IMG/VR virus record: IMGVR_UViG_3300029705_000062
Strand: one strand, 5' to 3'
DNA: 64,000 bases
Origin: a virus
Positions 1 to 64,000 of this stretch are shown here, in pieces. Each line of letters starts with the position of its first letter. Within the stretch, counting starts at the first letter, position 1. The notes under the pieces were generated by a model. That model was not told the DNA's origin, did not search any database, and was given only the letters and a program-made list of their open reading frames with translations. Made by a program: the position numbers and the translations under genes.

Positions 1-1
1 G

Positions 2-151
2 ATGACTGCTGATAGTGCAACAAAAGGTGTTGTATCTATGTTAGCAGGATTTAACTTAAGTCCACTAAGAGAAATGCAAGTAGAAGTAAATGGCATGACT
101 CAAAAGACAAATGAACTGACAAATGCAATGGATATGGTCAACCATGTGGGT
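2..151 (+). CDS. Tail tape measure protein (TMP), exon 1; 5' end lies upstream of the window
   Basis: Frame 2 is open from the window edge (..NELTNAMDMVNHVG) and hits TAA at 152. It joins 518.. to give the TMP-typical ..NHVG|NNFAISTEGIINAMQSGG.. Confidence 0.7.
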
Positions 152-517
152 TAATTTATAGCTCCTGCATATAGTGATATATGCTGAAAATTTCTTGAAT
201 TGCTAAAAAATCCTTAGAGATTGTTAAACTACAACATGACTGGAAACGGTGAGTGTGAATGTTTTAAAAATTAACAATATTGGACAATTAGCAGGGAAGA
301 TTCTAAATTATAATAATTTTAATAAAAATGCATATAATAAAATTGTAACAAGAATAACCTTCAACGACTATTGCAGACATGCAAGTACATCACAAGCTAT
401 GGGTGATGGAAGTGGGAAACATCCCTAGTGGATGAAGATATAGTCTACTCTATATGGAAACATATAGCAGTTCATAGGAGAACGGTGTATGTGTAGCGAA
501 CATATATGAATAAAAGG
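152..517 (+). mobile_element. Group I intron, ORF-less, in the TMP gene
   Basis: R-like box ttcaacgacta (360-370) and S-like box aagatatagtct (435-446) can form P7 (GACTA/TAGTC). GAAA-capped hairpin at 450-467. The 5' exon ends in T151 and the intron ends in G517. Removing it restores the TMP frame. Confidence 0.7.
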
Positions 518-672
518 AATAACTTTGCAATTTCAACAGAAGGTATTATAAATGCAATGCAAAGTGGGGGTACTGTTTTACATTCATATGGAATAGATAT
601 GGAAAAAACAATTGCTCTTATCACTGGTGCAAATAAGACCTTACAAGACCCTAGTGTTACTGGGAATGGGCT
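518..672 (+). CDS. TMP, exon 2
   Basis: Same frame as track ORF 506..694, but the ATG at 506 is intronic. Encodes NNFAISTEGIINAMQSGG..ALITGANKTLQDPSVTGNGL. Confidence 0.7.
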
Positions 673-1968
673 AAGATTTTGGCGTTCTATGTAGAAATAT
701 ATAGAAAGATAAGAGGGCAAAATCGGTCATAGTTATTGTGAAATAACTGGTAAGAAAGTTTAAATCTTGGTATAAAAAATAAAAAATAGTAATATAATTA
801 CATAGGAGGTGTATCTGAATATGGCGAGAAGATTCTCATATGAAGAAGTTAAAACCTATGTACAATCAAAGGGAGTTGAGTTAGTAAGCACAGAATATAT
901 AAATGGGAAAATTCCATTAAATTTTATATGTAAATGCGGAAAACCATTTAAAAGAAATTTAAAAAATTTTAAATACAATAATCTGTGTTTAAGGTGCGGT
1001 AGTAATTCTCTTTCTTATGAAGAGGTTAAAGAATACATTGAGTCAAAAGGGTGTAAATTAATAAGTGAAGAGTATGTAAACAATGAAACTGAATTGGAGG
1101 TTAAATGCCCCTGTTCAAAAACTTACTTTGTAATGTTTAGGGATTTTAAATCTAAAAAAAGATATAAGTGTCCTACATGCAATAAAAGACCAAACTACAC
1201 ATATGAAGAGGTTAAACTTTTTGTGGAAGGTAAAGGATGTAAATTAATCAGTAAAACTTACATTAATAATGCCACTAAATTAGATATTGTATGTAAATGT
1301 GGAGAGCCATTTAAAAGAAGGTTTAATAGTTTTAAAGACTCTCAACAATATTTTTGTTTAAAGTGTAGTAAAACTTCAAAAGGTGAGTTAAAAATAAAGG
1401 AAATATTAACTAACTATAAAATTAACTTTATACACCAATATAAGTTTGATGATTGTAAATTTAAACATCCTCTTGTTTTTGATTTTTACTTACCTGAATA
1501 TAATATATTAATAGAATATGACGGAAGACAACATTTTGAAATAGTTAAAGCATTTGGAGGGTTAGATGAATTTATTAATATTAAAATAAGGGATACTATA
1601 AAAAATGAGTATTGTAAAAATAATAATATAAAACTAATAAGAATACCTTACTGGGAATTTAAAAACCTAAAAAAACATTTAACTAAAATATTAAATGAAA
1701 ATATCAAGATAAAATAACACCGAGGTAAGTCAAAGAAGTAAAGAACTTTGACCACCGTAACGCATAGGATTTGAAACTATGCTTTTTTTTATGAAAAAAG
1801 TATAGAATATAATAATCCCAAGAGTGTCCTCCACCTGACCATTAAGTTGAAGGTGAAAATGTATGCTAAACAGGGTATGAAAAGACATACCGATAACTTT
1901 AGTAAAATAAAGAAATGAGGGAAACCTCCTGAGCCTAAGATAAAAAGCTTAGGGATAATAACAATTTG
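673..1968 (+). mobile_element. Group I intron carrying a homing-endonuclease ORF, in the TMP gene
   Basis: Splice model ..GGGCT|a...g|AAAATCT gives ..VTGNGL|KSIAINMAGIKAD.. The exon ends in T672 and the intron in G1968. Stable hairpins include GTGA (731-748) and GAAA (1917-1928) tetraloops, plus 1934-1953. Confidence 0.62.
821..1717 (+). CDS. Intron-encoded putative homing endonuclease: three zinc-ribbon repeats plus a C-terminal PD-(D/E)XK / Vsr-like nuclease domain
   Basis: RBS taggagg at 803-809. Three ~60-aa repeats (SYEEVK..ESKG..LIS.EY.N....L...C.CG..F......C..C), then ..FDFYLPEYNILIEYDGRQHF..LIRIPYWEF. Located inside an intron. Confidence 0.6.
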   Translation: MARRFSYEEVKTYVQSKGVELVSTEYINGKIPLNFICKCGKPFKRNLKNFKYNNLCLRCGSNSLSYEEVKEYIESKGCKLISEEYVNNETELEVKCPCSKTYFVMFRDFKSKKRYKCPTCNKRPNYTYEEVKLFVEGKGCKLISKTYINNATKLDIVCKCGEPFKRRFNSFKDSQQYFCLKCSKTSKGELKIKEILTNYKINFIHQYKFDDCKFKHPLVFDFYLPEYNILIEYDGRQHFEIVKAFGGLDEFINIKIRDTIKNEYCKNNNIKLIRIPYWEFKNLKKHLTKILNENIKIK

Positions 1969-4900
1969 AAAATCTATTGCCATTAATATGGCAGGTATAA
2001 AAGCTGATGCTTATACAGGCGAACTAGCTTTAAATAAAACAGCTCTTGCTCTTAAAGAAATAGCAAATATAGATGTCTACTCTGATAAGAAAAAGGGTGA
2101 GATAAAAGATATGGTTTCTATCCTTGACGAACTGTATGAACGTTGGGGAGATTTTACGGAAGAGGAACAGCTTGGACTAGCTGAAAGTATAGCGGGTAAG
2201 CAACAGTCCAAAGTTTTCCAATCTTTAATGACAAACTACAAAGATGTTTTATCTGTTAGAGAGCAATTATCTAATCAGGAACATTTTGGTAGTGCAGAAA
2301 GAGAGAATACTCAATACTTAGATAGTATCAGTGGTAAACTAAATGAGCTTAAGCAAACATGGATTTCTATATTAGATACATTTGCAAATTCAGATAGTAT
2401 AAAGAGTGCATTAGATGTGCTAATATCTGTATCTGAAGGTGTGGAAACAGTTGTAAAAGCTTTGGATGATGCAGGAATATTATTACAAGCTACTTTCACA
2501 GCATTTACATCAGGTGGAAGTCTACTTAAGAATCTAGCAGGATTTGGTGAAAGTTCTTATCAAATAAGACAAGTTGGAAATTCATTACAGCTTGTTGCAA
2601 CTCAAGCTAGTGCAGGAAATATACCACTAAAGCAAATGTTTAGTGGATTTACTAAGGGAACTACAGTAACTCAAAAACTTGGTAATGGATTAAAAACACT
2701 TGGTAAGTCTATGACTGCAAATTTAATACCAAGTTTTAAAGGTATGCTTTCAGCAGGATTAAAAGGCATGGCTGTGTCAGCAGTGATTACAGGTATTGGA
2801 TATGCACTTGATAAAACTGTAAATAAGTATAAGAATTTAGATAAGGAGTTACAGGCTCAAGCTGATACTACAGCTTCGCAACTAGAAGGATATAAAAAGC
2901 AAAAAAGTAGTTTAGAAGCTTTAGCAGATCAGTATGATACATTAGCTAAAAAATCTAATAAAACTGCTGAGGAACTTGCAACATTTAATGAATTAAAACA
3001 TCAAATTGCAGATTTATCTCCTGATTTGGTAATAGGTTATGACAGTGAGAATAATCCTATACTAAACTTAAATGGTAGCTTAGAAACATATATATCAAAC
3101 TTAGATGATGCCATTACTAGACAAAGAACTTTACTAGCAGGAGATAGTATGGCAGTTGGTAAAAATGCACTTGATAGTTTAAGTAGCACTTTAAACTTTA
3201 ACTTAACTCCTGATTTTAAATTAGATGATAGTGCTTTAAAAGAACAAGATGAAGCTATAGGTACTGCTAGGGAAAATTTAGTTAAAAAGCTTAATAAAAT
3301 AAATGAAGGACTTAACTTCAAAAGCCTTGAAGGAGAGTTAAAAAGTTATGCTCAACAAAATGACAAATACAATGAGCAGATAGTAAAGAGCTATCAAAAA
3401 GTTCAGGAAGCTCATGCTAAGATAACTGAACAAACATCAAAAGCAAAACAAGGTATAAATGCTCAATTAATGGACACTTCTGAAATGAAGAAAGCAGGGG
3501 AAGAAGTTCAAAAACTTGGAGCAAAAATGATTTCTGCTTTTGACTGGTCAGAGGTGGATTCAAATAGAGTTGACCAAATGGTTTACAATATGTCTAAAAA
3601 TCTTACTTCAGGGGAGTTTGATACAGCACTACAAAAAGTTGCGGAACTTAGACAAGAGCTTGAAGAAACTTATGATGTTGAAAAGTATGAATCACAAATA
3701 GATAAGTTCGTACCTCAAGTAGCAGATTTCTTAGGTGTATCAGAAGACATGGCTAGGTCTATGTTAAAAGTTCCTGAGATAATGAAGAGTTCAGAAGATG
3801 CTTTAGATCAGTTCCTTAGAACTATGGGTAAAACTAAAAAGTCTTTAAACTTTGATGTTGAAGCTCAAAATTTAGCGGAACAGTTCTATGCTGTTAATGA
3901 TGCAATATATCAATTAGCAGATACCTCAAATCTTGTAACAATAGATAATAAAATACAATTAAATCCTGAACTTGTTTTAAACACACTAAATAATGAATCT
4001 ATTCCTGAGCAAATAAGGAAATTATTAGGAGAGTTTAATAAAGACGGAGTTGTTGATGTTGGCGAAGTAGAACTTATGCTAGATGTTATGACAGCATTTA
4101 AATTAGGGGACACTCACCAGTCAAAAGAAATATTGGCACAAGTTCAAGAGGAGTTAGATAAAACATTAGGTGAAGGTGTAATAAATGTAAAAGACCTTAA
4201 ATTTGATGTTAATGGAAAAGTTGAAAATGTCAATATAGATAGCAAGGAACTTGAAGAAAAATTATCTGTACTTGGTGATAAGAAAGAATTAAAAACTCTT
4301 TTCACAACTGAGGTTATAGGATTAGATAGACTAGAATATTATACAGAAATTGTAAATAAGCTTCCTGCTGATTCTGAACATACAGAGAAATTTATAGTTG
4401 ATAATCAACAGGCTATATCTGAATTAAATAACTATAAAGAAGTAAAGGAATGGATAATAGCTCATCCTGAAGTTATTTCTAAATATAGATTAAATGTAGA
4501 AAAAGACCCTGAACTTAAAACTGCCTTAGAAGAATTTGAAAAGAACAACGGTAAAACAAGTGAAATTAAGGCTAAAGTAACAGAAGAAGGGGCAGATGAA
4601 ACTAACCAAAAACTTGAGGAAACAAAGAATAAAGCTGATGAGCTAGATAATAAAGATATTAACTTAACAGTTAATAATGGAGAATTACAAGGCTCAGTAG
4701 AAGATTTTAATAAACTTATAGAATACTCATCTAAATTAAAAGATGGTGAATATAAGTTATCTTTTACCTCTGACACTGGTGAATCTATAAACCAAATAAA
4801 TAATCTTAAAAATGCTATAAATGACCTTTCAGGTGCATTTAGTTCTTTACCTAGTGTAACAGTAAAAATTGAAACAGCACTTGCTAGTCAGAATATAACA

Positions 4901-7900
4901 GGATTAAGAAATAATATAGAAAGTTTTAAAACTTTAGCAGGTGGATTACAAACATTAGTATTTAAGACTGATACTGCACTTGCTAGTAAGAATGTTACAG
5001 GATTAAGAAATAATGTAGATAGTTACATTAAACAAAGAGCAGGGAAATCTTATTCTACAAGATTTAACACTGAGACAGCCTTAGCTAGTAAAAATGTTAC
5101 TGGTTTAGCAAATAAGGTTTCTAGTTATGTAAGAAGCTATGGTAATAGAACTATTAAGACTACTTTTAGTGTGGTAACAAAATATTCTACACAGGGAACT
5201 CCTACAACTCAAAGCAAAGGAGCAAAAGTTACTGGAAGAGCTATTCCTACATATGTTCCTGAATCATATGAAGTGGCACAGGTAAATGCTTCTCCTTTAA
5301 GTGAGTTTGCCAATCAAGTTCAAAGTGATACTGTAGCAATACAACGTATGGCAAGAACTGGTCAGGGAGTTTCAGAAGCTGTATCATCATATAGTTCTTC
5401 TATGGCTAGTATATCATCAAGAGCATTAACAAAAGCATTAGATAGTAATAAAGTTATTGATATGCTAAATCTTGATGTTGATCCTTTTAAAGATTTAGAA
5501 GATGTTTTAGAAAGAATTTCCAGTGAGTTAGATTTACTTAGTAAAAAAGCTGACTTAGCTTTTGGAAATGAAAAAATAACATATCTTAAAAGACAAGTAG
5601 AACTTCTTAAACAACAACAGCAAATCCAAAATAAACTAAGTAAAGATTATGCAACTCAACAAAATGAGTTAAAGTATTACTTAGGAAAAAAAGGATTTAC
5701 CTTTAACAGTCAAGGTGATGTAACTAATCAAGTTGATAAGTTATATCAAATGGAAAAATACGTTAAACAGCTTGAAGATAAAGTTAATGCACAGGGAGAT
5801 AAGAAAAATGAAGCTTTATCTAAGCAGTATGAAAGTGCTAGAGATGAATTAGAAAAAACTAAGGAAGTCTTAGAAGAGTATGTTAATAATAATTCTAAGG
5901 GTGTTACTGGTGCTACTAAGGAATGGTACGAACTTCAACAACAAATAAATGAAGCTCGTATGGAGATAATTCAAGCAACTATAGATGCTAAGAATTTTAA
6001 GTTTGAGATAGGTGCTAAAAAGTTTGAAGCAGAAGTTGATAAATTATCTAATGCAATTAACTTAATAGATAAACAGATTGAATATGCTTTTGGAGATGAA
6101 AAAGATAAGTTATTCAAGAAGAAGATAGAGTTATTAAAGAAACAGCAAAAAGAAGTTCATAATTTAGCTAACCAATATAGGGAACAGGCTAAAAGTATAG
6201 GGCAATTTTTAAATCAACAAGGTTTTATAATTAATTCCAGTGATGGAAGTATAGGTAATATAGAACACCTAGAGAGCTTTAAAAACAGTGGAATATATGA
6301 AGAAATAACTGAACAACTAGAGAAGTATATAGAATTAACTCAAAGTAAAATACCTGACCTTCAAGAAGAATGGTGGGAACTAAGAGAAGCAATAGATGAA
6401 GCTAGAATTGCTACTTTAGAAGCAAAAGATGAAATGTCTGATTTAGTATTAGAAATAAATATTTCTAAACTAGATACTGCTCTTAAAAAGATAAAGACTG
6501 AAATCAATAGACTAGAAAGAGAAATTGATAAAGCCTTTGGTAGCAAGAAAGAAGGTTTATTAAATGATAAGATAGATAAGTTAAAAGAAGAGCAAGATAA
6601 ACTTCATCAAATGGCAAATGAATATAGACAGCAAAGGCAAGAAATAGCTAACTTCTTAAATTCAAAAGGGTTTATAATTCATCCTGATGGCTCAATAGGA
6701 AATCCTGAATTTATCCTTAGCTTTAAAGAAGACCCTGCTCTAATGGAGTATTTACAAGGTCTTATAGATAAACATACTAGCTTAGGTGATAAAATAGCTG
6801 ACCTTGGAGAAGATTGGTGGAGTGTTCAAGATTCCATAGAAGATACAAAAGATGCTATAGAAGAAGCTAGAAAAGAATTAGAAAAATTCTTAAATGAAGC
6901 GAAAATTGAAGCACTGCTTGACCAGTTTAATGACCTTGCTCATAAACTTGATTTAATAGATAAAAAACTTAAACATGCAACTGGCAAGGATAAGTTAGAT
7001 TTATTAAGTCAAAAACTTGAGTTAATAAAAGAACAACAAATAGAATTACAAAAACATTGGGAGTTCTTTACTAATAAAAAGAATACTCTTCAAATGGAGT
7101 TAGGTCAACTAGGATTTACATTTGATGCAGATGGAGATATTACAAATTATGTAGAACAACTTGAAAGTATAGCTAACTCATCTGATGATTTTGAGGAAGT
7201 TAAAGATAAGTTAGAAGAATACTTTGATATTCAAAATGATAGATTACCTAGTATTGAAAGTGATTGGCTAGACCTTGAGAATACATATAAAGATGTCTTA
7301 AAAGAACAGCTTAATACAACTAAGGAAATTGAAGATAAAATTACTGAAATGTATAAAAAGCAAGTTGAAGACAGAATAGATGCAATGAACAAGGAAACTG
7401 ATGCCAAGATAAAAGCTCTTAAAAAGCAACAGGATGCCTATAATAAATATCGTGAAGAAACTGATTACAAAAATGAGTATGAAGATAAATTATTAGAAAT
7501 AAATGATATACAAAGGCAACTTGATATAGCAATGAAAGATACTTCTTTGGCAGGGCAAAAGAAAGTTAAGGAGCTACAAAAGCTATTAGCTGATGCTCAA
7601 AAGGAGTTAGATAAATTCACTCAAAATAAAATTGATAGTGATATCAATGATATGTTTGATAAAGAGAGTGAAAGAATAGAAGAAGAAAATGATAAGGCTA
7701 TAGAAGAGCTTGAGAAAGAATGGTCAGATAGTAAGATAGCTGAAATGGTTGCACAAGCATTACAAACTGGTATATTTACAGGAATAGATGGAAGTGTACA
7801 AGACCTTCAAGATGCTATGTTACAATTTGCCAATGATACTGGTGAATTGTTTGGAGTTATGGGAACTGTTATAAAATCCGAGTTAATAACTAACTTAGAT

Positions 7901-8188
7901 ATAGCAAAAAATACAGTTAAAGAACTTAACAAGATAATTAAAGAATTAGACTTGGAACAATTTGCGGTACTATCAGGTGCTTCAAGTTTTAGTAGAACTA
8001 TTTCAGGAGTAAGTATGGAAAGTTATACAAAGCCTATTCAAAATAATTATAGTCCTGAAATAAGATTTGATTCTCCATTAATTCATATAGAAGGAAATGT
8101 TGATAATGATGTATTAATGACTCTTGAAAGCTACGGAGAAAAATTAACTAAAGATATAATAAATCAAATTGCAGGAGCAATAAGATAA
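1969..8188 (+). CDS. TMP, exon 3 (about 2,072 codons)
   Basis: Very long coiled-coil ORF with internal repeats, directly upstream of Dit/Tal-like genes. The in-frame sequence KSIAIN precedes the track ATG at 1988. Confidence 0.85.
5520..7150 (+). repeat. Four ~140-aa coding repeats inside the TMP (coordinates approximate)
   Basis: Recurrent ..D[KL]AFG.[EK]K..L...[IVL]ELLK.QQ......A..Y......I..FL...GF[IT][IF]..[DS]G.I[GT]N.. A separate set of three ~33-aa repeats ([ED]TALAS[QK]N[IV]TGL.N) lies at ~4871-5170. Confidence 0.7.
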
Positions 8189-8195
8189 TAAAAAT

Positions 8196-8225
8196 AAGGA
8201 GTAGGTTTCCCTACTCCTTTTTAAT
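8196..8225 (+). terminator. Hairpin plus T-run directly after the TMP gene
   Basis: aaggagtagg-tttc-cctactcctt followed by tttaat. Confidence 0.55.
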
Positions 8226-8240
8226 ATAGGGGGTGGTACA

Positions 8241-8954
8241 ATGATTTTTTATTCAGATAAGTTTTACTATAATGGCTTATATTCACAAGACTTAGGAGTT
8301 CTTTTAGTATCTGAAAGTACAGATGTATTAAATGAATACGGTATTTCTTATATGAGTGGAGAAGAAAGTGAAATAGTCCTTAGCTTTTGTTATGTAGATA
8401 GTGTAGATCAACCACTGCCTTGGAATAATGAGAAATTAGAAAGTATTTTAGGGTGGCTTATGGCTGATGAATACTTAGAGTTTATAAGTGAAGATAATAA
8501 GGATATAGTATATTTCTTAAAAGGTATAGGATATAAAAAAAGATTTACTCCTGATATGAAAGGTCTTATAGATGTTACATTTAAAGCTTTAAGTGGTTAT
8601 GGATATAGAAACTATGTTAAAAAAATTGAAAAGCCAGTTGGTGAGTTTGTTTTATTAAATAATAGTAATATAAATAAGCCTTGTAAACCTATTATAGAGT
8701 TAAGTAATATATCTAGTGAAACAATTCAAATAACAAACTTAACTACCCAAAAAGCTCCTTTTGTAATTAACACTCAGTCTAGTAAATCAATTGTTATAGA
8801 CAATGAAACAGGAGTTATCACTAATGATAATAATGAAAATTTAATAATGAGTAGCAATAGGAAATGGATAGAACTTATAAAAGGTGATAATACAATGCTA
8901 GTAGAAGGTGACTGTGATATTACCTTTAAAGTCCATTGTCCAATTATGGTGTAA
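8241..8954 (+). CDS. Distal tail protein (Dit)-like phage tail family protein
   Basis: RBS gggggtgg. N-terminus is MIFYSDKFYYNGLYSQDLGVLLVSES.. Sits immediately after the TMP gene. Confidence 0.65.
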   Translation: MIFYSDKFYYNGLYSQDLGVLLVSESTDVLNEYGISYMSGEESEIVLSFCYVDSVDQPLPWNNEKLESILGWLMADEYLEFISEDNKDIVYFLKGIGYKKRFTPDMKGLIDVTFKALSGYGYRNYVKKIEKPVGEFVLLNNSNINKPCKPIIELSNISSETIQITNLTTQKAPFVINTQSSKSIVIDNETGVITNDNNENLIMSSNRKWIELIKGDNTMLVEGDCDITFKVHCPIMV

Positions 8955-10642
8955 TGCTTATGAATAGAATTTTTATTAATAAATTAGATAGAGACTTTGA
9001 ATTAGAGTTATGCAAAGTTAATAAATCTCCTATAAGTCCAATAGATGTTAAGTATGTTGATAGTATTACAAGAAGTTTAAATGAAATAGATAAAATAGAA
9101 TTAACTATACCAAAGACTATTAAAAATGGATTTATGGAAGATGTGATTAATCCACTGTGGAATGAAATTAAGGATGAAAGGCTGATATGTCTTAATGGAG
9201 AAGATTATTTTGTAATTAAAACAAATACCTTCAACACAAATGAACTAAAGAAAAGTATTACAGCATATTCAAGAGAATATAAATTAGGGAAAATAGACAT
9301 AAATGTTGAGGATATAGTTTTTAGGCTTATTACACCTGATGAAGATTTAGAAATATATTCTTTAAATGACCATATGAAAGATGAAACAGGTTGGAAGTTT
9401 GGTCATATAGATGACACTGTTTTATATGATATAGATGTAGAAGGTAATAAAACGGAAAAAGTAAGAATACAAACTACTGTTAATAAAAGATGGTATGATT
9501 ATATTGAAACAGATATTTGTGAAAGTTATAATTGCATAGCTACTTATGATACAGATAAAAAAGAAATTAATTTATATGATATTAATACAGTTGGAGAAAA
9601 TGTTCAATTATATTTATCCAATGATAATTATATAAAAAGTTTATCAAGAGTAGTTAGTAGTGAAGATATTGTAACTAGACTTACACTTATTGGAAGTGAA
9701 GAAATGGATATTATAGGAGCAACGGTTACTGGGTATCCATACTTAGAGGATTATTCATATTTTATGAATAATGGAGAAATGAGTGAAGAACTTATAAATG
9801 ATTTAAAAAAGTATTATGAAATGGTTGAGATTAGGTCTGTTATTTGGGAAGATTTAATAAAAAGAAAGCAAGAAAAACAAGAATTATTAATCAGAAAGAA
9901 AACTGATTTATATGTTATATATGATGAGATTAGAGCTTTAAAAGGCATTAAAGAAGCCTATAGTTCAAATGGGGATACTGTAAATGAAGCTCTTATAATG
10001 GCTCAAATATCTGAAAAAATAGATGCTCAAACTATTTTAGAAATTGAAGTCAAACATCTTGAAGAAGATATTGAAAATTTGGCTTCAAGTATATTAGAGA
10101 TAACAATACTATGCAAAAGAGAAACTGCAACTGATCAAAATGGTGAGCTTATATTTTCTGAAAATACTTTAGAGGAGTTAAAAGAGTTCATATATTGCGA
10201 TACATATTCAAATGATTCATTTTTAGATGTAAAAGACTTATTGGCAACAGGTAAGAGAGAATTATCTTTAAAATGCTATCCAACTACAGATTATGATATA
10301 GATGTAAAAAACTTTATGTCTAGGATAATGGATAATAGTTTTAGGATACATTGGAAAGGTGATTTAGGTTTAGGTGATATTATAATACTTTATGATGAAG
10401 ACCTTGATGAAGAGGTCTTTTTATTTGTAACAGATTATACTCAGAAACCAAACTCTGAGGATGACGGTTTAATTATAACTTTATCTAATAAGAAGTATAA
10501 GGATAAAAACTTAAGAACTATAGCTGATAAGTTAAAAGAAGGAAGTTTGGCTATGAGAACAATCCAAAGGAAAACTTATCTAATGAATGAACAAAAATAT
10601 AATAGATTAAATATGAAAAATTATGAAAGAACTTATGTATAA
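8954..10642 (+). CDS. Tail-associated (Tal) / prophage-tail-endopeptidase-like tail tip protein
   Basis: TAATG start-stop overlap with the upstream gene (the track start at 8936 is TTG). Size and position after Dit fit this call. Confidence 0.55.
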   Translation: MLMNRIFINKLDRDFELELCKVNKSPISPIDVKYVDSITRSLNEIDKIELTIPKTIKNGFMEDVINPLWNEIKDERLICLNGEDYFVIKTNTFNTNELKKSITAYSREYKLGKIDINVEDIVFRLITPDEDLEIYSLNDHMKDETGWKFGHIDDTVLYDIDVEGNKTEKVRIQTTVNKRWYDYIETDICESYNCIATYDTDKKEINLYDINTVGENVQLYLSNDNYIKSLSRVVSSEDIVTRLTLIGSEEMDIIGATVTGYPYLEDYSYFMNNGEMSEELINDLKKYYEMVEIRSVIWEDLIKRKQEKQELLIRKKTDLYVIYDEIRALKGIKEAYSSNGDTVNEALIMAQISEKIDAQTILEIEVKHLEEDIENLASSILEITILCKRETATDQNGELIFSENTLEELKEFIYCDTYSNDSFLDVKDLLATGKRELSLKCYPTTDYDIDVKNFMSRIMDNSFRIHWKGDLGLGDIIILYDEDLDEEVFLFVTDYTQKPNSEDDGLIITLSNKKYKDKNLRTIADKLKEGSLAMRTIQRKTYLMNEQKYNRLNMKNYERTYV

Positions 10643-10656
10643 GGAGGTGGCTTGAT

Positions 10657-13600
10657 ATGGCTTTATATAATAATGTACCCACATTTAGTTATATCCATGC
10701 AACTGGTGTGTCAGTAATATGGAATGGTGAGCTTTATATGGTGCAGGATTTTTCAACAAACTTAAAATATGTTTATTGGAATGCAGATTTACCAAACCAG
10801 TTAAATGCTTCAAACATTATGCCAAACAGATCAACTAAGCAACATTTAGTATTAATAAATGATAATGGTGTTGCAACTGAAGTTCCTCCTACTACAGAAG
10901 ATTTTTCTATTAATTATGATGGAAATAATGTTCAAGCTATTAAAGATAGGATTTTTGGATTATACGAAAAAAATGAAAACTTTGGAAATAAATTTGTTGC
11001 AATAGAACAAGACATTGACGGAATTAAGCAGATTGTAGGTAACTCAGGGGAAAGTTCAGACGGAAGTTTAATTGATAAAGTTTCTAAAATAGAGCAAACT
11101 GTTGAAGAAATAGATTTATCTGTCAAAGAAGTTTCTAAAAAATATAATGATGATAAAGAAACTAATAAATTAAGAGAAGACTTAAATAGCTCTATTATAA
11201 AGTTAAATTCTACTTTAGGTACTTTTAAAGGTGAATTAACAGGCTATTTTAAAAATAATGAAATAACATCTGAGGAAAAAGTTAAGATAGAAACTCAGTT
11301 AGGTATATTAACAAATGAGAAAACTGTACTTGACGGACTTGTTGATACAGTTAAACTAATAGCTGAAAATAACAATCAAACACAAGATGTTGTAGCAATA
11401 GAATCAGCTAAACAAGCTCTACAGATAGCACATGATAATTTATGTAACAACATAACAAATGCTACTATAGATGATATTATAACACCTACTGAAAATACTA
11501 TTATAATAGATGGATTTGCTAAGTATAATTTAAGAATTAATGAATTAAAGAAAACTTGTGATGATGTCATAATACTTGGACTTGGTGGAGTTATAACGGA
11601 AGAGTTGGCTAACATAAATATAAAATCTGATGAAATAAAATTATCTGTTTCTAAGGTTGAAAGTGATTTTAAAAGTGATATGAGTGTTCAAAAGATTGAA
11701 TTTGAAAATCAAATTAAAGATGTTAGTATAGCACTTAATAATTTTGAAAATACTGTTAATACAACTTTTAAAGATGGAATAATAGATGAAGCAGAGAAAC
11801 AACTTCTTCAAGAAAAGATAGGTTTGATTGATAAGGAAAAAGTGGATATAGACTCAAGGTATAATTCTATATCAGAAGATTTAAACTTATCTGAGGAATT
11901 AAAATCTGAATTAACTGCTAAGTACAATGAATATTGTAGTAAGCATAGTGAGTTAAAAGAAAAGATTAATCATGTAATATCAGATGATATGGTTAATGAT
12001 GCTGAAAAATTAGAAGTTGATACTTTGTTTAAAGCCTATGCTAACTCTCTTGCATATTTTTCTGCTTTAATAAACAAGGCTATAGAAGATATTACATTTA
12101 ATACATCTAAAGCTGAGTTGGAAAAGGCTAAGGAGGAACTTCAAAGTAGTATAAACGGAGTAAAAGATACTATTGAAGGTATAGATAAGGTTTTAGATGG
12201 AACATTTGAAAATAATATACTAGATGAAGTTGAGAGAGAAAATATCAAGCAAAATTTAGAAAATTTATCTAGGGAAAAATTAGATATAGATAAAACATAC
12301 ACAGAACTGTATGAAAATACTTATCTAACAGGACAAGATAAAATAGATTTAAAAAATCATTATGATAATTATATTTCTAAGTATAATGAGGTTGTAAATG
12401 TATCAAATGGTATATTAGAAAAAGAAGAATTAATCGACAATGTTGATAGAGCAAATATGAATAGTGCTATTGCTAAACATAATGAAGCTCTTTCTTTCTT
12501 CTACACTCAGGCTAATAAATCTATTGATGTTATAGCAACTAATAAAGTAAATAGTGCAAAGAATGAATTGTCTAATAATATTGATAAAATAAGAAATGAT
12601 GTTAGTGGACTAAATGACTACATTGATGGAACTTTTAAAAATAATGTTATAGATGATGCAGAAAGAAAATCTATATCGCAAAATATAGAAACTCTAAATA
12701 GAGAAAAAGCAGATATAGATAAGACATATGAAGTATTATACTCAAATGTATACTTAGAAGGAAGTTTAAAAGTAGATTTAAAAAATAGTTATGATGATTT
12801 TGTTTCTAAACATAATAATGTTTTAAGTGTTATACAAAATATCTTAGATAAGGAAACACTTATAAATGATAATGATAGAGAAAATATGAGCAATTCATTT
12901 ACTGAATTAAACTCATCTCTTTCTATACTTATAAATAATATAAGTAAGGCATCTGAATATGTAACTATAAAAAGTATAGAAGCTACAAAATTAGAGTTAC
13001 AAGAACAAATAAAAGGTGCAAATGATAGAATAGATGATGTTATTTCAGAAGTTGAAGGAGTTTTAGGTGATGGTATTATTGATGAAGCTGAGACTATAAC
13101 TATTGCCGATAATATAAATAGACTTAACAAAGAAAAGCTAGAAATAGATGCTAAGTATGAAACTATTTATAATAACTCTGATTTAGATGGAGATGTAAAA
13201 ACTCAATTAGCTAATGCCAAGAAAGATTTTGATACTAAATTCTCTTCTGTTGTTGATACTATAAATACTATAGTTGACGATAAAAAGATTACAGATGAAG
13301 AAAGACTTAAATTTCAAAATGATATAAATTCTTACAATACAAGTTTTGCTAATTTAGTTAAACATTTTGATATATGCATTGACTATATTGCTAATAAAAA
13401 AGTAGACAATGTATCAAGTTCTCTATCAAAAGAGTTACAAGAACTACAAGGTGCATTAGGTGGTTTAGAAGAAACTATGAATGGAACTTTTAAAGACGGT
13501 ATTTTATCTGATGCTGAGAAAAATGCTATAAAGCAAAATTTAAAAACATTAGAAACCAGTAAGTTAAATGTAGACAAGCAATATGATGTAGTCTACAACA

Positions 13601-15165
13601 ATGAAGCTCTTACTGGTAATGTAAAAACTGAGTTAGAAAGTTCTTATAATAATTATATTTCAAAATATAATTCTTTAGTAGTAGTTATAAATAATATCTT
13701 GGATAAAACAGGATTATTAGTTGAAGCTGATAATACAACTCTTAACAATGCTTTTAAAGAACATAATACAGCAATGAGTTCCTATAATGAAAAAGTAAAT
13801 ATAGCAATAGACTACATTGCTACAAAAAATATAGAAAATGCAAAAAATGAGCTTTCTAATAATATTAATGAGTTAAATGGAGCATTAAATAATTTAGAAA
13901 GTACAATGAATAATGCTTTCAAAGACGGTGTTTTATCAGAAGCAGAAAAGAGTTCTATAAAGCAACATTTATTATCTGTATCAAGTAAAAAATCTGATAT
14001 AGATAAAAGATATGCAACATTATGTGCAAATGAAAATTTAGAGGAAGAGCCAAAAGCCAATTTAACAACAGCTTACAATAGTTATATAAGTTCATATAAT
14101 TCTCTTGTTAAAGTAATTAATAATATACTTGAAAAAGAAGGTTTAATAGATAGTACAGATCAAACTGATTTAAATAATGCATTTAAGGAACATGATAATA
14201 AATTAGGTTTATATACAACTGCTGATTTAAATGCACTTAATTCCATAGCAAAGAAGAAGGCTGAAGTTGAAAGTGAAAAGGTTGATAAGAAATATGCTGA
14301 AATAATCCTTGATCCTGAAAATGGAATACTAAGTAAGGTGGAGCATGTTAATGAACAACTGAATGGAGATGGTGGAATAAACCAAAGACTTCAACTTGCA
14401 GAAGAAAAAATTACAGCAGAAGGTATAACTCAAATTGTTAAAGATATTGAATATATTAAAGATATTGAGGCAGGAGTTGAAACAAATAGGCAAAATATAT
14501 CTGAGATAGACCAAAAGGCTGATAGTATAAATCTAAAAGTTGAAAGCAAGGCAGATAGTTCTAATATAATTAGTTTGATAAATGTTTCAACAGAAGGTAT
14601 TAAAATAAAAGCAGATAAAGTTAATATAACTGGATTTGTTACATTTAGTGATTTATCAGGAACAGGAACTACTACCATAAATGGGAGTAATATAAAGACA
14701 GGTACTATAAATGCAAATTTAGCAAATATAATTAATATTAATGCAAGTAATATAGTAACAGGTACACTTAATGCAAGTCTTATAAATGTTACTAACCTTA
14801 ATGCAAGTAATATAACTACAGGTACATTAAGTGGTGATAGGATAACTGGTGGTATAATAGAGGGTACAACATTAAAAACGGTTGAACCTAGTACAGTAGG
14901 TGGAGTTTGGATAAAAAGAGATGGACTACAGCTTGGTTCAACAACTTTTCATTATGTTGATGATAAATTTAAAATAGAAGCAACCCAAAACGTATCTATA
15001 TCTACTATGGATGAAATACATTTAATGGCAGGTTTAAAACAAGACGGTACACCTGACCCAAATAAAGAAAGACTTATAAATTTAAGTGGTAAAGTAACTT
15101 GCAACTCACTTTATGTCAATGGAGTTCAAATAACTGGAAATGGTGGAGTAGCTGTTTTCGGATAG
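10657..15165 (+). CDS. Large modular tail fibre / host-specificity protein (1,502 aa)
   Basis: RBS aaggaggtgg. Six ~143-aa coiled-coil modules. The C-terminus has NASNI.TGT.. repeats typical of fibre tips. Confidence 0.7.
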   Translation: MALYNNVPTFSYIHATGVSVIWNGELYMVQDFSTNLKYVYWNADLPNQLNASNIMPNRSTKQHLVLINDNGVATEVPPTTEDFSINYDGNNVQAIKDRIFGLYEKNENFGNKFVAIEQDIDGIKQIVGNSGESSDGSLIDKVSKIEQTVEEIDLSVKEVSKKYNDDKETNKLREDLNSSIIKLNSTLGTFKGELTGYFKNNEITSEEKVKIETQLGILTNEKTVLDGLVDTVKLIAENNNQTQDVVAIESAKQALQIAHDNLCNNITNATIDDIITPTENTIIIDGFAKYNLRINELKKTCDDVIILGLGGVITEELANINIKSDEIKLSVSKVESDFKSDMSVQKIEFENQIKDVSIALNNFENTVNTTFKDGIIDEAEKQLLQEKIGLIDKEKVDIDSRYNSISEDLNLSEELKSELTAKYNEYCSKHSELKEKINHVISDDMVNDAEKLEVDTLFKAYANSLAYFSALINKAIEDITFNTSKAELEKAKEELQSSINGVKDTIEGIDKVLDGTFENNILDEVERENIKQNLENLSREKLDIDKTYTELYENTYLTGQDKIDLKNHYDNYISKYNEVVNVSNGILEKEELIDNVDRANMNSAIAKHNEALSFFYTQANKSIDVIATNKVNSAKNELSNNIDKIRNDVSGLNDYIDGTFKNNVIDDAERKSISQNIETLNREKADIDKTYEVLYSNVYLEGSLKVDLKNSYDDFVSKHNNVLSVIQNILDKETLINDNDRENMSNSFTELNSSLSILINNISKASEYVTIKSIEATKLELQEQIKGANDRIDDVISEVEGVLGDGIIDEAETITIADNINRLNKEKLEIDAKYETIYNNSDLDGDVKTQLANAKKDFDTKFSSVVDTINTIVDDKKITDEERLKFQNDINSYNTSFANLVKHFDICIDYIANKKVDNVSSSLSKELQELQGALGGLEETMNGTFKDGILSDAEKNAIKQNLKTLETSKLNVDKQYDVVYNNEALTGNVKTELESSYNNYISKYNSLVVVINNILDKTGLLVEADNTTLNNAFKEHNTAMSSYNEKVNIAIDYIATKNIENAKNELSNNINELNGALNNLESTMNNAFKDGVLSEAEKSSIKQHLLSVSSKKSDIDKRYATLCANENLEEEPKANLTTAYNSYISSYNSLVKVINNILEKEGLIDSTDQTDLNNAFKEHDNKLGLYTTADLNALNSIAKKKAEVESEKVDKKYAEIILDPENGILSKVEHVNEQLNGDGGINQRLQLAEEKITAEGITQIVKDIEYIKDIEAGVETNRQNISEIDQKADSINLKVESKADSSNIISLINVSTEGIKIKADKVNITGFVTFSDLSGTGTTTINGSNIKTGTINANLANIININASNIVTGTLNASLINVTNLNASNITTGTLSGDRITGGIIEGTTLKTVEPSTVGGVWIKRDGLQLGSTTFHYVDDKFKIEATQNVSISTMDEIHLMAGLKQDGTPDPNKERLINLSGKVTCNSLYVNGVQITGNGGVAVFG
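11650..14300 (+). repeat. Six tandem ~420-445-nt coding modules in the fibre gene (approximate bounds)
   Basis: Recurrent G[TV]F[KE][DN][GN][IV][IL][DS][DE]AE[KR]..I.QN...L...K..IDK.Y...Y.N..L.G..K..L...Y..[YF][IV]SK[HY]N. Confidence 0.75.
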
Positions 15166-15175
15166 GGGGTAAATA

Positions 15176-16531
15176 ATGGCACAATTATATGTAAACACAG
15201 TTACAGCTAGTAGTTTTAGGTGGAGTGTAACAGGCTTGGGAAGTAGTTTTACATCTTCAAATTATACAAGTGTAGGTATATCTACAAGTTATTTTACAAG
15301 TGGAACTACTACTAGACCAAATGTATTAACCTATACACAAAGTTATACAGGTACAACATCAACTAATACAACTACTTTTTATCATAGTTTAAGTGCAGGT
15401 ACTTATACTTTATATGGATTTGCTTCAACTGGTGGAAAGTATTATAGTTGTGGTAGTGTTACAATAACTGTTCCAAGCTCAGATTCAACCGCTCCAACAA
15501 TAGGAACTCTAACCGTTGATGTACCTTCTCATGGATATGTCAATACAACAACATTTACCGCAAGTGCTGTTGTAACAGATAATGTTGGGGTTTCAAATGT
15601 TACATGTACTTTTAATGGATCAACTTATTCGTATGGTAGTAAAAGTGGAAGTACATATTACTTTAGATTAAATACTCCAACTTCAGGAGCAACTAGAACT
15701 CTTACTTTTAATGCTTATGATAGTGCAGGTAACAGTAGATCAAAATCTACTTCTGTATGGTGTTGTTATGACGGTACAGCTCCTTCTATATCATATATAG
15801 AAGCTGTGAGTGTAGGTACTGCAATTAAAGTTGGACTTACTGCAAGTGATTCTTTGTCAGGGGTAGGAGAAGTTTCATATAGAATATCTCCACCTTCTAG
15901 TAGCCAACCTGCTGAAAGTTCCTTTGGAAACCTACAATCAATAGATGTGTCAAACGGAGGGAGTAATTCATACACCTACTATTCGGATGGTAATGGCAAT
16001 AGTCTTTCATATGGTAGTAAATATTGGATTCAATATACCGTAAAAGATAAAGCAGGAAATTATAGTAGTAAAAAATATGCTTCCTGTGTAGTAGAGTATG
16101 CAAAGCCAAGTGCTTGGACTTGGACTCAAGCAGAATTAAATGCTTTTCAAAATGGTGGAAGTATATCGACATTAACATGGCAAAGGTGGAATGCATTTGT
16201 TGACAATGTAGTGGCAATGGCAAAGTGGAAAATAGGAGATAGTTACACACAATATGATTTAGCAAATGCTAGAATGACACAAGATAATAAAAAACTTACT
16301 GCTAATAAATTTAATTTAGTTAGATTTGCAATAGGAAGTATGAACTCTAGTGGAAGTGGCATTTCGGCTGTTGTAAGTGGGGATAGAGTTATGGGTTCGT
16401 ACTTCACACAGCTAAGAGATAGATTAAATGGAATAGAAAGAAGTTCAGCAATAGGCTCAATGGAACAAATTCACAACATAGATTTGTTATATGATATAGG
16501 GAGAATAGAAGATGCAATTAGAAGCGAGTAA
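15176..16531 (+). CDS. Tail accessory protein with Ig-like/FN3-like S/T-rich domains
   Basis: RBS tagggggt. Contains ..STAPTIGTLTVDVPSHGY..TDNVGVSNVTCTFNG.. and ..GTAPSISYIEAVS..TASDSLSGVGEVSYRI.. Confidence 0.5.
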   Translation: MAQLYVNTVTASSFRWSVTGLGSSFTSSNYTSVGISTSYFTSGTTTRPNVLTYTQSYTGTTSTNTTTFYHSLSAGTYTLYGFASTGGKYYSCGSVTITVPSSDSTAPTIGTLTVDVPSHGYVNTTTFTASAVVTDNVGVSNVTCTFNGSTYSYGSKSGSTYYFRLNTPTSGATRTLTFNAYDSAGNSRSKSTSVWCCYDGTAPSISYIEAVSVGTAIKVGLTASDSLSGVGEVSYRISPPSSSQPAESSFGNLQSIDVSNGGSNSYTYYSDGNGNSLSYGSKYWIQYTVKDKAGNYSSKKYASCVVEYAKPSAWTWTQAELNAFQNGGSISTLTWQRWNAFVDNVVAMAKWKIGDSYTQYDLANARMTQDNKKLTANKFNLVRFAIGSMNSSGSGISAVVSGDRVMGSYFTQLRDRLNGIERSSAIGSMEQIHNIDLLYDIGRIEDAIRSE

Positions 16532-16661
16532 ATTATACAATGTTGCACTAGAGCAATGTATGGTATTACAACAACAAGTAATAGAATTAAGAGCTTTATA
16601 TTTACAAGCAAAGGAAGAATTAGATAGATTAAAAAGCGAAGGAATTGAACTAAGCGAATAG
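16512..16661 (+). CDS. Small coiled-coil protein (49 aa), below the ORF-track cutoff
   Basis: ATG at 16512 follows gggag. Encodes MQLEASKLYNVALEQCMVLQQQVIELRALYLQAKEELDRLKSEGIELSE. Overlaps the upstream gene by 20 nt and ends 11 nt before the next gene. Confidence 0.5.
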   Translation: MQLEASKLYNVALEQCMVLQQQVIELRALYLQAKEELDRLKSEGIELSE

Positions 16662-16672
16662 AAGGTGATATT

Positions 16673-17422
16673 ATGGCAAGTCAAGTGATACCTTTTAGAA
16701 AAATAAAAAAAATAGATATAATTAATGTAAAAGGCGGTATAACTGCAAGTGATGTTATGAAAAAATACAAACCTGATATATTAATTAACTTAGCTTTATA
16801 TGATGTAAACTCAGGAACAAATATAACTTATTTAGAAGATGAAAATATTTCTAGTGGGTATTTATTTTCAAATAATGGAATTGGAATAAAAAATGATAAA
16901 GAATTAGTATGGACTACTTTTGATAATTCTAAATCTAGTAAAGATATTAGAGACTATGTATCAGGTAGTCCTGTTTTGGTTTCAAATGGTAAAGTTGATA
17001 TAGACTGGGGAAATAAATACTCATCATATGTTAATGGAACTCACAAAAGAAGTGCAATAGGATTTAATGATAATAGTTTAATTCTTATATGCACTGATAA
17101 TGAAGTTAAATTAAATTCACTAGCAAATACTTGTGTAAATAACTTTGGTGCAAAGTTTATGATTAACTGTGATGGTGGAGGTAGTTGCCATTTACAAGTA
17201 GGAACAAAAATATATGTTAAAAGCACAAGAAAAAATGCCAGTTGGTTGCTAGTATATCTAAGAGGTGAAAATGATATGGTAGTCAAAGTAGACGGAAAAG
17301 AATATGATTTTGATGCTGTAACTAAAGATGGATACACTTATGTAAAGTTAAGGGACTTTGAACAAGCAGGTTATTTGATAGGATATGAAAATAATATGCC
17401 TTCAATAGATAAGCCAAAATAG
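16673..17422 (+). CDS. Phosphodiester glycosidase (NAGPA/DUF2233-like) domain protein with a C-terminal stalk-like domain
   Basis: ..SGSPVLVSNGKVDI..HKRSAIGFNDNSLILICTD..FMINCDGGGSC.. The C-terminus is VKVDGKEYDFDAVTKDGYTYVKLRDF. Confidence 0.65.
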   Translation: MASQVIPFRKIKKIDIINVKGGITASDVMKKYKPDILINLALYDVNSGTNITYLEDENISSGYLFSNNGIGIKNDKELVWTTFDNSKSSKDIRDYVSGSPVLVSNGKVDIDWGNKYSSYVNGTHKRSAIGFNDNSLILICTDNEVKLNSLANTCVNNFGAKFMINCDGGGSCHLQVGTKIYVKSTRKNASWLLVYLRGENDMVVKVDGKEYDFDAVTKDGYTYVKLRDFEQAGYLIGYENNMPSIDKPK

Positions 17423-17433
17423 GGGGTGTGCTT

Positions 17434-17763
17434 TTGCTTAAAATAGATAATAAAAGAAGAATACAGATAGTAAAAGGTGATACAGCTATATTTGACATAA
17501 CTGTAAATAATTATGAATTTGTAGAAGGTGATAAAATCTATTTTACAGTTAAAACAAGTGTAGGTGATACAGAAAGTATCATACAAAAAGTTGTCTCTGT
17601 TTTTGATGAAAATAAAGCTAAGGTAATTTTTTGTAAAGAAGACACAAATGTAGATGTGGGTGTATATCTATATGATGTACAATGCTCACTTACAAATGGA
17701 GTTGTTGATACTATTATTCCTCCTACTAGATTTGAAGTGTTAGGGGGAGTAACACATGATTAG
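17434..17763 (+). CDS. Small tail-module protein, function unknown
   Basis: TTG at 17434 lies 7 nt after aggggg. The track GTG at 17428 is too close to the RBS. Confidence 0.5.
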   Translation: MLKIDNKRRIQIVKGDTAIFDITVNNYEFVEGDKIYFTVKTSVGDTESIIQKVVSVFDENKAKVIFCKEDTNVDVGVYLYDVQCSLTNGVVDTIIPPTRFEVLGGVTHD

Positions 17764-18670
17764 ACAGAAGTTGAGGTCATACAGTAACTCTATGAATAGT
17801 TTAGAATGTGATATTTCTGTAGGTAGAGGAGAAAAAGGTGAAGCCTTTACATTTGATGACTTTACTCAGGAGCAATTAGAACTACTAAGAGGAGAAAAAG
17901 GTGACAAAGGTCAACCATTTACTTATGACGATTTTACCCAAGACCAGTTAGAATCACTAAAAGGTGAAAAAGGTGATAAAGGTGAAAAGGGAGATACTGG
18001 TACACAAGGGGAAAAAGGTGATAAAGGAGATGCCTTTACTTACAATGACTTTACCCCTGAACAACTTGAGTTGCTAAAAGGTGAAAAAGGTGAAGCAGGA
18101 GATAAGGGACAAGATGGCAAGAATATTGAACTTAATAAATCAGATTCTCATATCCAATATAAGCATACTGGTGAAGAAGAGTGGATAGATTTAGTTCCAT
18201 TAGATGATTTAAAAGTTAAGGATGAAGTTATAGATACTCTTTTATCTCAAATTCAACAGCTTACAGATAGAATTACTGCACTTGAAGAAAATGGGGTTAA
18301 ACCACCTGAAGATAAACAAGCTCCTACCTTTATAGGGTTAATTTCTCCATTTAAGGATATAAGTGATATCACATATACAGATTTAGATGTAGATACAGTT
18401 CAAAAAAATATTGTATCTAAACCACAGTCTGTATATGCTCATAGTTCAGGAACTCAATTTAACAGGTCTTGTATTATAGCCATACCTAAATCATTTGGTA
18501 CTATAACAGGAGTTGTTGATGGAGCAGATATAAGTATAACTGGCTCTTATCATTGGAGTGAAGTAAATCTTGAAGTGCCTAATATCGGAACAGTTGAATA
18601 TATAATAGGTGGAAATAAAAAAGCTCAGGCTTATAATAATTCTTCTGTTGTTAAATGGAGTTTAGTATAA
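17756..18670 (+). CDS. Collagen-like repeat tail fibre protein
   Basis: RBS gggggag. Three FT[FY][DN]DFT.[ED]QLE.L[KR]GEKG units are interleaved with G-X-Y runs (GEKGDKGEKGDTGTQGEKGDKGD). Confidence 0.65.
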   Translation: MIRQKLRSYSNSMNSLECDISVGRGEKGEAFTFDDFTQEQLELLRGEKGDKGQPFTYDDFTQDQLESLKGEKGDKGEKGDTGTQGEKGDKGDAFTYNDFTPEQLELLKGEKGEAGDKGQDGKNIELNKSDSHIQYKHTGEEEWIDLVPLDDLKVKDEVIDTLLSQIQQLTDRITALEENGVKPPEDKQAPTFIGLISPFKDISDITYTDLDVDTVQKNIVSKPQSVYAHSSGTQFNRSCIIAIPKSFGTITGVVDGADISITGSYHWSEVNLEVPNIGTVEYIIGGNKKAQAYNNSSVVKWSLV

Positions 18671-18695
18671 ATAATTGTAAAGGGGTGAATTTATC

Positions 18696-19094
18696 TTGAA
18701 AGATTTTATAATGGAAATAGATAACTCTTATCCTATTCCTTCCCAAGTTTCCATAATGTCAGGCAATGAGCCTATAGATATGCGACAAACTTGTGATACT
18801 GTTGATGATTTTGAAAAATTTAAAACTGATACAGGTATGGAGTTAAGATATGGGGGTCTTATAACTTATGAAAAAAGTACTAAGTTATTTAAAGGCTGTA
18901 TAGAAAATGAAGATGGAACTTTTTCTTGGACTGACCTTAATATTGAAGGAGAGAAAACAATAGTTGAACAAATAATTGAAACAAAAATAGTAGAAATGAA
19001 AGATACTGTTAATCAATTACAAGAAAAAGTTTCTTCTGTTATGCTTGAATTTGAAGAAAGCATGAGATTAATGAGTTTAGATTTTAATCAATAA
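18696..19094 (+). CDS. Hypothetical tail-module protein
   Basis: TTG start 7 nt after aaaggggtga. Followed by a terminator. Confidence 0.45.
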   Translation: MKDFIMEIDNSYPIPSQVSIMSGNEPIDMRQTCDTVDDFEKFKTDTGMELRYGGLITYEKSTKLFKGCIENEDGTFSWTDLNIEGEKTIVEQIIETKIVEMKDTVNQLQEKVSSVMLEFEESMRLMSLDFNQ

Positions 19095-19103
19095 GACAAA
19101 AAA

Positions 19104-19147
19104 AACCAAGTTGTGTTAAGTCAATTAGCATTAACTTGGTTTTTATT
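19104..19147 (+). terminator. Rho-independent terminator
   Basis: aaccaagtt (19104-12) pairs with aacttggtt (19133-41), followed by ttttattt. Confidence 0.7.
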
Positions 19148-19189
19148 TATAAATAATAAAAAATATATATTAAGAAAGGTGATTTTAAA

Positions 19190-20065
19190 ATGTCAACAAA
19201 AAATGCAAAGTACAGAGTAAAAAATGCAATGGGTGAGTATGAAGTAGTTCACCTAGAAACTAATGTGGATCAAGTTGTAGAAAATGAACACAAGCAATTC
19301 GTATCTGCTGATAAGAAAGCTCAATATGATGAAAATACTATCTTTAACACAGATATGCTAACTGTTAATGCTTTAGGTGGTATAAAGGCAGGGGAAAACT
19401 TAGACAATATGCCTGTTCAACAACTTTTAACTAAGTTATTATACCCATATGTAGCTCCAACTATAAGTGCTACTGCTTCTCCAAACGGTGGTACTTTTGA
19501 AAAAGGTAATGGTCAAAACGTTACTAGCATAAAAGCTGTTGTTACAAAGAAATCTGAAAAGATAACTAAAGTTGAAGTATTTGATGGATCAGTTTCTTTA
19601 GGTGTACAAACAGAAGGAGTTGAAAATGGTGGAACATTTACTTTCCCTGTAAATGTAGCTGTTTCTTCTAATAAAGGTTTCCAAGCTAAAGTAACTGATG
19701 CTATTGGTAAAGTTTACTCAGCTAACACAGGAAGCTTCAACTTTGTTTACCCTTATTACATGGGAATATGTGCTGAAGATGCTGTAATAGATGCAGAATT
19801 AGTAAAAGGTCTTACTAAGAAAGTAGAAGCAAAAGGTAATAAATCTAATGCTTTTACTTGCGATTATCAAAGAATGGTATTTGCTTATCCAAAAGCTCAT
19901 GGTAAGTTAAAGTCTATAATAGACCCAAATAATTTTGATGTTACAGGAACATTTGGTGTACAAGAAGTAACTATAACAGGATTAGATGGTACTGCTCAAG
20001 CATACTATGTATATGTAAATAGTGCATCAACTGTATCTAACTTCACTATGAAATTTAACTATTAA
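19190..20065 (+). CDS. Fibre / receptor-binding-like structural protein
   Basis: RBS aagaaaggtga. The N-terminal KYRVKNAMGEYEVVHLETNVDQV is shared with gene 22258. Confidence 0.5.
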   Translation: MSTKNAKYRVKNAMGEYEVVHLETNVDQVVENEHKQFVSADKKAQYDENTIFNTDMLTVNALGGIKAGENLDNMPVQQLLTKLLYPYVAPTISATASPNGGTFEKGNGQNVTSIKAVVTKKSEKITKVEVFDGSVSLGVQTEGVENGGTFTFPVNVAVSSNKGFQAKVTDAIGKVYSANTGSFNFVYPYYMGICAEDAVIDAELVKGLTKKVEAKGNKSNAFTCDYQRMVFAYPKAHGKLKSIIDPNNFDVTGTFGVQEVTITGLDGTAQAYYVYVNSASTVSNFTMKFNY

Positions 20066-20087
20066 TCATAATAATTTAACAATAATT

Positions 20088-20121
20088 CCCCTTACTAAAA
20101 ATAAAGTAAGGGGATAATTTT
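20088..20121 (+). terminator. Rho-independent terminator
   Basis: ccccttac-(10 nt)-gtaagggg followed by ataatttt. Confidence 0.65.
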
Positions 20122-20155
20122 AAAATATTAACTATTCAAAAGGGGGACTATTAAT

Positions 20156-22111
20156 ATGTCAAAAATGAAATCAATAAGAGAAATAGAAATGGAAAGAGCA
20201 ACTGAGCCTAATTTTGGAAAAGGTATAACTGTTGCTTCAGGATTTGACTTAGGAGCTAAAGCACCACTTGATTCTAGGCTTACTGTAAAAACGATAGAGG
20301 AAAGAGATGCTCATGTAACTGGAAACAGAAGTTATGAGGGGATGCTAGTTTTTGTAGAAGCTGACAAGAAAACTTATCAATTAATAGATGGAGCTTGGGA
20401 AGAATTTGGATTCAATGAAGAGAAATTCCAAGCAGGTGTTAAAGATATAGTTGATAAAAACGTTGAGCAAGATGAAAGATTAACTACTTTAGAAGGTTTA
20501 GTTGTAGGTGGCGAAGGAGAAGGTTTAAGTGCTGTAATAGAAGATGTTGCTAAAAACAAAGCTAATATATCTGAATTACAAACTGGATTAGCAGGAGAAA
20601 TATCTGCTAGAGAATCTGCTGATACTTTAATAAATGCAGAAATATCTAAAAATAAAGCTAATATAACTAACTTACAAGAAGGATTAGCTCAAGAAATATT
20701 AGACAGAGAAACTGCTGAAGCTTCAATAAGAGAAGAATTAGGTGAAAAAGCTGACCAAGTTGATTTACAAGCTGAGATAACTAGAGCAACTGGTGTTGAA
20801 CAAGGATTAAACACTAGATTAACTGCTGTTGAAGGTAAAGTGGATGAAAATGAAGCTAAGATAGAAGCTAACACTCAAGCTATAGCTGAGGAAGTTGCTA
20901 ATAGAAAAACAGAAATAGCTAGAGTTGAAGGATTAGTTTCTGCTGAAAGACAAAGAGCTGAAGGTGTTGAACAAGGTCTTCAAACTGCTATAGAAGGAAA
21001 AGTTTCTAAAGAAGACTTTAATGCTGAACAAAGTAGAGTAAATGTTGAATTAGGTAAGAAAGCTACTAAAGAAGAATTTGTGGCAGAACAAGAAAAAGTG
21101 GAAGGACAATTTGAACAAGTTCAATCTACTCTTGAAGGTCATAGTGGATTAATAGATACAGTTACTGCTTTAGCTCAAGAAAACAAAGAAAATAAAGCTG
21201 ATAAAACTCAAGTTGCTACAGATATAGCTACTGGTGTTGCTCAAGCTAAAGGTTATGCTGATGAAAAATTAGTTGAAGCAAAAACTTATGCAGATGCTAA
21301 ATTAGTAGAAGGGAAAGAATACACTGATGAAGAAATAGTTAAAGTTAATGCTACTATAACTGATTTAGATTCAGCTTATAAATTAGCTGATGCTCAAATA
21401 CTAGCAGATGCTAAAGCTCATGCTAACAAGGCTGTTGCTGACTTAGTGGACAACGCTCCTGAAACAATGGATACTTTAAAAGAATTAGCAGATGCTATCA
21501 CAAACCACGAAGATGCATATGGTTCTTTATTAGAAACAGTTGGTAAGAAAGCTAACAGTTCAGATGTTTACACTAAAGATGAAGTAGAAGTAATAAAATC
21601 AGGATTAGAAACTGCTGTAGCAAAAGTTGAATCTGATTACAAATCTGCTGATTTAGCTTTAGATGGAAGATTAACTGCTGTTGAAGGTATAACAAGTGGT
21701 GTAGGTGCAATACGTTCTGAACTAGATAAAGCTAAGGAAGATATAGTTGCTAACACTAATGAAATAGAAGGATGTAAGCAATCTATAGAAGTTAATGCTA
21801 CTGCAATAGCAAAAGAAGTTCAAGATAGAGCTAAAGCTGACTTAGAACTTGATGGGAAAATAACTGCTGAAAGAGAAAGAGCAGAAGGTGTTGAAGCTAA
21901 CTTAGATGGAAGATTAGCTACAGTAGAATCTGACTTAGGAAAAGCTAAGGGAGATATAGTTGCTAATGCTAATGCAATATCTCAAGAAACTGCTAACAGA
22001 GAAGAAGCTATAAACACAATAAATGCAAAAATAGATAACATGATGCCTGTGGCTGGATCAGTTCAACCTGTTGACAGATTAGAAGGTCATATATGGATAG
22101 AAATACTTTAA
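20156..22111 (+). CDS. Coiled-coil tail fibre protein
   Basis: RBS aagggggac. Repeats AE[RQ][EQ]RAEGVE..L and R[LT]TAVEG. Carries the fibre motif VDNAPETMDTLKELADAI. Confidence 0.65.
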   Translation: MSKMKSIREIEMERATEPNFGKGITVASGFDLGAKAPLDSRLTVKTIEERDAHVTGNRSYEGMLVFVEADKKTYQLIDGAWEEFGFNEEKFQAGVKDIVDKNVEQDERLTTLEGLVVGGEGEGLSAVIEDVAKNKANISELQTGLAGEISARESADTLINAEISKNKANITNLQEGLAQEILDRETAEASIREELGEKADQVDLQAEITRATGVEQGLNTRLTAVEGKVDENEAKIEANTQAIAEEVANRKTEIARVEGLVSAERQRAEGVEQGLQTAIEGKVSKEDFNAEQSRVNVELGKKATKEEFVAEQEKVEGQFEQVQSTLEGHSGLIDTVTALAQENKENKADKTQVATDIATGVAQAKGYADEKLVEAKTYADAKLVEGKEYTDEEIVKVNATITDLDSAYKLADAQILADAKAHANKAVADLVDNAPETMDTLKELADAITNHEDAYGSLLETVGKKANSSDVYTKDEVEVIKSGLETAVAKVESDYKSADLALDGRLTAVEGITSGVGAIRSELDKAKEDIVANTNEIEGCKQSIEVNATAIAKEVQDRAKADLELDGKITAERERAEGVEANLDGRLATVESDLGKAKGDIVANANAISQETANREEAINTINAKIDNMMPVAGSVQPVDRLEGHIWIEIL

Positions 22112-22130
22112 TAAGTAATGATTAACATTA

Positions 22131-22166
22131 AAATGGAGTTAATATAATTTAACTCCATTTTTTATT
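22131..22166 (+). terminator. Rho-independent terminator
   Basis: aaatggagttaa-tataat-ttaactccattt followed by tttatt. Confidence 0.7.
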
Positions 22167-22218
22167 AAGTATATAGTTTTTATTAAGTATATACTTAATA
22201 GGAATTATATACTTAATA
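22163..22218. promoter_or_regulatory. Nested palindrome / operator-like array upstream of fibre gene 22258
   Basis: Perfect 20-bp palindrome tattaagtatatacttaata (22181-22200). It is flanked by the half-sites tattaagtat (22163-72) and atacttaata (22209-18). Confidence 0.5.
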
Positions 22219-22257
22219 AAAATGTTTTTTAATTAAAATCTAAGATAGGAGGTTGTT

Positions 22258-24156
22258 ATGGCTATATTGAATGGTAAATATAGAGTTAAAAATTCTAAAA
22301 ATGATTATGATATAGTGTACTTAGAAACAGGTGCAAATCAAGTTAAGTTTAATGATGGAAAAACATTTCAAGAAAAATTAGAAGATGGAACTTTAAAAGG
22401 AGATAAAGGTGACAAGGGTGATACTGGTATAACTCCAACTATAAAAGCAGGTAGTGTAACAACAGGAAGTTCAGGATCAAGTGCAACAGTAACCGCAAGT
22501 ACAGTAGGAACTACAACTACATTTAATTTTGTAATTCCACAAGGTATTAAAGGAGATACTGGTGCAAAAGGAGATAAAGGAGACCAAGGTATACAAGGTG
22601 TTAAAGGAGATAAGGGTGATAAGGGAGAAGATGGTTTAACTACTTCTATTACTGTTGGCTCAACAAAGTATACACACTCTAATGGTAATATAACTATTCC
22701 TGCTTATCCTACATTATCTTCTTTAGGAGCTTCTGCATCTTCTCATACTCACAGTCAATATGAAAATCAAAATGCATTTTCTAGTGTGAAAGTTGGTTCA
22801 ACAACAGTGACTGCTGATAGTCCTACAGATACTATAGAATTAAAAGCAGGTTCAAATATAACTTTAACTCCTGATAGTACAAATGATGCTATAACAATAG
22901 CTGTTAATGGTATGACTGTTACAAGTTCTGAAAAATCTGATTGGAATGCTAAGGAAACTACATCAGGTTCTCAAGCTAAGGCAGACAAAGCTAAGTCAGA
23001 TGCAATATCTTCTGCTAAATCTTATACAGATGAAAAGGTTGCACAATTTATTGATTCTGCTCCTGAGACATTAGATACACTAAATGAACTTGCTAAGGCT
23101 CTTGGCAATGACCCTAATTTTGCTACTACAGTAGCAACTCAAATAGGTACTAAAGCAGATACTTCTTATGTAAATACTGAATTAGATAAAAAAGCAAATG
23201 CTTCACATGGAACTCATGTAACTTACTCAACAACTGCTCCTTTATCTAATGGAACAGCATCTGTAGGTACATCAGGAAGTGTTTCTAGAGGAGACCATGT
23301 TCATCCACTTCAAACAACGGTATCAGGAAATGCAGGTACAGCTACTACATTACAAACTGCAAGAACTATTAATGGAACAAGTTTCAACGGTAGTGCTAAC
23401 ATTACTACTGCAAACTGGGGAACTGCTAGAAATATAACAATAGGAAATGCAACAAAATCTGTAAATGGTTCAGGAAATGTTTCTTGGACATTGGCTGAAA
23501 TAGGAGCTTCATCTACATCAGTGGCTACTACTTCTGCAAATGGTTTAATGTCCGCACAGGATAAAACTAAGTTAGATTCAATAGCTACAAATTCTCAATT
23601 TAAAATAACAGTTGCATCAAGCTCTTGGACTACTGACGGTTCACTTTACAGTACAACAATCAAACACAACTTAAATAAAGAGGTTCTTTATGTAAGTGCT
23701 TATGATTCAAGTTCAAAGAAGAGTATATTTGTTTCTTATACAATAACAGATAACAACTCTTTAAAAGTTACAGTTGAAAGTGCTATAAATGCGGTTATAA
23801 CTATTGTTGTTGAAGGTGGATTGGTAAATCTTGCAGGAGGAGGAATAAGTGACTCTACTGTTTCTGCTACTAGCACTTGGTCAAGTACAAAAATAGAAAG
23901 TGCAATGAGTGGACTTGTTAAAGACGGTACAACTAGCCAAAAAGGTATCGTACAATTATCTTCGGCAATTAATAGTACAAGTACAACATTAGGTGCAACT
24001 GCAAGTGCTGTAAAACTTGCTTATGATTTAGCTAATACAGCTAACAATTTAGCTAATACAGTTAATAATTCAACTAATAATCAACGTACAATAACAATGT
24101 CTACTGCTGACCCTTCAGGAGGTAAGGACGGAGATATATGGTTTAAATATGAATAA
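22258..24156 (+). CDS. Collagen-like tail fibre protein
   Basis: RBS taggaggt. G-X-Y runs (GDKGDKGDTG; GIKGDTGAKGDKGDQGIQGVKGDKGDKGEDG). Also carries IDSAPETLDTLNELAKALGNDPNF and a C-terminal GIVQLSSAINSTSTTLGATASAVKLAYDLA. Confidence 0.75.
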   Translation: MAILNGKYRVKNSKNDYDIVYLETGANQVKFNDGKTFQEKLEDGTLKGDKGDKGDTGITPTIKAGSVTTGSSGSSATVTASTVGTTTTFNFVIPQGIKGDTGAKGDKGDQGIQGVKGDKGDKGEDGLTTSITVGSTKYTHSNGNITIPAYPTLSSLGASASSHTHSQYENQNAFSSVKVGSTTVTADSPTDTIELKAGSNITLTPDSTNDAITIAVNGMTVTSSEKSDWNAKETTSGSQAKADKAKSDAISSAKSYTDEKVAQFIDSAPETLDTLNELAKALGNDPNFATTVATQIGTKADTSYVNTELDKKANASHGTHVTYSTTAPLSNGTASVGTSGSVSRGDHVHPLQTTVSGNAGTATTLQTARTINGTSFNGSANITTANWGTARNITIGNATKSVNGSGNVSWTLAEIGASSTSVATTSANGLMSAQDKTKLDSIATNSQFKITVASSSWTTDGSLYSTTIKHNLNKEVLYVSAYDSSSKKSIFVSYTITDNNSLKVTVESAINAVITIVVEGGLVNLAGGGISDSTVSATSTWSSTKIESAMSGLVKDGTTSQKGIVQLSSAINSTSTTLGATASAVKLAYDLANTANNLANTVNNSTNNQRTITMSTADPSGGKDGDIWFKYE

Positions 24157-24167
24157 AGAGGTGAAAT

Positions 24168-25073
24168 ATGAGCATAAGTGCAACATTTACAAATAATCCT
24201 ATATATAACTTTGACTATACTGGCACACAGCAAGAGTTTATTGCTCCTTATAATGGAACATATCAATTAGAGGTATGGGGTGCTGAAGGTGGTAACAGAA
24301 GTGGTACTGCTTCAGGTGGAAAAGGAGGATATTCTTGTGGTCAAATTAATCTTAAAAAAGGAGATATTCTTTATATCTATGTAGGTGGAAATGGTAATGA
24401 CGGTAAAGGTTATAATGGAGGAGGTCAGGTTGGCTCTACTGCTGTATATGGCGGTGGTGGCACTGACATAAGAAAAGACGGTACTGAATTAGCCAACCGT
24501 ATAATCGTAGCAGGGGGAGGAGGCTCTGTTGGAGCTTCATATAATGCAGGTGCTTACGGTGGAGGTACTACAGGTGGTTCTGCTTCTGATGGATATGGTA
24601 CTGGTGGTGGCGGTGCAACTCAGACCGCAGGTGGGTCAGGTTATTCAGTTTATCCAGCTTCCATAGGTTCTCTTGGAAAAGGTGGAAATGGTTATTATGC
24701 TTCATCTGGTTACGGAGGAGCAGGAGGAGGGGGCTACTACGGTGGTGGTGGTGTCTATCCTGATTCATCAGTAGATGATGATAGAGGTGGAGGAGGAGGT
24801 TCAGGGTATATTAATACTTCTGTACTTTCGGTTGCTTCAACTAAAGCTGGTAATACATCTATCCCAACTACAGGTACAAATCTAACTGGCTCAACAATAG
24901 GAAGGTCAGGTCATGGTAGTTGTAGAATAATATTAGTAACAAAGGAAACAACTCCTGTATATATAAATGTAAATGGAACATGGAAAGAAGCTGTTACATA
25001 TATAAATGTAAATGGAACATGGAAAGAAACAACTCCACAAATAAATGTAAATGAAACATGGAAAAATTTATAA
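24168..25073 (+). CDS. Glycine-rich domain protein (tail-fibre-associated)
   Basis: YTGTQQEFIAPYNGTYQLEVWGAEGG..GGKGGY.. followed by long G-rich tracts. The C-terminus has three YINVNGTWKE repeats (39-nt period from 24960). Confidence 0.55.
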   Translation: MSISATFTNNPIYNFDYTGTQQEFIAPYNGTYQLEVWGAEGGNRSGTASGGKGGYSCGQINLKKGDILYIYVGGNGNDGKGYNGGGQVGSTAVYGGGGTDIRKDGTELANRIIVAGGGGSVGASYNAGAYGGGTTGGSASDGYGTGGGGATQTAGGSGYSVYPASIGSLGKGGNGYYASSGYGGAGGGGYYGGGGVYPDSSVDDDRGGGGGSGYINTSVLSVASTKAGNTSIPTTGTNLTGSTIGRSGHGSCRIILVTKETTPVYINVNGTWKEAVTYINVNGTWKETTPQINVNETWKNL

Positions 25074-25091
25074 AATTTTAATGTAATTACG

Positions 25092-25131
25092 ATATTTATT
25101 TAGCAATATTAATATATTGCTAAATAAATAT
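25092..25131 (+). terminator. Perfect 18-bp-stem hairpin; 5' boundary of the CXXX/rSAM cassette
   Basis: atatttatttagcaatat-taat-atattgctaaataaatat. There is no clear T-run. Confidence 0.45.
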
Positions 25132-25163
25132 TAAATAAATATTAGCACTAGGAGGGATATAAA

Positions 25164-25337
25164 TTGTTATCTGAAACTATGATGACTAAATTAAAAAATG
25201 TTCCCAGTAATCTTAATTCTAAAATAACAGAATTAAATAACAAATTAGCAACTTTAGAAAGCAAAGCAAAATCTATTTCCCATACAGAAGAGGAGGTAAT
25301 TAATAATGCTAGGGTCTACGATTCAAGAAAAAGTTAA
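25164..25337 (+). CDS. Small protein (57 aa; TTG at 25164 or ATG at 25179), below the track cutoff
   Basis: RBS aggaggg. Encodes ..MMTKLKNVPSNLNSKITELNNKLATLESKAKSISHTEEEVINNARVYDSRKS. The N-terminus resembles that of the next ORF. Confidence 0.45.
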   Translation: MLSETMMTKLKNVPSNLNSKITELNNKLATLESKAKSISHTEEEVINNARVYDSRKS

Positions 25338-25536
25338 GAATTTGCCTACTAATACAAACAGCACTATAAGTAGTATGGAAACAAGAATAAACACTATATC
25401 CACAGATGTTGATAATGGCAAAAACGCAATAGCTTCTGCTATCACTTCAAAGGGAACAAGTGCTAGTGGTTCAGAAACTTTTGACGAATTAGCTACTAAA
25501 ATAAGAAACATGCAAAGTGGTGCTGTTTTTTCGTAA
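25306..25536 (+). CDS. Small protein (76 aa), function unknown
   Basis: RBS gaggagg 8 nt upstream. Encodes ..KVKNLPTNTNSTISSMETRI..AIASAITSKGTSASGSETFDELATKIRNM. Confidence 0.55.
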   Translation: MLGSTIQEKVKNLPTNTNSTISSMETRINTISTDVDNGKNAIASAITSKGTSASGSETFDELATKIRNMQSGAVFS

Positions 25537-25568
25537 AAATAAAGTAAATATAGAAAGGGTGTTTGTAT

Positions 25569-26315
25569 ATGGCAACAATAGATTATAATGCTCAAAATTT
25601 TATAGATATGAAGCAACGTATAAAAAATGAAGTTAATAGAAGACAGTATACAGGCTCGATAACTTCATATGGAACAGCAACTTATGACTATACAGTAACT
25701 CCTGTTAAAGGGAATAAAGTTCTTGTTGAACATTATAATAAAATAGCTACTCCATTAAGAGCTATTAATCCTGATGGAATAATTGAATCAGCAAAAGTAG
25801 GTGATGATGTAAGTACTGTTACTACACCAACAGAATTAGATGCAAGAATAACTTTATATGCTTCTAAATCACTTACAGCTTCATCTTCTAATACAGGTTG
25901 TGCTACAAGTTGCACAGGACTGTGTTCAACTGCTTGTACAGGAACTTGCTCAGGCGGATGTAGTGGGAGCTGTACTGGAACTTGTAGTGGAACTTGTTCA
26001 GGAGGATGTACTGGATGTAGTGGATGTGGAGGTTCTTGTTCATATAATTGTTCAGGAACTTGCTCAGGAAGTTGTTCAGATGCATGTACTGGGTGCAGTG
26101 GGTGTAGTGGAACTTGTTCAGGAACATGTACAGGATGTTCAGGTGGGTGTACTGGTCAATGTACTGGTGGATGTGGAGGTTCTTGTTCAGGAGCTTGTTG
26201 GGGTTCTTGTGGCGGAGCTTGTGCAAATGGATGTTCAACAGGATGTGGTAACTCTTGTTCAGGAGCTTGTTGGGGTTCAGGTGGAAAAGGAGTTACACAA
26301 TTTAAAGTAAAATAA
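25569..26315 (+). CDS. CXXX-repeat cysteine-rich protein; putative radical-SAM substrate
   Basis: ATG 7 nt after gaaagggtg. A ~110-aa unique N-domain is followed by a 124-aa tract with 33 Cys at CXXX/CXX spacing, where X is G/S/T/A. Confidence 0.8.
   Translation: MATIDYNAQNFIDMKQRIKNEVNRRQYTGSITSYGTATYDYTVTPVKGNKVLVEHYNKIATPLRAINPDGIIESAKVGDDVSTVTTPTELDARITLYASKSLTASSSNTGCATSCTGLCSTACTGTCSGGCSGSCTGTCSGTCSGGCTGCSGCGGSCSYNCSGTCSGSCSDACTGCSGCSGTCSGTCTGCSGGCTGQCTGGCGGSCSGACWGSCGGACANGCSTGCGNSCSGACWGSGGKGVTQFKVK
25899..26270 (+). repeat. Imperfect 12-nt (some 9-nt) periodic coding repeat encoding the Cys ladder
   Basis: tg[tc]-[at]c[at]-gg[at]-[ag][gc]t units. The repeat also produces spurious long ORFs in other frames. 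Confidence 0.85.
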
Positions 26316-26326
26316 GGGGGTATAAT

Positions 26327-26881
26327 ATGAAAGATGATTTTAATAGATATTTAAAATCTGCAAATCACAGAGTTGATATTGTAAGATATCTTCGAGGTGG
26401 AGAAAAAGATGAAACAGTGTTAAGAGAAATATTAGAAAATTTAAAAGCTTCGTCTATAACTGAGTATGAAGTTCATACATTTATAACTGAGTTAATAACA
26501 GTTCATTTAGAAGATGTTAATGTAGATACACTTTATATGTTCTTTAGAATATTAAATGAAGTATTTGGATATGAACTAGATGCTGATAAATATGTTTATA
26601 TGTCTATGTTATATATAGAATATCCTAAAATACCTAAGAAATTAAGTAAGAGTGATATAGATTCATTGTCAGATATTTTTAATGATGGTGATTTTATAAA
26701 TTCTTGTAAACCAAGATTATTAATGTCTTTTTCTTCTCTTTATTTAGAAATTCTTCTAAATAGTGGAAAAGATTATGAAGAAATGGCAAAGATAAGTGCA
26801 ATTTTAAGAAATGCTCATACAGTTATGATGAATGAAGAAAAAAAATTAGTTAAAGAACTATCAGAAAATTTACAAAAGTAA
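26327..26881 (+). CDS. Cassette protein (184 aa), helical, function unknown
   Basis: RBS aaggggg, 11 nt after the Cys-rich gene. Confidence 0.6.
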   Translation: MKDDFNRYLKSANHRVDIVRYLRGGEKDETVLREILENLKASSITEYEVHTFITELITVHLEDVNVDTLYMFFRILNEVFGYELDADKYVYMSMLYIEYPKIPKKLSKSDIDSLSDIFNDGDFINSCKPRLLMSFSSLYLEILLNSGKDYEEMAKISAILRNAHTVMMNEEKKLVKELSENLQK

Positions 26882-26901
26882 AAAAATGTGAGAGGTTGAA
26901 A

Positions 26902-27234
26902 ATGAAAAATAAAATATATATAAAAATAGATGAAATCACTTGTGGATATATTCAATATCTTAATCACAGGGTTAATGGATATAAAGAAGTATTAACAGAG
27001 GTTATATCTAATAAAAGATTTGGTTTAAAAATAGATGAAAAACTATTTGAAATGTACAATGACCTTTATGTAAAGTATTATACTGAATTTCAGACAACAA
27101 AGGATGTTTTAATAGAGGAATTATTCCCTGTTAAAAACAGAAAAAAAGATACTATGTATATGTATACTATAGATTATATAAGCAATGAGCTAATAATAGA
27201 GGAAGTGAGGGATTTACATGAGACTAAAAGGTAA
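26902..27234 (+). CDS. Small cassette protein translationally coupled to the rSAM gene; candidate CXXX-repeat modification-system accessory protein
   Basis: ATG 6 nt after gagagg (the track TTG is at 26896). Its end overlaps the rSAM gene by 17 nt. Confidence 0.5.
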   Translation: MKNKIYIKIDEITCGYIQYLNHRVNGYKEVLTEVISNKRFGLKIDEKLFEMYNDLYVKYYTEFQTTKDVLIEELFPVKNRKKDTMYMYTIDYISNELIIEEVRDLHETKR

Positions 27235-28564
27235 AACTACTTCATTTCAAGACTCTATATTTGCTATAGAAGTTGCAAAAAATATTTTCTTAGGTGAAAA
27301 AGCAGATGATAGAACAGTAAGAGTAGTTACATTTCAATTAACAGAAAGATGTAACTTAGCTTGTACTTACTGTTATCAAATTGCAAAGACACCTAAAGTA
27401 ATGGATTTTGAAACAGCAAAAAGATTTATAGATATGTTAGTTAAAGATAGTTATGACAAAGATTCTGTTGTATCTATCTTTAATACTAATGGTTTAATAA
27501 TTGAATTTATAGGCGGAGAGCCACTTTTAGAAATTGAGTTAATGGATAAAATAACAGATTATTTTAGAAAAGTTTTAATAGAAAAAAATCATCCTTGGCT
27601 TATCAATTTTAGAATAAGTATGATTTCTAACGGAGTTCTTTATTTTAAACCTGAGCTCCAAAATTACATCAAGAAAAATAGGTCTATATTGAGCTTTTCA
27701 ATATCATTAGACGGTTGTAAAGAGTTACATGACAAATGTAGAATTTTCCATAACGGAGAAGGTTCTTATGATATAGTAGAAGAAGCATGTTTACACTATA
27801 TGAATAACTATGACCATGAAATGACTACAAAGATGACATTTGCTCCTGAGAATGTTGATTATGCATATGATGCAATAGTAAATCTTATTAATTTAGGGTA
27901 TAAGACGATATATTGTAACCCAGTATATGAGAATGTATGGAGTGATGAACACCCAAAAGTATATTATAACAATTTAAAAAAGGTTGCAGATTTTCTAATA
28001 GAAAATAAACTTTATGAAACAGTTGAGATAAGTGCTTTTGATAAATCTCTCTTTGGGAAAATAGACCTTAAAGCTGATAACAGAAATTACTGTGGTTCAA
28101 CTGGTAGTATGATATCTCTTGACTGTGAAGGAAACATATATCCATGTATAAGGTTTATGAAATCTTCATTAGGAGACGGAGTAAAACCTTTTACAATAGG
28201 AAGTATAGATAAAGGTATAGGAAAGTTGCCTAAGTATAGAAATAATATAAATATATTAGACAGCATTACACTAACATCTCAGTCAACAGATGAATGTATT
28301 AATTGTAATATAAATAGTGGTTGTGGTTGGTGTACTGCTTACAACTATCAAGAAACAGGCTCTCCAAATAAAAGAGTTGTAAGTATATGTGGTCTACATA
28401 AAGCTAGAGCATTAGCAAATGTTTATTATTGGAATAGTATCTATAATAAAGAAGGGGTTAATGATGTTTTCAAAATAAATATGAATAAAGATGACATTGT
28501 AAATATAGTTGGAGAAACAGAAGCTGAAAATTTAATAAATTGCCAAGAACTCTTGCGACTTTAG
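27218..28564 (+). CDS. Radical SAM / SPASM-domain peptide-protein maturase
   Basis: CNLACTYC (CX3CX2C) near the N-terminus. C-terminal Cys clusters are CGSTGSMISLDCEGNIYPC, CINCNINSGCGWC and CGLH. Confidence 0.8.
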   Translation: MRLKGKTTSFQDSIFAIEVAKNIFLGEKADDRTVRVVTFQLTERCNLACTYCYQIAKTPKVMDFETAKRFIDMLVKDSYDKDSVVSIFNTNGLIIEFIGGEPLLEIELMDKITDYFRKVLIEKNHPWLINFRISMISNGVLYFKPELQNYIKKNRSILSFSISLDGCKELHDKCRIFHNGEGSYDIVEEACLHYMNNYDHEMTTKMTFAPENVDYAYDAIVNLINLGYKTIYCNPVYENVWSDEHPKVYYNNLKKVADFLIENKLYETVEISAFDKSLFGKIDLKADNRNYCGSTGSMISLDCEGNIYPCIRFMKSSLGDGVKPFTIGSIDKGIGKLPKYRNNINILDSITLTSQSTDECINCNINSGCGWCTAYNYQETGSPNKRVVSICGLHKARALANVYYWNSIYNKEGVNDVFKINMNKDDIVNIVGETEAENLINCQELLRL

Positions 28565-28652
28565 TCGAGGGTAGTTCACTAAAACTTATGGGGAATATAT
28601 AAAATAAATTTTGAAAATTAAGTTGATTATATCAATTTTAAGATAAAATGGA

Positions 28653-28683
28653 AAGGACTGATATATCTTTTATATCAGTCCTT
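28653..28683 (+). terminator. 13-bp-stem hairpin; 3' boundary of the cassette
   Basis: aaggactgatata-tcttt-tatatcagtcctt. The T-run is weak. Confidence 0.45.
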
Positions 28684-28708
28684 AAATTATATGATTTAAG
28701 GGGGTATT

Positions 28709-29434
28709 ATGAGCTTAGTAATTTTAGATAGCGGACATAATGAATATGTTAAAGGAAAAAGCAATGGGGATTTTAAAGAATGGGACTTTAACAATAAAAT
28801 GCAATGTAAAATTAAGAAAAGACTTTTAGATCATGGAATAGAAGTTTACTTAACTAATCCAAACCCTGAGAAAAAAGATGAAATAGGTTTAAGTAAAAGA
28901 GCAACCATTTCAAATGATTATTGGATAAAGAAAGGTAAGCCGAAGGCTGTATTTATATCTTTGCATGGAAATGCTTATAGTGATGCTAGTGTTAGAGGAA
29001 CAGAAACATTCCATGCTAATAATGCTTCGTCTACATCAAAAACATTTGCAAAAACATTAAATGATGAAGTTGTAAAAACAATGAAATCATTAGATAAAAA
29101 TGCAAAGGATAGAGGAGTTAAATCACAAGATTTCACTGTAATATATAAAACTTCTATGCCTTCAGTGTTAGTTGAGTATGGATTTTACAGTAACCCTGAT
29201 GATTTAAAGATATTAAAAAATAACCAAGATGACCTAACAGAAGCTACAGTTAAAGCCATATGCAAACACTTTAATATAACATATAAAGCTGTACAAAAGG
29301 AATCTACAACTTCAAGCACAGGAACACAGTTGTATGCAGTATGTGTAGGAGCTTATGGATATGACCAAGCTAAAAAAATGCAACAAGAAATGATATCAAA
29401 AGGATATACTAGCACTTATATAATCCCTAGATAG
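28709..29434 (+). CDS. Endolysin: N-acetylmuramoyl-L-alanine amidase (Amidase_3-like) with a SPOR-like C-terminus
   Basis: RBS aagggggt. Motifs LVILDSGHN..SLHGNA..VLVEYGF. The C-terminus is YAVCVGAYGYDQAKKMQQEMISKGY. Confidence 0.8.
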   Translation: MSLVILDSGHNEYVKGKSNGDFKEWDFNNKMQCKIKKRLLDHGIEVYLTNPNPEKKDEIGLSKRATISNDYWIKKGKPKAVFISLHGNAYSDASVRGTETFHANNASSTSKTFAKTLNDEVVKTMKSLDKNAKDRGVKSQDFTVIYKTSMPSVLVEYGFYSNPDDLKILKNNQDDLTEATVKAICKHFNITYKAVQKESTTSSTGTQLYAVCVGAYGYDQAKKMQQEMISKGYTSTYIIPR

Positions 29435-29527
29435 ATTAGTTGTATAATAAAATAAAAAATGGTAAAACCTAATAAGAATATAAAAAGAAATGATATATAA
29501 AAATAAATCTAAATAAAATTTATATCG

Positions 29528-29556
29528 TTGACAATTGTCGATAATTAATGTATATT
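29528..29556 (+). promoter_or_regulatory. Sigma-A-type promoter upstream of rep
   Basis: TTGACA-17 nt-TATATT. The palindrome gacaattgtc overlaps the -35. The box aagcaaataattgaaa (29566-81) lies just downstream. Confidence 0.6.
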
Positions 29557-29562
29557 AGAAGC

Positions 29563-29786
29563 ATAAAGCAAATAATTGAAAAAAGCCTTTACTCTATCAA
29601 TCAGATGTAGGAGCATCTGAGAGATATAAAACTTTCAAACTGTAGGAGCAGTTCAAAAGAGTTGGTAAAAGCTTTATCTGATATTTATATTATACAAGCA
29701 TGTAAAGAAATATGCAAGTATTTTTTTAAGTAAGATAAAGAAATTTACGGACTTATGTTTAACTGTTTAAGCATAAGTCCTTTTTA
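29563..29786 (+). ncRNA. Candidate ~220-nt structured leader or small RNA of the rep gene
   Basis: No ORF. Two hairpins with identical UAGGAG loops (29601-20 and 29632-59). It ends in a strong terminator just before the rep RBS. Confidence 0.4.
29749..29786 (+). terminator. Rho-independent terminator/attenuator 15 nt upstream of the rep RBS
   Basis: ggacttatgtttaa-ctgt-ttaagcataagtcc (one mismatch) followed by ttttt. Confidence 0.7.
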
Positions 29787-29801
29787 ATATACAAAAGAAA
29801 G

Positions 29802-31100
29802 GTGAGTAGTGTGCAACTAGAAGAATATTGTGAGCATTTATATGATGATAGTACAGAAGGCTATTTGCATATTGCTCACTTAGACAAAAATAGACGAATA
29901 AAAATATATAATACAAATAATGCAAATATAAGGGAAATAGTTGAGGAAGTTGGACAAGAAGATGTCTTTATAACTCCTAATACAACTTTTATACCTGTAA
30001 GAAAAGCACAAAATATAAGACAATTTAGAGCATTATTTATAGATTTAGATATACAAAAATTAGGTTACCATAAATCGGAAACTGTTTACATGGTTTGGGA
30101 GCTTTATTATCAAGATAAGATTCCTCAACCTACAATGGTAGTTGACAGTGGAAGAGGAGTGCATATTTATTGGAGAATAGAAAATGCACCGATACAAGCA
30201 TGGAGTACTTGGCAAGAGTTAGAAGATTATCTATATTATCAATTAAGACATCTAGGAGCTGATAAACAAGCTACAGATAGTGTAAGAGTACTTAGATTAC
30301 CTAGTTCAATTAACTCTAGGAATGGATCAGAGTGTAAGATACTTTATATAGATAATGAAACAACATACTCTATGTATGATTTAAGACAAACTTATTTAAA
30401 CTATAAACCTAAAACAACCCAAATAAAAATGCTAGAGGTTAAAAGTACACCAACAGCAAAAGTAATATCTAATAAATTCTTTACTTCTTATAGTTTACAT
30501 TTAGCTAGAATAGAAGATATAGAAACTTTATGTAAATTAAGAAACTATAATGTAAAAGGATATAGAAACTTCATACTTCACTGTTATGCATATTGGCAAG
30601 GGGTTACTATTAGAGATGAAGAATCACTAAGAGAAGAAGTATATTCCTTAAATAATGCCTTTAAAGAGCCTATGAAGGCTACTGAGGTAGATGCAATACT
30701 AAGATGCATACCAAAAGCTATAGATAAGTTTATAGCATATGAACAAGGTGTAAGAAGTGGTGAAGTTAAAAGAGTTACTAAGGGTATGCGAGATAAGGGA
30801 GGTTACTGGTATAAGAATGAAACCTTAATTGAAAGGCTAGATATAACAGAAGCTGAACAAAAGCATATGAAGACCATTATAGGTACAGAAGAAAAGTATA
30901 CTAGAAGAAGAGATAAGGATAGAGAATATCAAAGAGCTAAGAGAAGAAATGAAAATGGTTTAACTAAGAAACAACAGGAAAAGCAAGATATGATAAAAGA
31001 ATTAGATTTATTGTTAAAGCAAGGGTTAAAAAATCAAGAGATATCAGAAAAGCTAAATATTTCTGTAAGACAAGTTCAAAGATTAAAAAAGGAACTTTAA
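29802..31100 (+). CDS. Plasmid-type replication initiator (primase-polymerase/Rep-like N-domain, C-terminal HTH)
   Basis: ..VFITPNTTF..FRALFIDLD..MVVDSGRGVHIYWRI..VRVLRLPSSIN.. The C-terminus is KNQEISEKLNISVRQVQRLKKEL. The start is GTG 29802 or, more likely, GTG 29811. Confidence 0.55.
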   Translation: MSSVQLEEYCEHLYDDSTEGYLHIAHLDKNRRIKIYNTNNANIREIVEEVGQEDVFITPNTTFIPVRKAQNIRQFRALFIDLDIQKLGYHKSETVYMVWELYYQDKIPQPTMVVDSGRGVHIYWRIENAPIQAWSTWQELEDYLYYQLRHLGADKQATDSVRVLRLPSSINSRNGSECKILYIDNETTYSMYDLRQTYLNYKPKTTQIKMLEVKSTPTAKVISNKFFTSYSLHLARIEDIETLCKLRNYNVKGYRNFILHCYAYWQGVTIRDEESLREEVYSLNNAFKEPMKATEVDAILRCIPKAIDKFIAYEQGVRSGEVKRVTKGMRDKGGYWYKNETLIERLDITEAEQKHMKTIIGTEEKYTRRRDKDREYQRAKRRNENGLTKKQQEKQDMIKELDLLLKQGLKNQEISEKLNISVRQVQRLKKEL

Positions 31101-31115
31101 TAAGGGGTGACAAAA

Positions 31116-31226
31116 AACATCGTCTTTATAAATGTGTGTATGTGGTTGTTAGGATGAATATCCTAACAACTTTTTTCTTTAGAATTACTCATACAATAAA
31201 TAGGTAACATCATCTTTATAAATGTG
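31116..31226 (+). repeat. Two 21-bp direct repeats flanking the rep terminator
   Basis: aacatcgtctttataaatgtg (31116-36) and aacatcatctttataaatgtg (31206-26). An inverted partial copy tttataaaga lies at 31240-49. Confidence 0.7.
31145..31177 (+). terminator. Rho-independent terminator of rep
   Basis: gttgttaggat-gaat-atcctaacaac followed by tttttt. Confidence 0.8.
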
Positions 31227-31366
31227 GGGTGTAGTAATTTTTATAAAGAAAGAGCCACCCAATAAATAATCAGCTACATTCTACTAGGAAGATTATCGGT
31301 ATTACAAAAGATATGGTTATAGTCTAAATAAGAAGTAAGAGAATAATATAAAGGGGGATAATAGTC

Positions 31367-31615
31367 ATGGATATGGTTAGTTTTGTACCTGAATCATTAT
31401 TTATATTAGTTGTAGCAATAAATATATTAGGAACATTCTTAAAGAAGTTAGAACAAATAAAGGATAACTTCATACCTATCATATTATTAGGATTTTCTAT
31501 TATATTTGCTATGTTATTAGAAGGGATGAGTCCTACAAGTTTCTTACAAGGTATAATAACTTGGGGAGTTGCTGTAGGTACACATCAAACAGTTCATCAA
31601 ATAAAAAAAGGATGA
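31367..31615 (+). CDS. Putative holin (82-aa multi-TM membrane protein)
   Basis: RBS aaggggga. Hydrophobic segments are FILVVAINILGTFL, FIPIILLGFSIIFAMLL and GIITWGVAVG. The C-terminus is charged. Confidence 0.6.
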   Translation: MDMVSFVPESLFILVVAINILGTFLKKLEQIKDNFIPIILLGFSIIFAMLLEGMSPTSFLQGIITWGVAVGTHQTVHQIKKG

Positions 31616-31629
31616 TAGGGGGATAGGCA

Positions 31630-31890
31630 ATGCAAGAGTTAATTAAACTTATATTTACATCTATTTTCTCAGAGTATGGTGTAATAGGTGCATGTTTTGT
31701 TGTATTGCTACTTTGGACTATGAAGGAGAATAAAGACAGAGAAGGTAAGTATCAAGAAACAATAGCTAAAAATCAAGAAATAATTCTTGAACAGGCAAGA
31801 AACTTTGACATTGTAAAAGAGATTAGAGAAGATGTATCAGATTTAAAAATAGCTATAACAACTGCAAAAGCTAAAAAAGAAAGTCATTAA
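31630..31890 (+). CDS. BhlA/UviB-family holin-like protein
   Basis: An N-terminal TM segment is followed by ..MKENKDREGKYQETIAKNQEII..IREDVSDLK, resembling the BhlA/UviB pattern. Confidence 0.6.
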   Translation: MQELIKLIFTSIFSEYGVIGACFVVLLLWTMKENKDREGKYQETIAKNQEIILEQARNFDIVKEIREDVSDLKIAITTAKAKKESH

Positions 31891-31906
31891 GACTTTCTTT
31901 TTTATT
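31876..31906. terminator. Bidirectional terminator at the +/- strand switch
   Basis: aaagaaagtc-attaa-gactttcttt with T-runs on both strands. Confidence 0.7.
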
Positions 31907-32400
31907 TATATATGATTTAAAAAGTCTAAATTGTCATCTAAGATTACTCCATGTTCATCTAACCATTTAATGGGTAGGGATTTTCTAGTTTCGGTTTGTC
32001 TGAACATTTCAACTTCCTTAGCATTTACAAAATAGGTCTTTTTTAATTCTTTAAAGTATATAAGGTAATAACACATATCAGTGTAATTTCTTATTTCATT
32101 ACATAGATCAAATTGATGCTCCTTTATCATAGACAAAGGGAAACTTGTTTTATTGGCAGTAGACTTAGCTTCTATGAAGATAGTTTTTCCATTACTTAAA
32201 ACTCCTACAAAATCTAAAAAAGCTTTTTCTTTAGGGAAGGCTGAAACAATTTTAGCACCTCTTCTTAAAATAGTAAATTCAGTTGGTATTTTTATTATTA
32301 AAGCTTTATTTAACTTTCTATATTCAAGACATTTTTTAATTATTTTTTCTTCCCAAGCTTTTCCTAAATTAGCTTTATTTGATTTCTTATCAGTTGCCAT
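31906..32400 (-). CDS. recU: Holliday junction resolvase RecU
   Basis: ..GKAWEEKI..ALIIKIPTEF..FLDFVGVLSNGKTIFIEAKST..SFPLSMIKEHQ.. Confidence 0.7.
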   Translation of the reverse strand: MATDKKSNKANLGKAWEEKIIKKCLEYRKLNKALIIKIPTEFTILRRGAKIVSAFPKEKAFLDFVGVLSNGKTIFIEAKSTANKTSFPLSMIKEHQFDLCNEIRNYTDMCYYLIYFKELKKTYFVNAKEVEMFRQTETRKSLPIKWLDEHGVILDDNLDFLNHI

Positions 32401-32978
32401 TAGCTTAAAGTAGAGTACATTTTAATACTCATCTCCAATACATCCATTGCATAATCTATAGAGTTAAAATCATTGCTTATTGCAAATCCTCCAAGTTCAA
32501 ATATGTAATCAGCAACACCTTCAAAGTCTTCATTGTCTGCACCAAATCTTCTTATAAGTTCTTTAACATCTGAATCTCTATCTAGACCTCTTTTAAGTCT
32601 TGTTCTATCACTACAGCTTACATACACTGGTATAATCTTATATTCTTCCTTAGAGATACCATGAGTAAGAGCAATAAGACCTTTTGGACTTAATACCATT
32701 ACTATATTTTTACTAGAGCAATTATCTAAAGCTTTTTTCTCTACACCATAATTCCAATCTCTAAAAGATGTATACTGAATAAATTCACCTATATCAGCCA
32801 TAGCTTTAAACTCATCATCATCTATGAAACGATAATCAACCCCATCTATTTCATTTATCCTTTTGGGTCTAGTTGTTGTCATAACAACATTAGATATATT
32901 TAATCTTTTACATATACCTTCAGCTAAAGTTGATTTTCCGCTACCTGATTTTCCTACAATAACAAAAATATTTTTCAT
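32400..32978 (-). CDS. Guanylate kinase-like nucleoside monophosphate kinase
   Basis: P-loop GKSGSGKST, then ..TTTRPKRINEIDGVDYRFIDDDEF.. Confidence 0.65.
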   Translation of the reverse strand: MKNIFVIVGKSGSGKSTLAEGICKRLNISNVVMTTTRPKRINEIDGVDYRFIDDDEFKAMADIGEFIQYTSFRDWNYGVEKKALDNCSSKNIVMVLSPKGLIALTHGISKEEYKIIPVYVSCSDRTRLKRGLDRDSDVKELIRRFGADNEDFEGVADYIFELGGFAISNDFNSIDYAMDVLEMSIKMYSTLS

Positions 32979-33041
32979 AGTACCTCCAATTAAAGATATT
33001 TTGAAATAAATTTCAATTTCAATTATTTGCTTACAATATTA

Positions 33042-33070
33042 ATTATAATAATAAAGTCGAAAAAAATCAA
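33042..33070 (-). promoter_or_regulatory. Sigma-A-type promoter for the gmk-like/recU operon
   Basis: On the minus strand: TTGATT-17 nt-TATAAT. The box AAGCAAATAATTGAAA (33017-32) lies 9 nt downstream. Confidence 0.65.
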
Positions 33071-33100
33071 TAAAAAAGAACTGAAAAAATCAGTTCTTTT
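33064..33100. terminator. Terminator hairpin after gene 33105..33662
   Basis: aaaagaactg-aaaaaat-cagttctttt with T-runs on both strands. Confidence 0.65.
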
Positions 33101-33104
33101 TTAT

Positions 33105-33662
33105 TTAAATATTTCTAAAGTTTTTTATTAATTTATGTTTTTCTTCTAATAGAGAAAGTAACTTTTCTTTGTTACCTCCTATTTCTTTTAATAGCTCTAT
33201 TTGTTCATCTATAACTTCTAATTCTAAAGTAAGAGTAAGGTATTTAACTATGTCTTCTTTATCATCATCTGATTTTGAAAGTTCATTTAAAAGATTGCTT
33301 TCTGAACTATGCTTATCTATAACCTTCTCTACTCTAGCCTTCTCTACTCTATTAAGGTTTTTTTGATGTTCATCACATATTTCTTTAACTAAACTATTGG
33401 CAGAAGATTTTTGTAAATCTTCAAAGGCTTGTGCTATTAACTTTTCCTCAGACCTATGTAAAAAAGTTTTTTTGTTATCAAAGCTTATCTTACCATTTAG
33501 TATAATTATATTTTTATTATATGGTAATTCAAGAACAGATTCTTTACCTTCTTCAATGTCCTCCCAAAGCTTTTTATAAATAAAAGATTTTATCCCTTGA
33601 AATTCTTCTTCTATAAATTCATTAACCATCTCTTTTGCAATCTTTTCTCTTAGTAAATTCAT
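33105..33662 (-). CDS. Hypothetical protein (acidic, helical)
   Basis: 185-aa ORF. The start lies 12 nt after the upstream stop. Confidence 0.5.
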   Translation of the reverse strand: MNLLREKIAKEMVNEFIEEEFQGIKSFIYKKLWEDIEEGKESVLELPYNKNIIILNGKISFDNKKTFLHRSEEKLIAQAFEDLQKSSANSLVKEICDEHQKNLNRVEKARVEKVIDKHSSESNLLNELSKSDDDKEDIVKYLTLTLELEVIDEQIELLKEIGGNKEKLLSLLEEKHKLIKNFRNI

Positions 33663-33674
33663 TATTAGCTTCTC

Positions 33675-34553
33675 CTATACTTCTATTTTTAAAGGTAATT
33701 TAACTCTTAAGCCTTTGTTAAATTCAACCCAAAACAGATAAGCTACATAAGAATCTATCTTACCCTTAGTTGAATTTTCTCTCATATCATGAGCTTTAGA
33801 TGTAATAGCCTTGTAATCAACTTTAGATAATCTATCCACTACTGTTTTAATATCTGTATCCCCAGTAAGTACATAATGTCTAACAAATATTGTCATACCA
33901 TTAAACATTTGATTTGTTATTCCCTTAACTCCAACTGTATGCTTTAATATATATAAAGCTCTTTTAGTAACAAACATATTTTTATCTATAGAAGATAATA
34001 AAGTGGCTGAGTTTATTGACTTATATATAACAGACATACAACTTATTTTATTAGCTCCTGTTCCTGCTTCTAAATCTACAAAATCTAAACATTCTTTAAC
34101 TCTAAGCCATTCAGTTATTTCACTTGAAACACCTATACGGTACTTATCTAAAGCAGATACTTTTGCAGATACTTCATTAACTTTTATGAAAGACTCCCCT
34201 TCTTCCTTAATTGAGTTATTTTTAATTACTATACAAGGAACTTCTTTTAATCCTAAACGTTTTGCACACTCTAATCTATGTTGACCATTAGAACAATAGT
34301 AGTACCCATCTTCTCTTAAGGATACAGTTAGTCTACCAAAAGCTTGAGGATCAAATTTCTTTAGTATTTTAGCTACATGATTTTCTTGCATTTCCCTTTG
34401 AACAGATATATCTATCTTTATAAGATTTACATCTATCCATCTATCTTCTCCAAACATATGCTTTTCATATTTTACAGATGATACATTTTTACTAATACTT
34501 TCTGTATCTATAAATTCATAATTATAATTATTATACCCTGATAATTCTTTCAT
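33675..34553 (-). CDS. ParB N-terminal (ParB/Srx-fold nuclease-like) domain protein
   Basis: ATG at 34553 follows aaaaaggag; the track start at 34610 lies inside the promoter. Motif ..GRLTVSLREDGYYYCSNGQHRLECAKRLGLKEVPCIV.. Confidence 0.6.
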   Translation of the reverse strand: MKELSGYNNYNYEFIDTESISKNVSSVKYEKHMFGEDRWIDVNLIKIDISVQREMQENHVAKILKKFDPQAFGRLTVSLREDGYYYCSNGQHRLECAKRLGLKEVPCIVIKNNSIKEEGESFIKVNEVSAKVSALDKYRIGVSSEITEWLRVKECLDFVDLEAGTGANKISCMSVIYKSINSATLLSSIDKNMFVTKRALYILKHTVGVKGITNQMFNGMTIFVRHYVLTGDTDIKTVVDRLSKVDYKAITSKAHDMRENSTKGKIDSYVAYLFWVEFNKGLRVKLPLKIEV

Positions 34554-34594
34554 TTTATTTACTCCTTTTTGAAATTTTTTCCAATTATATATAT

Positions 34595-34623
34595 AAATTA
34601 CCACATTCAATTATTTTTGTCAA
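34595..34623 (-). promoter_or_regulatory. Putative promoter of the ParB-like gene
   Basis: On the minus strand: TTGACA-17 nt-(TGG)TAATTT. The spacer contains AAATAATTGAA. Confidence 0.45.
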
Positions 34624-34660
34624 AAAAAAGAAAAACCCCTATATTATCAAAGAGTTTTTC
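34622..34660 (-). terminator. Terminator after nrdG
   Basis: On the minus strand: GAAAAAC-(17 nt)-GTTTTTC followed by TTTTTTTT. Confidence 0.55.
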
Positions 34661-34668
34661 CTAAATTA

Positions 34669-35166
34669 CTATAAATAGTTAATGATTTTTTTTGATTTTA
34701 AAGTTTTATTCACATCTATAATTCTTTGATTACTAGAGCCTCTTAAAACTAAAGATAAGTCCTTTAAATTCTTTTCAAATTTACCATCAATTAGAACATC
34801 AAAATTAAATATAGAAGAATCATATTTAATCAATAAATCTTCCCAAGTATACCCTGACCATATAAATATTTTTGTACTTGGTCTAAACTTCTTAATGTAT
34901 GAACATAGTTCTATAACACCATAAAAGTTCTCAGGACATAAAGGCTCACCACCTAAGATAGATAAATCTCTATGAACTCCATCTGCATCTAAAAGTTCTA
35001 AAATAGTAAGCATATCTGATTTTGTAAATTCTTTACCTTTATTGAAATCCCAAGTGCTTTTATTAAAACAACCTTCACAATAATGAGGACATCCCTGTGT
35101 CCATAAAGACACAGAGATACCTTCTCCATTTACTGAATCATTTGGTTTTATTAATGAATATCTCAT
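34669..35166 (-). CDS. nrdG: Anaerobic ribonucleotide reductase activating protein NrdG
   Basis: ATG at 35166 forms TAATATG with the nrdD stop. Motif ..VSLWTQGCPHYCEGCFN.. (radical SAM cluster). Confidence 0.8.
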   Translation of the reverse strand: MRYSLIKPNDSVNGEGISVSLWTQGCPHYCEGCFNKSTWDFNKGKEFTKSDMLTILELLDADGVHRDLSILGGEPLCPENFYGVIELCSYIKKFRPSTKIFIWSGYTWEDLLIKYDSSIFNFDVLIDGKFEKNLKDLSLVLRGSSNQRIIDVNKTLKSKKIINYL

Positions 35167-35167
35167 A

Positions 35168-37303
35168 TTATAAATGTAAAACCCTTTGTGCAATTTCTTG
35201 AGTTCTACCTTCTGACCATTCATTTGAACCGATATAACCACATGTCCTTCTCATTATTTGCATTTTAGATGTATCTGTATTTTGACAGTTAGGACATCTC
35301 CAATTGATTTCATTAACTATTTCAGCTTCACCTTCATAACCACATTCAAAGCATACATCCGCCTTAGTATTTATCTCAGCATATTGTACGTTGTGGTATA
35401 TGTAGTTTATAACTTGCTCTATTGCCTTAAGATTTTTTTGCATATTTGGCACTTCTATGTAGCTGATACAACCTCCTAAGCTTATGTTATGGAACTGAGA
35501 CTCAAACTTTAATTTTTTGAAAGCATCTATTTCCTCAGTAACATGAACATGATAACTGTTTGTATAGTATTTTCTATCAGTTACATTTTTTACTTCTCCA
35601 AATTTTTGCTTATCTAATCTACAGAATCTTGAAGTTAAACTTTCTGCTGGTGTACCATATAAACCAAATCCATAGCCAGTTTCTTCTTTCCACTTCTTAC
35701 AAGTGTTATTTAAGTGATTCATTACTTTAAGAGCAAACTCTTCTCCTTCTTTAGTTGTATGAGATACACCTAACATTGCTTGTGTCATTTCATGTACTCC
35801 TACATATCCTAGAGAAACAGTAGCATATCCACCTTCAAGTAATTTATCTATAGTTTCACCTTTTTTAAGTCTTGCTATTCCTCCATATTGCCAATGGATA
35901 GGAGATACATCTGACTTAGTTCCTTTTAATAAATCTATTCTAGTTAATAGAGCTTCTTTACAAAGTTCTAATCTTTCATCAAGAACTCTCCAAAACTTAT
36001 CCATATCTTTATTAACAGTTAGTGCAACTTGTACAAGGTTCAAGCTCACCACTCCACAATTATACCTTCCGTACCACTTATGGTTTCCATTCTCATCTCT
36101 CCAAGGACTCAAGTGTGATCTACAACCCATTGCAGGGAAAGTGTGTCCTTCATAATTTTTTCTCATTATCTTAGCACTTTGGTAGTCAGGAACTAACCTC
36201 TTAGCATTACATTCTGCACATAGTTTTGTAATGTAATCATATCGACCACCTTCTAAGCAGTTGTGATGGTCTAATAAATATATAAGTTTAGGGAACTCTT
36301 CTCCTATATTATGACCTCTGTAAGACTTCATTCCTTCTATTCTTTGTCTTACCATCTCTTCACATATAAGAGCCATTTCCTTTTCATATGGATGACCTTC
36401 TTCTATTTCTAAATAAATAGTTGTGAAAGGTGATTGTCCATTACTTGTCGAAAGTGTAGAAAGTTGGTAACGTATAGTTTGGATACCATTTCTTAATTGC
36501 TCCATCATTCTATCTTCTGCTAATTTAGTAGCAGTAGCTTCATCAAATTCTGTTATATACTTATCGTAATATTTATCAAATGTATCTCTTAAGAATGGTG
36601 CTATATGCTTTATAGTTATACTATTTCCACCATATTGACCACTAGCTATTTGAGCTATTATTTGAGTAACTATTGTACAAGCTGTTTCAAATGACTTTGG
36701 TTTTTCCACCATTTTCTCATTTATAACAGTTCCATTCTGAAGCATATCCTCTAGGTTTATTAAGCAACAGTTAAAGATATTTTGCATTGTGTAATCAGCA
36801 TCATGGAAATGAAGCACTCCATTGTCATGAGCTTGTACTATATGAGCAGGTATAAGCTTTCTTCTTGCTATATCTTTAGACACTTCCCCTGCTATTAAAT
36901 CTCTCTGTGTACTTGCTAAGTAAGAGTTTTTATTAGAGTTTTCATTCATAACTTCTTTATTAGTAGAATTTAAAAGTCCCATTATACTTTCATCTGTAGT
37001 ATTTACTTCTCTTTTAAATGATTGAACAGCTCTATATCCCTCATAAGCCTTTGCAGTTAATTCATGTTTATTTTCTATTAACTTATTGTAAACTATATCT
37101 TCTATTATAGTTATTGTAGTAACATCATGAGAAACTTGATTTTCTTTATGATGTTTCATTTCATGTTCAATTTCATTAGATATTTTAGTAGCTATATCTT
37201 CATCATATATCCCACTACCATATTTCATTGCTTTAAGTATTGCAACTTCTATTTTGTTTTTATCAAATTCAACTATTGTATTATTTCTTTTTATGACTAA
37301 CAT
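35168..37303 (-). CDS. nrdD: Anaerobic (class III) ribonucleoside-triphosphate reductase NrdD
   Basis: N-terminal ATP-cone. Zn site CFECGYEGE..CPNC. C-terminal glycyl-radical motif RRTCGYIG. Confidence 0.9.
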   Translation of the reverse strand: MLVIKRNNTIVEFDKNKIEVAILKAMKYGSGIYDEDIATKISNEIEHEMKHHKENQVSHDVTTITIIEDIVYNKLIENKHELTAKAYEGYRAVQSFKREVNTTDESIMGLLNSTNKEVMNENSNKNSYLASTQRDLIAGEVSKDIARRKLIPAHIVQAHDNGVLHFHDADYTMQNIFNCCLINLEDMLQNGTVINEKMVEKPKSFETACTIVTQIIAQIASGQYGGNSITIKHIAPFLRDTFDKYYDKYITEFDEATATKLAEDRMMEQLRNGIQTIRYQLSTLSTSNGQSPFTTIYLEIEEGHPYEKEMALICEEMVRQRIEGMKSYRGHNIGEEFPKLIYLLDHHNCLEGGRYDYITKLCAECNAKRLVPDYQSAKIMRKNYEGHTFPAMGCRSHLSPWRDENGNHKWYGRYNCGVVSLNLVQVALTVNKDMDKFWRVLDERLELCKEALLTRIDLLKGTKSDVSPIHWQYGGIARLKKGETIDKLLEGGYATVSLGYVGVHEMTQAMLGVSHTTKEGEEFALKVMNHLNNTCKKWKEETGYGFGLYGTPAESLTSRFCRLDKQKFGEVKNVTDRKYYTNSYHVHVTEEIDAFKKLKFESQFHNISLGGCISYIEVPNMQKNLKAIEQVINYIYHNVQYAEINTKADVCFECGYEGEAEIVNEINWRCPNCQNTDTSKMQIMRRTCGYIGSNEWSEGRTQEIAQRVLHL

Positions 37304-37318
37304 AAAAAATCCCCCTTT

Positions 37319-38158
37319 TTATTTTTTAGCTAGTTCAACTACATTTTCTATTAAAGATAAAACTGTGGCAGTTCCAGTTGTATTAACTCTATCCCCAACC
37401 ATACTACATTCACTAAATTCAAGCATTGCATTAACATTGTAATCTGTTTGTTGTTTAAAGTTTTCATCAACTGTTATACCAACACCTAATAAAACACTTC
37501 CTTTTTTCATCCATCTTGGATCAATTAAATCCATTTGACCAACACAAGATATAACTATATCTGCTTGTTGTATTTTACTTTTTAAATCCTTTGTTCTAGA
37601 ATTACAAGTAGTTACTGTTGCACCTCTTTGAGTTAGCATAATAGATAAAGATAATCCAACATGAACTGACCTACCTATAACAACAACATCCTTGCCCTGC
37701 ACACATACATTATGGCAATCTAAAAGATTCATAACACCATTTGGAGTGCAAGGTTTAACTTTAGAATTTCCTTGAACTAAATCTCCTAATTTGGCAGAGC
37801 TAAAGCAATCTGCATCCTTGTATGGAGCTATGGCTTTAATTAATTTATTGCTATCCAAGTGTTTGTATACAGGTAACTGAAGTATTACTCCGTCAGTGTT
37901 CACATCATGATTTAATTGATGAATAGTTTCTAACATTTCTTCTGTAGTTACACTTTCATTTGATTTTAAAACCTCAACAGTTAATCCAACTTCTTCTCCT
38001 ATTTTTATCTTATTTCTTATGTAGTTTTCACTTGCTTTATCATCTGAAGCAGATAAAATAACCAACTTTGGTTTTCTTCCTAACTTAGTTATCTCACTTC
38101 TTAACTCCTCAATCTTGTTTTCTTTTAATGTTTTTGCATTTATTAATATTGGTTTCAT
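37319..38158 (-). CDS. folD: Bifunctional methylene-THF dehydrogenase/methenyl-THF cyclohydrolase FolD
   Basis: ..SENYIRNKIK..DGVILQLPV..YKDADCF..KPCTPNGVM..VVVIGRSVHVGLSLS..ATVTTCNSRT..ADIVISCVG.. Confidence 0.8.
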   Translation of the reverse strand: MKPILINAKTLKENKIEELRSEITKLGRKPKLVILSASDDKASENYIRNKIKIGEEVGLTVEVLKSNESVTTEEMLETIHQLNHDVNTDGVILQLPVYKHLDSNKLIKAIAPYKDADCFSSAKLGDLVQGNSKVKPCTPNGVMNLLDCHNVCVQGKDVVVIGRSVHVGLSLSIMLTQRGATVTTCNSRTKDLKSKIQQADIVISCVGQMDLIDPRWMKKGSVLLGVGITVDENFKQQTDYNVNAMLEFSECSMVGDRVNTTGTATVLSLIENVVELAKK

Positions 38159-38191
38159 ATTTTACCCCCTAAAATATAAAATATTATCTAC

Positions 38192-38992
38192 CTAGAAATT
38201 AACCCATACAAACTCTTGTCCTTTATTTAGTTCACCTTCATTTGTCTTTTGGCTTCTCTTTGAATAATTTCCAAGTAGCTCCTTTTTCCAACCATGTTCG
38301 AGTAACTTATTGTATATTGGATGGTCATATCCACTTAGTATCACCTTGCCTTTTATATTCAATAGAGTGTCAACTAATTCTTTGTGTTGAGTATCGTTCA
38401 TTTCATGGTCATAAGATTTCTTTTGCTTTCTTGTTTCTGTTATGTATGGAGGGTCTAAGTAAAACAAAGTGTCATTTTTATCATATTTATTTATTAATTC
38501 AATTATATCTAGGTTTTCTATTTGAACTTCTTTTAATCTTTCAATTGCTCCACTTAAATTTTCCTCTATGTTACCCAACCATCTACTAACTGATTGGCAC
38601 ATACCTCTTCTACTTTTTGATTTAGCATAACACCAACCACCATTACTAGCTACACTTTGCATAGTTCTAACATAGAATTTTCTTGCTTTTTCTATTTCAT
38701 CAATTTCACTCATCCATAATTTACTATCTTCAAATTCTTTTCTTGAGTATGGAGTTAATGATAGTTTTCTTATAAACTCTTTATTTTCTTCCCTAAGCAT
38801 TTTAAAGATTAAATATAAACCACTATGTAAATCATTGTACACTTCCATTTCACTTCTATCTTTTCTAAAAAGAACATGACCTGCACCACCAAATCCCTCA
38901 ACATACATTTTGTGAGGTGGAAATATGTCAATTATATCTTTAGCCATATAATATTTTCCTCCATACCAATTCACAGGACTCTTAAACTTCAT
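38192..38992 (-). CDS. dam: DNA adenine methyltransferase (Dam / D12 class)
   Basis: NWYGGKYYMAKDI..YVEGFGGAGHV.. and FYLDPPYI. Confidence 0.75.
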   Translation of the reverse strand: MKFKSPVNWYGGKYYMAKDIIDIFPPHKMYVEGFGGAGHVLFRKDRSEMEVYNDLHSGLYLIFKMLREENKEFIRKLSLTPYSRKEFEDSKLWMSEIDEIEKARKFYVRTMQSVASNGGWCYAKSKSRRGMCQSVSRWLGNIEENLSGAIERLKEVQIENLDIIELINKYDKNDTLFYLDPPYITETRKQKKSYDHEMNDTQHKELVDTLLNIKGKVILSGYDHPIYNKLLEHGWKKELLGNYSKRSQKTNEGELNKGQEFVWVNF

Positions 38993-39004
38993 ACTATACC
39001 CCCT

Positions 39005-39040
39005 AAATAAAAAGTGGAACAGATATCCCTATCCCACTTT
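39005..39040 (-). terminator. Terminator after the ATPase gene
   Basis: On the minus strand: AAAGTGG-(16 nt)-CCACTTT followed by TTATTT. It is preceded by the box AAGCAAATAATTAAAA (39038-53). Confidence 0.55.
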
Positions 39041-39051
39041 TAATTATTTGC

Positions 39052-39963
39052 TTATAATTTAAGTTCTTCAACTTTTCCTTCTAATTCTGATAATATAACA
39101 TCTAATATATCAGCTTGGTTTGGAGTTGCTTCAGTTATCTTTTTAGATACCCCTAAATACTTCTCTCCAATCTCAGTAACTATATCCATTCTGTTATTTG
39201 GTGCGAATTTTTCACCTACTAATTTTTTTATTTCATTCATAGTAGAATCAAAATCAACAACTCTTTCTTTTACTATTGCTTTCTTATCAGTTGTAAATCC
39301 ATCAGGATTTTCATTTAATTCTTCTTCTATGGCTCTTTCCCAAGTGGCTTTAAATTCCTTTGCATTAAAAGGTATTTGAGAAGGAAGTTTACTAAATCTT
39401 GACCCTGCTGAGTAAGATAAAGTTTCTCTTGTGAATATAGTTCTTTCCTCTTGACCTTCTGCATTTATTGTTATATACCCAAATAATATATTATCAACAA
39501 ACTTAGAAACTATATTTAAAGTTCTTCTTTCAACAGAAGGTATATACTTTTGTATCTCTCCACCTGTAGGAAGCTTTTCATTTTTCTCCTTAGCATGAGA
39601 TATGAAGAACATTTTATATCCTAAGTTCTCCCAGTTTTTTATCATATCAAATATAAGGTCATCAACCATAGCATAGCCTTTACCATGAGGTATATCCCCT
39701 AAAGCCTGAACACCTTCTCTTTGACATATTTGTTTTACTGCATATTTGTGCATTATATCAACTGTATCTATAACTAAAACTTTAAATTTAGCTTTTATTT
39801 CAGGCATTTTTAACTGTTTATTTAATGCAACTAAATCTCCCCACTTAGTTATATCAACAGCCATAACTCCACTTAAAGCTCCATATCCATTTTCACAAGC
39901 TAAGAATAAACACTCTTGTCCAAATGATTGGAAAGCAAATGTAGATTTTCCACTTTTAGCATT
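39052..39963 (-). CDS. AAA_24/Sak4-like RecA-fold ATPase, exon 2
   Basis: Begins NAKSGKSTFA.. (second half of Walker A), then ..FKVLVIDTVD..FFISHAKEK.. The track ATG at 39978 is intronic. Confidence 0.65.
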   Translation of the reverse strand, partial: NAKSGKSTFAFQSFGQECLFLACENGYGALSGVMAVDITKWGDLVALNKQLKMPEIKAKFKVLVIDTVDIMHKYAVKQICQREGVQALGDIPHGKGYAMVDDLIFDMIKNWENLGYKMFFISHAKEKNEKLPTGGEIQKYIPSVERRTLNIVSKFVDNILFGYITINAEGQEERTIFTRETLSYSAGSRFSKLPSQIPFNAKEFKATWERAIEEELNENPDGFTTDKKAIVKERVVDFDSTMNEIKKLVGEKFAPNNRMDIVTEIGEKYLGVSKKITEATPNQADILDVILSELEGKVEELKL

Positions 39964-41266
39964 CAATTGTGTTATCATTGAGCTTTTTATCTCAACTTCT
40001 ATATATTTCTATATAGTTCAGCATATGTTTTCAACCCTTATATACTTGGGGTTGCTCCGACCTCTTGGCTAGATTATATTTTAAGACATTTGTTTTTTTA
40101 ATATTTCATCAAACTTTTCTTTTTTTCTTTCTAAAAAAATCTCAGGATTATCACTGTAAAATAGGTTATATATTTTTTTACTTGACAGTTGACTATATAG
40201 AATATGATAAAGATTTCTATCCTTATATTTTTTTACACCAACCTTTGGGACACCATTCTTATAAAGTTCTTCAACAATTTGACACATCATTTTTTCACTT
40301 CCACTAAAAAATCTAGTTCTAAGCATAGGTATCTTTGATTTTTTTGTCCATTGTTCACCAACACTTCCATCACCATCAAAATAACCTCTTATAAAATCAA
40401 GTTTATATTCACTTGGAACTTTATCCATAGTAACTGTAAGACTTTTTCTTTGTGTTACCCCTATGTCAATTAAATCATTAACCATGTGCTTTGAAGATAT
40501 TAATAACTCACAACTAGGGTGATATTTTTCCCCACATTTTTTCATTAGTGTTTTCACTTTATAGGTGCTGTCAAGCTCTTTGTTTATTTTGTGCAATAGG
40601 TTAATATCTTGCTCTTGTAAAGCAATTCTTAGGTAACCATAGTCAGATATATAACCATCTGCTGAAAGAAAACCGACTATATAAGCCATATTTTTAGTCC
40701 ATGTTTTAAAATATTCATGATTTAAAAAATATTTTCTACCATGCTTATCAGGATTATACTCTCTGTGTTCAAGTATTTTTGATTCACTTCTTGTTCTAAG
40801 TTTGATGTTGTTGCGAAGTAATCTAAGTTTTATAGTTCCATATGTAACACCATATTTTTTTCCAAGCTCCAATAGATTCATGCCATTTAAGTATAACTCT
40901 ATCATTTCTTTTTCATCTATTTTATGAACTGTATGACTTTCACTTGCATTTCTCCTATTTATACCACAAATGTCTAATCTGTTTCTTATAGTACCTGTGC
41001 TGACATTATAAATCTTTGCAATTTCTTTCATAGATTTACCACTTAAATATAAGTTTACAATATCTTCATTTTTAATATCTTTTCTCATAATAAACCTCCT
41101 TTCTTATATTATATGCCTTAATTTCACTAGCTATGCTTTGCCCCTGACTAAACTTTTAAATTTAGCCTTCGGTTCAAGTTACCATATCCTGTGGAAGGGA
41201 CTTAGGCTTTCTTGCTTAATTTCGGAGTTATTCAATATACATTACTGTATAAGGTGGCACTTATTT
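39964..41266 (-). mobile_element. Group I intron with a LAGLIDADG endonuclease ORF, splitting the ATPase Walker A codons
   Basis: Exon 1 ends ..TATGGT (T) and is followed by an in-frame AAATAA. The intron ends ..CAATTG (G). The spliced product reads MLYG|NAKSGKST = GxxxxGKS. Its 3' block is homologous to TMP intron 2. Confidence 0.62.
40081..41088 (-). CDS. LAGLIDADG homing endonuclease with N-terminal HTH repeats
   Basis: RBS aaggagg. Two LAGLIDADG motifs: MAYIVGFLSADGYIS and FIRGYFDGDGSVG. HTH repeats: GKSMKEIAKIYNVSTGTIRNRL and LLELGKKYGVTYGTIKLRL. Confidence 0.8.
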   Translation of the reverse strand: MRKDIKNEDIVNLYLSGKSMKEIAKIYNVSTGTIRNRLDICGINRRNASESHTVHKIDEKEMIELYLNGMNLLELGKKYGVTYGTIKLRLLRNNIKLRTRSESKILEHREYNPDKHGRKYFLNHEYFKTWTKNMAYIVGFLSADGYISDYGYLRIALQEQDINLLHKINKELDSTYKVKTLMKKCGEKYHPSCELLISSKHMVNDLIDIGVTQRKSLTVTMDKVPSEYKLDFIRGYFDGDGSVGEQWTKKSKIPMLRTRFFSGSEKMMCQIVEELYKNGVPKVGVKKYKDRNLYHILYSQLSSKKIYNLFYSDNPEIFLERKKEKFDEILKKQMS

Positions 41267-41341
41267 ACCATATAACATGCTATTATAATTATCTAATCCT
41301 GTTGAAACCTTATTTGGTTTTAAGTTTAATAAATCGAACAT
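41267..41341 (-). CDS. AAA_24/Sak4-like ATPase, exon 1 (25 codons)
   Basis: RBS aaggggga. Encodes MFDLLNLKPNKVSTGLDNYNSMLYG, with the next in-frame codons AAA TAA. Confidence 0.6.
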
Positions 41342-41357
41342 AATAAATCCCCCTTGA

Positions 41358-41780
41358 TTATAATGAAAATTCTTCCCATATATCTCCACACTTACAAGTA
41401 GAACAACTTGTAGGAGAAAACATATCTAAACATTTATTGCAACAATTTTTACTTATAAACTCTACATACTTTGCATAAATATAACCTTTATTTTCAGGTA
41501 ACAATTCACCTATGCTTATATTAAAAACTTTCTCAAGATACTCTTCAAATGTAACTTTTAAGTTTTCATTAGCAGAAGTTATATGAGCTTCTGTGCTTGT
41601 TAAGTAAGTAAATATCATTTTAGATAAAGACATCAACTTTAACTTATCTTCTTCTATATCACAAACTTTAATTTTTTCTTTTATGTAGTCATATATGGAA
41701 TATAACTGATAAAGACTACACTTTAAAATTCCTGTATTGAAAAAATCATTTAAAGTATCCTCTATAAACTTATCATTCAT
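41358..41780 (-). CDS. Hypothetical protein with a Cys-rich C-terminus
   Basis: The start abuts the thyX stop. The C-terminus is CCNKCLDMFSPTSCSTCKCG. Confidence 0.5.
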   Translation of the reverse strand: MNDKFIEDTLNDFFNTGILKCSLYQLYSIYDYIKEKIKVCDIEEDKLKLMSLSKMIFTYLTSTEAHITSANENLKVTFEEYLEKVFNISIGELLPENKGYIYAKYVEFISKNCCNKCLDMFSPTSCSTCKCGDIWEEFSL

Positions 41781-42536
41781 TTATATATCCCATTTTGGAA
41801 GTGGCTTACCACAACACATTTTCCCTTCATGACATTTACCATATCTACAACTTGCACCTGCATTTTTGAATAAAGCAGGAGCAACATCTTGAACTTCAGC
41901 TATCATAAGTCTAGCTAATTCCCTTATTTCTGCTTGAGACCTATTGCAATCTCTATGAGAGAAGAAGTTTAATAAGCTTCTACCGTTCATAGTAACAACA
42001 ATTTTAGTTTCACAAGCATTTGGAAGAACAGCTCTAGCATTTTCATTGGCAACTTTTTCAGCATTCATTCCATATGTGTGATAATTTGTAGACTCTACAA
42101 AGTCTTGTATATTTACTTGCCATTTCTTATACATATTATGTATAGTTTTCATATCCTCTTCAAACTCACCAACATATCTTGATCCATAAGCTTTGTCCAT
42201 ATCCTCTATTATAGAAGGAACTATAAAATCAAAAGTTTTATCAAGATTAACATACCTTTGACTTTGTTGAGAATAACTAGCTAACCTATGTCTTACTATT
42301 TGATGAGAACATGCCCTAGATATTCCTTCTATTGCAAAAGTGAATGAACAATGTTCTAGTGGACTTTCATGACCTATATCTGCCAACATATTTACAAATC
42401 TGCTTACATTTTCATCAGTTAATTTTTCTGATATGCCTTCCACTCCAACCTTGCTATAACAAAGTTTCCCTGCCTTTGCTACAACCTCATCAGGATTAGG
42501 AGTATGTGCAATAAGTTTTACTTTTAATTTACCCAA
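41781..42536 (-). CDS. thyX: Flavin-dependent thymidylate synthase ThyX
   Basis: ThyX motif QIVRHRLASYSQQSQRY. There is an extra Cys-rich C-terminal tail, CRYGKCHEGKMCCGKP. Confidence 0.8.
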   Translation of the reverse strand: MGKLKVKLIAHTPNPDEVVAKAGKLCYSKVGVEGISEKLTDENVSRFVNMLADIGHESPLEHCSFTFAIEGISRACSHQIVRHRLASYSQQSQRYVNLDKTFDFIVPSIIEDMDKAYGSRYVGEFEEDMKTIHNMYKKWQVNIQDFVESTNYHTYGMNAEKVANENARAVLPNACETKIVVTMNGRSLLNFFSHRDCNRSQAEIRELARLMIAEVQDVAPALFKNAGASCRYGKCHEGKMCCGKPLPKWDI

Positions 42537-42557
42537 TTTAACCCCTCACTTTATTTA

Positions 42558-43094
42558 TTATTTTTGTAAAGGTTTCTCATACTCCCAAGTGCATCCTGCA
42601 TATGTTTTTCTAGTTCCATTTAAAACTCTACATATACATGACAAAGAGTAGTTTGTAACTCCTTCTTTACCTGCTTGATTTAAACTGCTCCAAACTTGAA
42701 TAACTTCTTTGGTGTTAGCATCTCTTTGGACAATCCTTTTAGACCTTTTATTTGCTTCAGGATTTAAGTTTGAATCTAATCTTTTATCTTCAACTTTTCT
42801 TTTTAATTCATCTTCAGAGAAATCTTCTTTTAAAATCCAAATACTATTCATAGAGCTTAATATCCTTTTTTTATCACTCCAAGTTGGTCTCATAGCTAAA
42901 CGTATACCGTTGTAATTCAAATTATTTTCTTCACATAAAAGTTTATTAAATTTAAATTCTCCTATAAAATTACCATTTAAATCATATCTATACACTTTTT
43001 TATAATTCAATTTTTTGTTTCGATTATAATAATATCCATCTTTATTAGCAGGTTTTCTTTTGTATGATGGAAGTATAAATATTTTAGAAGACAT
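42558..43094 (-). CDS. NUMOD/IENR-like DNA-binding protein with no nuclease motif recognised
   Basis: ..VYRYDLNGNFIGEFKF.. and ..VIQVWSSLNQAGKEGVTNYSLSCICRVLNGTRKTYAGCTWEY resemble the DNA-binding modules of homing endonucleases. Confidence 0.4.
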   Translation of the reverse strand: MSSKIFILPSYKRKPANKDGYYYNRNKKLNYKKVYRYDLNGNFIGEFKFNKLLCEENNLNYNGIRLAMRPTWSDKKRILSSMNSIWILKEDFSEDELKRKVEDKRLDSNLNPEANKRSKRIVQRDANTKEVIQVWSSLNQAGKEGVTNYSLSCICRVLNGTRKTYAGCTWEYEKPLQK

Positions 43095-43192
43095 AAAAAA
43101 CCACCTCTATTTCTTGAAAGTACTATACCTATTCACTCTATTATTTTACTACAAAATATACAATTGCATAAGAGAAATAATAGAATAATATT

Positions 43193-43222
43193 ATTATAAA
43201 CAATTTCAATTATTTGTGTCAA
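43193..43222 (-). promoter_or_regulatory. Sigma-A-type promoter for the leftward operon
   Basis: On the minus strand: TTGACA-18 nt-TATAAT. The spacer contains CAAATAATTGAAATTG. Confidence 0.6.
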
Positions 43223-43259
43223 TATTTATCAAAAATATGAATTTTTTCCCTTGTAAAAA

Positions 43260-43276
43260 TTATCAATTTTTGATAA
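43260..43276. promoter_or_regulatory. 17-bp palindrome upstream of parM; candidate ParR operator/centromere element
   Basis: ttatcaa-ttt-ttgataa overlaps a TTGATA..tgaTATAAT promoter-like element. An extra half-site ttatcaa lies at 43226-32. Confidence 0.45.
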
Positions 43277-43338
43277 CCTTAAACATATGATATAATAAAG
43301 ATAAAATAAAAATTAATAAAAGGATTGGTGATAATATA

Positions 43339-44289
43339 ATGAAATACCGTAGATACTATAAAAGAAAAACTGTTGCTATTGACTCAGGGAAACATGCTCA
43401 AAAAATGTGTTGGGGATTAGAACCTGATGAGAGATTAATGTTTGATAATAAGGTTGAAGAGATTAAAGAAAAATCTCCTGTGTATCATACAGTGGTTGAA
43501 TTTAATGGTAAACTATATTCTGTTGCAGGTACAGGTGATAAGAACTGGGATTCTTCAAAAGATGATGAACTACATCAAGTTGCTATATATTATGGATTAA
43601 CTAGATTAGAGTTAAATGCAGATTGTCTGATAAATTTAGTTATAGGTACACCTGCTTTAAAATTTAAAAACCCAGTTGCTAAACAATCTTATAGAGATAG
43701 AGTATACAATGGTGGTAATGCTGAAATAACTGTAAATGGAAGAAAGTTTAATTTATTAATAAATGATGTGCTTGTGTTACCTGAAAGCTCAGGAATTATA
43801 TATCAAGCTAAAAATTATTTAGAATATTCACAGGAGTTAATTGGAATTGTAGATATAGGCGGATTAAATGCACAAGGTATAGTTTATGATAGAACTAATA
43901 TAATAAGTGAAACTATATTCACAGAAAACCTTGGAGGAAATATATTAGAAGTATCAGCAAAAAATGCTTTAAATGAACATGATTATAACTTCCAAGTTTA
44001 TCAAATGCATCATATACTAAGAAAGTTAGATAGAGAAGATGAAGATGTGCAAAGAATAGTTAAAGATGTTATGGAAAGGCATCTGAAAAAAATATTTGAA
44101 ATGATGAAAGCGAATAATTGGAATATAAACCATATGGAAATAGTATTCACAGGTGGAGGTTCTTTACTTCTAAAAGATTTAATAGAAGAAAAAGGATTTA
44201 AAGTTTCTGATACATCAGTCTGGGATAATGTGTGTGGTTTCTACAATCTAGGGGTTAATTACTTTGGAGAAGATGTAGCTTATGAGTAA
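43339..44289 (+). CDS. parM: Actin-like plasmid segregation ATPase ParM/StbA
   Basis: ..KTVAIDSGKH.. (phosphate 1), ..GIVDIGGLNAQG.. and ..IVFTGGGSLLL.. Confidence 0.7.
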   Translation: MKYRRYYKRKTVAIDSGKHAQKMCWGLEPDERLMFDNKVEEIKEKSPVYHTVVEFNGKLYSVAGTGDKNWDSSKDDELHQVAIYYGLTRLELNADCLINLVIGTPALKFKNPVAKQSYRDRVYNGGNAEITVNGRKFNLLINDVLVLPESSGIIYQAKNYLEYSQELIGIVDIGGLNAQGIVYDRTNIISETIFTENLGGNILEVSAKNALNEHDYNFQVYQMHHILRKLDREDEDVQRIVKDVMERHLKKIFEMMKANNWNINHMEIVFTGGGSLLLKDLIEEKGFKVSDTSVWDNVCGFYNLGVNYFGEDVAYE

Positions 44290-44653
44290 GAAAAAACCTG
44301 CTTACGTTGATGGCAAGTTTGTAGGGGATACTTTAAGTATATCTGTAAAACCACACTACCAAAAAGAGTATGAGTTTTTAAAAGCACACCACAATAGAAG
44401 TGGACTTATATGTGAGTTAGTTAGACAGTACATTGAAGGTGGAGGAATGTCTATTGGGTATCAACAACCTTATCAACCTGTTGCTACTCAACCTGTTTCA
44501 CAATCTACTCCTCAACAAAAGGAGGAAGTAAAAAAAGACAAAGTAGAAGATAACAAACAGGAAATTAAGGAGTTTACTAATAGTAAACCAAAAGCAAAGG
44601 AAGAAAATAAACAAGTTCCTATAATGGCTATGCCTTCATTTTTAAATGGGTAG
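44282..44653 (+). CDS. parR: ParR-like partition adaptor (RHH-like N-terminus, low-complexity tail)
   Basis: 8-nt overlap with parM. Contains ..EYEFLKAHHNRSGLICELVRQYIEGG.. Confidence 0.5.
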   Translation: MSKKKPAYVDGKFVGDTLSISVKPHYQKEYEFLKAHHNRSGLICELVRQYIEGGGMSIGYQQPYQPVATQPVSQSTPQQKEEVKKDKVEDNKQEIKEFTNSKPKAKEENKQVPIMAMPSFLNG

Positions 44654-44715
44654 ATTTCTACCCTTCTTTATTTGGAGATGTAAAATAATATACAAAAGAT
44701 AATTTGGAGAAAAGT

Positions 44716-45075
44716 ATGTTTTTAGATAAATTAAAAGAAAATGAAAGATTCATGATAGATTTAATGGGAGAATATGATAGAGGTACAAGATTACTTGAGT
44801 GGTTAGAGGTTGGAGAAAATATACATTTATCAATTCAAGCTAGTCCTATGCATTATTGTTCTCCTAGAGAAATGACAGATTTAGATAACTACACTCATTT
44901 TGAGTTAGCTTTAATAATTGATAATGAAATTAGTTATGATACTGATATAATAGAAGATTTCTCACAGTATGAAAAACTAATGCAACATTATGATGGTGGA
45001 ATATTTTCATATGTTCCAAGAAAATTAATAAGTAAACTATACTGTTGGAGTTTAGATTATTTTAAAGAGAATTAA
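44716..45075 (+). CDS. Hypothetical protein
   Basis: ATG 6 nt after ggag (the track TTG is at 44704). Confidence 0.5.
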   Translation: MFLDKLKENERFMIDLMGEYDRGTRLLEWLEVGENIHLSIQASPMHYCSPREMTDLDNYTHFELALIIDNEISYDTDIIEDFSQYEKLMQHYDGGIFSYVPRKLISKLYCWSLDYFKEN

Positions 45076-45102
45076 AATCAAGCATTTACACATAAACCAA
45101 TA

Positions 45103-45145
45103 AAAAGTAAAGGATAACTAATTTAGATATCCTTTACTTTTTTCA
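45103..45145. terminator. Bidirectional terminator between convergent genes
   Basis: aaaagtaaaggata-(11 nt)-tatcctttactttt with flanking A/T runs. Confidence 0.8.
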
Positions 45146-45172
45146 TGTAGTTAATACATACACAATAATCCA

Positions 45173-45643
45173 TTATTTACCACTACTTCCTATTCCACCA
45201 ACTCTTTTGTCAGAAATACATATATCATTATCTGCTGTTAAATATGTTTTAAAAATACCTTGACATATTCTCTCTCCTGCTTCAAGAATAACTTCTTTAT
45301 CAGATGTATTCCAAAGAGCAAGACCTATGTTCCCATCATTTCCTTCATTTGAGTAATAACTAGAGTCAATTATACCTGTTATATTTGATAAAATAACTCC
45401 TCTTTTTATTCCTATAGAACTTCTTACATGAAGCTCTAAGACTTCATTATCTTGCATATATGATTTTATATCAGTCCATACAACTGTTCTTTCATTAGGT
45501 TGTAAAGTTACTGTAACAGGTGTTTTGATATCATAACCTGCACTTCTATTATCACCTCTAACAGGCAACTCTATTTCTATATTAGAATGTTTTCTTTGTT
45601 CATCACAAACAACTTCAAATCCTCTTAATTTTAATTCTGACAT
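45173..45643 (-). CDS. dut: dUTP diphosphatase (trimeric dUTPase)
   Basis: ..RSAGYDI..RSSIGIKRG..GIIDSSY..GGIGSSGK. The ATG at 45643 lies 1 nt after the helicase stop. Confidence 0.8.
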   Translation of the reverse strand: MSELKLRGFEVVCDEQRKHSNIEIELPVRGDNRSAGYDIKTPVTVTLQPNERTVVWTDIKSYMQDNEVLELHVRSSIGIKRGVILSNITGIIDSSYYSNEGNDGNIGLALWNTSDKEVILEAGERICQGIFKTYLTADNDICISDKRVGGIGSSGK

Positions 45644-45644
45644 T

Positions 45645-47951
45645 TTAAAATTCCCCTTCACATTTTAATTTGTATAATATCATTCCTAAGAATGTAAACT
45701 TTAAACTATTTAAATTATTTGTACAACATCTATATAAAGCACTAGGCTCAGTTACAACTATTGCTTCATCCATTGCTCTTGTTATAGCAGTATATCCCCA
45801 TTCACTTGATAATAAAGAATATCCACTCATATCCATTGCAACGATAGTATTTTTAAATTGTGAACCTTGTGATTTATGTACAGTTATTGCATATCCTAAT
45901 TCTATGGTATTATATTTATTTTCTTTGAATCTAACCCTACCTATACCATCAATATTCATTTCAATATAACCTTCTCCAATTTCAGTGACAATACCTAAAT
46001 TCCCATTAAAAACTGCACCTTCAACAAACTCTTTTTTCTCCTCATTCCATACTTCGGCAGAATAGTTATTTTTAGTTACTAAGACTTTATCTCCTAGAGA
46101 TATAACATAATGATAATTTGTAGAAACTTTTGTTATGATATAATCAACTCCTTCTTTGCTTTCCTCTGAAATTGGATTATACCATGCTTTGATAATTCTA
46201 TTTATATTAAAGCAGGACAATTTACCTCTTAATCTTGTTGGACATACAACACATACATCCATAACATTATTATATTTATTATATCCATTTTTAAAATATT
46301 CTAAAGCTTTATAAGGCAAAGATTCTTTATTATCATCAACATCAAGAGTTAAATCCTGTAACTCTCCTAATGTCACAACTCCTTTAAAACCATAAGGAGT
46401 TATTAACTTATTCTCTCTCATTGCAATAGATTGAGTTATAATAGCACTTTTTTGAGCTTGTCTATGTATTTGAGTAAGTTCAACAACAGATACTATTCCT
46501 TTATTATTTAAAAGGTCAGTCATTATATTTCCAAGACCTATGCTTGGTAACTGTGCAGTGTCTCCTAAAAATATTACTTTTGTTGTGTTCTTTATAGCTT
46601 TTAATAAAGATAACATAAGTCTTGTATCAACCATAGATACTTCATCTATAATCACTATATCTGCACTTATTGGAAACTTATCATTTCTTGAAAAACCACC
46701 CTTTGGATTAAACTCTAAAAGTCTATGTATTGTACTGGCTTCTCTTCCTGTTACTTCCTTCATTCTTAAACTAGCTTTACCTGAAAGACATGCTTGAGCT
46801 ATAGTATAATTCTTTTTAGATAATATCCTAGACATAGCATTTGTAACAGTAGTTTTACCTGAACCTGCTTTACCTACAACCATAACAAAGTTATCTCTAA
46901 GGGAAGTTAGTATACCATTTTTTTGTTCATCAGTATACTTCCAACCTTGCTCCATTTCTATTTGAGCAACTTCCTCTTCCCAACCATTGTAGTCAAAGTT
47001 ATTTTTTTGTTTTGAAATTCTTATTATTTCTTTTGCTAGTGATTGCTCAAGTTTATATATTTCATGTAGTCCTATGTATTGTCTATCTTCACTCGCCCAA
47101 ATAACTTCATTTTGTAACATATCAGATAAAACACTTCCAACTAAATTTCTATCTAAATTGCTTTCATTAGATTTATATATTTTTTCTACTATTTCATTTA
47201 CAACATCTGAAAGAAATAGGTAGCTTTGACCTTCCATAGATTTAGAATTTAATGTATGATAAATTAAACCTCTAATTCTTCTTGGATCAGTTTCACTCAT
47301 ACCTGCTTTTAAACCTAATTCATCTGCTTTTAAAAATCCTATTCCATCAACATCTTCTGCTAATATATAAGGATTATCAGATAACTTAGATAAAATAACA
47401 CCATAAGATTTATATCTATCTAAAAGTTTATTTCTCATAGCTTCGGATACACCAATAGATGATAACCTAGCTATATAACTAGCATTTGCTTTATTTTCTG
47501 TGTAACTATTTATTATTTTAATGGCTGTTCCTTCTCCAATGCCTTTTATCTGAGTAAGAGCATTAACATCCTTTTTATCTAAAATCATTTTTATTCCTGC
47601 AACCTTTTTTATTTTCTTGAATTGAGCAGGAGTTAAAACATCACTTAGGTATAGTTCAAAATCTTTATCAGTTAAGTTATTTGTATATTCATCCATATAC
47701 CCAACTTCACAACTGAAAGAACCTCTTTTCTCATCATATTTTTCAGTTCCTATAAATCGGTATTTAGTATTACTTTTCATATAAGGCATATTACCTGTTA
47801 TAACAATATTACCCCATTGAGAAATATGTGGTTGACCTTTTATTTCTTCATTTACAATGCATGATACAATAGCAAAGTCCCCATCTTCATATTTAGTCTT
47901 TGGGAATAGTTGCTTGGATTTAGTAATTATTAATTCAACTATTTGCCCCAT
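45645..47951 (-). CDS. RecD2-like SF1B DNA helicase
   Basis: Walker A VVGKAGSGKTT and Walker B VIIDEVSMVD, then ..TVHKSQGSQF.. TAATG overlap with the upstream ORF. Confidence 0.75.
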   Translation of the reverse strand: MGQIVELIITKSKQLFPKTKYEDGDFAIVSCIVNEEIKGQPHISQWGNIVITGNMPYMKSNTKYRFIGTEKYDEKRGSFSCEVGYMDEYTNNLTDKDFELYLSDVLTPAQFKKIKKVAGIKMILDKKDVNALTQIKGIGEGTAIKIINSYTENKANASYIARLSSIGVSEAMRNKLLDRYKSYGVILSKLSDNPYILAEDVDGIGFLKADELGLKAGMSETDPRRIRGLIYHTLNSKSMEGQSYLFLSDVVNEIVEKIYKSNESNLDRNLVGSVLSDMLQNEVIWASEDRQYIGLHEIYKLEQSLAKEIIRISKQKNNFDYNGWEEEVAQIEMEQGWKYTDEQKNGILTSLRDNFVMVVGKAGSGKTTVTNAMSRILSKKNYTIAQACLSGKASLRMKEVTGREASTIHRLLEFNPKGGFSRNDKFPISADIVIIDEVSMVDTRLMLSLLKAIKNTTKVIFLGDTAQLPSIGLGNIMTDLLNNKGIVSVVELTQIHRQAQKSAIITQSIAMRENKLITPYGFKGVVTLGELQDLTLDVDDNKESLPYKALEYFKNGYNKYNNVMDVCVVCPTRLRGKLSCFNINRIIKAWYNPISEESKEGVDYIITKVSTNYHYVISLGDKVLVTKNNYSAEVWNEEKKEFVEGAVFNGNLGIVTEIGEGYIEMNIDGIGRVRFKENKYNTIELGYAITVHKSQGSQFKNTIVAMDMSGYSLLSSEWGYTAITRAMDEAIVVTEPSALYRCCTNNLNSLKFTFLGMILYKLKCEGEF

Positions 47952-48157
47952 TACCAACCACACTCCTTACATATACATTCCCAATCTGATAAATAGCCAT
48001 CTATACAATCTACACAAACTACTTTTCCACATTTAATACATTCAAAAAGCTTTGAATATTTAGATTTGCATACTTCACATTCATAAGCATGTAACTCAAA
48101 GAAAACTTCAGCTTCTCCCATATATAACTCCTCCAATAAAATATATTTTATATTCAT
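47951..48157 (-). CDS. Small zinc-ribbon protein
   Basis: CEVC..CIKCGKVVCVDC..CICKEC. Confidence 0.5.
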   Translation of the reverse strand: MNIKYILLEELYMGEAEVFFELHAYECEVCKSKYSKLFECIKCGKVVCVDCIDGYLSDWECICKECGW

Positions 48158-48230
48158 TATCTTATAAGTTCTATTTTAAATGATTTTATTGGAGGTTTCA
48201 ATAATGTTTTTAATTATTTGCTTAAGTGGA

Positions 48231-48259
48231 ATAGTATTTCATATAAAAGATGAAAGCAA
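48231..48259 (-). promoter_or_regulatory. Putative promoter for the helicase operon
   Basis: On the minus strand: TTGCTT-17 nt-TACTAT. The box AAGCAAATAATTAAAA (48208-23) lies 7 nt downstream. Confidence 0.5.
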
Positions 48260-48289
48260 CTTCCTTTAAAGTTTTCATTTTAATGGAAC

Positions 48290-49432
48290 TTAACTTGCCA
48301 CATTATTATATTCTTCAATTCTTTTATTTGCTATTTCTATATACTCTTTGTTTAAATCTATTCCCACATAATTTCTACCCAGTTCTTTTGCTACAACACC
48401 AGTAGTTCCACTTCCCATAAATATATCTAAAACTATTCCATTAGGAGGACAACAAGCCAATATTGGAGTACGAATTAATTCCATTGGATAAGGTGCAAAA
48501 TGACATCCTTTAAACGGTTTTGTATTTATTGACCAAACTGCTCTTTTAATTCTTCCTTTATGTATATTTTTATTTATATCATCTGTTTCATATTCTATAT
48601 ATGTTAGTTGGTAATCAATTAATTTAAATTCACTACTAAAATCATCTAATAAGTGTTTTACCTTATTCCAATCTTCAACAGCAGGGTAAGAAAAACCTTT
48701 AATATCCCTTCTAAACCAATGCTCTATCGTTGTTTTCTTTATATCTTTCACTTCATCACAAAGTTTTTTTAGTGTTATTCTACTTCTAAGAAAATTAACA
48801 AATTCTTCTTGAGTTGGAAGTTTTGGTCTAACTTCAATTAACTTTGTACCCCTTGTTTTGCTCATTCCTTGTCTTACACTTTTTTCTTGATTTTCATCTA
48901 AATATTTACTGTTTTTTGATTTAGAGTTTGATTTTGAATATTCAGTTTTTGCCTTCTCATATTGAGTTTCAAAATAATATAAATCATCTTTTGTAAAGAA
49001 AAATATCTTTTCATAATCTGTATTAAATCTTGTTTTAGCACTTGAAGGCATTGCATTTGGCTTATGCCAAATTATTTCGTTTCTGCATAACCATCCATTA
49101 TCTATCATATCAAGTTTAAATCTATCAGGTATACCTATTAAAGATTGTTTTTTTACCCCAATAGAATTATTTTTTGAATAAACATCTCCTATATTTACCC
49201 AACAACTACCTTGTTTTTTCAATACTCTTTTTACTTCTTTAAAAATTTCTGATAGTTTCAATAAATACTCTTTGTATGTTTCTTCATTTCCTAATTGTCC
49301 TTCTACTCCATAATCTCTTAACCCCCAATATGGTGGAGATGTTATACACATATCAATACTTTCAGAAGGTATATTTTTTAAAACATCTAAAACATCACCG
49401 TTGTATATTGTATTTAAATTTAATTTGTTCAT
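48290..49432 (-). CDS. DNA methyltransferase (beta-class N4-C/N6-A, SPPY type)
   Basis: CITSPPYWGLRDY (motif IV) near the N-terminus and FMGSGTTGVVA (motif I) near the C-terminus. Confidence 0.75.
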   Translation of the reverse strand: MNKLNLNTIYNGDVLDVLKNIPSESIDMCITSPPYWGLRDYGVEGQLGNEETYKEYLLKLSEIFKEVKRVLKKQGSCWVNIGDVYSKNNSIGVKKQSLIGIPDRFKLDMIDNGWLCRNEIIWHKPNAMPSSAKTRFNTDYEKIFFFTKDDLYYFETQYEKAKTEYSKSNSKSKNSKYLDENQEKSVRQGMSKTRGTKLIEVRPKLPTQEEFVNFLRSRITLKKLCDEVKDIKKTTIEHWFRRDIKGFSYPAVEDWNKVKHLLDDFSSEFKLIDYQLTYIEYETDDINKNIHKGRIKRAVWSINTKPFKGCHFAPYPMELIRTPILACCPPNGIVLDIFMGSGTTGVVAKELGRNYVGIDLNKEYIEIANKRIEEYNNVAS

Positions 49433-49469
49433 TCTTCAAATCCCCCAACTTCTAATTAAAAACTTTATT

Positions 49470-49781
49470 TTAATGGAAAGTTAATGCTAATATTAAAGTT
49501 AAATAATGTATAACTTGGTCTAATATTAAAGCATTTGTTTCTCCAATTATCTTAGGTGTTATACCTCTTGCTTTTATATAGTCAACTGGTATATGTATTA
49601 ATAATATTAACCAATACCATAATTGACTTATTTCATTTCCAAATATTAATCCTATTGCAAACGTATAAAGTATTGCATGAATACATAATATATAATTATC
49701 CTTGCCTTTATTCATAGCTAGGTAATTAGTTTGTAAAAAGTAATCCCCTAAACTATGAGCCATTAATAATTTTAATAACAT
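49470..49781 (-). CDS. DUF3307-like membrane protein
   Basis: ..LMAHSLGDYFLQTNYLA.. with multiple TM segments. Confidence 0.5.
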   Translation of the reverse strand: MLLKLLMAHSLGDYFLQTNYLAMNKGKDNYILCIHAILYTFAIGLIFGNEISQLWYWLILLIHIPVDYIKARGITPKIIGETNALILDQVIHYLTLILALTFH

Positions 49782-49816
49782 ATTATTGCCTCCATTTTTT
49801 AATTAAAAGTTTTATT

Positions 49817-49996
49817 TTAACGTAAATACTTATCAATGTCTTTAAGCATATCATCGCTTGGATTATCTATCTTTTCCAATGTTAAAATATATCTATCTCC
49901 ATCATAGTCTAATATTAGCTTATTATCGCTTTTGCTAGTGTATCCAGCTTCAAATCCTTTTATCATATTAAATATTTCATATAATTTATGTCTCAT
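49817..49996 (-). CDS. Small hypothetical protein (59 aa), below the track cutoff
   Basis: RBS gaggtaa. Encodes MRHKLYEIFNMIKGFEAGYTSKSDNKLILDYDGDRYILTLEKIDNPSDDMLKDIDKYLR. Confidence 0.45.
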   Translation of the reverse strand: MRHKLYEIFNMIKGFEAGYTSKSDNKLILDYDGDRYILTLEKIDNPSDDMLKDIDKYLR

Positions 49997-50028
49997 ATTT
50001 ATTACCTCAACTTCCTTTAAAATTTTAA

Positions 50029-50220
50029 TTACTCTTCTATATCTTCATCACCACATGAACATACATCACATTCACAAAATATACATATAAAATCATCACA
50101 CGAATTGTTTGTATTTTTTATGGTATGCCCATTAAATATACAACCCCATGAACCAAATGAAGTTGTAGAGTGAATACAATCACCACATCTATCATATTTA
50201 TTTTCCTTTAAATTTTTCAT
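50029..50220 (-). CDS. Small Cys-rich (metal-binding-like) protein
   Basis: 10 Cys in 63 aa. Confidence 0.45.
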   Translation of the reverse strand: MKNLKENKYDRCGDCIHSTTSFGSWGCIFNGHTIKNTNNSCDDFICIFCECDVCSCGDEDIEE

Positions 50221-50231
50221 TTTTACGGTAT

Positions 50232-50831
50232 TTATCTGTCTATATTTACAAAAAAGTTATCTTTTAAATGCTTACAACTTTCCAAATATTGTTTTCTTAT
50301 TCTATAATCTATTCTGCTATCTTCTAACATAAATATAAAAGATGTTATTATATCTTTTACTTCATCTATTTCAGTAGCTTTTACTTCTACAGTTAATCCA
50401 CTAGCTTTAGGTTTATTTAATAAAGTTAATAATCTTGTTATATCACTCGGTTTATGTCCATCATATTCTGGAGCATATTCTAACTCTTTTACATTAAACA
50501 TATCCCAATTATCTTTATGATAATGATATGTATATTGTCCTTCTTCTGTATCTATTCCAACTATAAAATAATCATCATACATAGTCCCATCATCATGCTT
50601 CCATGACTTCCAAGCTTTATCTTTATAAGTATTACATATTACTGAAAACAACACCATTCTATGATGATATAACTCTTCAAAAGTGTGGTATCCATCACTC
50701 ATTTTTTGAATACTTCCTAATTTAACTATCTTATAATTTAAGTTATCAAAGTTATCTCTTAATACTTTTGATAAATCTACTGTTGTTATATCACTATCTT
50801 TTTCATCTATTACTACTACATATTTATTCAT
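50232..50831 (-). CDS. Hypothetical protein (possibly WDGH-domain-like; uncertain)
   Basis: RBS taggagg. Contains ..GYHTFEELYHHR..YTYHYH..PEYDGHKP.. Confidence 0.45.
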   Translation of the reverse strand: MNKYVVVIDEKDSDITTVDLSKVLRDNFDNLNYKIVKLGSIQKMSDGYHTFEELYHHRMVLFSVICNTYKDKAWKSWKHDDGTMYDDYFIVGIDTEEGQYTYHYHKDNWDMFNVKELEYAPEYDGHKPSDITRLLTLLNKPKASGLTVEVKATEIDEVKDIITSFIFMLEDSRIDYRIRKQYLESCKHLKDNFFVNIDR

Positions 50832-50862
50832 AATTACCTCCTACCCTATTAAAAACTTTATT

Positions 50863-51018
50863 TTATCGGAACTCTTTCCATCTTGATATATATTTATTCC
50901 AATCTATACATTCTGCTTTATATCCACATTCACATATAACTTTAACACCTTTTAATCCTTTAGATGTTTTTCTAGGAATGTTTAATTTTAAATATGTATT
51001 ACACTTAGGACAATTCAT
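50863..51018 (-). CDS. Small zinc-ribbon protein (51 aa), paralogue of 51294..51491
   Basis: MNCPKCNTYLKLNIPRKTSKGLKGVKVICECGYKAECIDWNKYI.. Confidence 0.45.
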   Translation of the reverse strand: MNCPKCNTYLKLNIPRKTSKGLKGVKVICECGYKAECIDWNKYISRWKEFR

Positions 51019-51022
51019 ATTT

Positions 51023-51328
51023 TTATTCACTCCAATAAATTATTTTTATACCATATTGTTTTGCACACTCGTGTTCTATCCTACATCCTCTATAATTTTC
51101 CCAATCTCCTATACACAGTAATACATCTGCATCAGCTAATATTTCTATTGATTTAGATAAGTATTTTAAAGGTATGCTACCAGTTTGTGGATTATAATCC
51201 TCAAAATAACTATCCAATATCTCTACATTATAATTATTAATCATTAATAAATTTATAGCTTTGTTTCTTTCTTTTAGTATCTCTTCTTTTGACCTATTTC
51301 TCATAGGTTGACTTATAAAAACTTTCAT
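51023..51328 (-). CDS. DUF4406 / nucleoside 2-deoxyribosyltransferase-like protein
   Basis: ATG at 51328 follows caggaggt. Encodes MKVFISQPM..ADVLLCIGDWENYRGCRIEHECA.. Confidence 0.5.
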   Translation of the reverse strand: MKVFISQPMRNRSKEEILKERNKAINLLMINNYNVEILDSYFEDYNPQTGSIPLKYLSKSIEILADADVLLCIGDWENYRGCRIEHECAKQYGIKIIYWSE

Positions 51329-51491
51329 TTTTACCTCCTGCATATATAAATATTGAGTTTAGATATTCTATAAAATTTACTGAATATCCACACTTACATA
51401 ATATTCTAACTTTACTTAACCTTATATGACTTGCTCTAAAAGGAATTTTTAACTCTCCTTCTTCTTTGCATATTGGACATTTAAAATACAT
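51294..51491 (-). CDS. Small zinc-ribbon protein
   Basis: MYFKCPICKEEGELKIP..ILCKCGYSVNF.. Its 3' end overlaps the next gene. Confidence 0.45.
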   Translation of the reverse strand: MYFKCPICKEEGELKIPFRASHIRLSKVRILCKCGYSVNFIEYLNSIFIYAGGKNESFYKSTYEK

Positions 51492-51617
51492 ATTGTCACT
51501 CCTATTATCTCTGTCTTACTATTATTAAACACATTTGCATCACCATGTATTATATGACAACTTTTAACTATCCTCATAACTTCATCCTAACATCTTAAAA
51601 GTTTTATTTCAATAGAT

Positions 51618-51785
51618 TTATTTATCATTTAACATATCTTTGTTTACATAAAGAAACTTATCCTTATCTTCAATATTTTGCATTAAAACGATAGTATATT
51701 CTCCAAATCCTTCAATATATTTATCTTGAAATTCTATAATTTTATACTTACACCAATTATGAGTTATTACATCTCCTATATTCAT
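51618..51785 (-). CDS. Small hypothetical protein (55 aa)
   Basis: RBS gggaagtga. Encodes MNIGDVITHNWCKYKIIEFQDKYIEGFGEYTIVLMQNIEDKDKFLYVNKDMLNDK. Confidence 0.4.
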   Translation of the reverse strand: MNIGDVITHNWCKYKIIEFQDKYIEGFGEYTIVLMQNIEDKDKFLYVNKDMLNDK

Positions 51786-51789
51786 ATTA

Positions 51790-52005
51790 TCACTTCCCTT
51801 GAAATCTATTATTATGTAAATCCTTTAAAATACATCTTAATGATTTTGATACATTATTATATTTGTCTATTTCTCCTAACATATAATCAATTTCTTCTTT
51901 TGAATATTTATCATTATATCCAATCTCTATAGACAAACTAAATATTTGATATTCATAAAAATCCATTAGCTTCATAATGAACTTTTCTTTTAAACGTTTA
52001 ATCAT
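51790..52005 (-). CDS. Hypothetical protein
   Basis: ATG at 52005 follows aaaggaagttga (the track TTG is at 52011). Confidence 0.45.
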   Translation of the reverse strand: MIKRLKEKFIMKLMDFYEYQIFSLSIEIGYNDKYSKEEIDYMLGEIDKYNNVSKSLRCILKDLHNNRFQGK

Positions 52006-52068
52006 ATTCAACTTCCTTTAAAATTTTGATTTTAACAACACTTAATATTGATATGTAGATTAATATAC

Positions 52069-53456
52069 CTACATAGAACGTTCTAATGTAAGGTACATTA
52101 ATCCATTTGGTTGAACACCTTCAATTCTATTTAAAGAATGTATATCCCCATATGCTCTAGCTCTAAATACATCTCCATCTCTAAATCCTCTTACTAAAAG
52201 CATAGTTCCCCTACTAAACCATGACTTTTCAATTACAGTTTTCTTACCTGTATTTTCATCAACAGTAGATAATTGTTTATTATAAAAACTAAATGCTCCT
52301 TTTGAGAACTTTATATTAATAACACCATATTTTGTAAGTAAAGATACAAAATGCTTATTAGCATCTTTATCTATAACTGTACCTATTAGAGTATCTATTT
52401 TAAACCTTTTAAACGGTCTGCCATTTCTACTTACACCCTCTTCTGATACTATAGGAACTTCAGGTAATTCAAAATAATTTACAATGCTATAAGATTCTTC
52501 ATCTACATCTTCAAGCTCATGTCTATCATTGTAATAAGATACTGTTTCCATCTCCCAGTGTTCAACATTTGATGACTTAACATACTTTATCCAATCCTCT
52601 CTAAGAGTAAGTCTATTCGCAAGTTCTAAAGCTTCTTCACTAGATAGCCAATTTAAAAATTTAACAGCTTTTTGTTTAAAATATTTTTCAAGAGATTTAT
52701 CAGATACTATCATTACACCTTCCTCAGTGAACATATAATCAACATCCTCTTCAAAGTCATTTAAAAAATGTTCTTCTAAAAATGGAAGTGCAGTTACAGG
52801 ACAAACTCTATGCCATTTTTTTGTTCCAATAGTTTTATATAAAAATGATTTATCTGTAACATACTTTCTAAAGCTATATAAAGACAATTCATACTCAAAT
52901 TCTTTAGGTATTTCACCATGAGCTGAAATCTGAGGTATATTAGCTGTAGTTAATTTATTCTTTAATTTATCGCAACTTAGGATTATAAAATCTTTCATAA
53001 TTTCAATTCTTTGTTTAGACTCGATTTCATCAAAACATCCTGATTTAACTAGATTTACCATTTTACCTTTTGGTATATTATCTTTGTTTTTATCATAGAA
53101 ATCTTTTAATGATGTATAAGGTCTATTTGAAATTATATGGTTTGCATCCTCATGATTTATTTTACTTATTCCTTTAAATCCAAATAGTATTCTGTTTTTA
53201 TCTGTATCAGGGTTAAATAATAATTCAGAATAATTTATATTAGGTAAAGATACATTAACATTATTTTTCTTCATATCTCCTATAGCAACACTTATCTTAC
53301 CATAGTCTGTTGATCCATCTTCTGACCCTGCATTTACTATTAAACATGCTGTATTCCAATACATACTAGGATAATTCATATATAAATTCATAGTTTGTAT
53401 AGCTATTATAGTGTAACTCAAGCTATGGAGCAAACTGAATGAATCGAATACACCCC
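52069..53456 (-). CDS. dnaE: DNA polymerase III alpha subunit (DnaE-type), exon 2
   Basis: ..FDSFSLLHSLSYTIIAIQTMNLYMNYPSMYWNTACL.. continues the DnaE finger region. The 5' junction is modelled to +/- a few nt. Confidence 0.65.
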
Positions 53457-54834
53457 CATTTTCATGGTACTTTAACAAGTTTTATTTCAAACTTGGGTCT
53501 AGACTATATCTTATTTTGTAAATTGTATTCATCTAAATACTGCCACTTGTAACCAAAAGCAGTTTTATGCCTTCCTTTTAATGCATGTAAAATATTACTA
53601 CTCCATTTTTTAGCTCCAATGAATTTTAAAGCTTCTTCTTGACTTTTAAATTCCCTTATTTTTTCACCATTTAAACTAAGTTGAACAATGGGAGTTTCCT
53701 TTTTAAATGGATTTATTACTATTTCTATATTATTTTTTTTCTTGTAAATATAATCATCATAAAGCATCCAAAAATATCCATAAGCAACCCCATCTGATTT
53801 AAGCTTTCTTATAATTCGACCGTTATTTCTATCTCCACCACCAACAGATTTATAGGCTTCTGATTCATCTTTAAATACATTTAATAATTCTCCTTCAAAG
53901 CTTAATTGAGCAATTTTACACCCCCTAAAATTAACCTTTGAATATTCATCAAAATTAATTTCATTACAGTGAGAGAAAATATGAGTGCCTTTCACTATCT
54001 TTTTATTTATGCATTTTGTTATTGTACTATGTGAAAAACCTGATATTTGACATGCTTCTGTGATAGAATTTACCTGAAATACAAGTTCACCAGTAATACG
54101 ATAGCAATATACTTTTTTCATTTGCCCTAAAAGGCACATCTCAACTGCATGTTCCATATTTTCTTTCATAGATACAAGTTCTAGATTATCAACTCTATTG
54201 TCCCACTTTAAACCATTTTTATGATTAATATGATGTTCATTTTTAAAACCTTCTAAGAATACTTCTGCCACTTTTCTATGATTGTTTTTAATTCTACCAC
54301 AACTTAAATATCCATTAGATTGATTTACTGTTATATTCATAATTTTATTATTTTTTCTAAATCTACCAAAATTACTAACTTCATATTTAGCAACCTTAGT
54401 TTTTTTGTAGTATCTCCACTCTTCTTGATGCAATTCACTTTCTGTTAGCTCTAGTGTGTATGTATTTTTCATACCTTCAATTTTTTTAAGTTTCATAGTT
54501 TTATCACCTCCTTTATATTATATGTAAAATAAATATTCTCATGCAAATATACATTCTGTTTAAATACAATTTACAAAACCTTGGCACTTCCAATGGTGTT
54601 GACCTCCATTGTACTTTACTCCCTTACATCTTTAAGATGTGGTTTCATTAGTCGTTGCACCTTCCTATTAGTAATAAATAGGCTTGGCACAGGATTATCA
54701 TACCTTCTATACAATAGTGGCTTCAGACATCCCCTGTTAGCAACATCTCTATTTATCATTTCCTATAAATCCTAAACCGTAGATGTTACACCTCTTTAAC
54801 ATGAGTTCACCAAGTTTACCCTGAGCTATTTACA
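53457..54834 (-). mobile_element. Group I intron with an HNH endonuclease ORF, in dnaE
   Basis: On the minus strand: R-like TGCAACGACTA (54659-49) and S-like AAGATATAGTCT (53512-01), which overlaps the HNH stop codon. Hairpin CAAGTTT-gaaata-AAACTTG follows. The exon ends GCTGGGT and the intron ends ..AAAATG. Confidence 0.65.
53504..54496 (-). CDS. HNH homing endonuclease (NUMOD4 + HNH + NUMOD1/IENR repeats)
   Basis: RBS ggaggtg. Motifs EWRYYKKTKVAKYEVSNFGRFRK and HINHKNGLKWDNRVDNLELVSMKEN, plus repeated ..F.S..EA...[VI]G.. modules. Confidence 0.75.
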   Translation of the reverse strand: MKLKKIEGMKNTYTLELTESELHQEEWRYYKKTKVAKYEVSNFGRFRKNNKIMNITVNQSNGYLSCGRIKNNHRKVAEVFLEGFKNEHHINHKNGLKWDNRVDNLELVSMKENMEHAVEMCLLGQMKKVYCYRITGELVFQVNSITEACQISGFSHSTITKCINKKIVKGTHIFSHCNEINFDEYSKVNFRGCKIAQLSFEGELLNVFKDESEAYKSVGGGDRNNGRIIRKLKSDGVAYGYFWMLYDDYIYKKKNNIEIVINPFKKETPIVQLSLNGEKIREFKSQEEALKFIGAKKWSSNILHALKGRHKTAFGYKWQYLDEYNLQNKI

Positions 54835-57283
54835 ACCCAGCTTGTGGCATTATTACCATATCCCATACATAATCTATTATATTAACTCTAAAACCTTTTT
54901 CTAAGGACACCTCATAAATAAGCTTTTTAAGATTATCTACATCTCTAAATTTCTTTTTTGCTATTACTTTCCTAGCATAATTCGCATCCCTAAGACTTAA
55001 ACCTATTGCCATAAGAGTTTTCATCATGGCTTCCTGTGTACTAGCAACACCATAATCAACTAATAAATATTCCTCTAGAAGTTGCACTTCATCTTCCAAC
55101 AGTCCATACCCTAACATCTCTTCATACCACTTGGATATATCAGATTTGAATAAAGTAAACTTATCAAGTGGAGTTAATTGTCCTTCTTGTCCCATAAGTC
55201 TCATTAAGCAGTTTGTGGCTGTAGCTTCATACAAGTTTATAGGTTTAGTTTGTTTTATAGCAGATATCCCTACTTGTGTCGAAAACTGAAATAAGTCTAC
55301 TATTTCTCCACTATATGCTTTTTCCCACATAGTTTTATCTAAATATTCTATTTTATCAGGATGAAGATATTCATCATAGTTTGCTTTTAATGAGCCTTTG
55401 TCTTCAATAACACCCTTTTCTATCAACAGTTCTAAACATGTTTGCATTTTGGCTTGAGCTTCTGTCCACAGTATATCAATTTTTAATCCGCTTTGATAGT
55501 CTGAATCTTGCATTGAAAATTGAGTTATTGGAAGACCATTTGACGTTTTCATCATAGCATTACAACTATATATTCCATCATTGAATATATATACTGCCGA
55601 AGCATGACTTGAACGTTTATCAATAAGACCTTCAAACATAAGAGCAGTTTCTTTAAGACCTTCATACTTTGCAACTTCATTTACAAACTCAGTAATAGGT
55701 TTTCTATCCTTTTCATCATTACCATTGAAACATTCATCAAGAGTCCATAAAGCACCTCTCTCTACAGGTATCATTGATGACAGATACATACCTATGTCAT
55801 TATCTATGCCAAGTCCTCTACATGCAGATTGAATAGCTGATTTACTTGAGCAAGTTCCAAATGTAGCACAGTTATATACATTGCCAAATTCTTTTCTAAA
55901 CTCTTCCATTATTTCTTCTTTTTTCAATGGATTGAAGTCGCTGTCAATATCTGGCAATTCTATTCTATCGACCGACAAAAATCTCCACCAAGTATCAAGA
56001 CCATGTTTTATAGGGTCAACACCTGTAATATCCATTAAATAATTTGATAACCAACCGACTGCCGAACCTCTTCCCACACCCACAAGAGAATGTTTCCAAG
56101 CTAGTTCTATCATACGTTGAACAAGTATAAAGTATGAACTAAGTCTTTGTCCCATACCTTCACTTACTAGATAAAGTTGTTCTGCTTCTATATTTAATCT
56201 ACTTAAATATTCATCATTCCAAAGACCTTTTTCTTCTAGTGATTGTAGGCAATATCTTATCCAATAATTATCTTCTTTATGCTCTATATTTAATAACCTA
56301 TCTATATGCTCATACCCTGTATTAAAATACCATTTAACTTTATTTAAGTCAAAGTTACATTTTGGAACTTGTTGAGGTTTATATAAACTATACATTTCAC
56401 ACTTATCTGCAATCCCAACAGAATTTAATCTCATTTGTTCTATTTCATCATCTGTAAATGATATACTAAGATAAGATTTTATTTCATCATATGGCATCAT
56501 GTAAGTTGTCTTATAAAAATCATCAACCTCTCTATCTCCATCCTGTGAATTTAAAAAAGCTTTATGGAATATTTTATCTTCTTTATTTAAGTAATGAACA
56601 TCATTAGCAAATGTCAAAGGCACATTATAGGCTTTAGATAATTTTTTTAAAGTATTGTTATAATACACTTGTTCATCATCATCATTAGGTTGCACTTCAA
56701 AATAAAAGTCATCTCCAAATGCACTTATACAAGAGGTTATAAAGTTGTGCATTTCAAGTTTCACAGGAAGCTCATCTTCATTATCCTCTATAACTTTTCT
56801 CCATATATTAACTTTCTTACCTAAGTAACTTCCAAGACATGCAGTTGTTGCAATTAAATGCCCTTTGTTTTCATTTACTATATTAAAAAATTCATTAAAC
56901 TCTATAGGAACTCTATCCATGTTTTTATAATTATAACTATTTTCCCAAGCTGTTGTAGAAATCTTTCTTAAAATTTCATGTCCTTTTAAATCCTTTGCTA
57001 ATAAAACAAAATGATAATACTCACCTTTATTTTCAAGGTTTGGAGTTAAATAAATTTCCTCTCCTAATATAACTTTAAATCCTTCAGGTAATTTGTTGTT
57101 TTCAATTATTTGATTTATGTGTTTTTCTGCAAAAACATGAGAACTTAAACATGCATGGTCTGTAATTGCAATTCCATTTAAGTTCATTTCTATTGCTTTA
57201 TCTATGGCTTTTTCAACTTTAACAATACTGTCTTTAAGTCTTATATTAGACAAGTCAGTGTGTAAATGTGTAACCGTATACAT
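54835..57283 (-). CDS. dnaE: DNA polymerase III alpha subunit (DnaE-type), exon 1 (PHP + palm)
   Basis: N-terminal PHP motif VTHLHTDLSN..AITDH. The reading frame stops 2 codons after the modelled splice site. Confidence 0.75.
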
Positions 57284-57290
57284 AAACTCC

Positions 57291-57836
57291 CTACTTTCTA
57301 ACCTTTACTGATTTCATTCTTTTTATTGTCCTAAACTCTGCCCTAACCTTATCATTTGTAAGTTTATTATTTTTATCAAGCTTTAGGCATGTTACCACAA
57401 GTCTATCTGCCTGTGTTTCCTCAAATGGTAGAACAACTAAGTATTCTGTTTTTATTGAAAGTGTTCTTTTTACTACATCTCCTATACAAATATTTTTCTG
57501 CATAAGCAACTTTATATAATTAATTTCTCTTGGTAATCTAGCAGTATGAAGTGTTGACACATATTTTTTTACGGTGTCAACATCACTTAATGTAATTTCT
57601 CTAAAAGGTTTCTTACTTCCATTATCAGTTATTGTAAATTTCTTTAAATCAAAAAGAACTTGTCTTGATCCATATGTTTTTACCTCATATTGCTTTTCAA
57701 TGTTTATATATAGATTTAAAGGAGAGTTGTATACTTCTAATACCTCTCCTATTTGCAGGTTTAATAAATCCTTTTTAGTTATTCTATCAACTTTAATAAT
57801 TTGTTTTTCTTTTATTTTATTTATTCTATTTACCAA
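57291..57836 (-). CDS. Hypothetical protein
   Basis: 181-aa ORF that ends 7 nt upstream of the dnaE start. Confidence 0.5.
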   Translation of the reverse strand: MVNRINKIKEKQIIKVDRITKKDLLNLQIGEVLEVYNSPLNLYINIEKQYEVKTYGSRQVLFDLKKFTITDNGSKKPFREITLSDVDTVKKYVSTLHTARLPREINYIKLLMQKNICIGDVVKRTLSIKTEYLVVLPFEETQADRLVVTCLKLDKNNKLTNDKVRAEFRTIKRMKSVKVRK

Positions 57837-57879
57837 ACAATCACCTACTCTACGATTTTATTTAAATATTAAAATAAAA

Positions 57880-58047
57880 TTATATTAATGATATTAAAGT
57901 CATTGAATTTAAAAGTAAAGTTAAAATAAATACAATAACAAAAACTTTCCATAGTTTACTTTCAAATAAATCTGATAAGAATGTAATTATAAATACACCT
58001 AATGAAATATTAAATAAAATCACTCCTACTGATAAAAATATTTCCAA
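57880..58047 (-). CDS. Possible small 2-TM membrane protein (55 aa, TTG start)
   Basis: RBS gaaggtg. Encodes EIFLSVGVILFNISLGVFIITFLSDLFESKLWKVFVIVFILTLLLNSMTLISLI. Confidence 0.3.
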   Translation of the reverse strand: MEIFLSVGVILFNISLGVFIITFLSDLFESKLWKVFVIVFILTLLLNSMTLISLI

Positions 58048-58342
58048 AAAAACACCTTCTTTGTTTTATTAAATTTTTTTAATTAATATACATTATACCA
58101 TAAATTGCCAATTAGTTTTAATTATATGTTTTTATTAGTTGTATTTTTTAAAAATTTAATATAATATATGATTAAAAATAAAGGAAGGTGAAACAGATTA
58201 ATAAAAAAAATGTAACAACTGTAAAAATCTGCGACAATCAGTGTATATGAAATTGGAGGATGAAAATTGTGATAAACATCTAAATAACATAATGGATAAG
58301 TTAAAAGTCATTAAAATAAAATTAAAAGAATAGGTGTAAATT

Positions 58343-58522
58343 ATGATAAATATTGAATTACTTAAAAAATGTAAGATGTGTAATAATATGTCTAAAATAG
58401 AAAAGGTATATGTTGACGATAAAACAAGTGAAGAGGAGTTTTTAATTAAAGAGTATGTATGTACTGAATGTGGTTATGTGATTACTGATAAAGAGTATAT
58501 AAATTATATATTAGTTAGATAA
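58343..58522 (+). CDS. Small zinc-ribbon protein (59 aa) on the opposite strand
   Basis: RBS taggtg. Encodes ..KKCKMCNN..YVCTECGYV.. Confidence 0.4.
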   Translation: MINIELLKKCKMCNNMSKIEKVYVDDKTSEEEFLIKEYVCTECGYVITDKEYINYILVR

Positions 58523-58554
58523 ATCAATATTTATAAGAGAAAATAAAAAGGAAC

Positions 58555-58592
58555 AATAAGTAACCTACACATAGCAACATAGGTTACTTATT
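58555..58592. terminator. 13-bp-stem hairpin between convergent small genes
   Basis: aataagtaaccta-(12 nt)-taggttacttatt. The T-run is on the minus-strand side. Confidence 0.5.
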
Positions 58593-58676
58593 ATTATGAG
58601 TTATATATAATAATAAGGGCAAATTAACAGTCTACATTTTAATTATATTAATATAATTGATTTTGTCAATGTATAT

Positions 58677-58844
58677 TTAAGAAAGATTTTCCTCATCATC
58701 CATAGGTAAATATCCTTCCCATGTAGCTCCACATTGACTACAAGTATGAACTGATACTATACCTTCTCCATCCAACATAAAATCTTCAAATGAGTAGTCA
58801 CAACCCCAAATTAAATTTCCATCTCCACAAAAAAAACAATTCAT
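58677..58844 (-). CDS. Small zinc-ribbon protein (55 aa)
   Basis: RBS aggaggt. Encodes MNCFFCGDGNLIWGCDYSFEDFMLDGEGIVSVHTCSQCGATWEG.. Confidence 0.5.
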   Translation of the reverse strand: MNCFFCGDGNLIWGCDYSFEDFMLDGEGIVSVHTCSQCGATWEGYLPMDDEENLS

Positions 58845-58863
58845 AAAATTACCTCCTAAAAGC

Positions 58864-59649
58864 TTAATTAATTATCTCAAACCAAACTCTTCCTATATTT
58901 GTCCAATCCTTAGAATAAATAGCTTTTAAATTTACACCTTTTAAACTAGCTATTTTAATTATTTCATCAATGAAGTTATCTACAGTAATATCTTCAATAG
59001 AGTTTATGTTACTATAATGCTTTGATATAAAATCTAATCTCTTCCACCTTCTATGACCTAGTTCTCCAAGTGTCATAACTAAACCATTTTCAGCTAACTT
59101 TAAAGCATCTTCTAAATATGTTATTGTTGCTCCAAAAGAATCTAAATCAACTATAGAAAATTTTTTATTTTCTTTAATCATTAATTTTAATAATTTATTT
59201 GCACTTAAGTTATACTCACATTGAATTTCTTTATTTATATCATTGTTGGTTGAGTTATATCCTCTTTTTGAATAAAACATTTCATATCCACAAAAAACAT
59301 CTAATACATTATCTATAGTATATTTACTTGACATATACTCTAAATATAAATCATTAGTTTGATATTTATCATCTCTATGCTTATCATTATATATATTGTA
59401 TTTTTTCTTTAATCGTTTCATCTTAGTTCTAGTTGCTTGTTCTTCCCTACCTATGCTATAAGCTATCTCACTATACTTATATCCTTGAGTAAACAAATTC
59501 CAACACCAAGACTCTTCATCCTCTGTCCACTTAGTAGCTATAGTCCCATTATATTTAACAAAAAATTTAACTCCACTTTTAAATTCTTCAGGCATTAAAG
59601 GAACTTTATACTCTTGATTTTTCTTCATTTGTTGAAACTTCCTTTCCAT
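58864..59649 (-). CDS. Putative SAM-dependent methyltransferase (Trm1-like fold) with an N-terminal Myb/SANT-like domain
   Basis: ..NVLDVFCGYEMFYS.. and ..FSIVDLDSFGA.. The start is possibly ATG 59628. Confidence 0.35.
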   Translation of the reverse strand: MERKFQQMKKNQEYKVPLMPEEFKSGVKFFVKYNGTIATKWTEDEESWCWNLFTQGYKYSEIAYSIGREEQATRTKMKRLKKKYNIYNDKHRDDKYQTNDLYLEYMSSKYTIDNVLDVFCGYEMFYSKRGYNSTNNDINKEIQCEYNLSANKLLKLMIKENKKFSIVDLDSFGATITYLEDALKLAENGLVMTLGELGHRRWKRLDFISKHYSNINSIEDITVDNFIDEIIKIASLKGVNLKAIYSKDWTNIGRVWFEIIN

Positions 59650-59794
59650 TATTTAAAGTGGATTTAAATTTTTTTAATTGTTTTTCTAAATTATTTTCAA
59701 TAGTTTTATTATCTTTACAAATCTTCTCGTATCTTCCTTGTTTATCCATTTTGACAACCCTGCAATATTTGTAATGAACCATATCTCTTCCCAT
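59606..59794 (-). CDS. Small hypothetical protein
   Basis: RBS gggga. 62-aa basic protein. Confidence 0.4.
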   Translation of the reverse strand: MGRDMVHYKYCRVVKMDKQGRYEKICKDNKTIENNLEKQLKKFKSTLNNGKEVSTNEEKSRV

Positions 59795-59806
59795 TTAATT
59801 TATCCC

Positions 59807-61492
59807 CTAAAAAATTAATTCTGTGTCAACACTACTTTTATAATCAACAATTTCAACCTTTGTTCCGTACTTATCTTTTTTAAATTTACATATTATATCA
59901 ATAGATAAATTAGACTCCCCAAAACCTATTTCTTCTCTGCAAGTAAATTCATCTATGAAACTAGAAGGAGCAAAGTTCTTTACATAGAAGATATTGTTTT
60001 TAGTAAATCCAACCATATTAAAGCCTATTTTTCTTACATCCTTTGAATTTATTTTTATATTTTTTACAACGAATAATGGCTCATTTATTCCATTTCCCCA
60101 AAGGTGTTTAAAATCTCCTACGGTTTCAATTGTTTGCTTATTTAAATCTTTGCAATCAAATATATAATCAACTTCATAAGATAAGTTATATTCAACATCC
60201 TTAAACTTTTCATTAAATATATCAACAACTTTATCTATATTATCAGGACTTATTTCAACCCCAAAGCTCTCTTGGTGTCCTGCACATAAAGAGAACAATC
60301 CTGTTTCTATACAAATATCCTTTAAATTTGAAACTCCATAACTTCTAGAACTTCCTGCACATAAACCTTCACTAAGTTTATGAACTAACATAACAGGTCT
60401 TTTAAATGTTGAAGCAACCTTATTTGCAACAAGTCCTGTAATACCTTTATCAACTTTATTTGTTATATCTATGATAAGTACCTTATTGTCTTCAAGTTCG
60501 TTTTCAATTATTTGTTTATTTATATATTCCATAGCTTTATTTGTTGCTGTACGTTGTCTAGATTTAGCATTGTTACCTAATCTTATAACTGCATCTGCTA
60601 ATGATTGTTGAGTTTCTGCTTTTCCTCTAGGTTTATATGTAACTAGATATTCCTCTCCTGATAAGCAATCAAACATCATTTTCTTTTCCTCTGCTGTACC
60701 AACTCTAATAATAGCATTCATAAGAGGTGCGATTTTAAATCCTACATCTAAGATAGTTGGATCATCTAATTCCTCTTTTTTAAATAATGCTTTAAAGAAT
60801 GGATTTTGTATATTTTTTAGACCTTTACTACATAACATTCTTGTTTCTAAATTCCTTAAATCCATAACATCTCCTATATTCCCAACAGCAACTAGGTCTA
60901 GGAACTTATCACAAAAGCCTGTTATACCTAATCTATTATCAAGAGCTTGACAGAATTTATATACTATCCCTACTCCTGATAAATCCTTATTTAAAAAGTC
61001 TTTTGAAGATTGATTATTAACTATTATCGCAGGACTACTACCCTCTACTTCATGATGGTCTAGTATTATTAAATCTATTCCACTAGAGATTAATGTTTCA
61101 TGTGTAACACCTTCTGAACTTGAAGCATCAGGTATTATAATTAGTTGAGGATTAACTTCTTCTATGTACCTTATTGCATCAGGTGTTATACCATGTTGCT
61201 TACCACTATGTATATGTATTATTGGCTCAAGATTTATTTCTCTCATATAGTTACATAGTAGAGCAGAGCTAGTGTATCCATCAGTATCTGAGTCAACTAT
61301 AACCAATATCTTAGAACCTTGTTTAGCATGTTTTATAAATGTATCAACAGCTTTATCCATATTATCCAGTAGGCTATAGTGTGTTTCAGAAACAACAGGA
61401 TTTAAAAATAGATGCACATTTTCTATGTTTCTATTAACAAGAACAGTTTCAACAACTTGTCCTTGCATTTGATTTTTTAAATTGTATTTCAT
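59807..61492 (-). CDS. RecJ-like DHH-family ssDNA exonuclease
   Basis: ..VIVDSDTDGYTSSALL.., ..IILDHHE.. and ..CAGHQESFG (DHHA1-like). Confidence 0.65.
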   Translation of the reverse strand: MKYNLKNQMQGQVVETVLVNRNIENVHLFLNPVVSETHYSLLDNMDKAVDTFIKHAKQGSKILVIVDSDTDGYTSSALLCNYMREINLEPIIHIHSGKQHGITPDAIRYIEEVNPQLIIIPDASSSEGVTHETLISSGIDLIILDHHEVEGSSPAIIVNNQSSKDFLNKDLSGVGIVYKFCQALDNRLGITGFCDKFLDLVAVGNIGDVMDLRNLETRMLCSKGLKNIQNPFFKALFKKEELDDPTILDVGFKIAPLMNAIIRVGTAEEKKMMFDCLSGEEYLVTYKPRGKAETQQSLADAVIRLGNNAKSRQRTATNKAMEYINKQIIENELEDNKVLIIDITNKVDKGITGLVANKVASTFKRPVMLVHKLSEGLCAGSSRSYGVSNLKDICIETGLFSLCAGHQESFGVEISPDNIDKVVDIFNEKFKDVEYNLSYEVDYIFDCKDLNKQTIETVGDFKHLWGNGINEPLFVVKNIKINSKDVRKIGFNMVGFTKNNIFYVKNFAPSSFIDEFTCREEIGFGESNLSIDIICKFKKDKYGTKVEIVDYKSSVDTELIF

Positions 61493-61517
61493 ATTTTCTC
61501 CTTGATTGTAAATATAT

Positions 61518-61772
61518 CTATATTATCCTTTGAATTTCATCAAAGTTTTGACCATAACTTATACCAATTATTTTTATATTAGGATTAGATTTTAAAGTTA
61601 AATCATGGTTATATGCTTGTTTATAATAATTTAGTTTTTCTATTATATTGCAACGAGGATTTATAATAAATTCATCCCCTTCTCCAACTCCTCTAATTCG
61701 TACTCCTACATAATTACAATTACATCTATAAGCAGATAAAAATATATCTTCTAACATTTTTAAATTATACAT
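61518..61772 (-). CDS. Hypothetical protein
   Basis: RBS aggggg. 84 aa. Confidence 0.45.
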   Translation of the reverse strand: MYNLKMLEDIFLSAYRCNCNYVGVRIRGVGEGDEFIINPRCNIIEKLNYYKQAYNHDLTLKSNPNIKIIGISYGQNFDEIQRII

Positions 61773-61798
61773 ATATACCCCCTAAATTTTTATTTTAA

Positions 61799-61975
61799 TT
61801 ATAAGTGATATTCATTTTCCACATATATTATGGTTGAATATGTCATATTCTCATCTGACCAAGTATTTACACTAACTACAGTTATATGTTTCCTACTTTC
61901 TATCCAATGTTTTATTTTACTTTGCACTTTCTCTGCTTTATTACTATTTATATTTTTAACTTTATATTTAACCAT
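61799..61975 (-). CDS. Small hypothetical protein (58 aa)
   Basis: RBS aaggagg. Encodes MVKYKVKNINSNKAEKVQSKIKHWIESRKHITVVSVNTWSDENMTYSTIIYVENEYHL. Confidence 0.45.
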   Translation of the reverse strand: MVKYKVKNINSNKAEKVQSKIKHWIESRKHITVVSVNTWSDENMTYSTIIYVENEYHL

Positions 61976-61998
61976 ATTTCCTCCTTAAAAATTTTACT

Positions 61999-62838
61999 TT
62001 AATTAATATTAGGAATTTTCTTTTTTAATAAATCTATTATGTGATACTGTTTAATCCTACACATAGCTGTTGAATTTAACTCCCTTTTCCAATTTGTATT
62101 AATTAAAATATTTATAATATCATCTTTTAATTCTTCATTATGGATTTTTATTTTATATTCTCCACTGTATGTTTCATCATCAGATAATATTTTTCCTGCT
62201 GTGGCATCTCCCCAGTAACACATTCTAATATCATATTCAAAATCTTTATACCTTTTACTATCTTGTCTTATTATCTCAACATCTTTTAATTTATTTATTT
62301 TCTTTTTATTTAGTCCATTATTTGGTCTAACATATACGTTTAGACAACAATGAACTTTCCTTTCTCCACTGAATGTAAGCTCTCCTAAATCTTCTGAATA
62401 TAATAAATTAAATTGATAAAAGGTTTGAGTGTTATTTAACTGACTAATAGGAAGTATGAATACTATATAATCTCCTATTTCTATTGATTTTTTAAAAAAT
62501 TTATTAGCTAAACTTAATCTATTTCCATATGGAGGATTGCCAATTACACATCTACCTCTAACATACTCTAATGGATACTCTAAGAAATCTGCTTTTATAA
62601 TATCTTCTCCATCAGGTTCTATATCTATGGCAATAACATCTAGTCCACTTGTAGCGAGATAATTACTAAAAACTCCTGCTCCTGCACTTGGCTCAAGAAA
62701 TTCAGATATACTATATCCATTGTCCTTTAATATATCCCATGCTTTATTAACACAGTATTCCATATCATCATAAGAAGTATAGTATTTATCTAGATTTAAT
62801 TTATTGCTATTTTTACTTTCTATATATTTAAATTTCAT
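61999..62838 (-). CDS. N6-adenine DNA methyltransferase (gamma-class, NPPY)
   Basis: ATG at 62838 follows agaggtgg. Motif I FLEPSAGAGVF and motif IV VIGNPPYG. Confidence 0.7.
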   Translation of the reverse strand: MKFKYIESKNSNKLNLDKYYTSYDDMEYCVNKAWDILKDNGYSISEFLEPSAGAGVFSNYLATSGLDVIAIDIEPDGEDIIKADFLEYPLEYVRGRCVIGNPPYGNRLSLANKFFKKSIEIGDYIVFILPISQLNNTQTFYQFNLLYSEDLGELTFSGERKVHCCLNVYVRPNNGLNKKKINKLKDVEIIRQDSKRYKDFEYDIRMCYWGDATAGKILSDDETYSGEYKIKIHNEELKDDIINILINTNWKRELNSTAMCRIKQYHIIDLLKKKIPNIN

Positions 62839-63544
62839 TTTCCACCTCTTGTGATGTAGATAAATATTCGTTTTCAATTCTTTGCTTGGCTATATTGAAA
62901 TAATTTTCATCAACTTCACTGCCAACAAATCGTCTATTTAATTGTTTACAAGCTAATGCAACAGCACCTACTCCAAAGAAAGGGTCTCCAACAACATCTC
63001 CTTCTTGGCTACTGTTTTCAATGAGTATTTTCATAAGCTCAATAGGTTTCTCTGTATCGTGGATATTTTTTCCGTCTACACCCTTTGTTTTCTTATTTGG
63101 AACACTTAATATGTCAGGAGTTCCACATTTATTAATTCTTTTACCTTTACCTTTTCTAAAGAATAATATATATTCAAATTGTGACATATAGTATTGTCCC
63201 ATTATTTTATTACCTTTATCCCAAACTAAAGATTTTATAAAGTGGAAACCACATTCCTTAGCTACATTAAGCATTTCTATTAGATTAACATGATTTGTCA
63301 TTATATAACAATGTGAACCGTCTTTTAATACTCTATATAATTCAGGTATAAAATCCGATATTTTAACATCATTATATTTAAATACTTTCCCTTGCATATT
63401 AATTTTCTTTAGCAACATACCACCTGTATTACCTGTATTTCCTCTTGATGTAACTTTGTATGGAGGGTCTGTAATTATAAGGTCTAAACTGTTGTCAGGT
63501 ATTGTTGAAAAAACTATTCTAAAATCTTCATTAAATATATTCAA
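62828..63544 (-). CDS. DNA methyltransferase (beta-class, DPPY)
   Basis: IITDPPYKV near the N-terminus and DPFFGVGAVALA near the C-terminus. Confidence 0.75.
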   Translation of the reverse strand: MNIFNEDFRIVFSTIPDNSLDLIITDPPYKVTSRGNTGNTGGMLLKKINMQGKVFKYNDVKISDFIPELYRVLKDGSHCYIMTNHVNLIEMLNVAKECGFHFIKSLVWDKGNKIMGQYYMSQFEYILFFRKGKGKRINKCGTPDILSVPNKKTKGVDGKNIHDTEKPIELMKILIENSSQEGDVVGDPFFGVGAVALACKQLNRRFVGSEVDENYFNIAKQRIENEYLSTSQEVENEI

Positions 63545-63545
63545 A

Positions 63546-63731
63546 TTAATTACCCCTCTTAAAATTATTTATTCCATTCTTGAAGATAGCATTATTTCTC
63601 TTGCATAGTTCTACTATTTCATTTTCCATTTTATTTAAAATGACTAATCCTTCTTCCCTATCTATACTTTCTTTAAATTCAATTTCAAATTTAAAATTAA
63701 TTCCAATAACATTTTTTTCTAACATATACAT
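63546..63731 (-). CDS. Small hypothetical protein
   Basis: 61-aa ORF that ends 1 nt upstream of the MTase start (63544). Confidence 0.4.
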   Translation of the reverse strand: MYMLEKNVIGINFKFEIEFKESIDREEGLVILNKMENEIVELCKRNNAIFKNGINNFKRGN

Positions 63732-64000
63732 CCCTCACTTAAATCTAAAATATATTCTCTAGCTTGTAAAAGTCTTTCAAAGGTTTCTTTCCCTTTGTCT
63801 GTAGGAGCATCTTTGTATTCTAATAAACCATTTTCAATATCATCCCATATTACACTAACCCTACAAAAAGGCAAGAGATGTTTTAATGATTTATAGATTT
63901 TCTTTCTCCATAGATTTTTTTCTTCTAAGGTTTTATATTGCTTATCAAAAGCAATAACAACTTCCTCTACTCCAAGTTCAATTAACATCCTAGCATGAGC
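63719..64000 (-). CDS. C-terminal part of a Toprim/DnaG-like primase; N-terminus lies beyond the window
   Basis: The frame stays open to the window edge (..AHARMLIELGVEEVVIAFDKQ..EYKDAPTDKGKETFERLLQ). Confidence 0.5.
   Translation of the reverse strand, partial: AHARMLIELGVEEVVIAFDKQYKTLEEKNLWRKKIYKSLKHLLPFCRVSVIWDDIENGLLEYKDAPTDKGKETFERLLQAREYILDLSEGCIC

Follow-up and report, generated by a model that had tools for sequence, protein, structure and literature searches.

The first 8188 nt of the window, a 64,000-nt stretch of viral metagenomic DNA (IMG/VR record IMGVR_UViG_3300029705_000062), raise the question of how a phage makes its tape measure protein (TMP) from a reading frame that is broken twice. 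An earlier interpretation made from the letters of the DNA (the sequence-only reading) had proposed two group I introns. We find that the locus very probably encodes one very long TMP, from a pre-mRNA with two group I introns that are spliced out, the second of them mobile. The features are collected in Table 1.

Table 1. Features of the TMP locus. Positions are those of the window; a slash marks an insertion point.
Feature	Position or paired strands	Strand	Description
TMP exon 1, 3′ end	1..151	+	ORF 2..154; Pfam PhageMin_Tail and PHROG TMP matches
Intron 1	152..517	+	ORF-less group I, IA2-like phage type, 366 nt; RF00028
Intron 1 P1	148-153 with 159-164		U151.G161 wobble, 6 bp
Intron 1 R element, P7 5′ strand	366-370		GACUA
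Intron 1 S element, P7 3′ strand	441-445		UAGUC
Intron 1 P9	452-467		Hairpin, GAAA loop
Intron 1 further hairpin	485-508		Terminal base of intron G517
TMP exon 2	518..672	+	155 nt, NNFAISTEGI...PSVTGNGL
Intron 2	673..1968	+	Group I family unseen by RF00028, 1296 nt; comparative
Intron 2 P1	670-674 with 679-683		Includes U672.G681
Intron 2 P10	3′ exon 1969-1975 with 674-680		7 bp
Intron 2 P2	687-693 with 698-704		GAAA loop
Intron 2 P3	713-718 with 1826-1831
Intron 2 P4	723-727 with 1719-1723
Intron 2 P6	1724-1726 with 1754-1756
Intron 2 P6a	1729-1735 with 1746-1752
Intron 2 P7	1762-1766 with 1862-1866
Intron 2 P7.1	1767-1771 with 1814-1818
Intron 2 P8	1832-1836 with 1851-1855
Intron 2 P9 and P9.x hairpins	After P7 3′ strand		Terminal base of intron G1968
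Homing endonuclease gene	821..1717	+	298 aa, inside intron 2
TMP exon 3	1969..8188	+	2073 codons with the split Leu codon counted, and a stop codon
Staggered sites of intron 2 family			N/YAG (LIBA2945), G/NN (6ec), QNA/EK (phiCD211), GNGL/KS (window)
Staggered site, possible			VV/GNGL (L003)

The interrupted gene and its junctions

The first TMP frame (ORF 2..154) runs in from the start of the window and is closed by TAA at 152-154. Exon 1 begins upstream of the window; in the source contig the upstream ORF has 1606 aa or more, and a 1606-aa exon 1 product is called on the identical metagenome contigs L012-L014. The NNFAIS... frame (ORF 506..694) extends to TAG at 692-694, 20 nt into intron 2, and the exon 3 frame is open throughout to 8188, its ATG-started part being ORF 1988..8188. 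Deletion of 152-517 and 673-1968 yields ..MVNHVG/NNFAIS.. and ..TGNGL/KSIAINMAGIK.... The last base of each 5′ exon (151 and 672) is T and the last base of each intron (517 and 1968) is G; the frame breaks (152 and 673), the points of resumption (518 and 1969) and the U/G boundary rule given by the sequence-only reading are all exact.

The assignment of the gene to TMP is also upheld. PF10145 (PhageMin_Tail) scores 61.4 bits against a cut-off of 33.2, and its match spans both junctions of the spliced product (1.5e-16, residues 3-178), which the PHROG TMP profiles likewise cover. A Dit-like gene (8241-8954) and then tail genes lie 3′ of exon 3. Both breaks sit within the conserved PhageMin_Tail domain, not between domains.

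Alignment to an uninterrupted homologue, the check named by the sequence-only reading, places both splice junctions to the base: the spliced TMP and the unbroken TMP on IMG/VR contig L016 align over 231 residues with 0 gaps and 49% identity, running across the junctions at LLNYAGNNYAISS and KVGNGLKSIAINMAGI. The TMP of C. difficile phage LIBA2945 is unbroken at site 2, and that of phiCD211 at site 1. Gene identity and the exact junctions (151/518 and 672/1969) are established at the level of sequence, and the full TMP, instead of 2,066 aa, has about 3,730 aa or more. No relative was confirmed as an intron-less near-identical allele by the metagenome protein scan; a degenerate junction-1 pattern had no match in IMG/VR, and the sole match of the junction-2 pattern search was the same 49%-identical L016.

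Ribozyme cores of the two introns

Rfam model RF00028 aligns at full length with intron 1 (model positions 1-253 at 142-467), with 70.0 bits against a gathering score of 50 (E 3.6e-17). Only scans of 2.2 kb or less gave this result: whole-window Rfam scans, at the gathering threshold or at E <= 1e-3, returned nothing, because their speed filters missed the intron. The canonical R and S boxes (GACTA/TAGTC) and the GAAA hairpin that had been read from the sequence are present. The P1 register is kept in four homologues, including L003 and L018, with 5 bp in phiCD211 intron B, and the intron is similar to introns of phages AR9, PBS1 and vB_BpuM-BpSp. An alternative register, with the 5′ site after U147 (U147.G167) and the 3′ site after G516, pairs 7/7 in the window, equal to the chosen one. 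It would remove the conserved Gly of ..AGNN.., and phiCD211 intron B and L018 do not keep it, so we rejected it; it is excluded solely by the protein alignment and its weaker conservation in relatives. ORF 249-428 within intron 1 was considered as a gene and is treated as spurious, since it has no family match. The RF00028 match places intron 1 among the canonical group I introns, and as such it would be self-splicing.

Intron 2 behaves differently with the same model. RF00028 had no match to it at E <= 10 in 1-2200 or 1700-1990, where the 3′ core alone (1700-1990) gave noise matches only, and none at E <= 1 to its ORF-less relative in phiCD211; no Rfam family matches intron 2. Its group I assignment therefore rests on the comparative model made here. 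In this model the helix order of the family is P3-P4-P6-P7-P7.1-P3′-P8-P7′-P9, with P3 and P7 crossing. Such a P3/P7 crossing is the defining feature of group I introns.

The model was examined for covariation with 13 family members and 63 pairs. In these 13 sequences 96.5% of cells are paired, against 34-43% with slid partners, double-sided changes occur at 45/63 pairs, and 0/500 shuffles reach the observed value; the structure was partly derived by eye from the same sequences. Covarying pairs number 6/6 in P3, 8/10 in P6/P6a and 4/5 in P7.1, and P7 shows an A-U to G-C switch in two sequences. The splice-site U.G is found in all 12 informative sequences of the family and the terminal G in 13/13. 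In 14 of 15 tabulated rows a P10 of 3-8 bp lies next to the G with which the internal guide sequence pairs; that of TPWB06_a has just 2 bp at the expected guide G. The P1 of the window copy has only 3 exon-side pairs, with an adjacent G.G mismatch. Several GNRA-capped hairpins had been noticed in intron 2, and these are found as GAAA at 694-697, GUGA at 739-742 and GAAA at 1920-1923. ORF-less elements in the TMP genes of C. difficile phages share 80-86% identity with the core, and ORF-less copies of 250-290 nt lie exactly between exon halves in several genes.

As judged from these comparisons the intron 2 family has group I topology, and the covariation, U.G, terminal G and P10 support the earlier assignment of intron 2 to group I. 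The RF00028 miss is a blind spot of the model, since the comparative analysis shows complete group I topology; a missing RF00028 match says something about a single model, and the ribozyme class is not defined by it. The covariance-model search proposed by the sequence-only reading was thus positive for intron 1 (70 bits) and negative for intron 2. That reading had listed the lack of such a match as evidence against itself; formally this applies to intron 2 only, for which the comparative topology supports group I.

The intron 2 endonuclease and related introns

The ORF in intron 2 combines three zinc-finger/CapR-like repeats with a C-terminal Vsr-like PD-(D/E)XK domain of the EDxHD / I-Bth0305I type. 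AGGAGG is found at 804-809, 11 nt before its ATG at 821, and a 10-bp stem read from the sequence (764-773 with 1701-1710) would loop out the ORF in the P5 region. The protein matches PHROG 559 (5e-71) and PHROG 9084, 'homing endonuclease' (1e-30), and DUF4379, CapR and RAP domains are found in its homologues. A PDB sequence search found none, and Pfam gave only sub-threshold matches to the window protein (best RAP, 0.019), so structure prediction was needed. The AlphaFold2 model has a mean pLDDT of 91. Foldseek matched it to the catalytic domain of I-Bth0305I (3r3p_B; target-normalised TM 0.72, probability 1.00) and also to the Vsr structures 1vsr and 1cw0; as the query has several domains, the E-values reach only about 1e-2. 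Residues D221, E232, D234, H238, D258 and K261 are invariant in 43 homologues. The predicted structure has a Vsr-like nuclease fold, which bears out the earlier description of this ORF as a zinc-finger and PD-(D/E)XK-type endonuclease.

Classical phage group I introns are those of T4 td, nrdB and nrdD, the SPO1 DNA polymerase gene, Twort, and the terminase genes of LL-H and Moonbeam. In common with these, the window has what appear to be self-splicing group I introns in a conserved part of an essential gene; the classical introns often loop a homing endonuclease gene out of the core, and their host genes differ from TMP. Experiments with Cluster J mycobacteriophages have demonstrated that introns in late structural genes, there capsid and tail genes, are spliced (PMC3706429).

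Group I introns at three TMP sites were described in prophages of the Bacillus cereus group (Tourasse and Kolsto, 2008, NAR, PMC2504315). Those introns (TMP-IVS1, IVS2 and IVS3) belong to subclasses IA1 and IA2, one TMP gene can have as many as two, some have endonuclease genes and some do not, and related introns were retargeted among TMP sites through P1/guide changes. The likeness to the window is that of group I introns located in a TMP gene from Firmicutes siphophages. The window differs in host group, in its unrelated phage and in its EDxHD/Vsr-type endonuclease, and its two introns are only 155 nt apart.

The nearest TMP homologues are those of the C. difficile siphophages phiCD211/phiCDIF1296T, LIBA2945 and pCD1602_4 (37-51% aa identity). 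The TMP genes of phiCD211, LIBA2945 and pCD1602_4 have copies of the intron 2 family between exons; these contain no endonuclease ORF, and the family is unannotated in those records. Intron_gpI is annotated in the TMP gene of phiCD211, which also has an IA2-type intron resembling window intron 1 and carries a tandem intron pair with a 33-nt mini-exon between; the papers found in a literature check on this TMP intron mention only ClosTron group II introns. The phiCDIF1296T record places a 'terminator' feature on the element homologous to intron 2. The insertion points in phiCD211 (QNA/EKVG and KTIG/INM) and LIBA2945 (MDMLN/YAG) are staggered relative to those of the window (HVG/NNFA and GNGL/KSIA).

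The same family splits the TMP of Staphylococcus phage 6ec (Sextaecvirus), Streptococcus phage Javan355 and Caldibacillus phage CBP1, each with a single intron and annotated as separate 'minor tail / HNH / tape measure' genes. The copies in 6ec and Javan355 have an endonuclease ORF in the P5-region loop, as in the window, encoding endonucleases unlike that of the window; the CBP1 copy is ORF-less. The 6ec site (LG/NNMA) is the counterpart of window site 1. Among the metagenome relatives, L018 has intron 2 inserted as in the window; in L003 intron 2 is preceded by an exon that is shorter by 12 nt, and the contig ends inside the intron, and a search for a longer contig found none. Altogether the TMP genes of at least six other deposited phage genomes are split by the intron 2 family. 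Group I introns in TMP genes are common in phages of Gram-positive bacteria, and the suggestion that a pair of introns in the length-determining gene would be unusual was wrong, in view of the 2008 report, the phiCD211 annotation and these six or more phages.

Proposed splicing and mobility, and possible retargeting

The late tail operon of a roughly 126-kb metagenomic siphophage-like genome would encode a single TMP, with both introns, 155 nt apart, placed inside the conserved PhageMin_Tail segment. The U.G wobble of P1 would mark the 5′ splice site of each intron, the pseudoknot would be made by P3 and P7 and a stacked domain by P4-P6, and P10 would align the 3′ exon. Two guanosine-initiated transesterifications would remove each intron in vivo. 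The joined exons, GTGGGT/AATAAC and GGGCT/AAAATC, would restore ..NHVGNNFAIS.. and ..TGNGLKSIAINMAG.., and ribosomes would be stopped at the intron entrances by the in-frame stops at 152 and 692. Splicing of both introns, which we infer, predicts TLQDPSVTGNGLK as a junction peptide and, within a long tryptic peptide, ..MVNHVGNNFAISTEGIINAMQSGGTVLHSYGIDMEK.

It is improbable that an intron, most likely intron 2, is decaying and no longer self-splices, leaving a TMP that is non-functional or a splicing reaction that requires a phage or host protein as cofactor. The intron 2 guide GGCGU suits the AUGCU exons of C. difficile phages and in the window faces GGGCU, which leaves the few exon-side pairs described above, and the RF00028 miss would also fit decay; yet the 7-bp P10 and every core helix are intact in the window copy, as is the 6.2-kb exon 3 frame. 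Moreover, three independent metagenome samples show no difference in the TMP region (100% identity), and the two-intron layout is retained in L018, a relative with only 72% identity.

Slightly less probable still is a gene in pieces, in which the insertions stay in the RNA and the TMP is three polypeptides assembling non-covalently: the exon 1 product, 62 aa from ATG 506 and 2066 aa from ATG 1988. These ATGs are in frame, and separate genes are indeed called by metagenome gene callers and by the annotators of 6ec, Javan355, CBP1 and phiCD211. However, neither ATG has a Shine-Dalgarno at normal spacing (none lies 5-13 nt before ATG 506, the sole in-frame ATG there, which is inside intron 1), whereas the endonuclease ORF has one. 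The breaks fall inside a conserved domain rather than between domains, and the points at which a gapless TMP is restored are exactly those given by the complete group I cores, with their U.G, terminal G and P10.

Least probable of all is that intron 2 is not group I, being another mobile insertion (a homing endonuclease gene standing free, with hairpins or a terminator on its flanks) or a new class of ribozyme mimicking only the boundaries: the lack of any Rfam match and the phiCDIF1296T 'terminator' would agree with this, and the covarying helices in group I order with the P3/P7 crossing, the exon-end U paired to G, the terminal G, the P10 just 5′ of the guide G and the precise placement of the short ORF-less copies between exon halves speak against it.

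With both introns spliced as group I introns, the reading we prefer, intron 2 would be mobile, its P5-region loop holding an endonuclease gene with its own Shine-Dalgarno. The endonuclease would cut intron-less TMP alleles of co-infecting relatives, leading to intron homing, its presumed target being the intron-less junction (...ACTGGGAATGGGCTAAAATCTATTGCC... / ..CCTAGTGTTACTGGGAATGGGCTAAAATCTATTGCCATTAATATGGC..). The ORF-less intron 1, 155 bp away, would hitch-hike in the co-conversion tract.

RF00028 does not detect the intron 2 family, and none of the GenBank records examined annotates it. In different Firmicutes phages it is inserted in the PhageMin_Tail segment at five or more staggered positions, that of L003 being only a possible one. 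Tentatively, this conserved segment (..VGNNFA.. to ..GNGLKSIAINMAG..) could be a multi-site intron landing pad. The P1/P10 guide bases may be re-matched to each new exon context, which would suggest reverse splicing or guide evolution, and not endonuclease-driven homing, as the route of retargeting. ORF-less introns, such as window intron 1 and the phiCD211 tandem pair, may spread by co-conversion beside endonuclease-bearing neighbours.

The 64-kb window contains at least four introns and three endonuclease families, which makes its phage another intron-rich one; at least two introns besides those in TMP lie in a DnaE-like polymerase gene and an AAA_24 ATPase gene. Since a 70-bit intron is lost by default filters in AT-rich windows of this length, phage intron counts are probably underestimates, and RF00028 fails to see a group I intron family that is common in phages. 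Where TMP genes are called as two to four separate genes, TMP length and the tail length predicted from it are underestimated; such calls affect the window phage and several deposited phages. TMP introns were described in 2008 and are common in Gram-positive phages, so the finding is correct but ordinary. It leaves unchanged the known picture, in which the targets of group I introns are conserved stretches of essential phage genes, including structural ones.

Splice junctions of the tape measure gene

We confirmed that two introns interrupt the tape measure protein (TMP) gene. The incoming TMP frame (ORF 2..154) stops at TAA 152-154, the frame NNFAIS... runs from 518 to TAG 692-694, and from 1969 the frame K-S-I-A-I-N-M-A-G... 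is open as far as 8188; with T at 151 and 672 and G at 517 and 1968, the frame breaks, resumptions and U/G boundaries are as the sequence-only reading described them. Removal of 152-517 (intron 1) and 673-1968 (intron 2) yields a continuous protein that is TMP-like, as claimed, matching Pfam PhageMin_Tail (1.5e-16, residues 3-178) with both junctions spanned and, likewise across the junctions, several tape measure families of PHROG. PHROG 21411 and 10871 start at the residue of the exon 3 ATG and PHROG 13137 ends shortly before junction 2; these boundaries at exon edges mean that split annotations of the TMP gene are already in databases.

The closest TMPs of deposited phages are from large Clostridioides difficile siphophages (tblastn, 37-51% identity). 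Site 2 is uninterrupted in LIBA2945 (KVGNGLKSVAINLAGMK) and site 1 in phiCD211 (SNYAGNNFAITT). A degenerate search for uninterrupted site 2 retrieved an IMG/VR contig (L016) whose TMP and the spliced window protein align over 231 residues, gap-free through both sites (LLNYAGNNYAISS and KVGNGLKSIAINMAGI). This alignment to an uninterrupted homologue, a check that had been proposed, together with the continuous homologues pins the junctions to 151|518 and 672|1969.

Window 1-2100 is 100% identical to contigs of three JGI metagenome samples (the longest 126 kb), and both introns occupy the same two sites in a 72%-identical Logan contig (L018), which argues against a dead gene; a gene whose pieces are made separately is opposed by finding no Shine-Dalgarno at working distance from ATG 506 or ATG 1988. 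Even taken jointly these two readings are very improbable, and we take the TMP gene to be alive. Exon 1 encodes at least 1606 aa on the identical metagenome contigs; added to exon 2 (155 nt) and the exon 3 coding sequence (6,217 nt), with the upstream part from one such contig (L012 1-1914), this gives a spliced TMP of at least ~3,730 aa, for which gene callers give just a 2066-aa piece. Such a protein would rank among the longest TMPs and would imply a very long tail.

The two introns and the intron 2 ORF

Intron 1 matches the Rfam group I model RF00028 (Intron_gpI; gathering score 50) over its full length in a scan of 1-2200 (142-467, 70.0 bits, E 3.6e-17), and has the R and S elements and GAAA hairpin on which its assignment to group I had been based. 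By blastn it has relatives among introns of Staphylococcus phages and of Bacillus phages AR9, PBS1 and vB_BpuM-BpSp. In the window, P1 can pair in either of two registers; U151.G161 is conserved in L003 (IMGVR_UViG_3300029305_008799), the Logan contig and phiCD211 intron B, while U147.G167, which is not the conserved register in that set and would remove a conserved Gly, was rejected. An ORF at 249-428 (59 codons) was rejected as a gene inside intron 1; it is without family support, so intron 1 is counted as ORF-less.

RF00028 gave no match to intron 2, either in the 1-2200 scan or with the 3′ part scanned alone, nor to an ORF-less member of the intron 2 family in phiCD211. The proposed Rfam check thus bore out intron 1 and not intron 2; lack of a covariance-model hit would, taken alone, tell against the proposal for intron 2, but blastn relatives of 1715-1975 point the other way. 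The 3′ part of intron 2 shares 80-86% identity with short elements that lack an ORF and lie between TMP exon halves (pCD1602_4, LIBA2945, phiCD211), and 70-75% with elements in TMP genes (Staphylococcus phage 6ec, Streptococcus phage Javan355, Caldibacillus phage CBP1) and terminase genes (Clostridium phage vB_CpeS-1181, Staphylococcus phage IMEP5, Arcanobacterium phage TPWB06).

The family shares P1 (U.G at the splice site), P2 (GAAA loop), P3, J3/4 AAAAU and P4, followed by a variable P5 region, where the ORF is located if present, then P6/P6a, J6/7, P7 (GCRUA/UAYGC), a P7.1 domain, P3′, P8, J8/7, P7′ and P9, and at the 3′ end a hairpin with a AUAAAAAG loop and a tail ..AUAACAAUUUG with terminal G. 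The strand order P3 5′, P7 5′, P3 3′, P7 3′ makes the pseudoknot that defines group I. Thirteen members, the same sequences from which the structure was derived, were aligned with MAFFT, leaving out the P5/ORF region; standard pairs fill 96.5% of 780 cells, against 34-43% with partners slid 1-3 columns; both sides change in 45 of the 63 pairs (P3 6/6, P6/P6a 8/10, P7.1 4/5, P9 5/6), U.G stands at the 5′ splice site in 12/12, and none of 500 shuffles reaches any observed covariation measure. P10, formed by the bases directly 5′ of the guide G and the first 3′ exon bases, occurs in nearly every member (7 bp in the window, AAAAUCU with 674-680; 3-8 bp elsewhere, apart from TPWB06_a, where 2 bp form at the expected guide G). 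In favor of a real structure are the controls with slid partners, the count of independent compensatory changes, and P10. Intron 2, as judged from the pseudoknot order, covariation, U.G and P10 of this alignment, is filed as a group I intron from a family invisible to RF00028, and the structural interpretation in the sequence-only reading is supported.

The intron 2 ORF (821-1717) matches PHROG 559 (5e-71) and PHROG 9084 'homing endonuclease', and its homologues number more than 5,800, many with DUF4379 treble-clef zinc fingers, CapR and C-terminal RAP domains. In an AlphaFold2 model (43 homologues as input, mean pLDDT 91) its C-terminal domain matches Vsr and the catalytic domain of I-Bth0305I (3r3p_B, target-normalised TM 0.72); E232, D234, H238 and D258 are invariant among the 43. 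Zinc fingers and structural match agree with its description as zinc-ribbon plus PD-(D/E)XK-like.

Related introns in other phages and in the window

The phiCD211 GenBank record (LN681537.2) has a single Intron_gpI annotated between two TMP ORFs; this gap (4289-4880) holds two introns in tandem, with a mini-exon of 33 nt (EKVGTALKTIG) between them, the second being IA2-type (Rfam 41.7 bits, under gathering score). The counterpart of the first carries a 'terminator' annotation in phiCDIF1296T. Insertion points in this conserved TMP segment are staggered from phage to phage: the LIBA2945 copy (N|YAG) lies three codons upstream of window site 1. pCD1602_4 (L011 1332-2128) has two ORF-less family copies in its TMP gene, ~240 nt apart. 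In the large terminase gene of TPWB06 (L010 161-1598) the family occurs twice, once ORF-less and once carrying an endonuclease ORF. L003, 84% identical to the window, has both introns, and its pre-intron-2 exon (4650-4670) ends QDPTVV|, 12 nt shorter than ..TGNGL| in the window, with the guide sequence changed from GGCG to GACG, a fit to the new exon end, GUU; the intron would lie four codons upstream, or else the exon would carry a deletion, the contig ending inside the intron.

At least two further introns appear to lie on the minus strand of the window. The insert in the DnaE-like gene, with a partial RF00028 match (54737-54648, 27.7 bits, E 1e-4), is very likely a third group I intron. The AAA_24 gene insert gave no match in whole-window Rfam scans; its 3′ end is of intron 2 family type (J8/7-P7′, P9, AUAAAAAG-loop hairpin, ..AUAACACAAUUG tail), its P3 is CUCCG/CGGAG, and it is very likely a fourth. 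Neighboring this insert, ORF translations read by eye resemble a D12-class N6-adenine DNA methyltransferase (38192-38992, minus strand, ..FYLDPPY..) and a ThyX-type thymidylate synthase (41781-42536, minus strand, ..RHRLASYSQQSQRY..). Scans of the whole 64-kb window (gathering threshold; E <= 1e-3) left even the 142-467 intron unreported, although its 70 bits exceed the gathering score by 20, and it was detected only when 2.2 kb or less was scanned; speed filters lose introns this rich in AT (31% GC), and the absence of an Rfam hit on such windows therefore has little weight.

Features of the introns and split genes (window positions unless stated)
Feature	Position	Strand	Detail
Intron 1 R element	360-370		
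Intron 1 S element	435-445		
Intron 1 P9 hairpin	452-467		GAAA-capped
Intron 1 further hairpin	485-508		5′ of G517
Intron 2 ORF, AGGAGG			11 nt upstream of ATG
Stem closing off intron 2 ORF	764-773 with 1701-1710		10 bp
phiCD211 first intron	4289-4576 (phiCD211)		ORF-less, unannotated, intron 2 family
Insert splitting AAA_24 ATPase gene	~39967-41262	-	within P-loop
AAA_24 5′ exon	~41340-41263	-	ending ..MLYG
AAA_24 3′ exon	start ~39966	-	first residues NAKSGKST
ORF between AAA_24 exons	41088-40081	-	LAGLIDADG_3
DNA polymerase III alpha (DnaE-like) gene, split	52069-57283	-	
DnaE-like N-terminal ORF	57283-54830	-	PHP, DNA_pol3_alpha, finger domains
DnaE-like C-terminal ORF	53478-52069	-	HHH_6
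ORF between DnaE-like halves	54496-53504	-	HNH_3/NUMOD (I-HmuI-like)
DnaE-gene insert, R-like element	54659-54649	-	
DnaE-gene insert, S element	53512-53502	-	exact, AAGATATAGTC

Structural-gene introns and annotation

The sequence-only reading had called introns in a TMP gene unusual, a premise that published and annotated introns of TMP and structural genes, phiCD211 included, show to be incorrect. In Bacillus cereus group prophages, three TMP sites are occupied by group I introns (subclasses IA1 and IA2), several prophages have two TMP introns, related introns were retargeted between TMP sites via P1 changes, and terminase and tail-tube genes contain further introns (Tourasse and Kolsto 2008). 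Splicing of capsid/tail gene introns has been demonstrated experimentally for Cluster J mycobacteriophages. Specific to the window are the site pair, the 155-nt spacing, and the association of an ORF-less IA2-type intron with an endonuclease-bearing intron of a second family. In practice, what matters most is that TMP genes are mis-annotated and that RF00028 has a blind spot.
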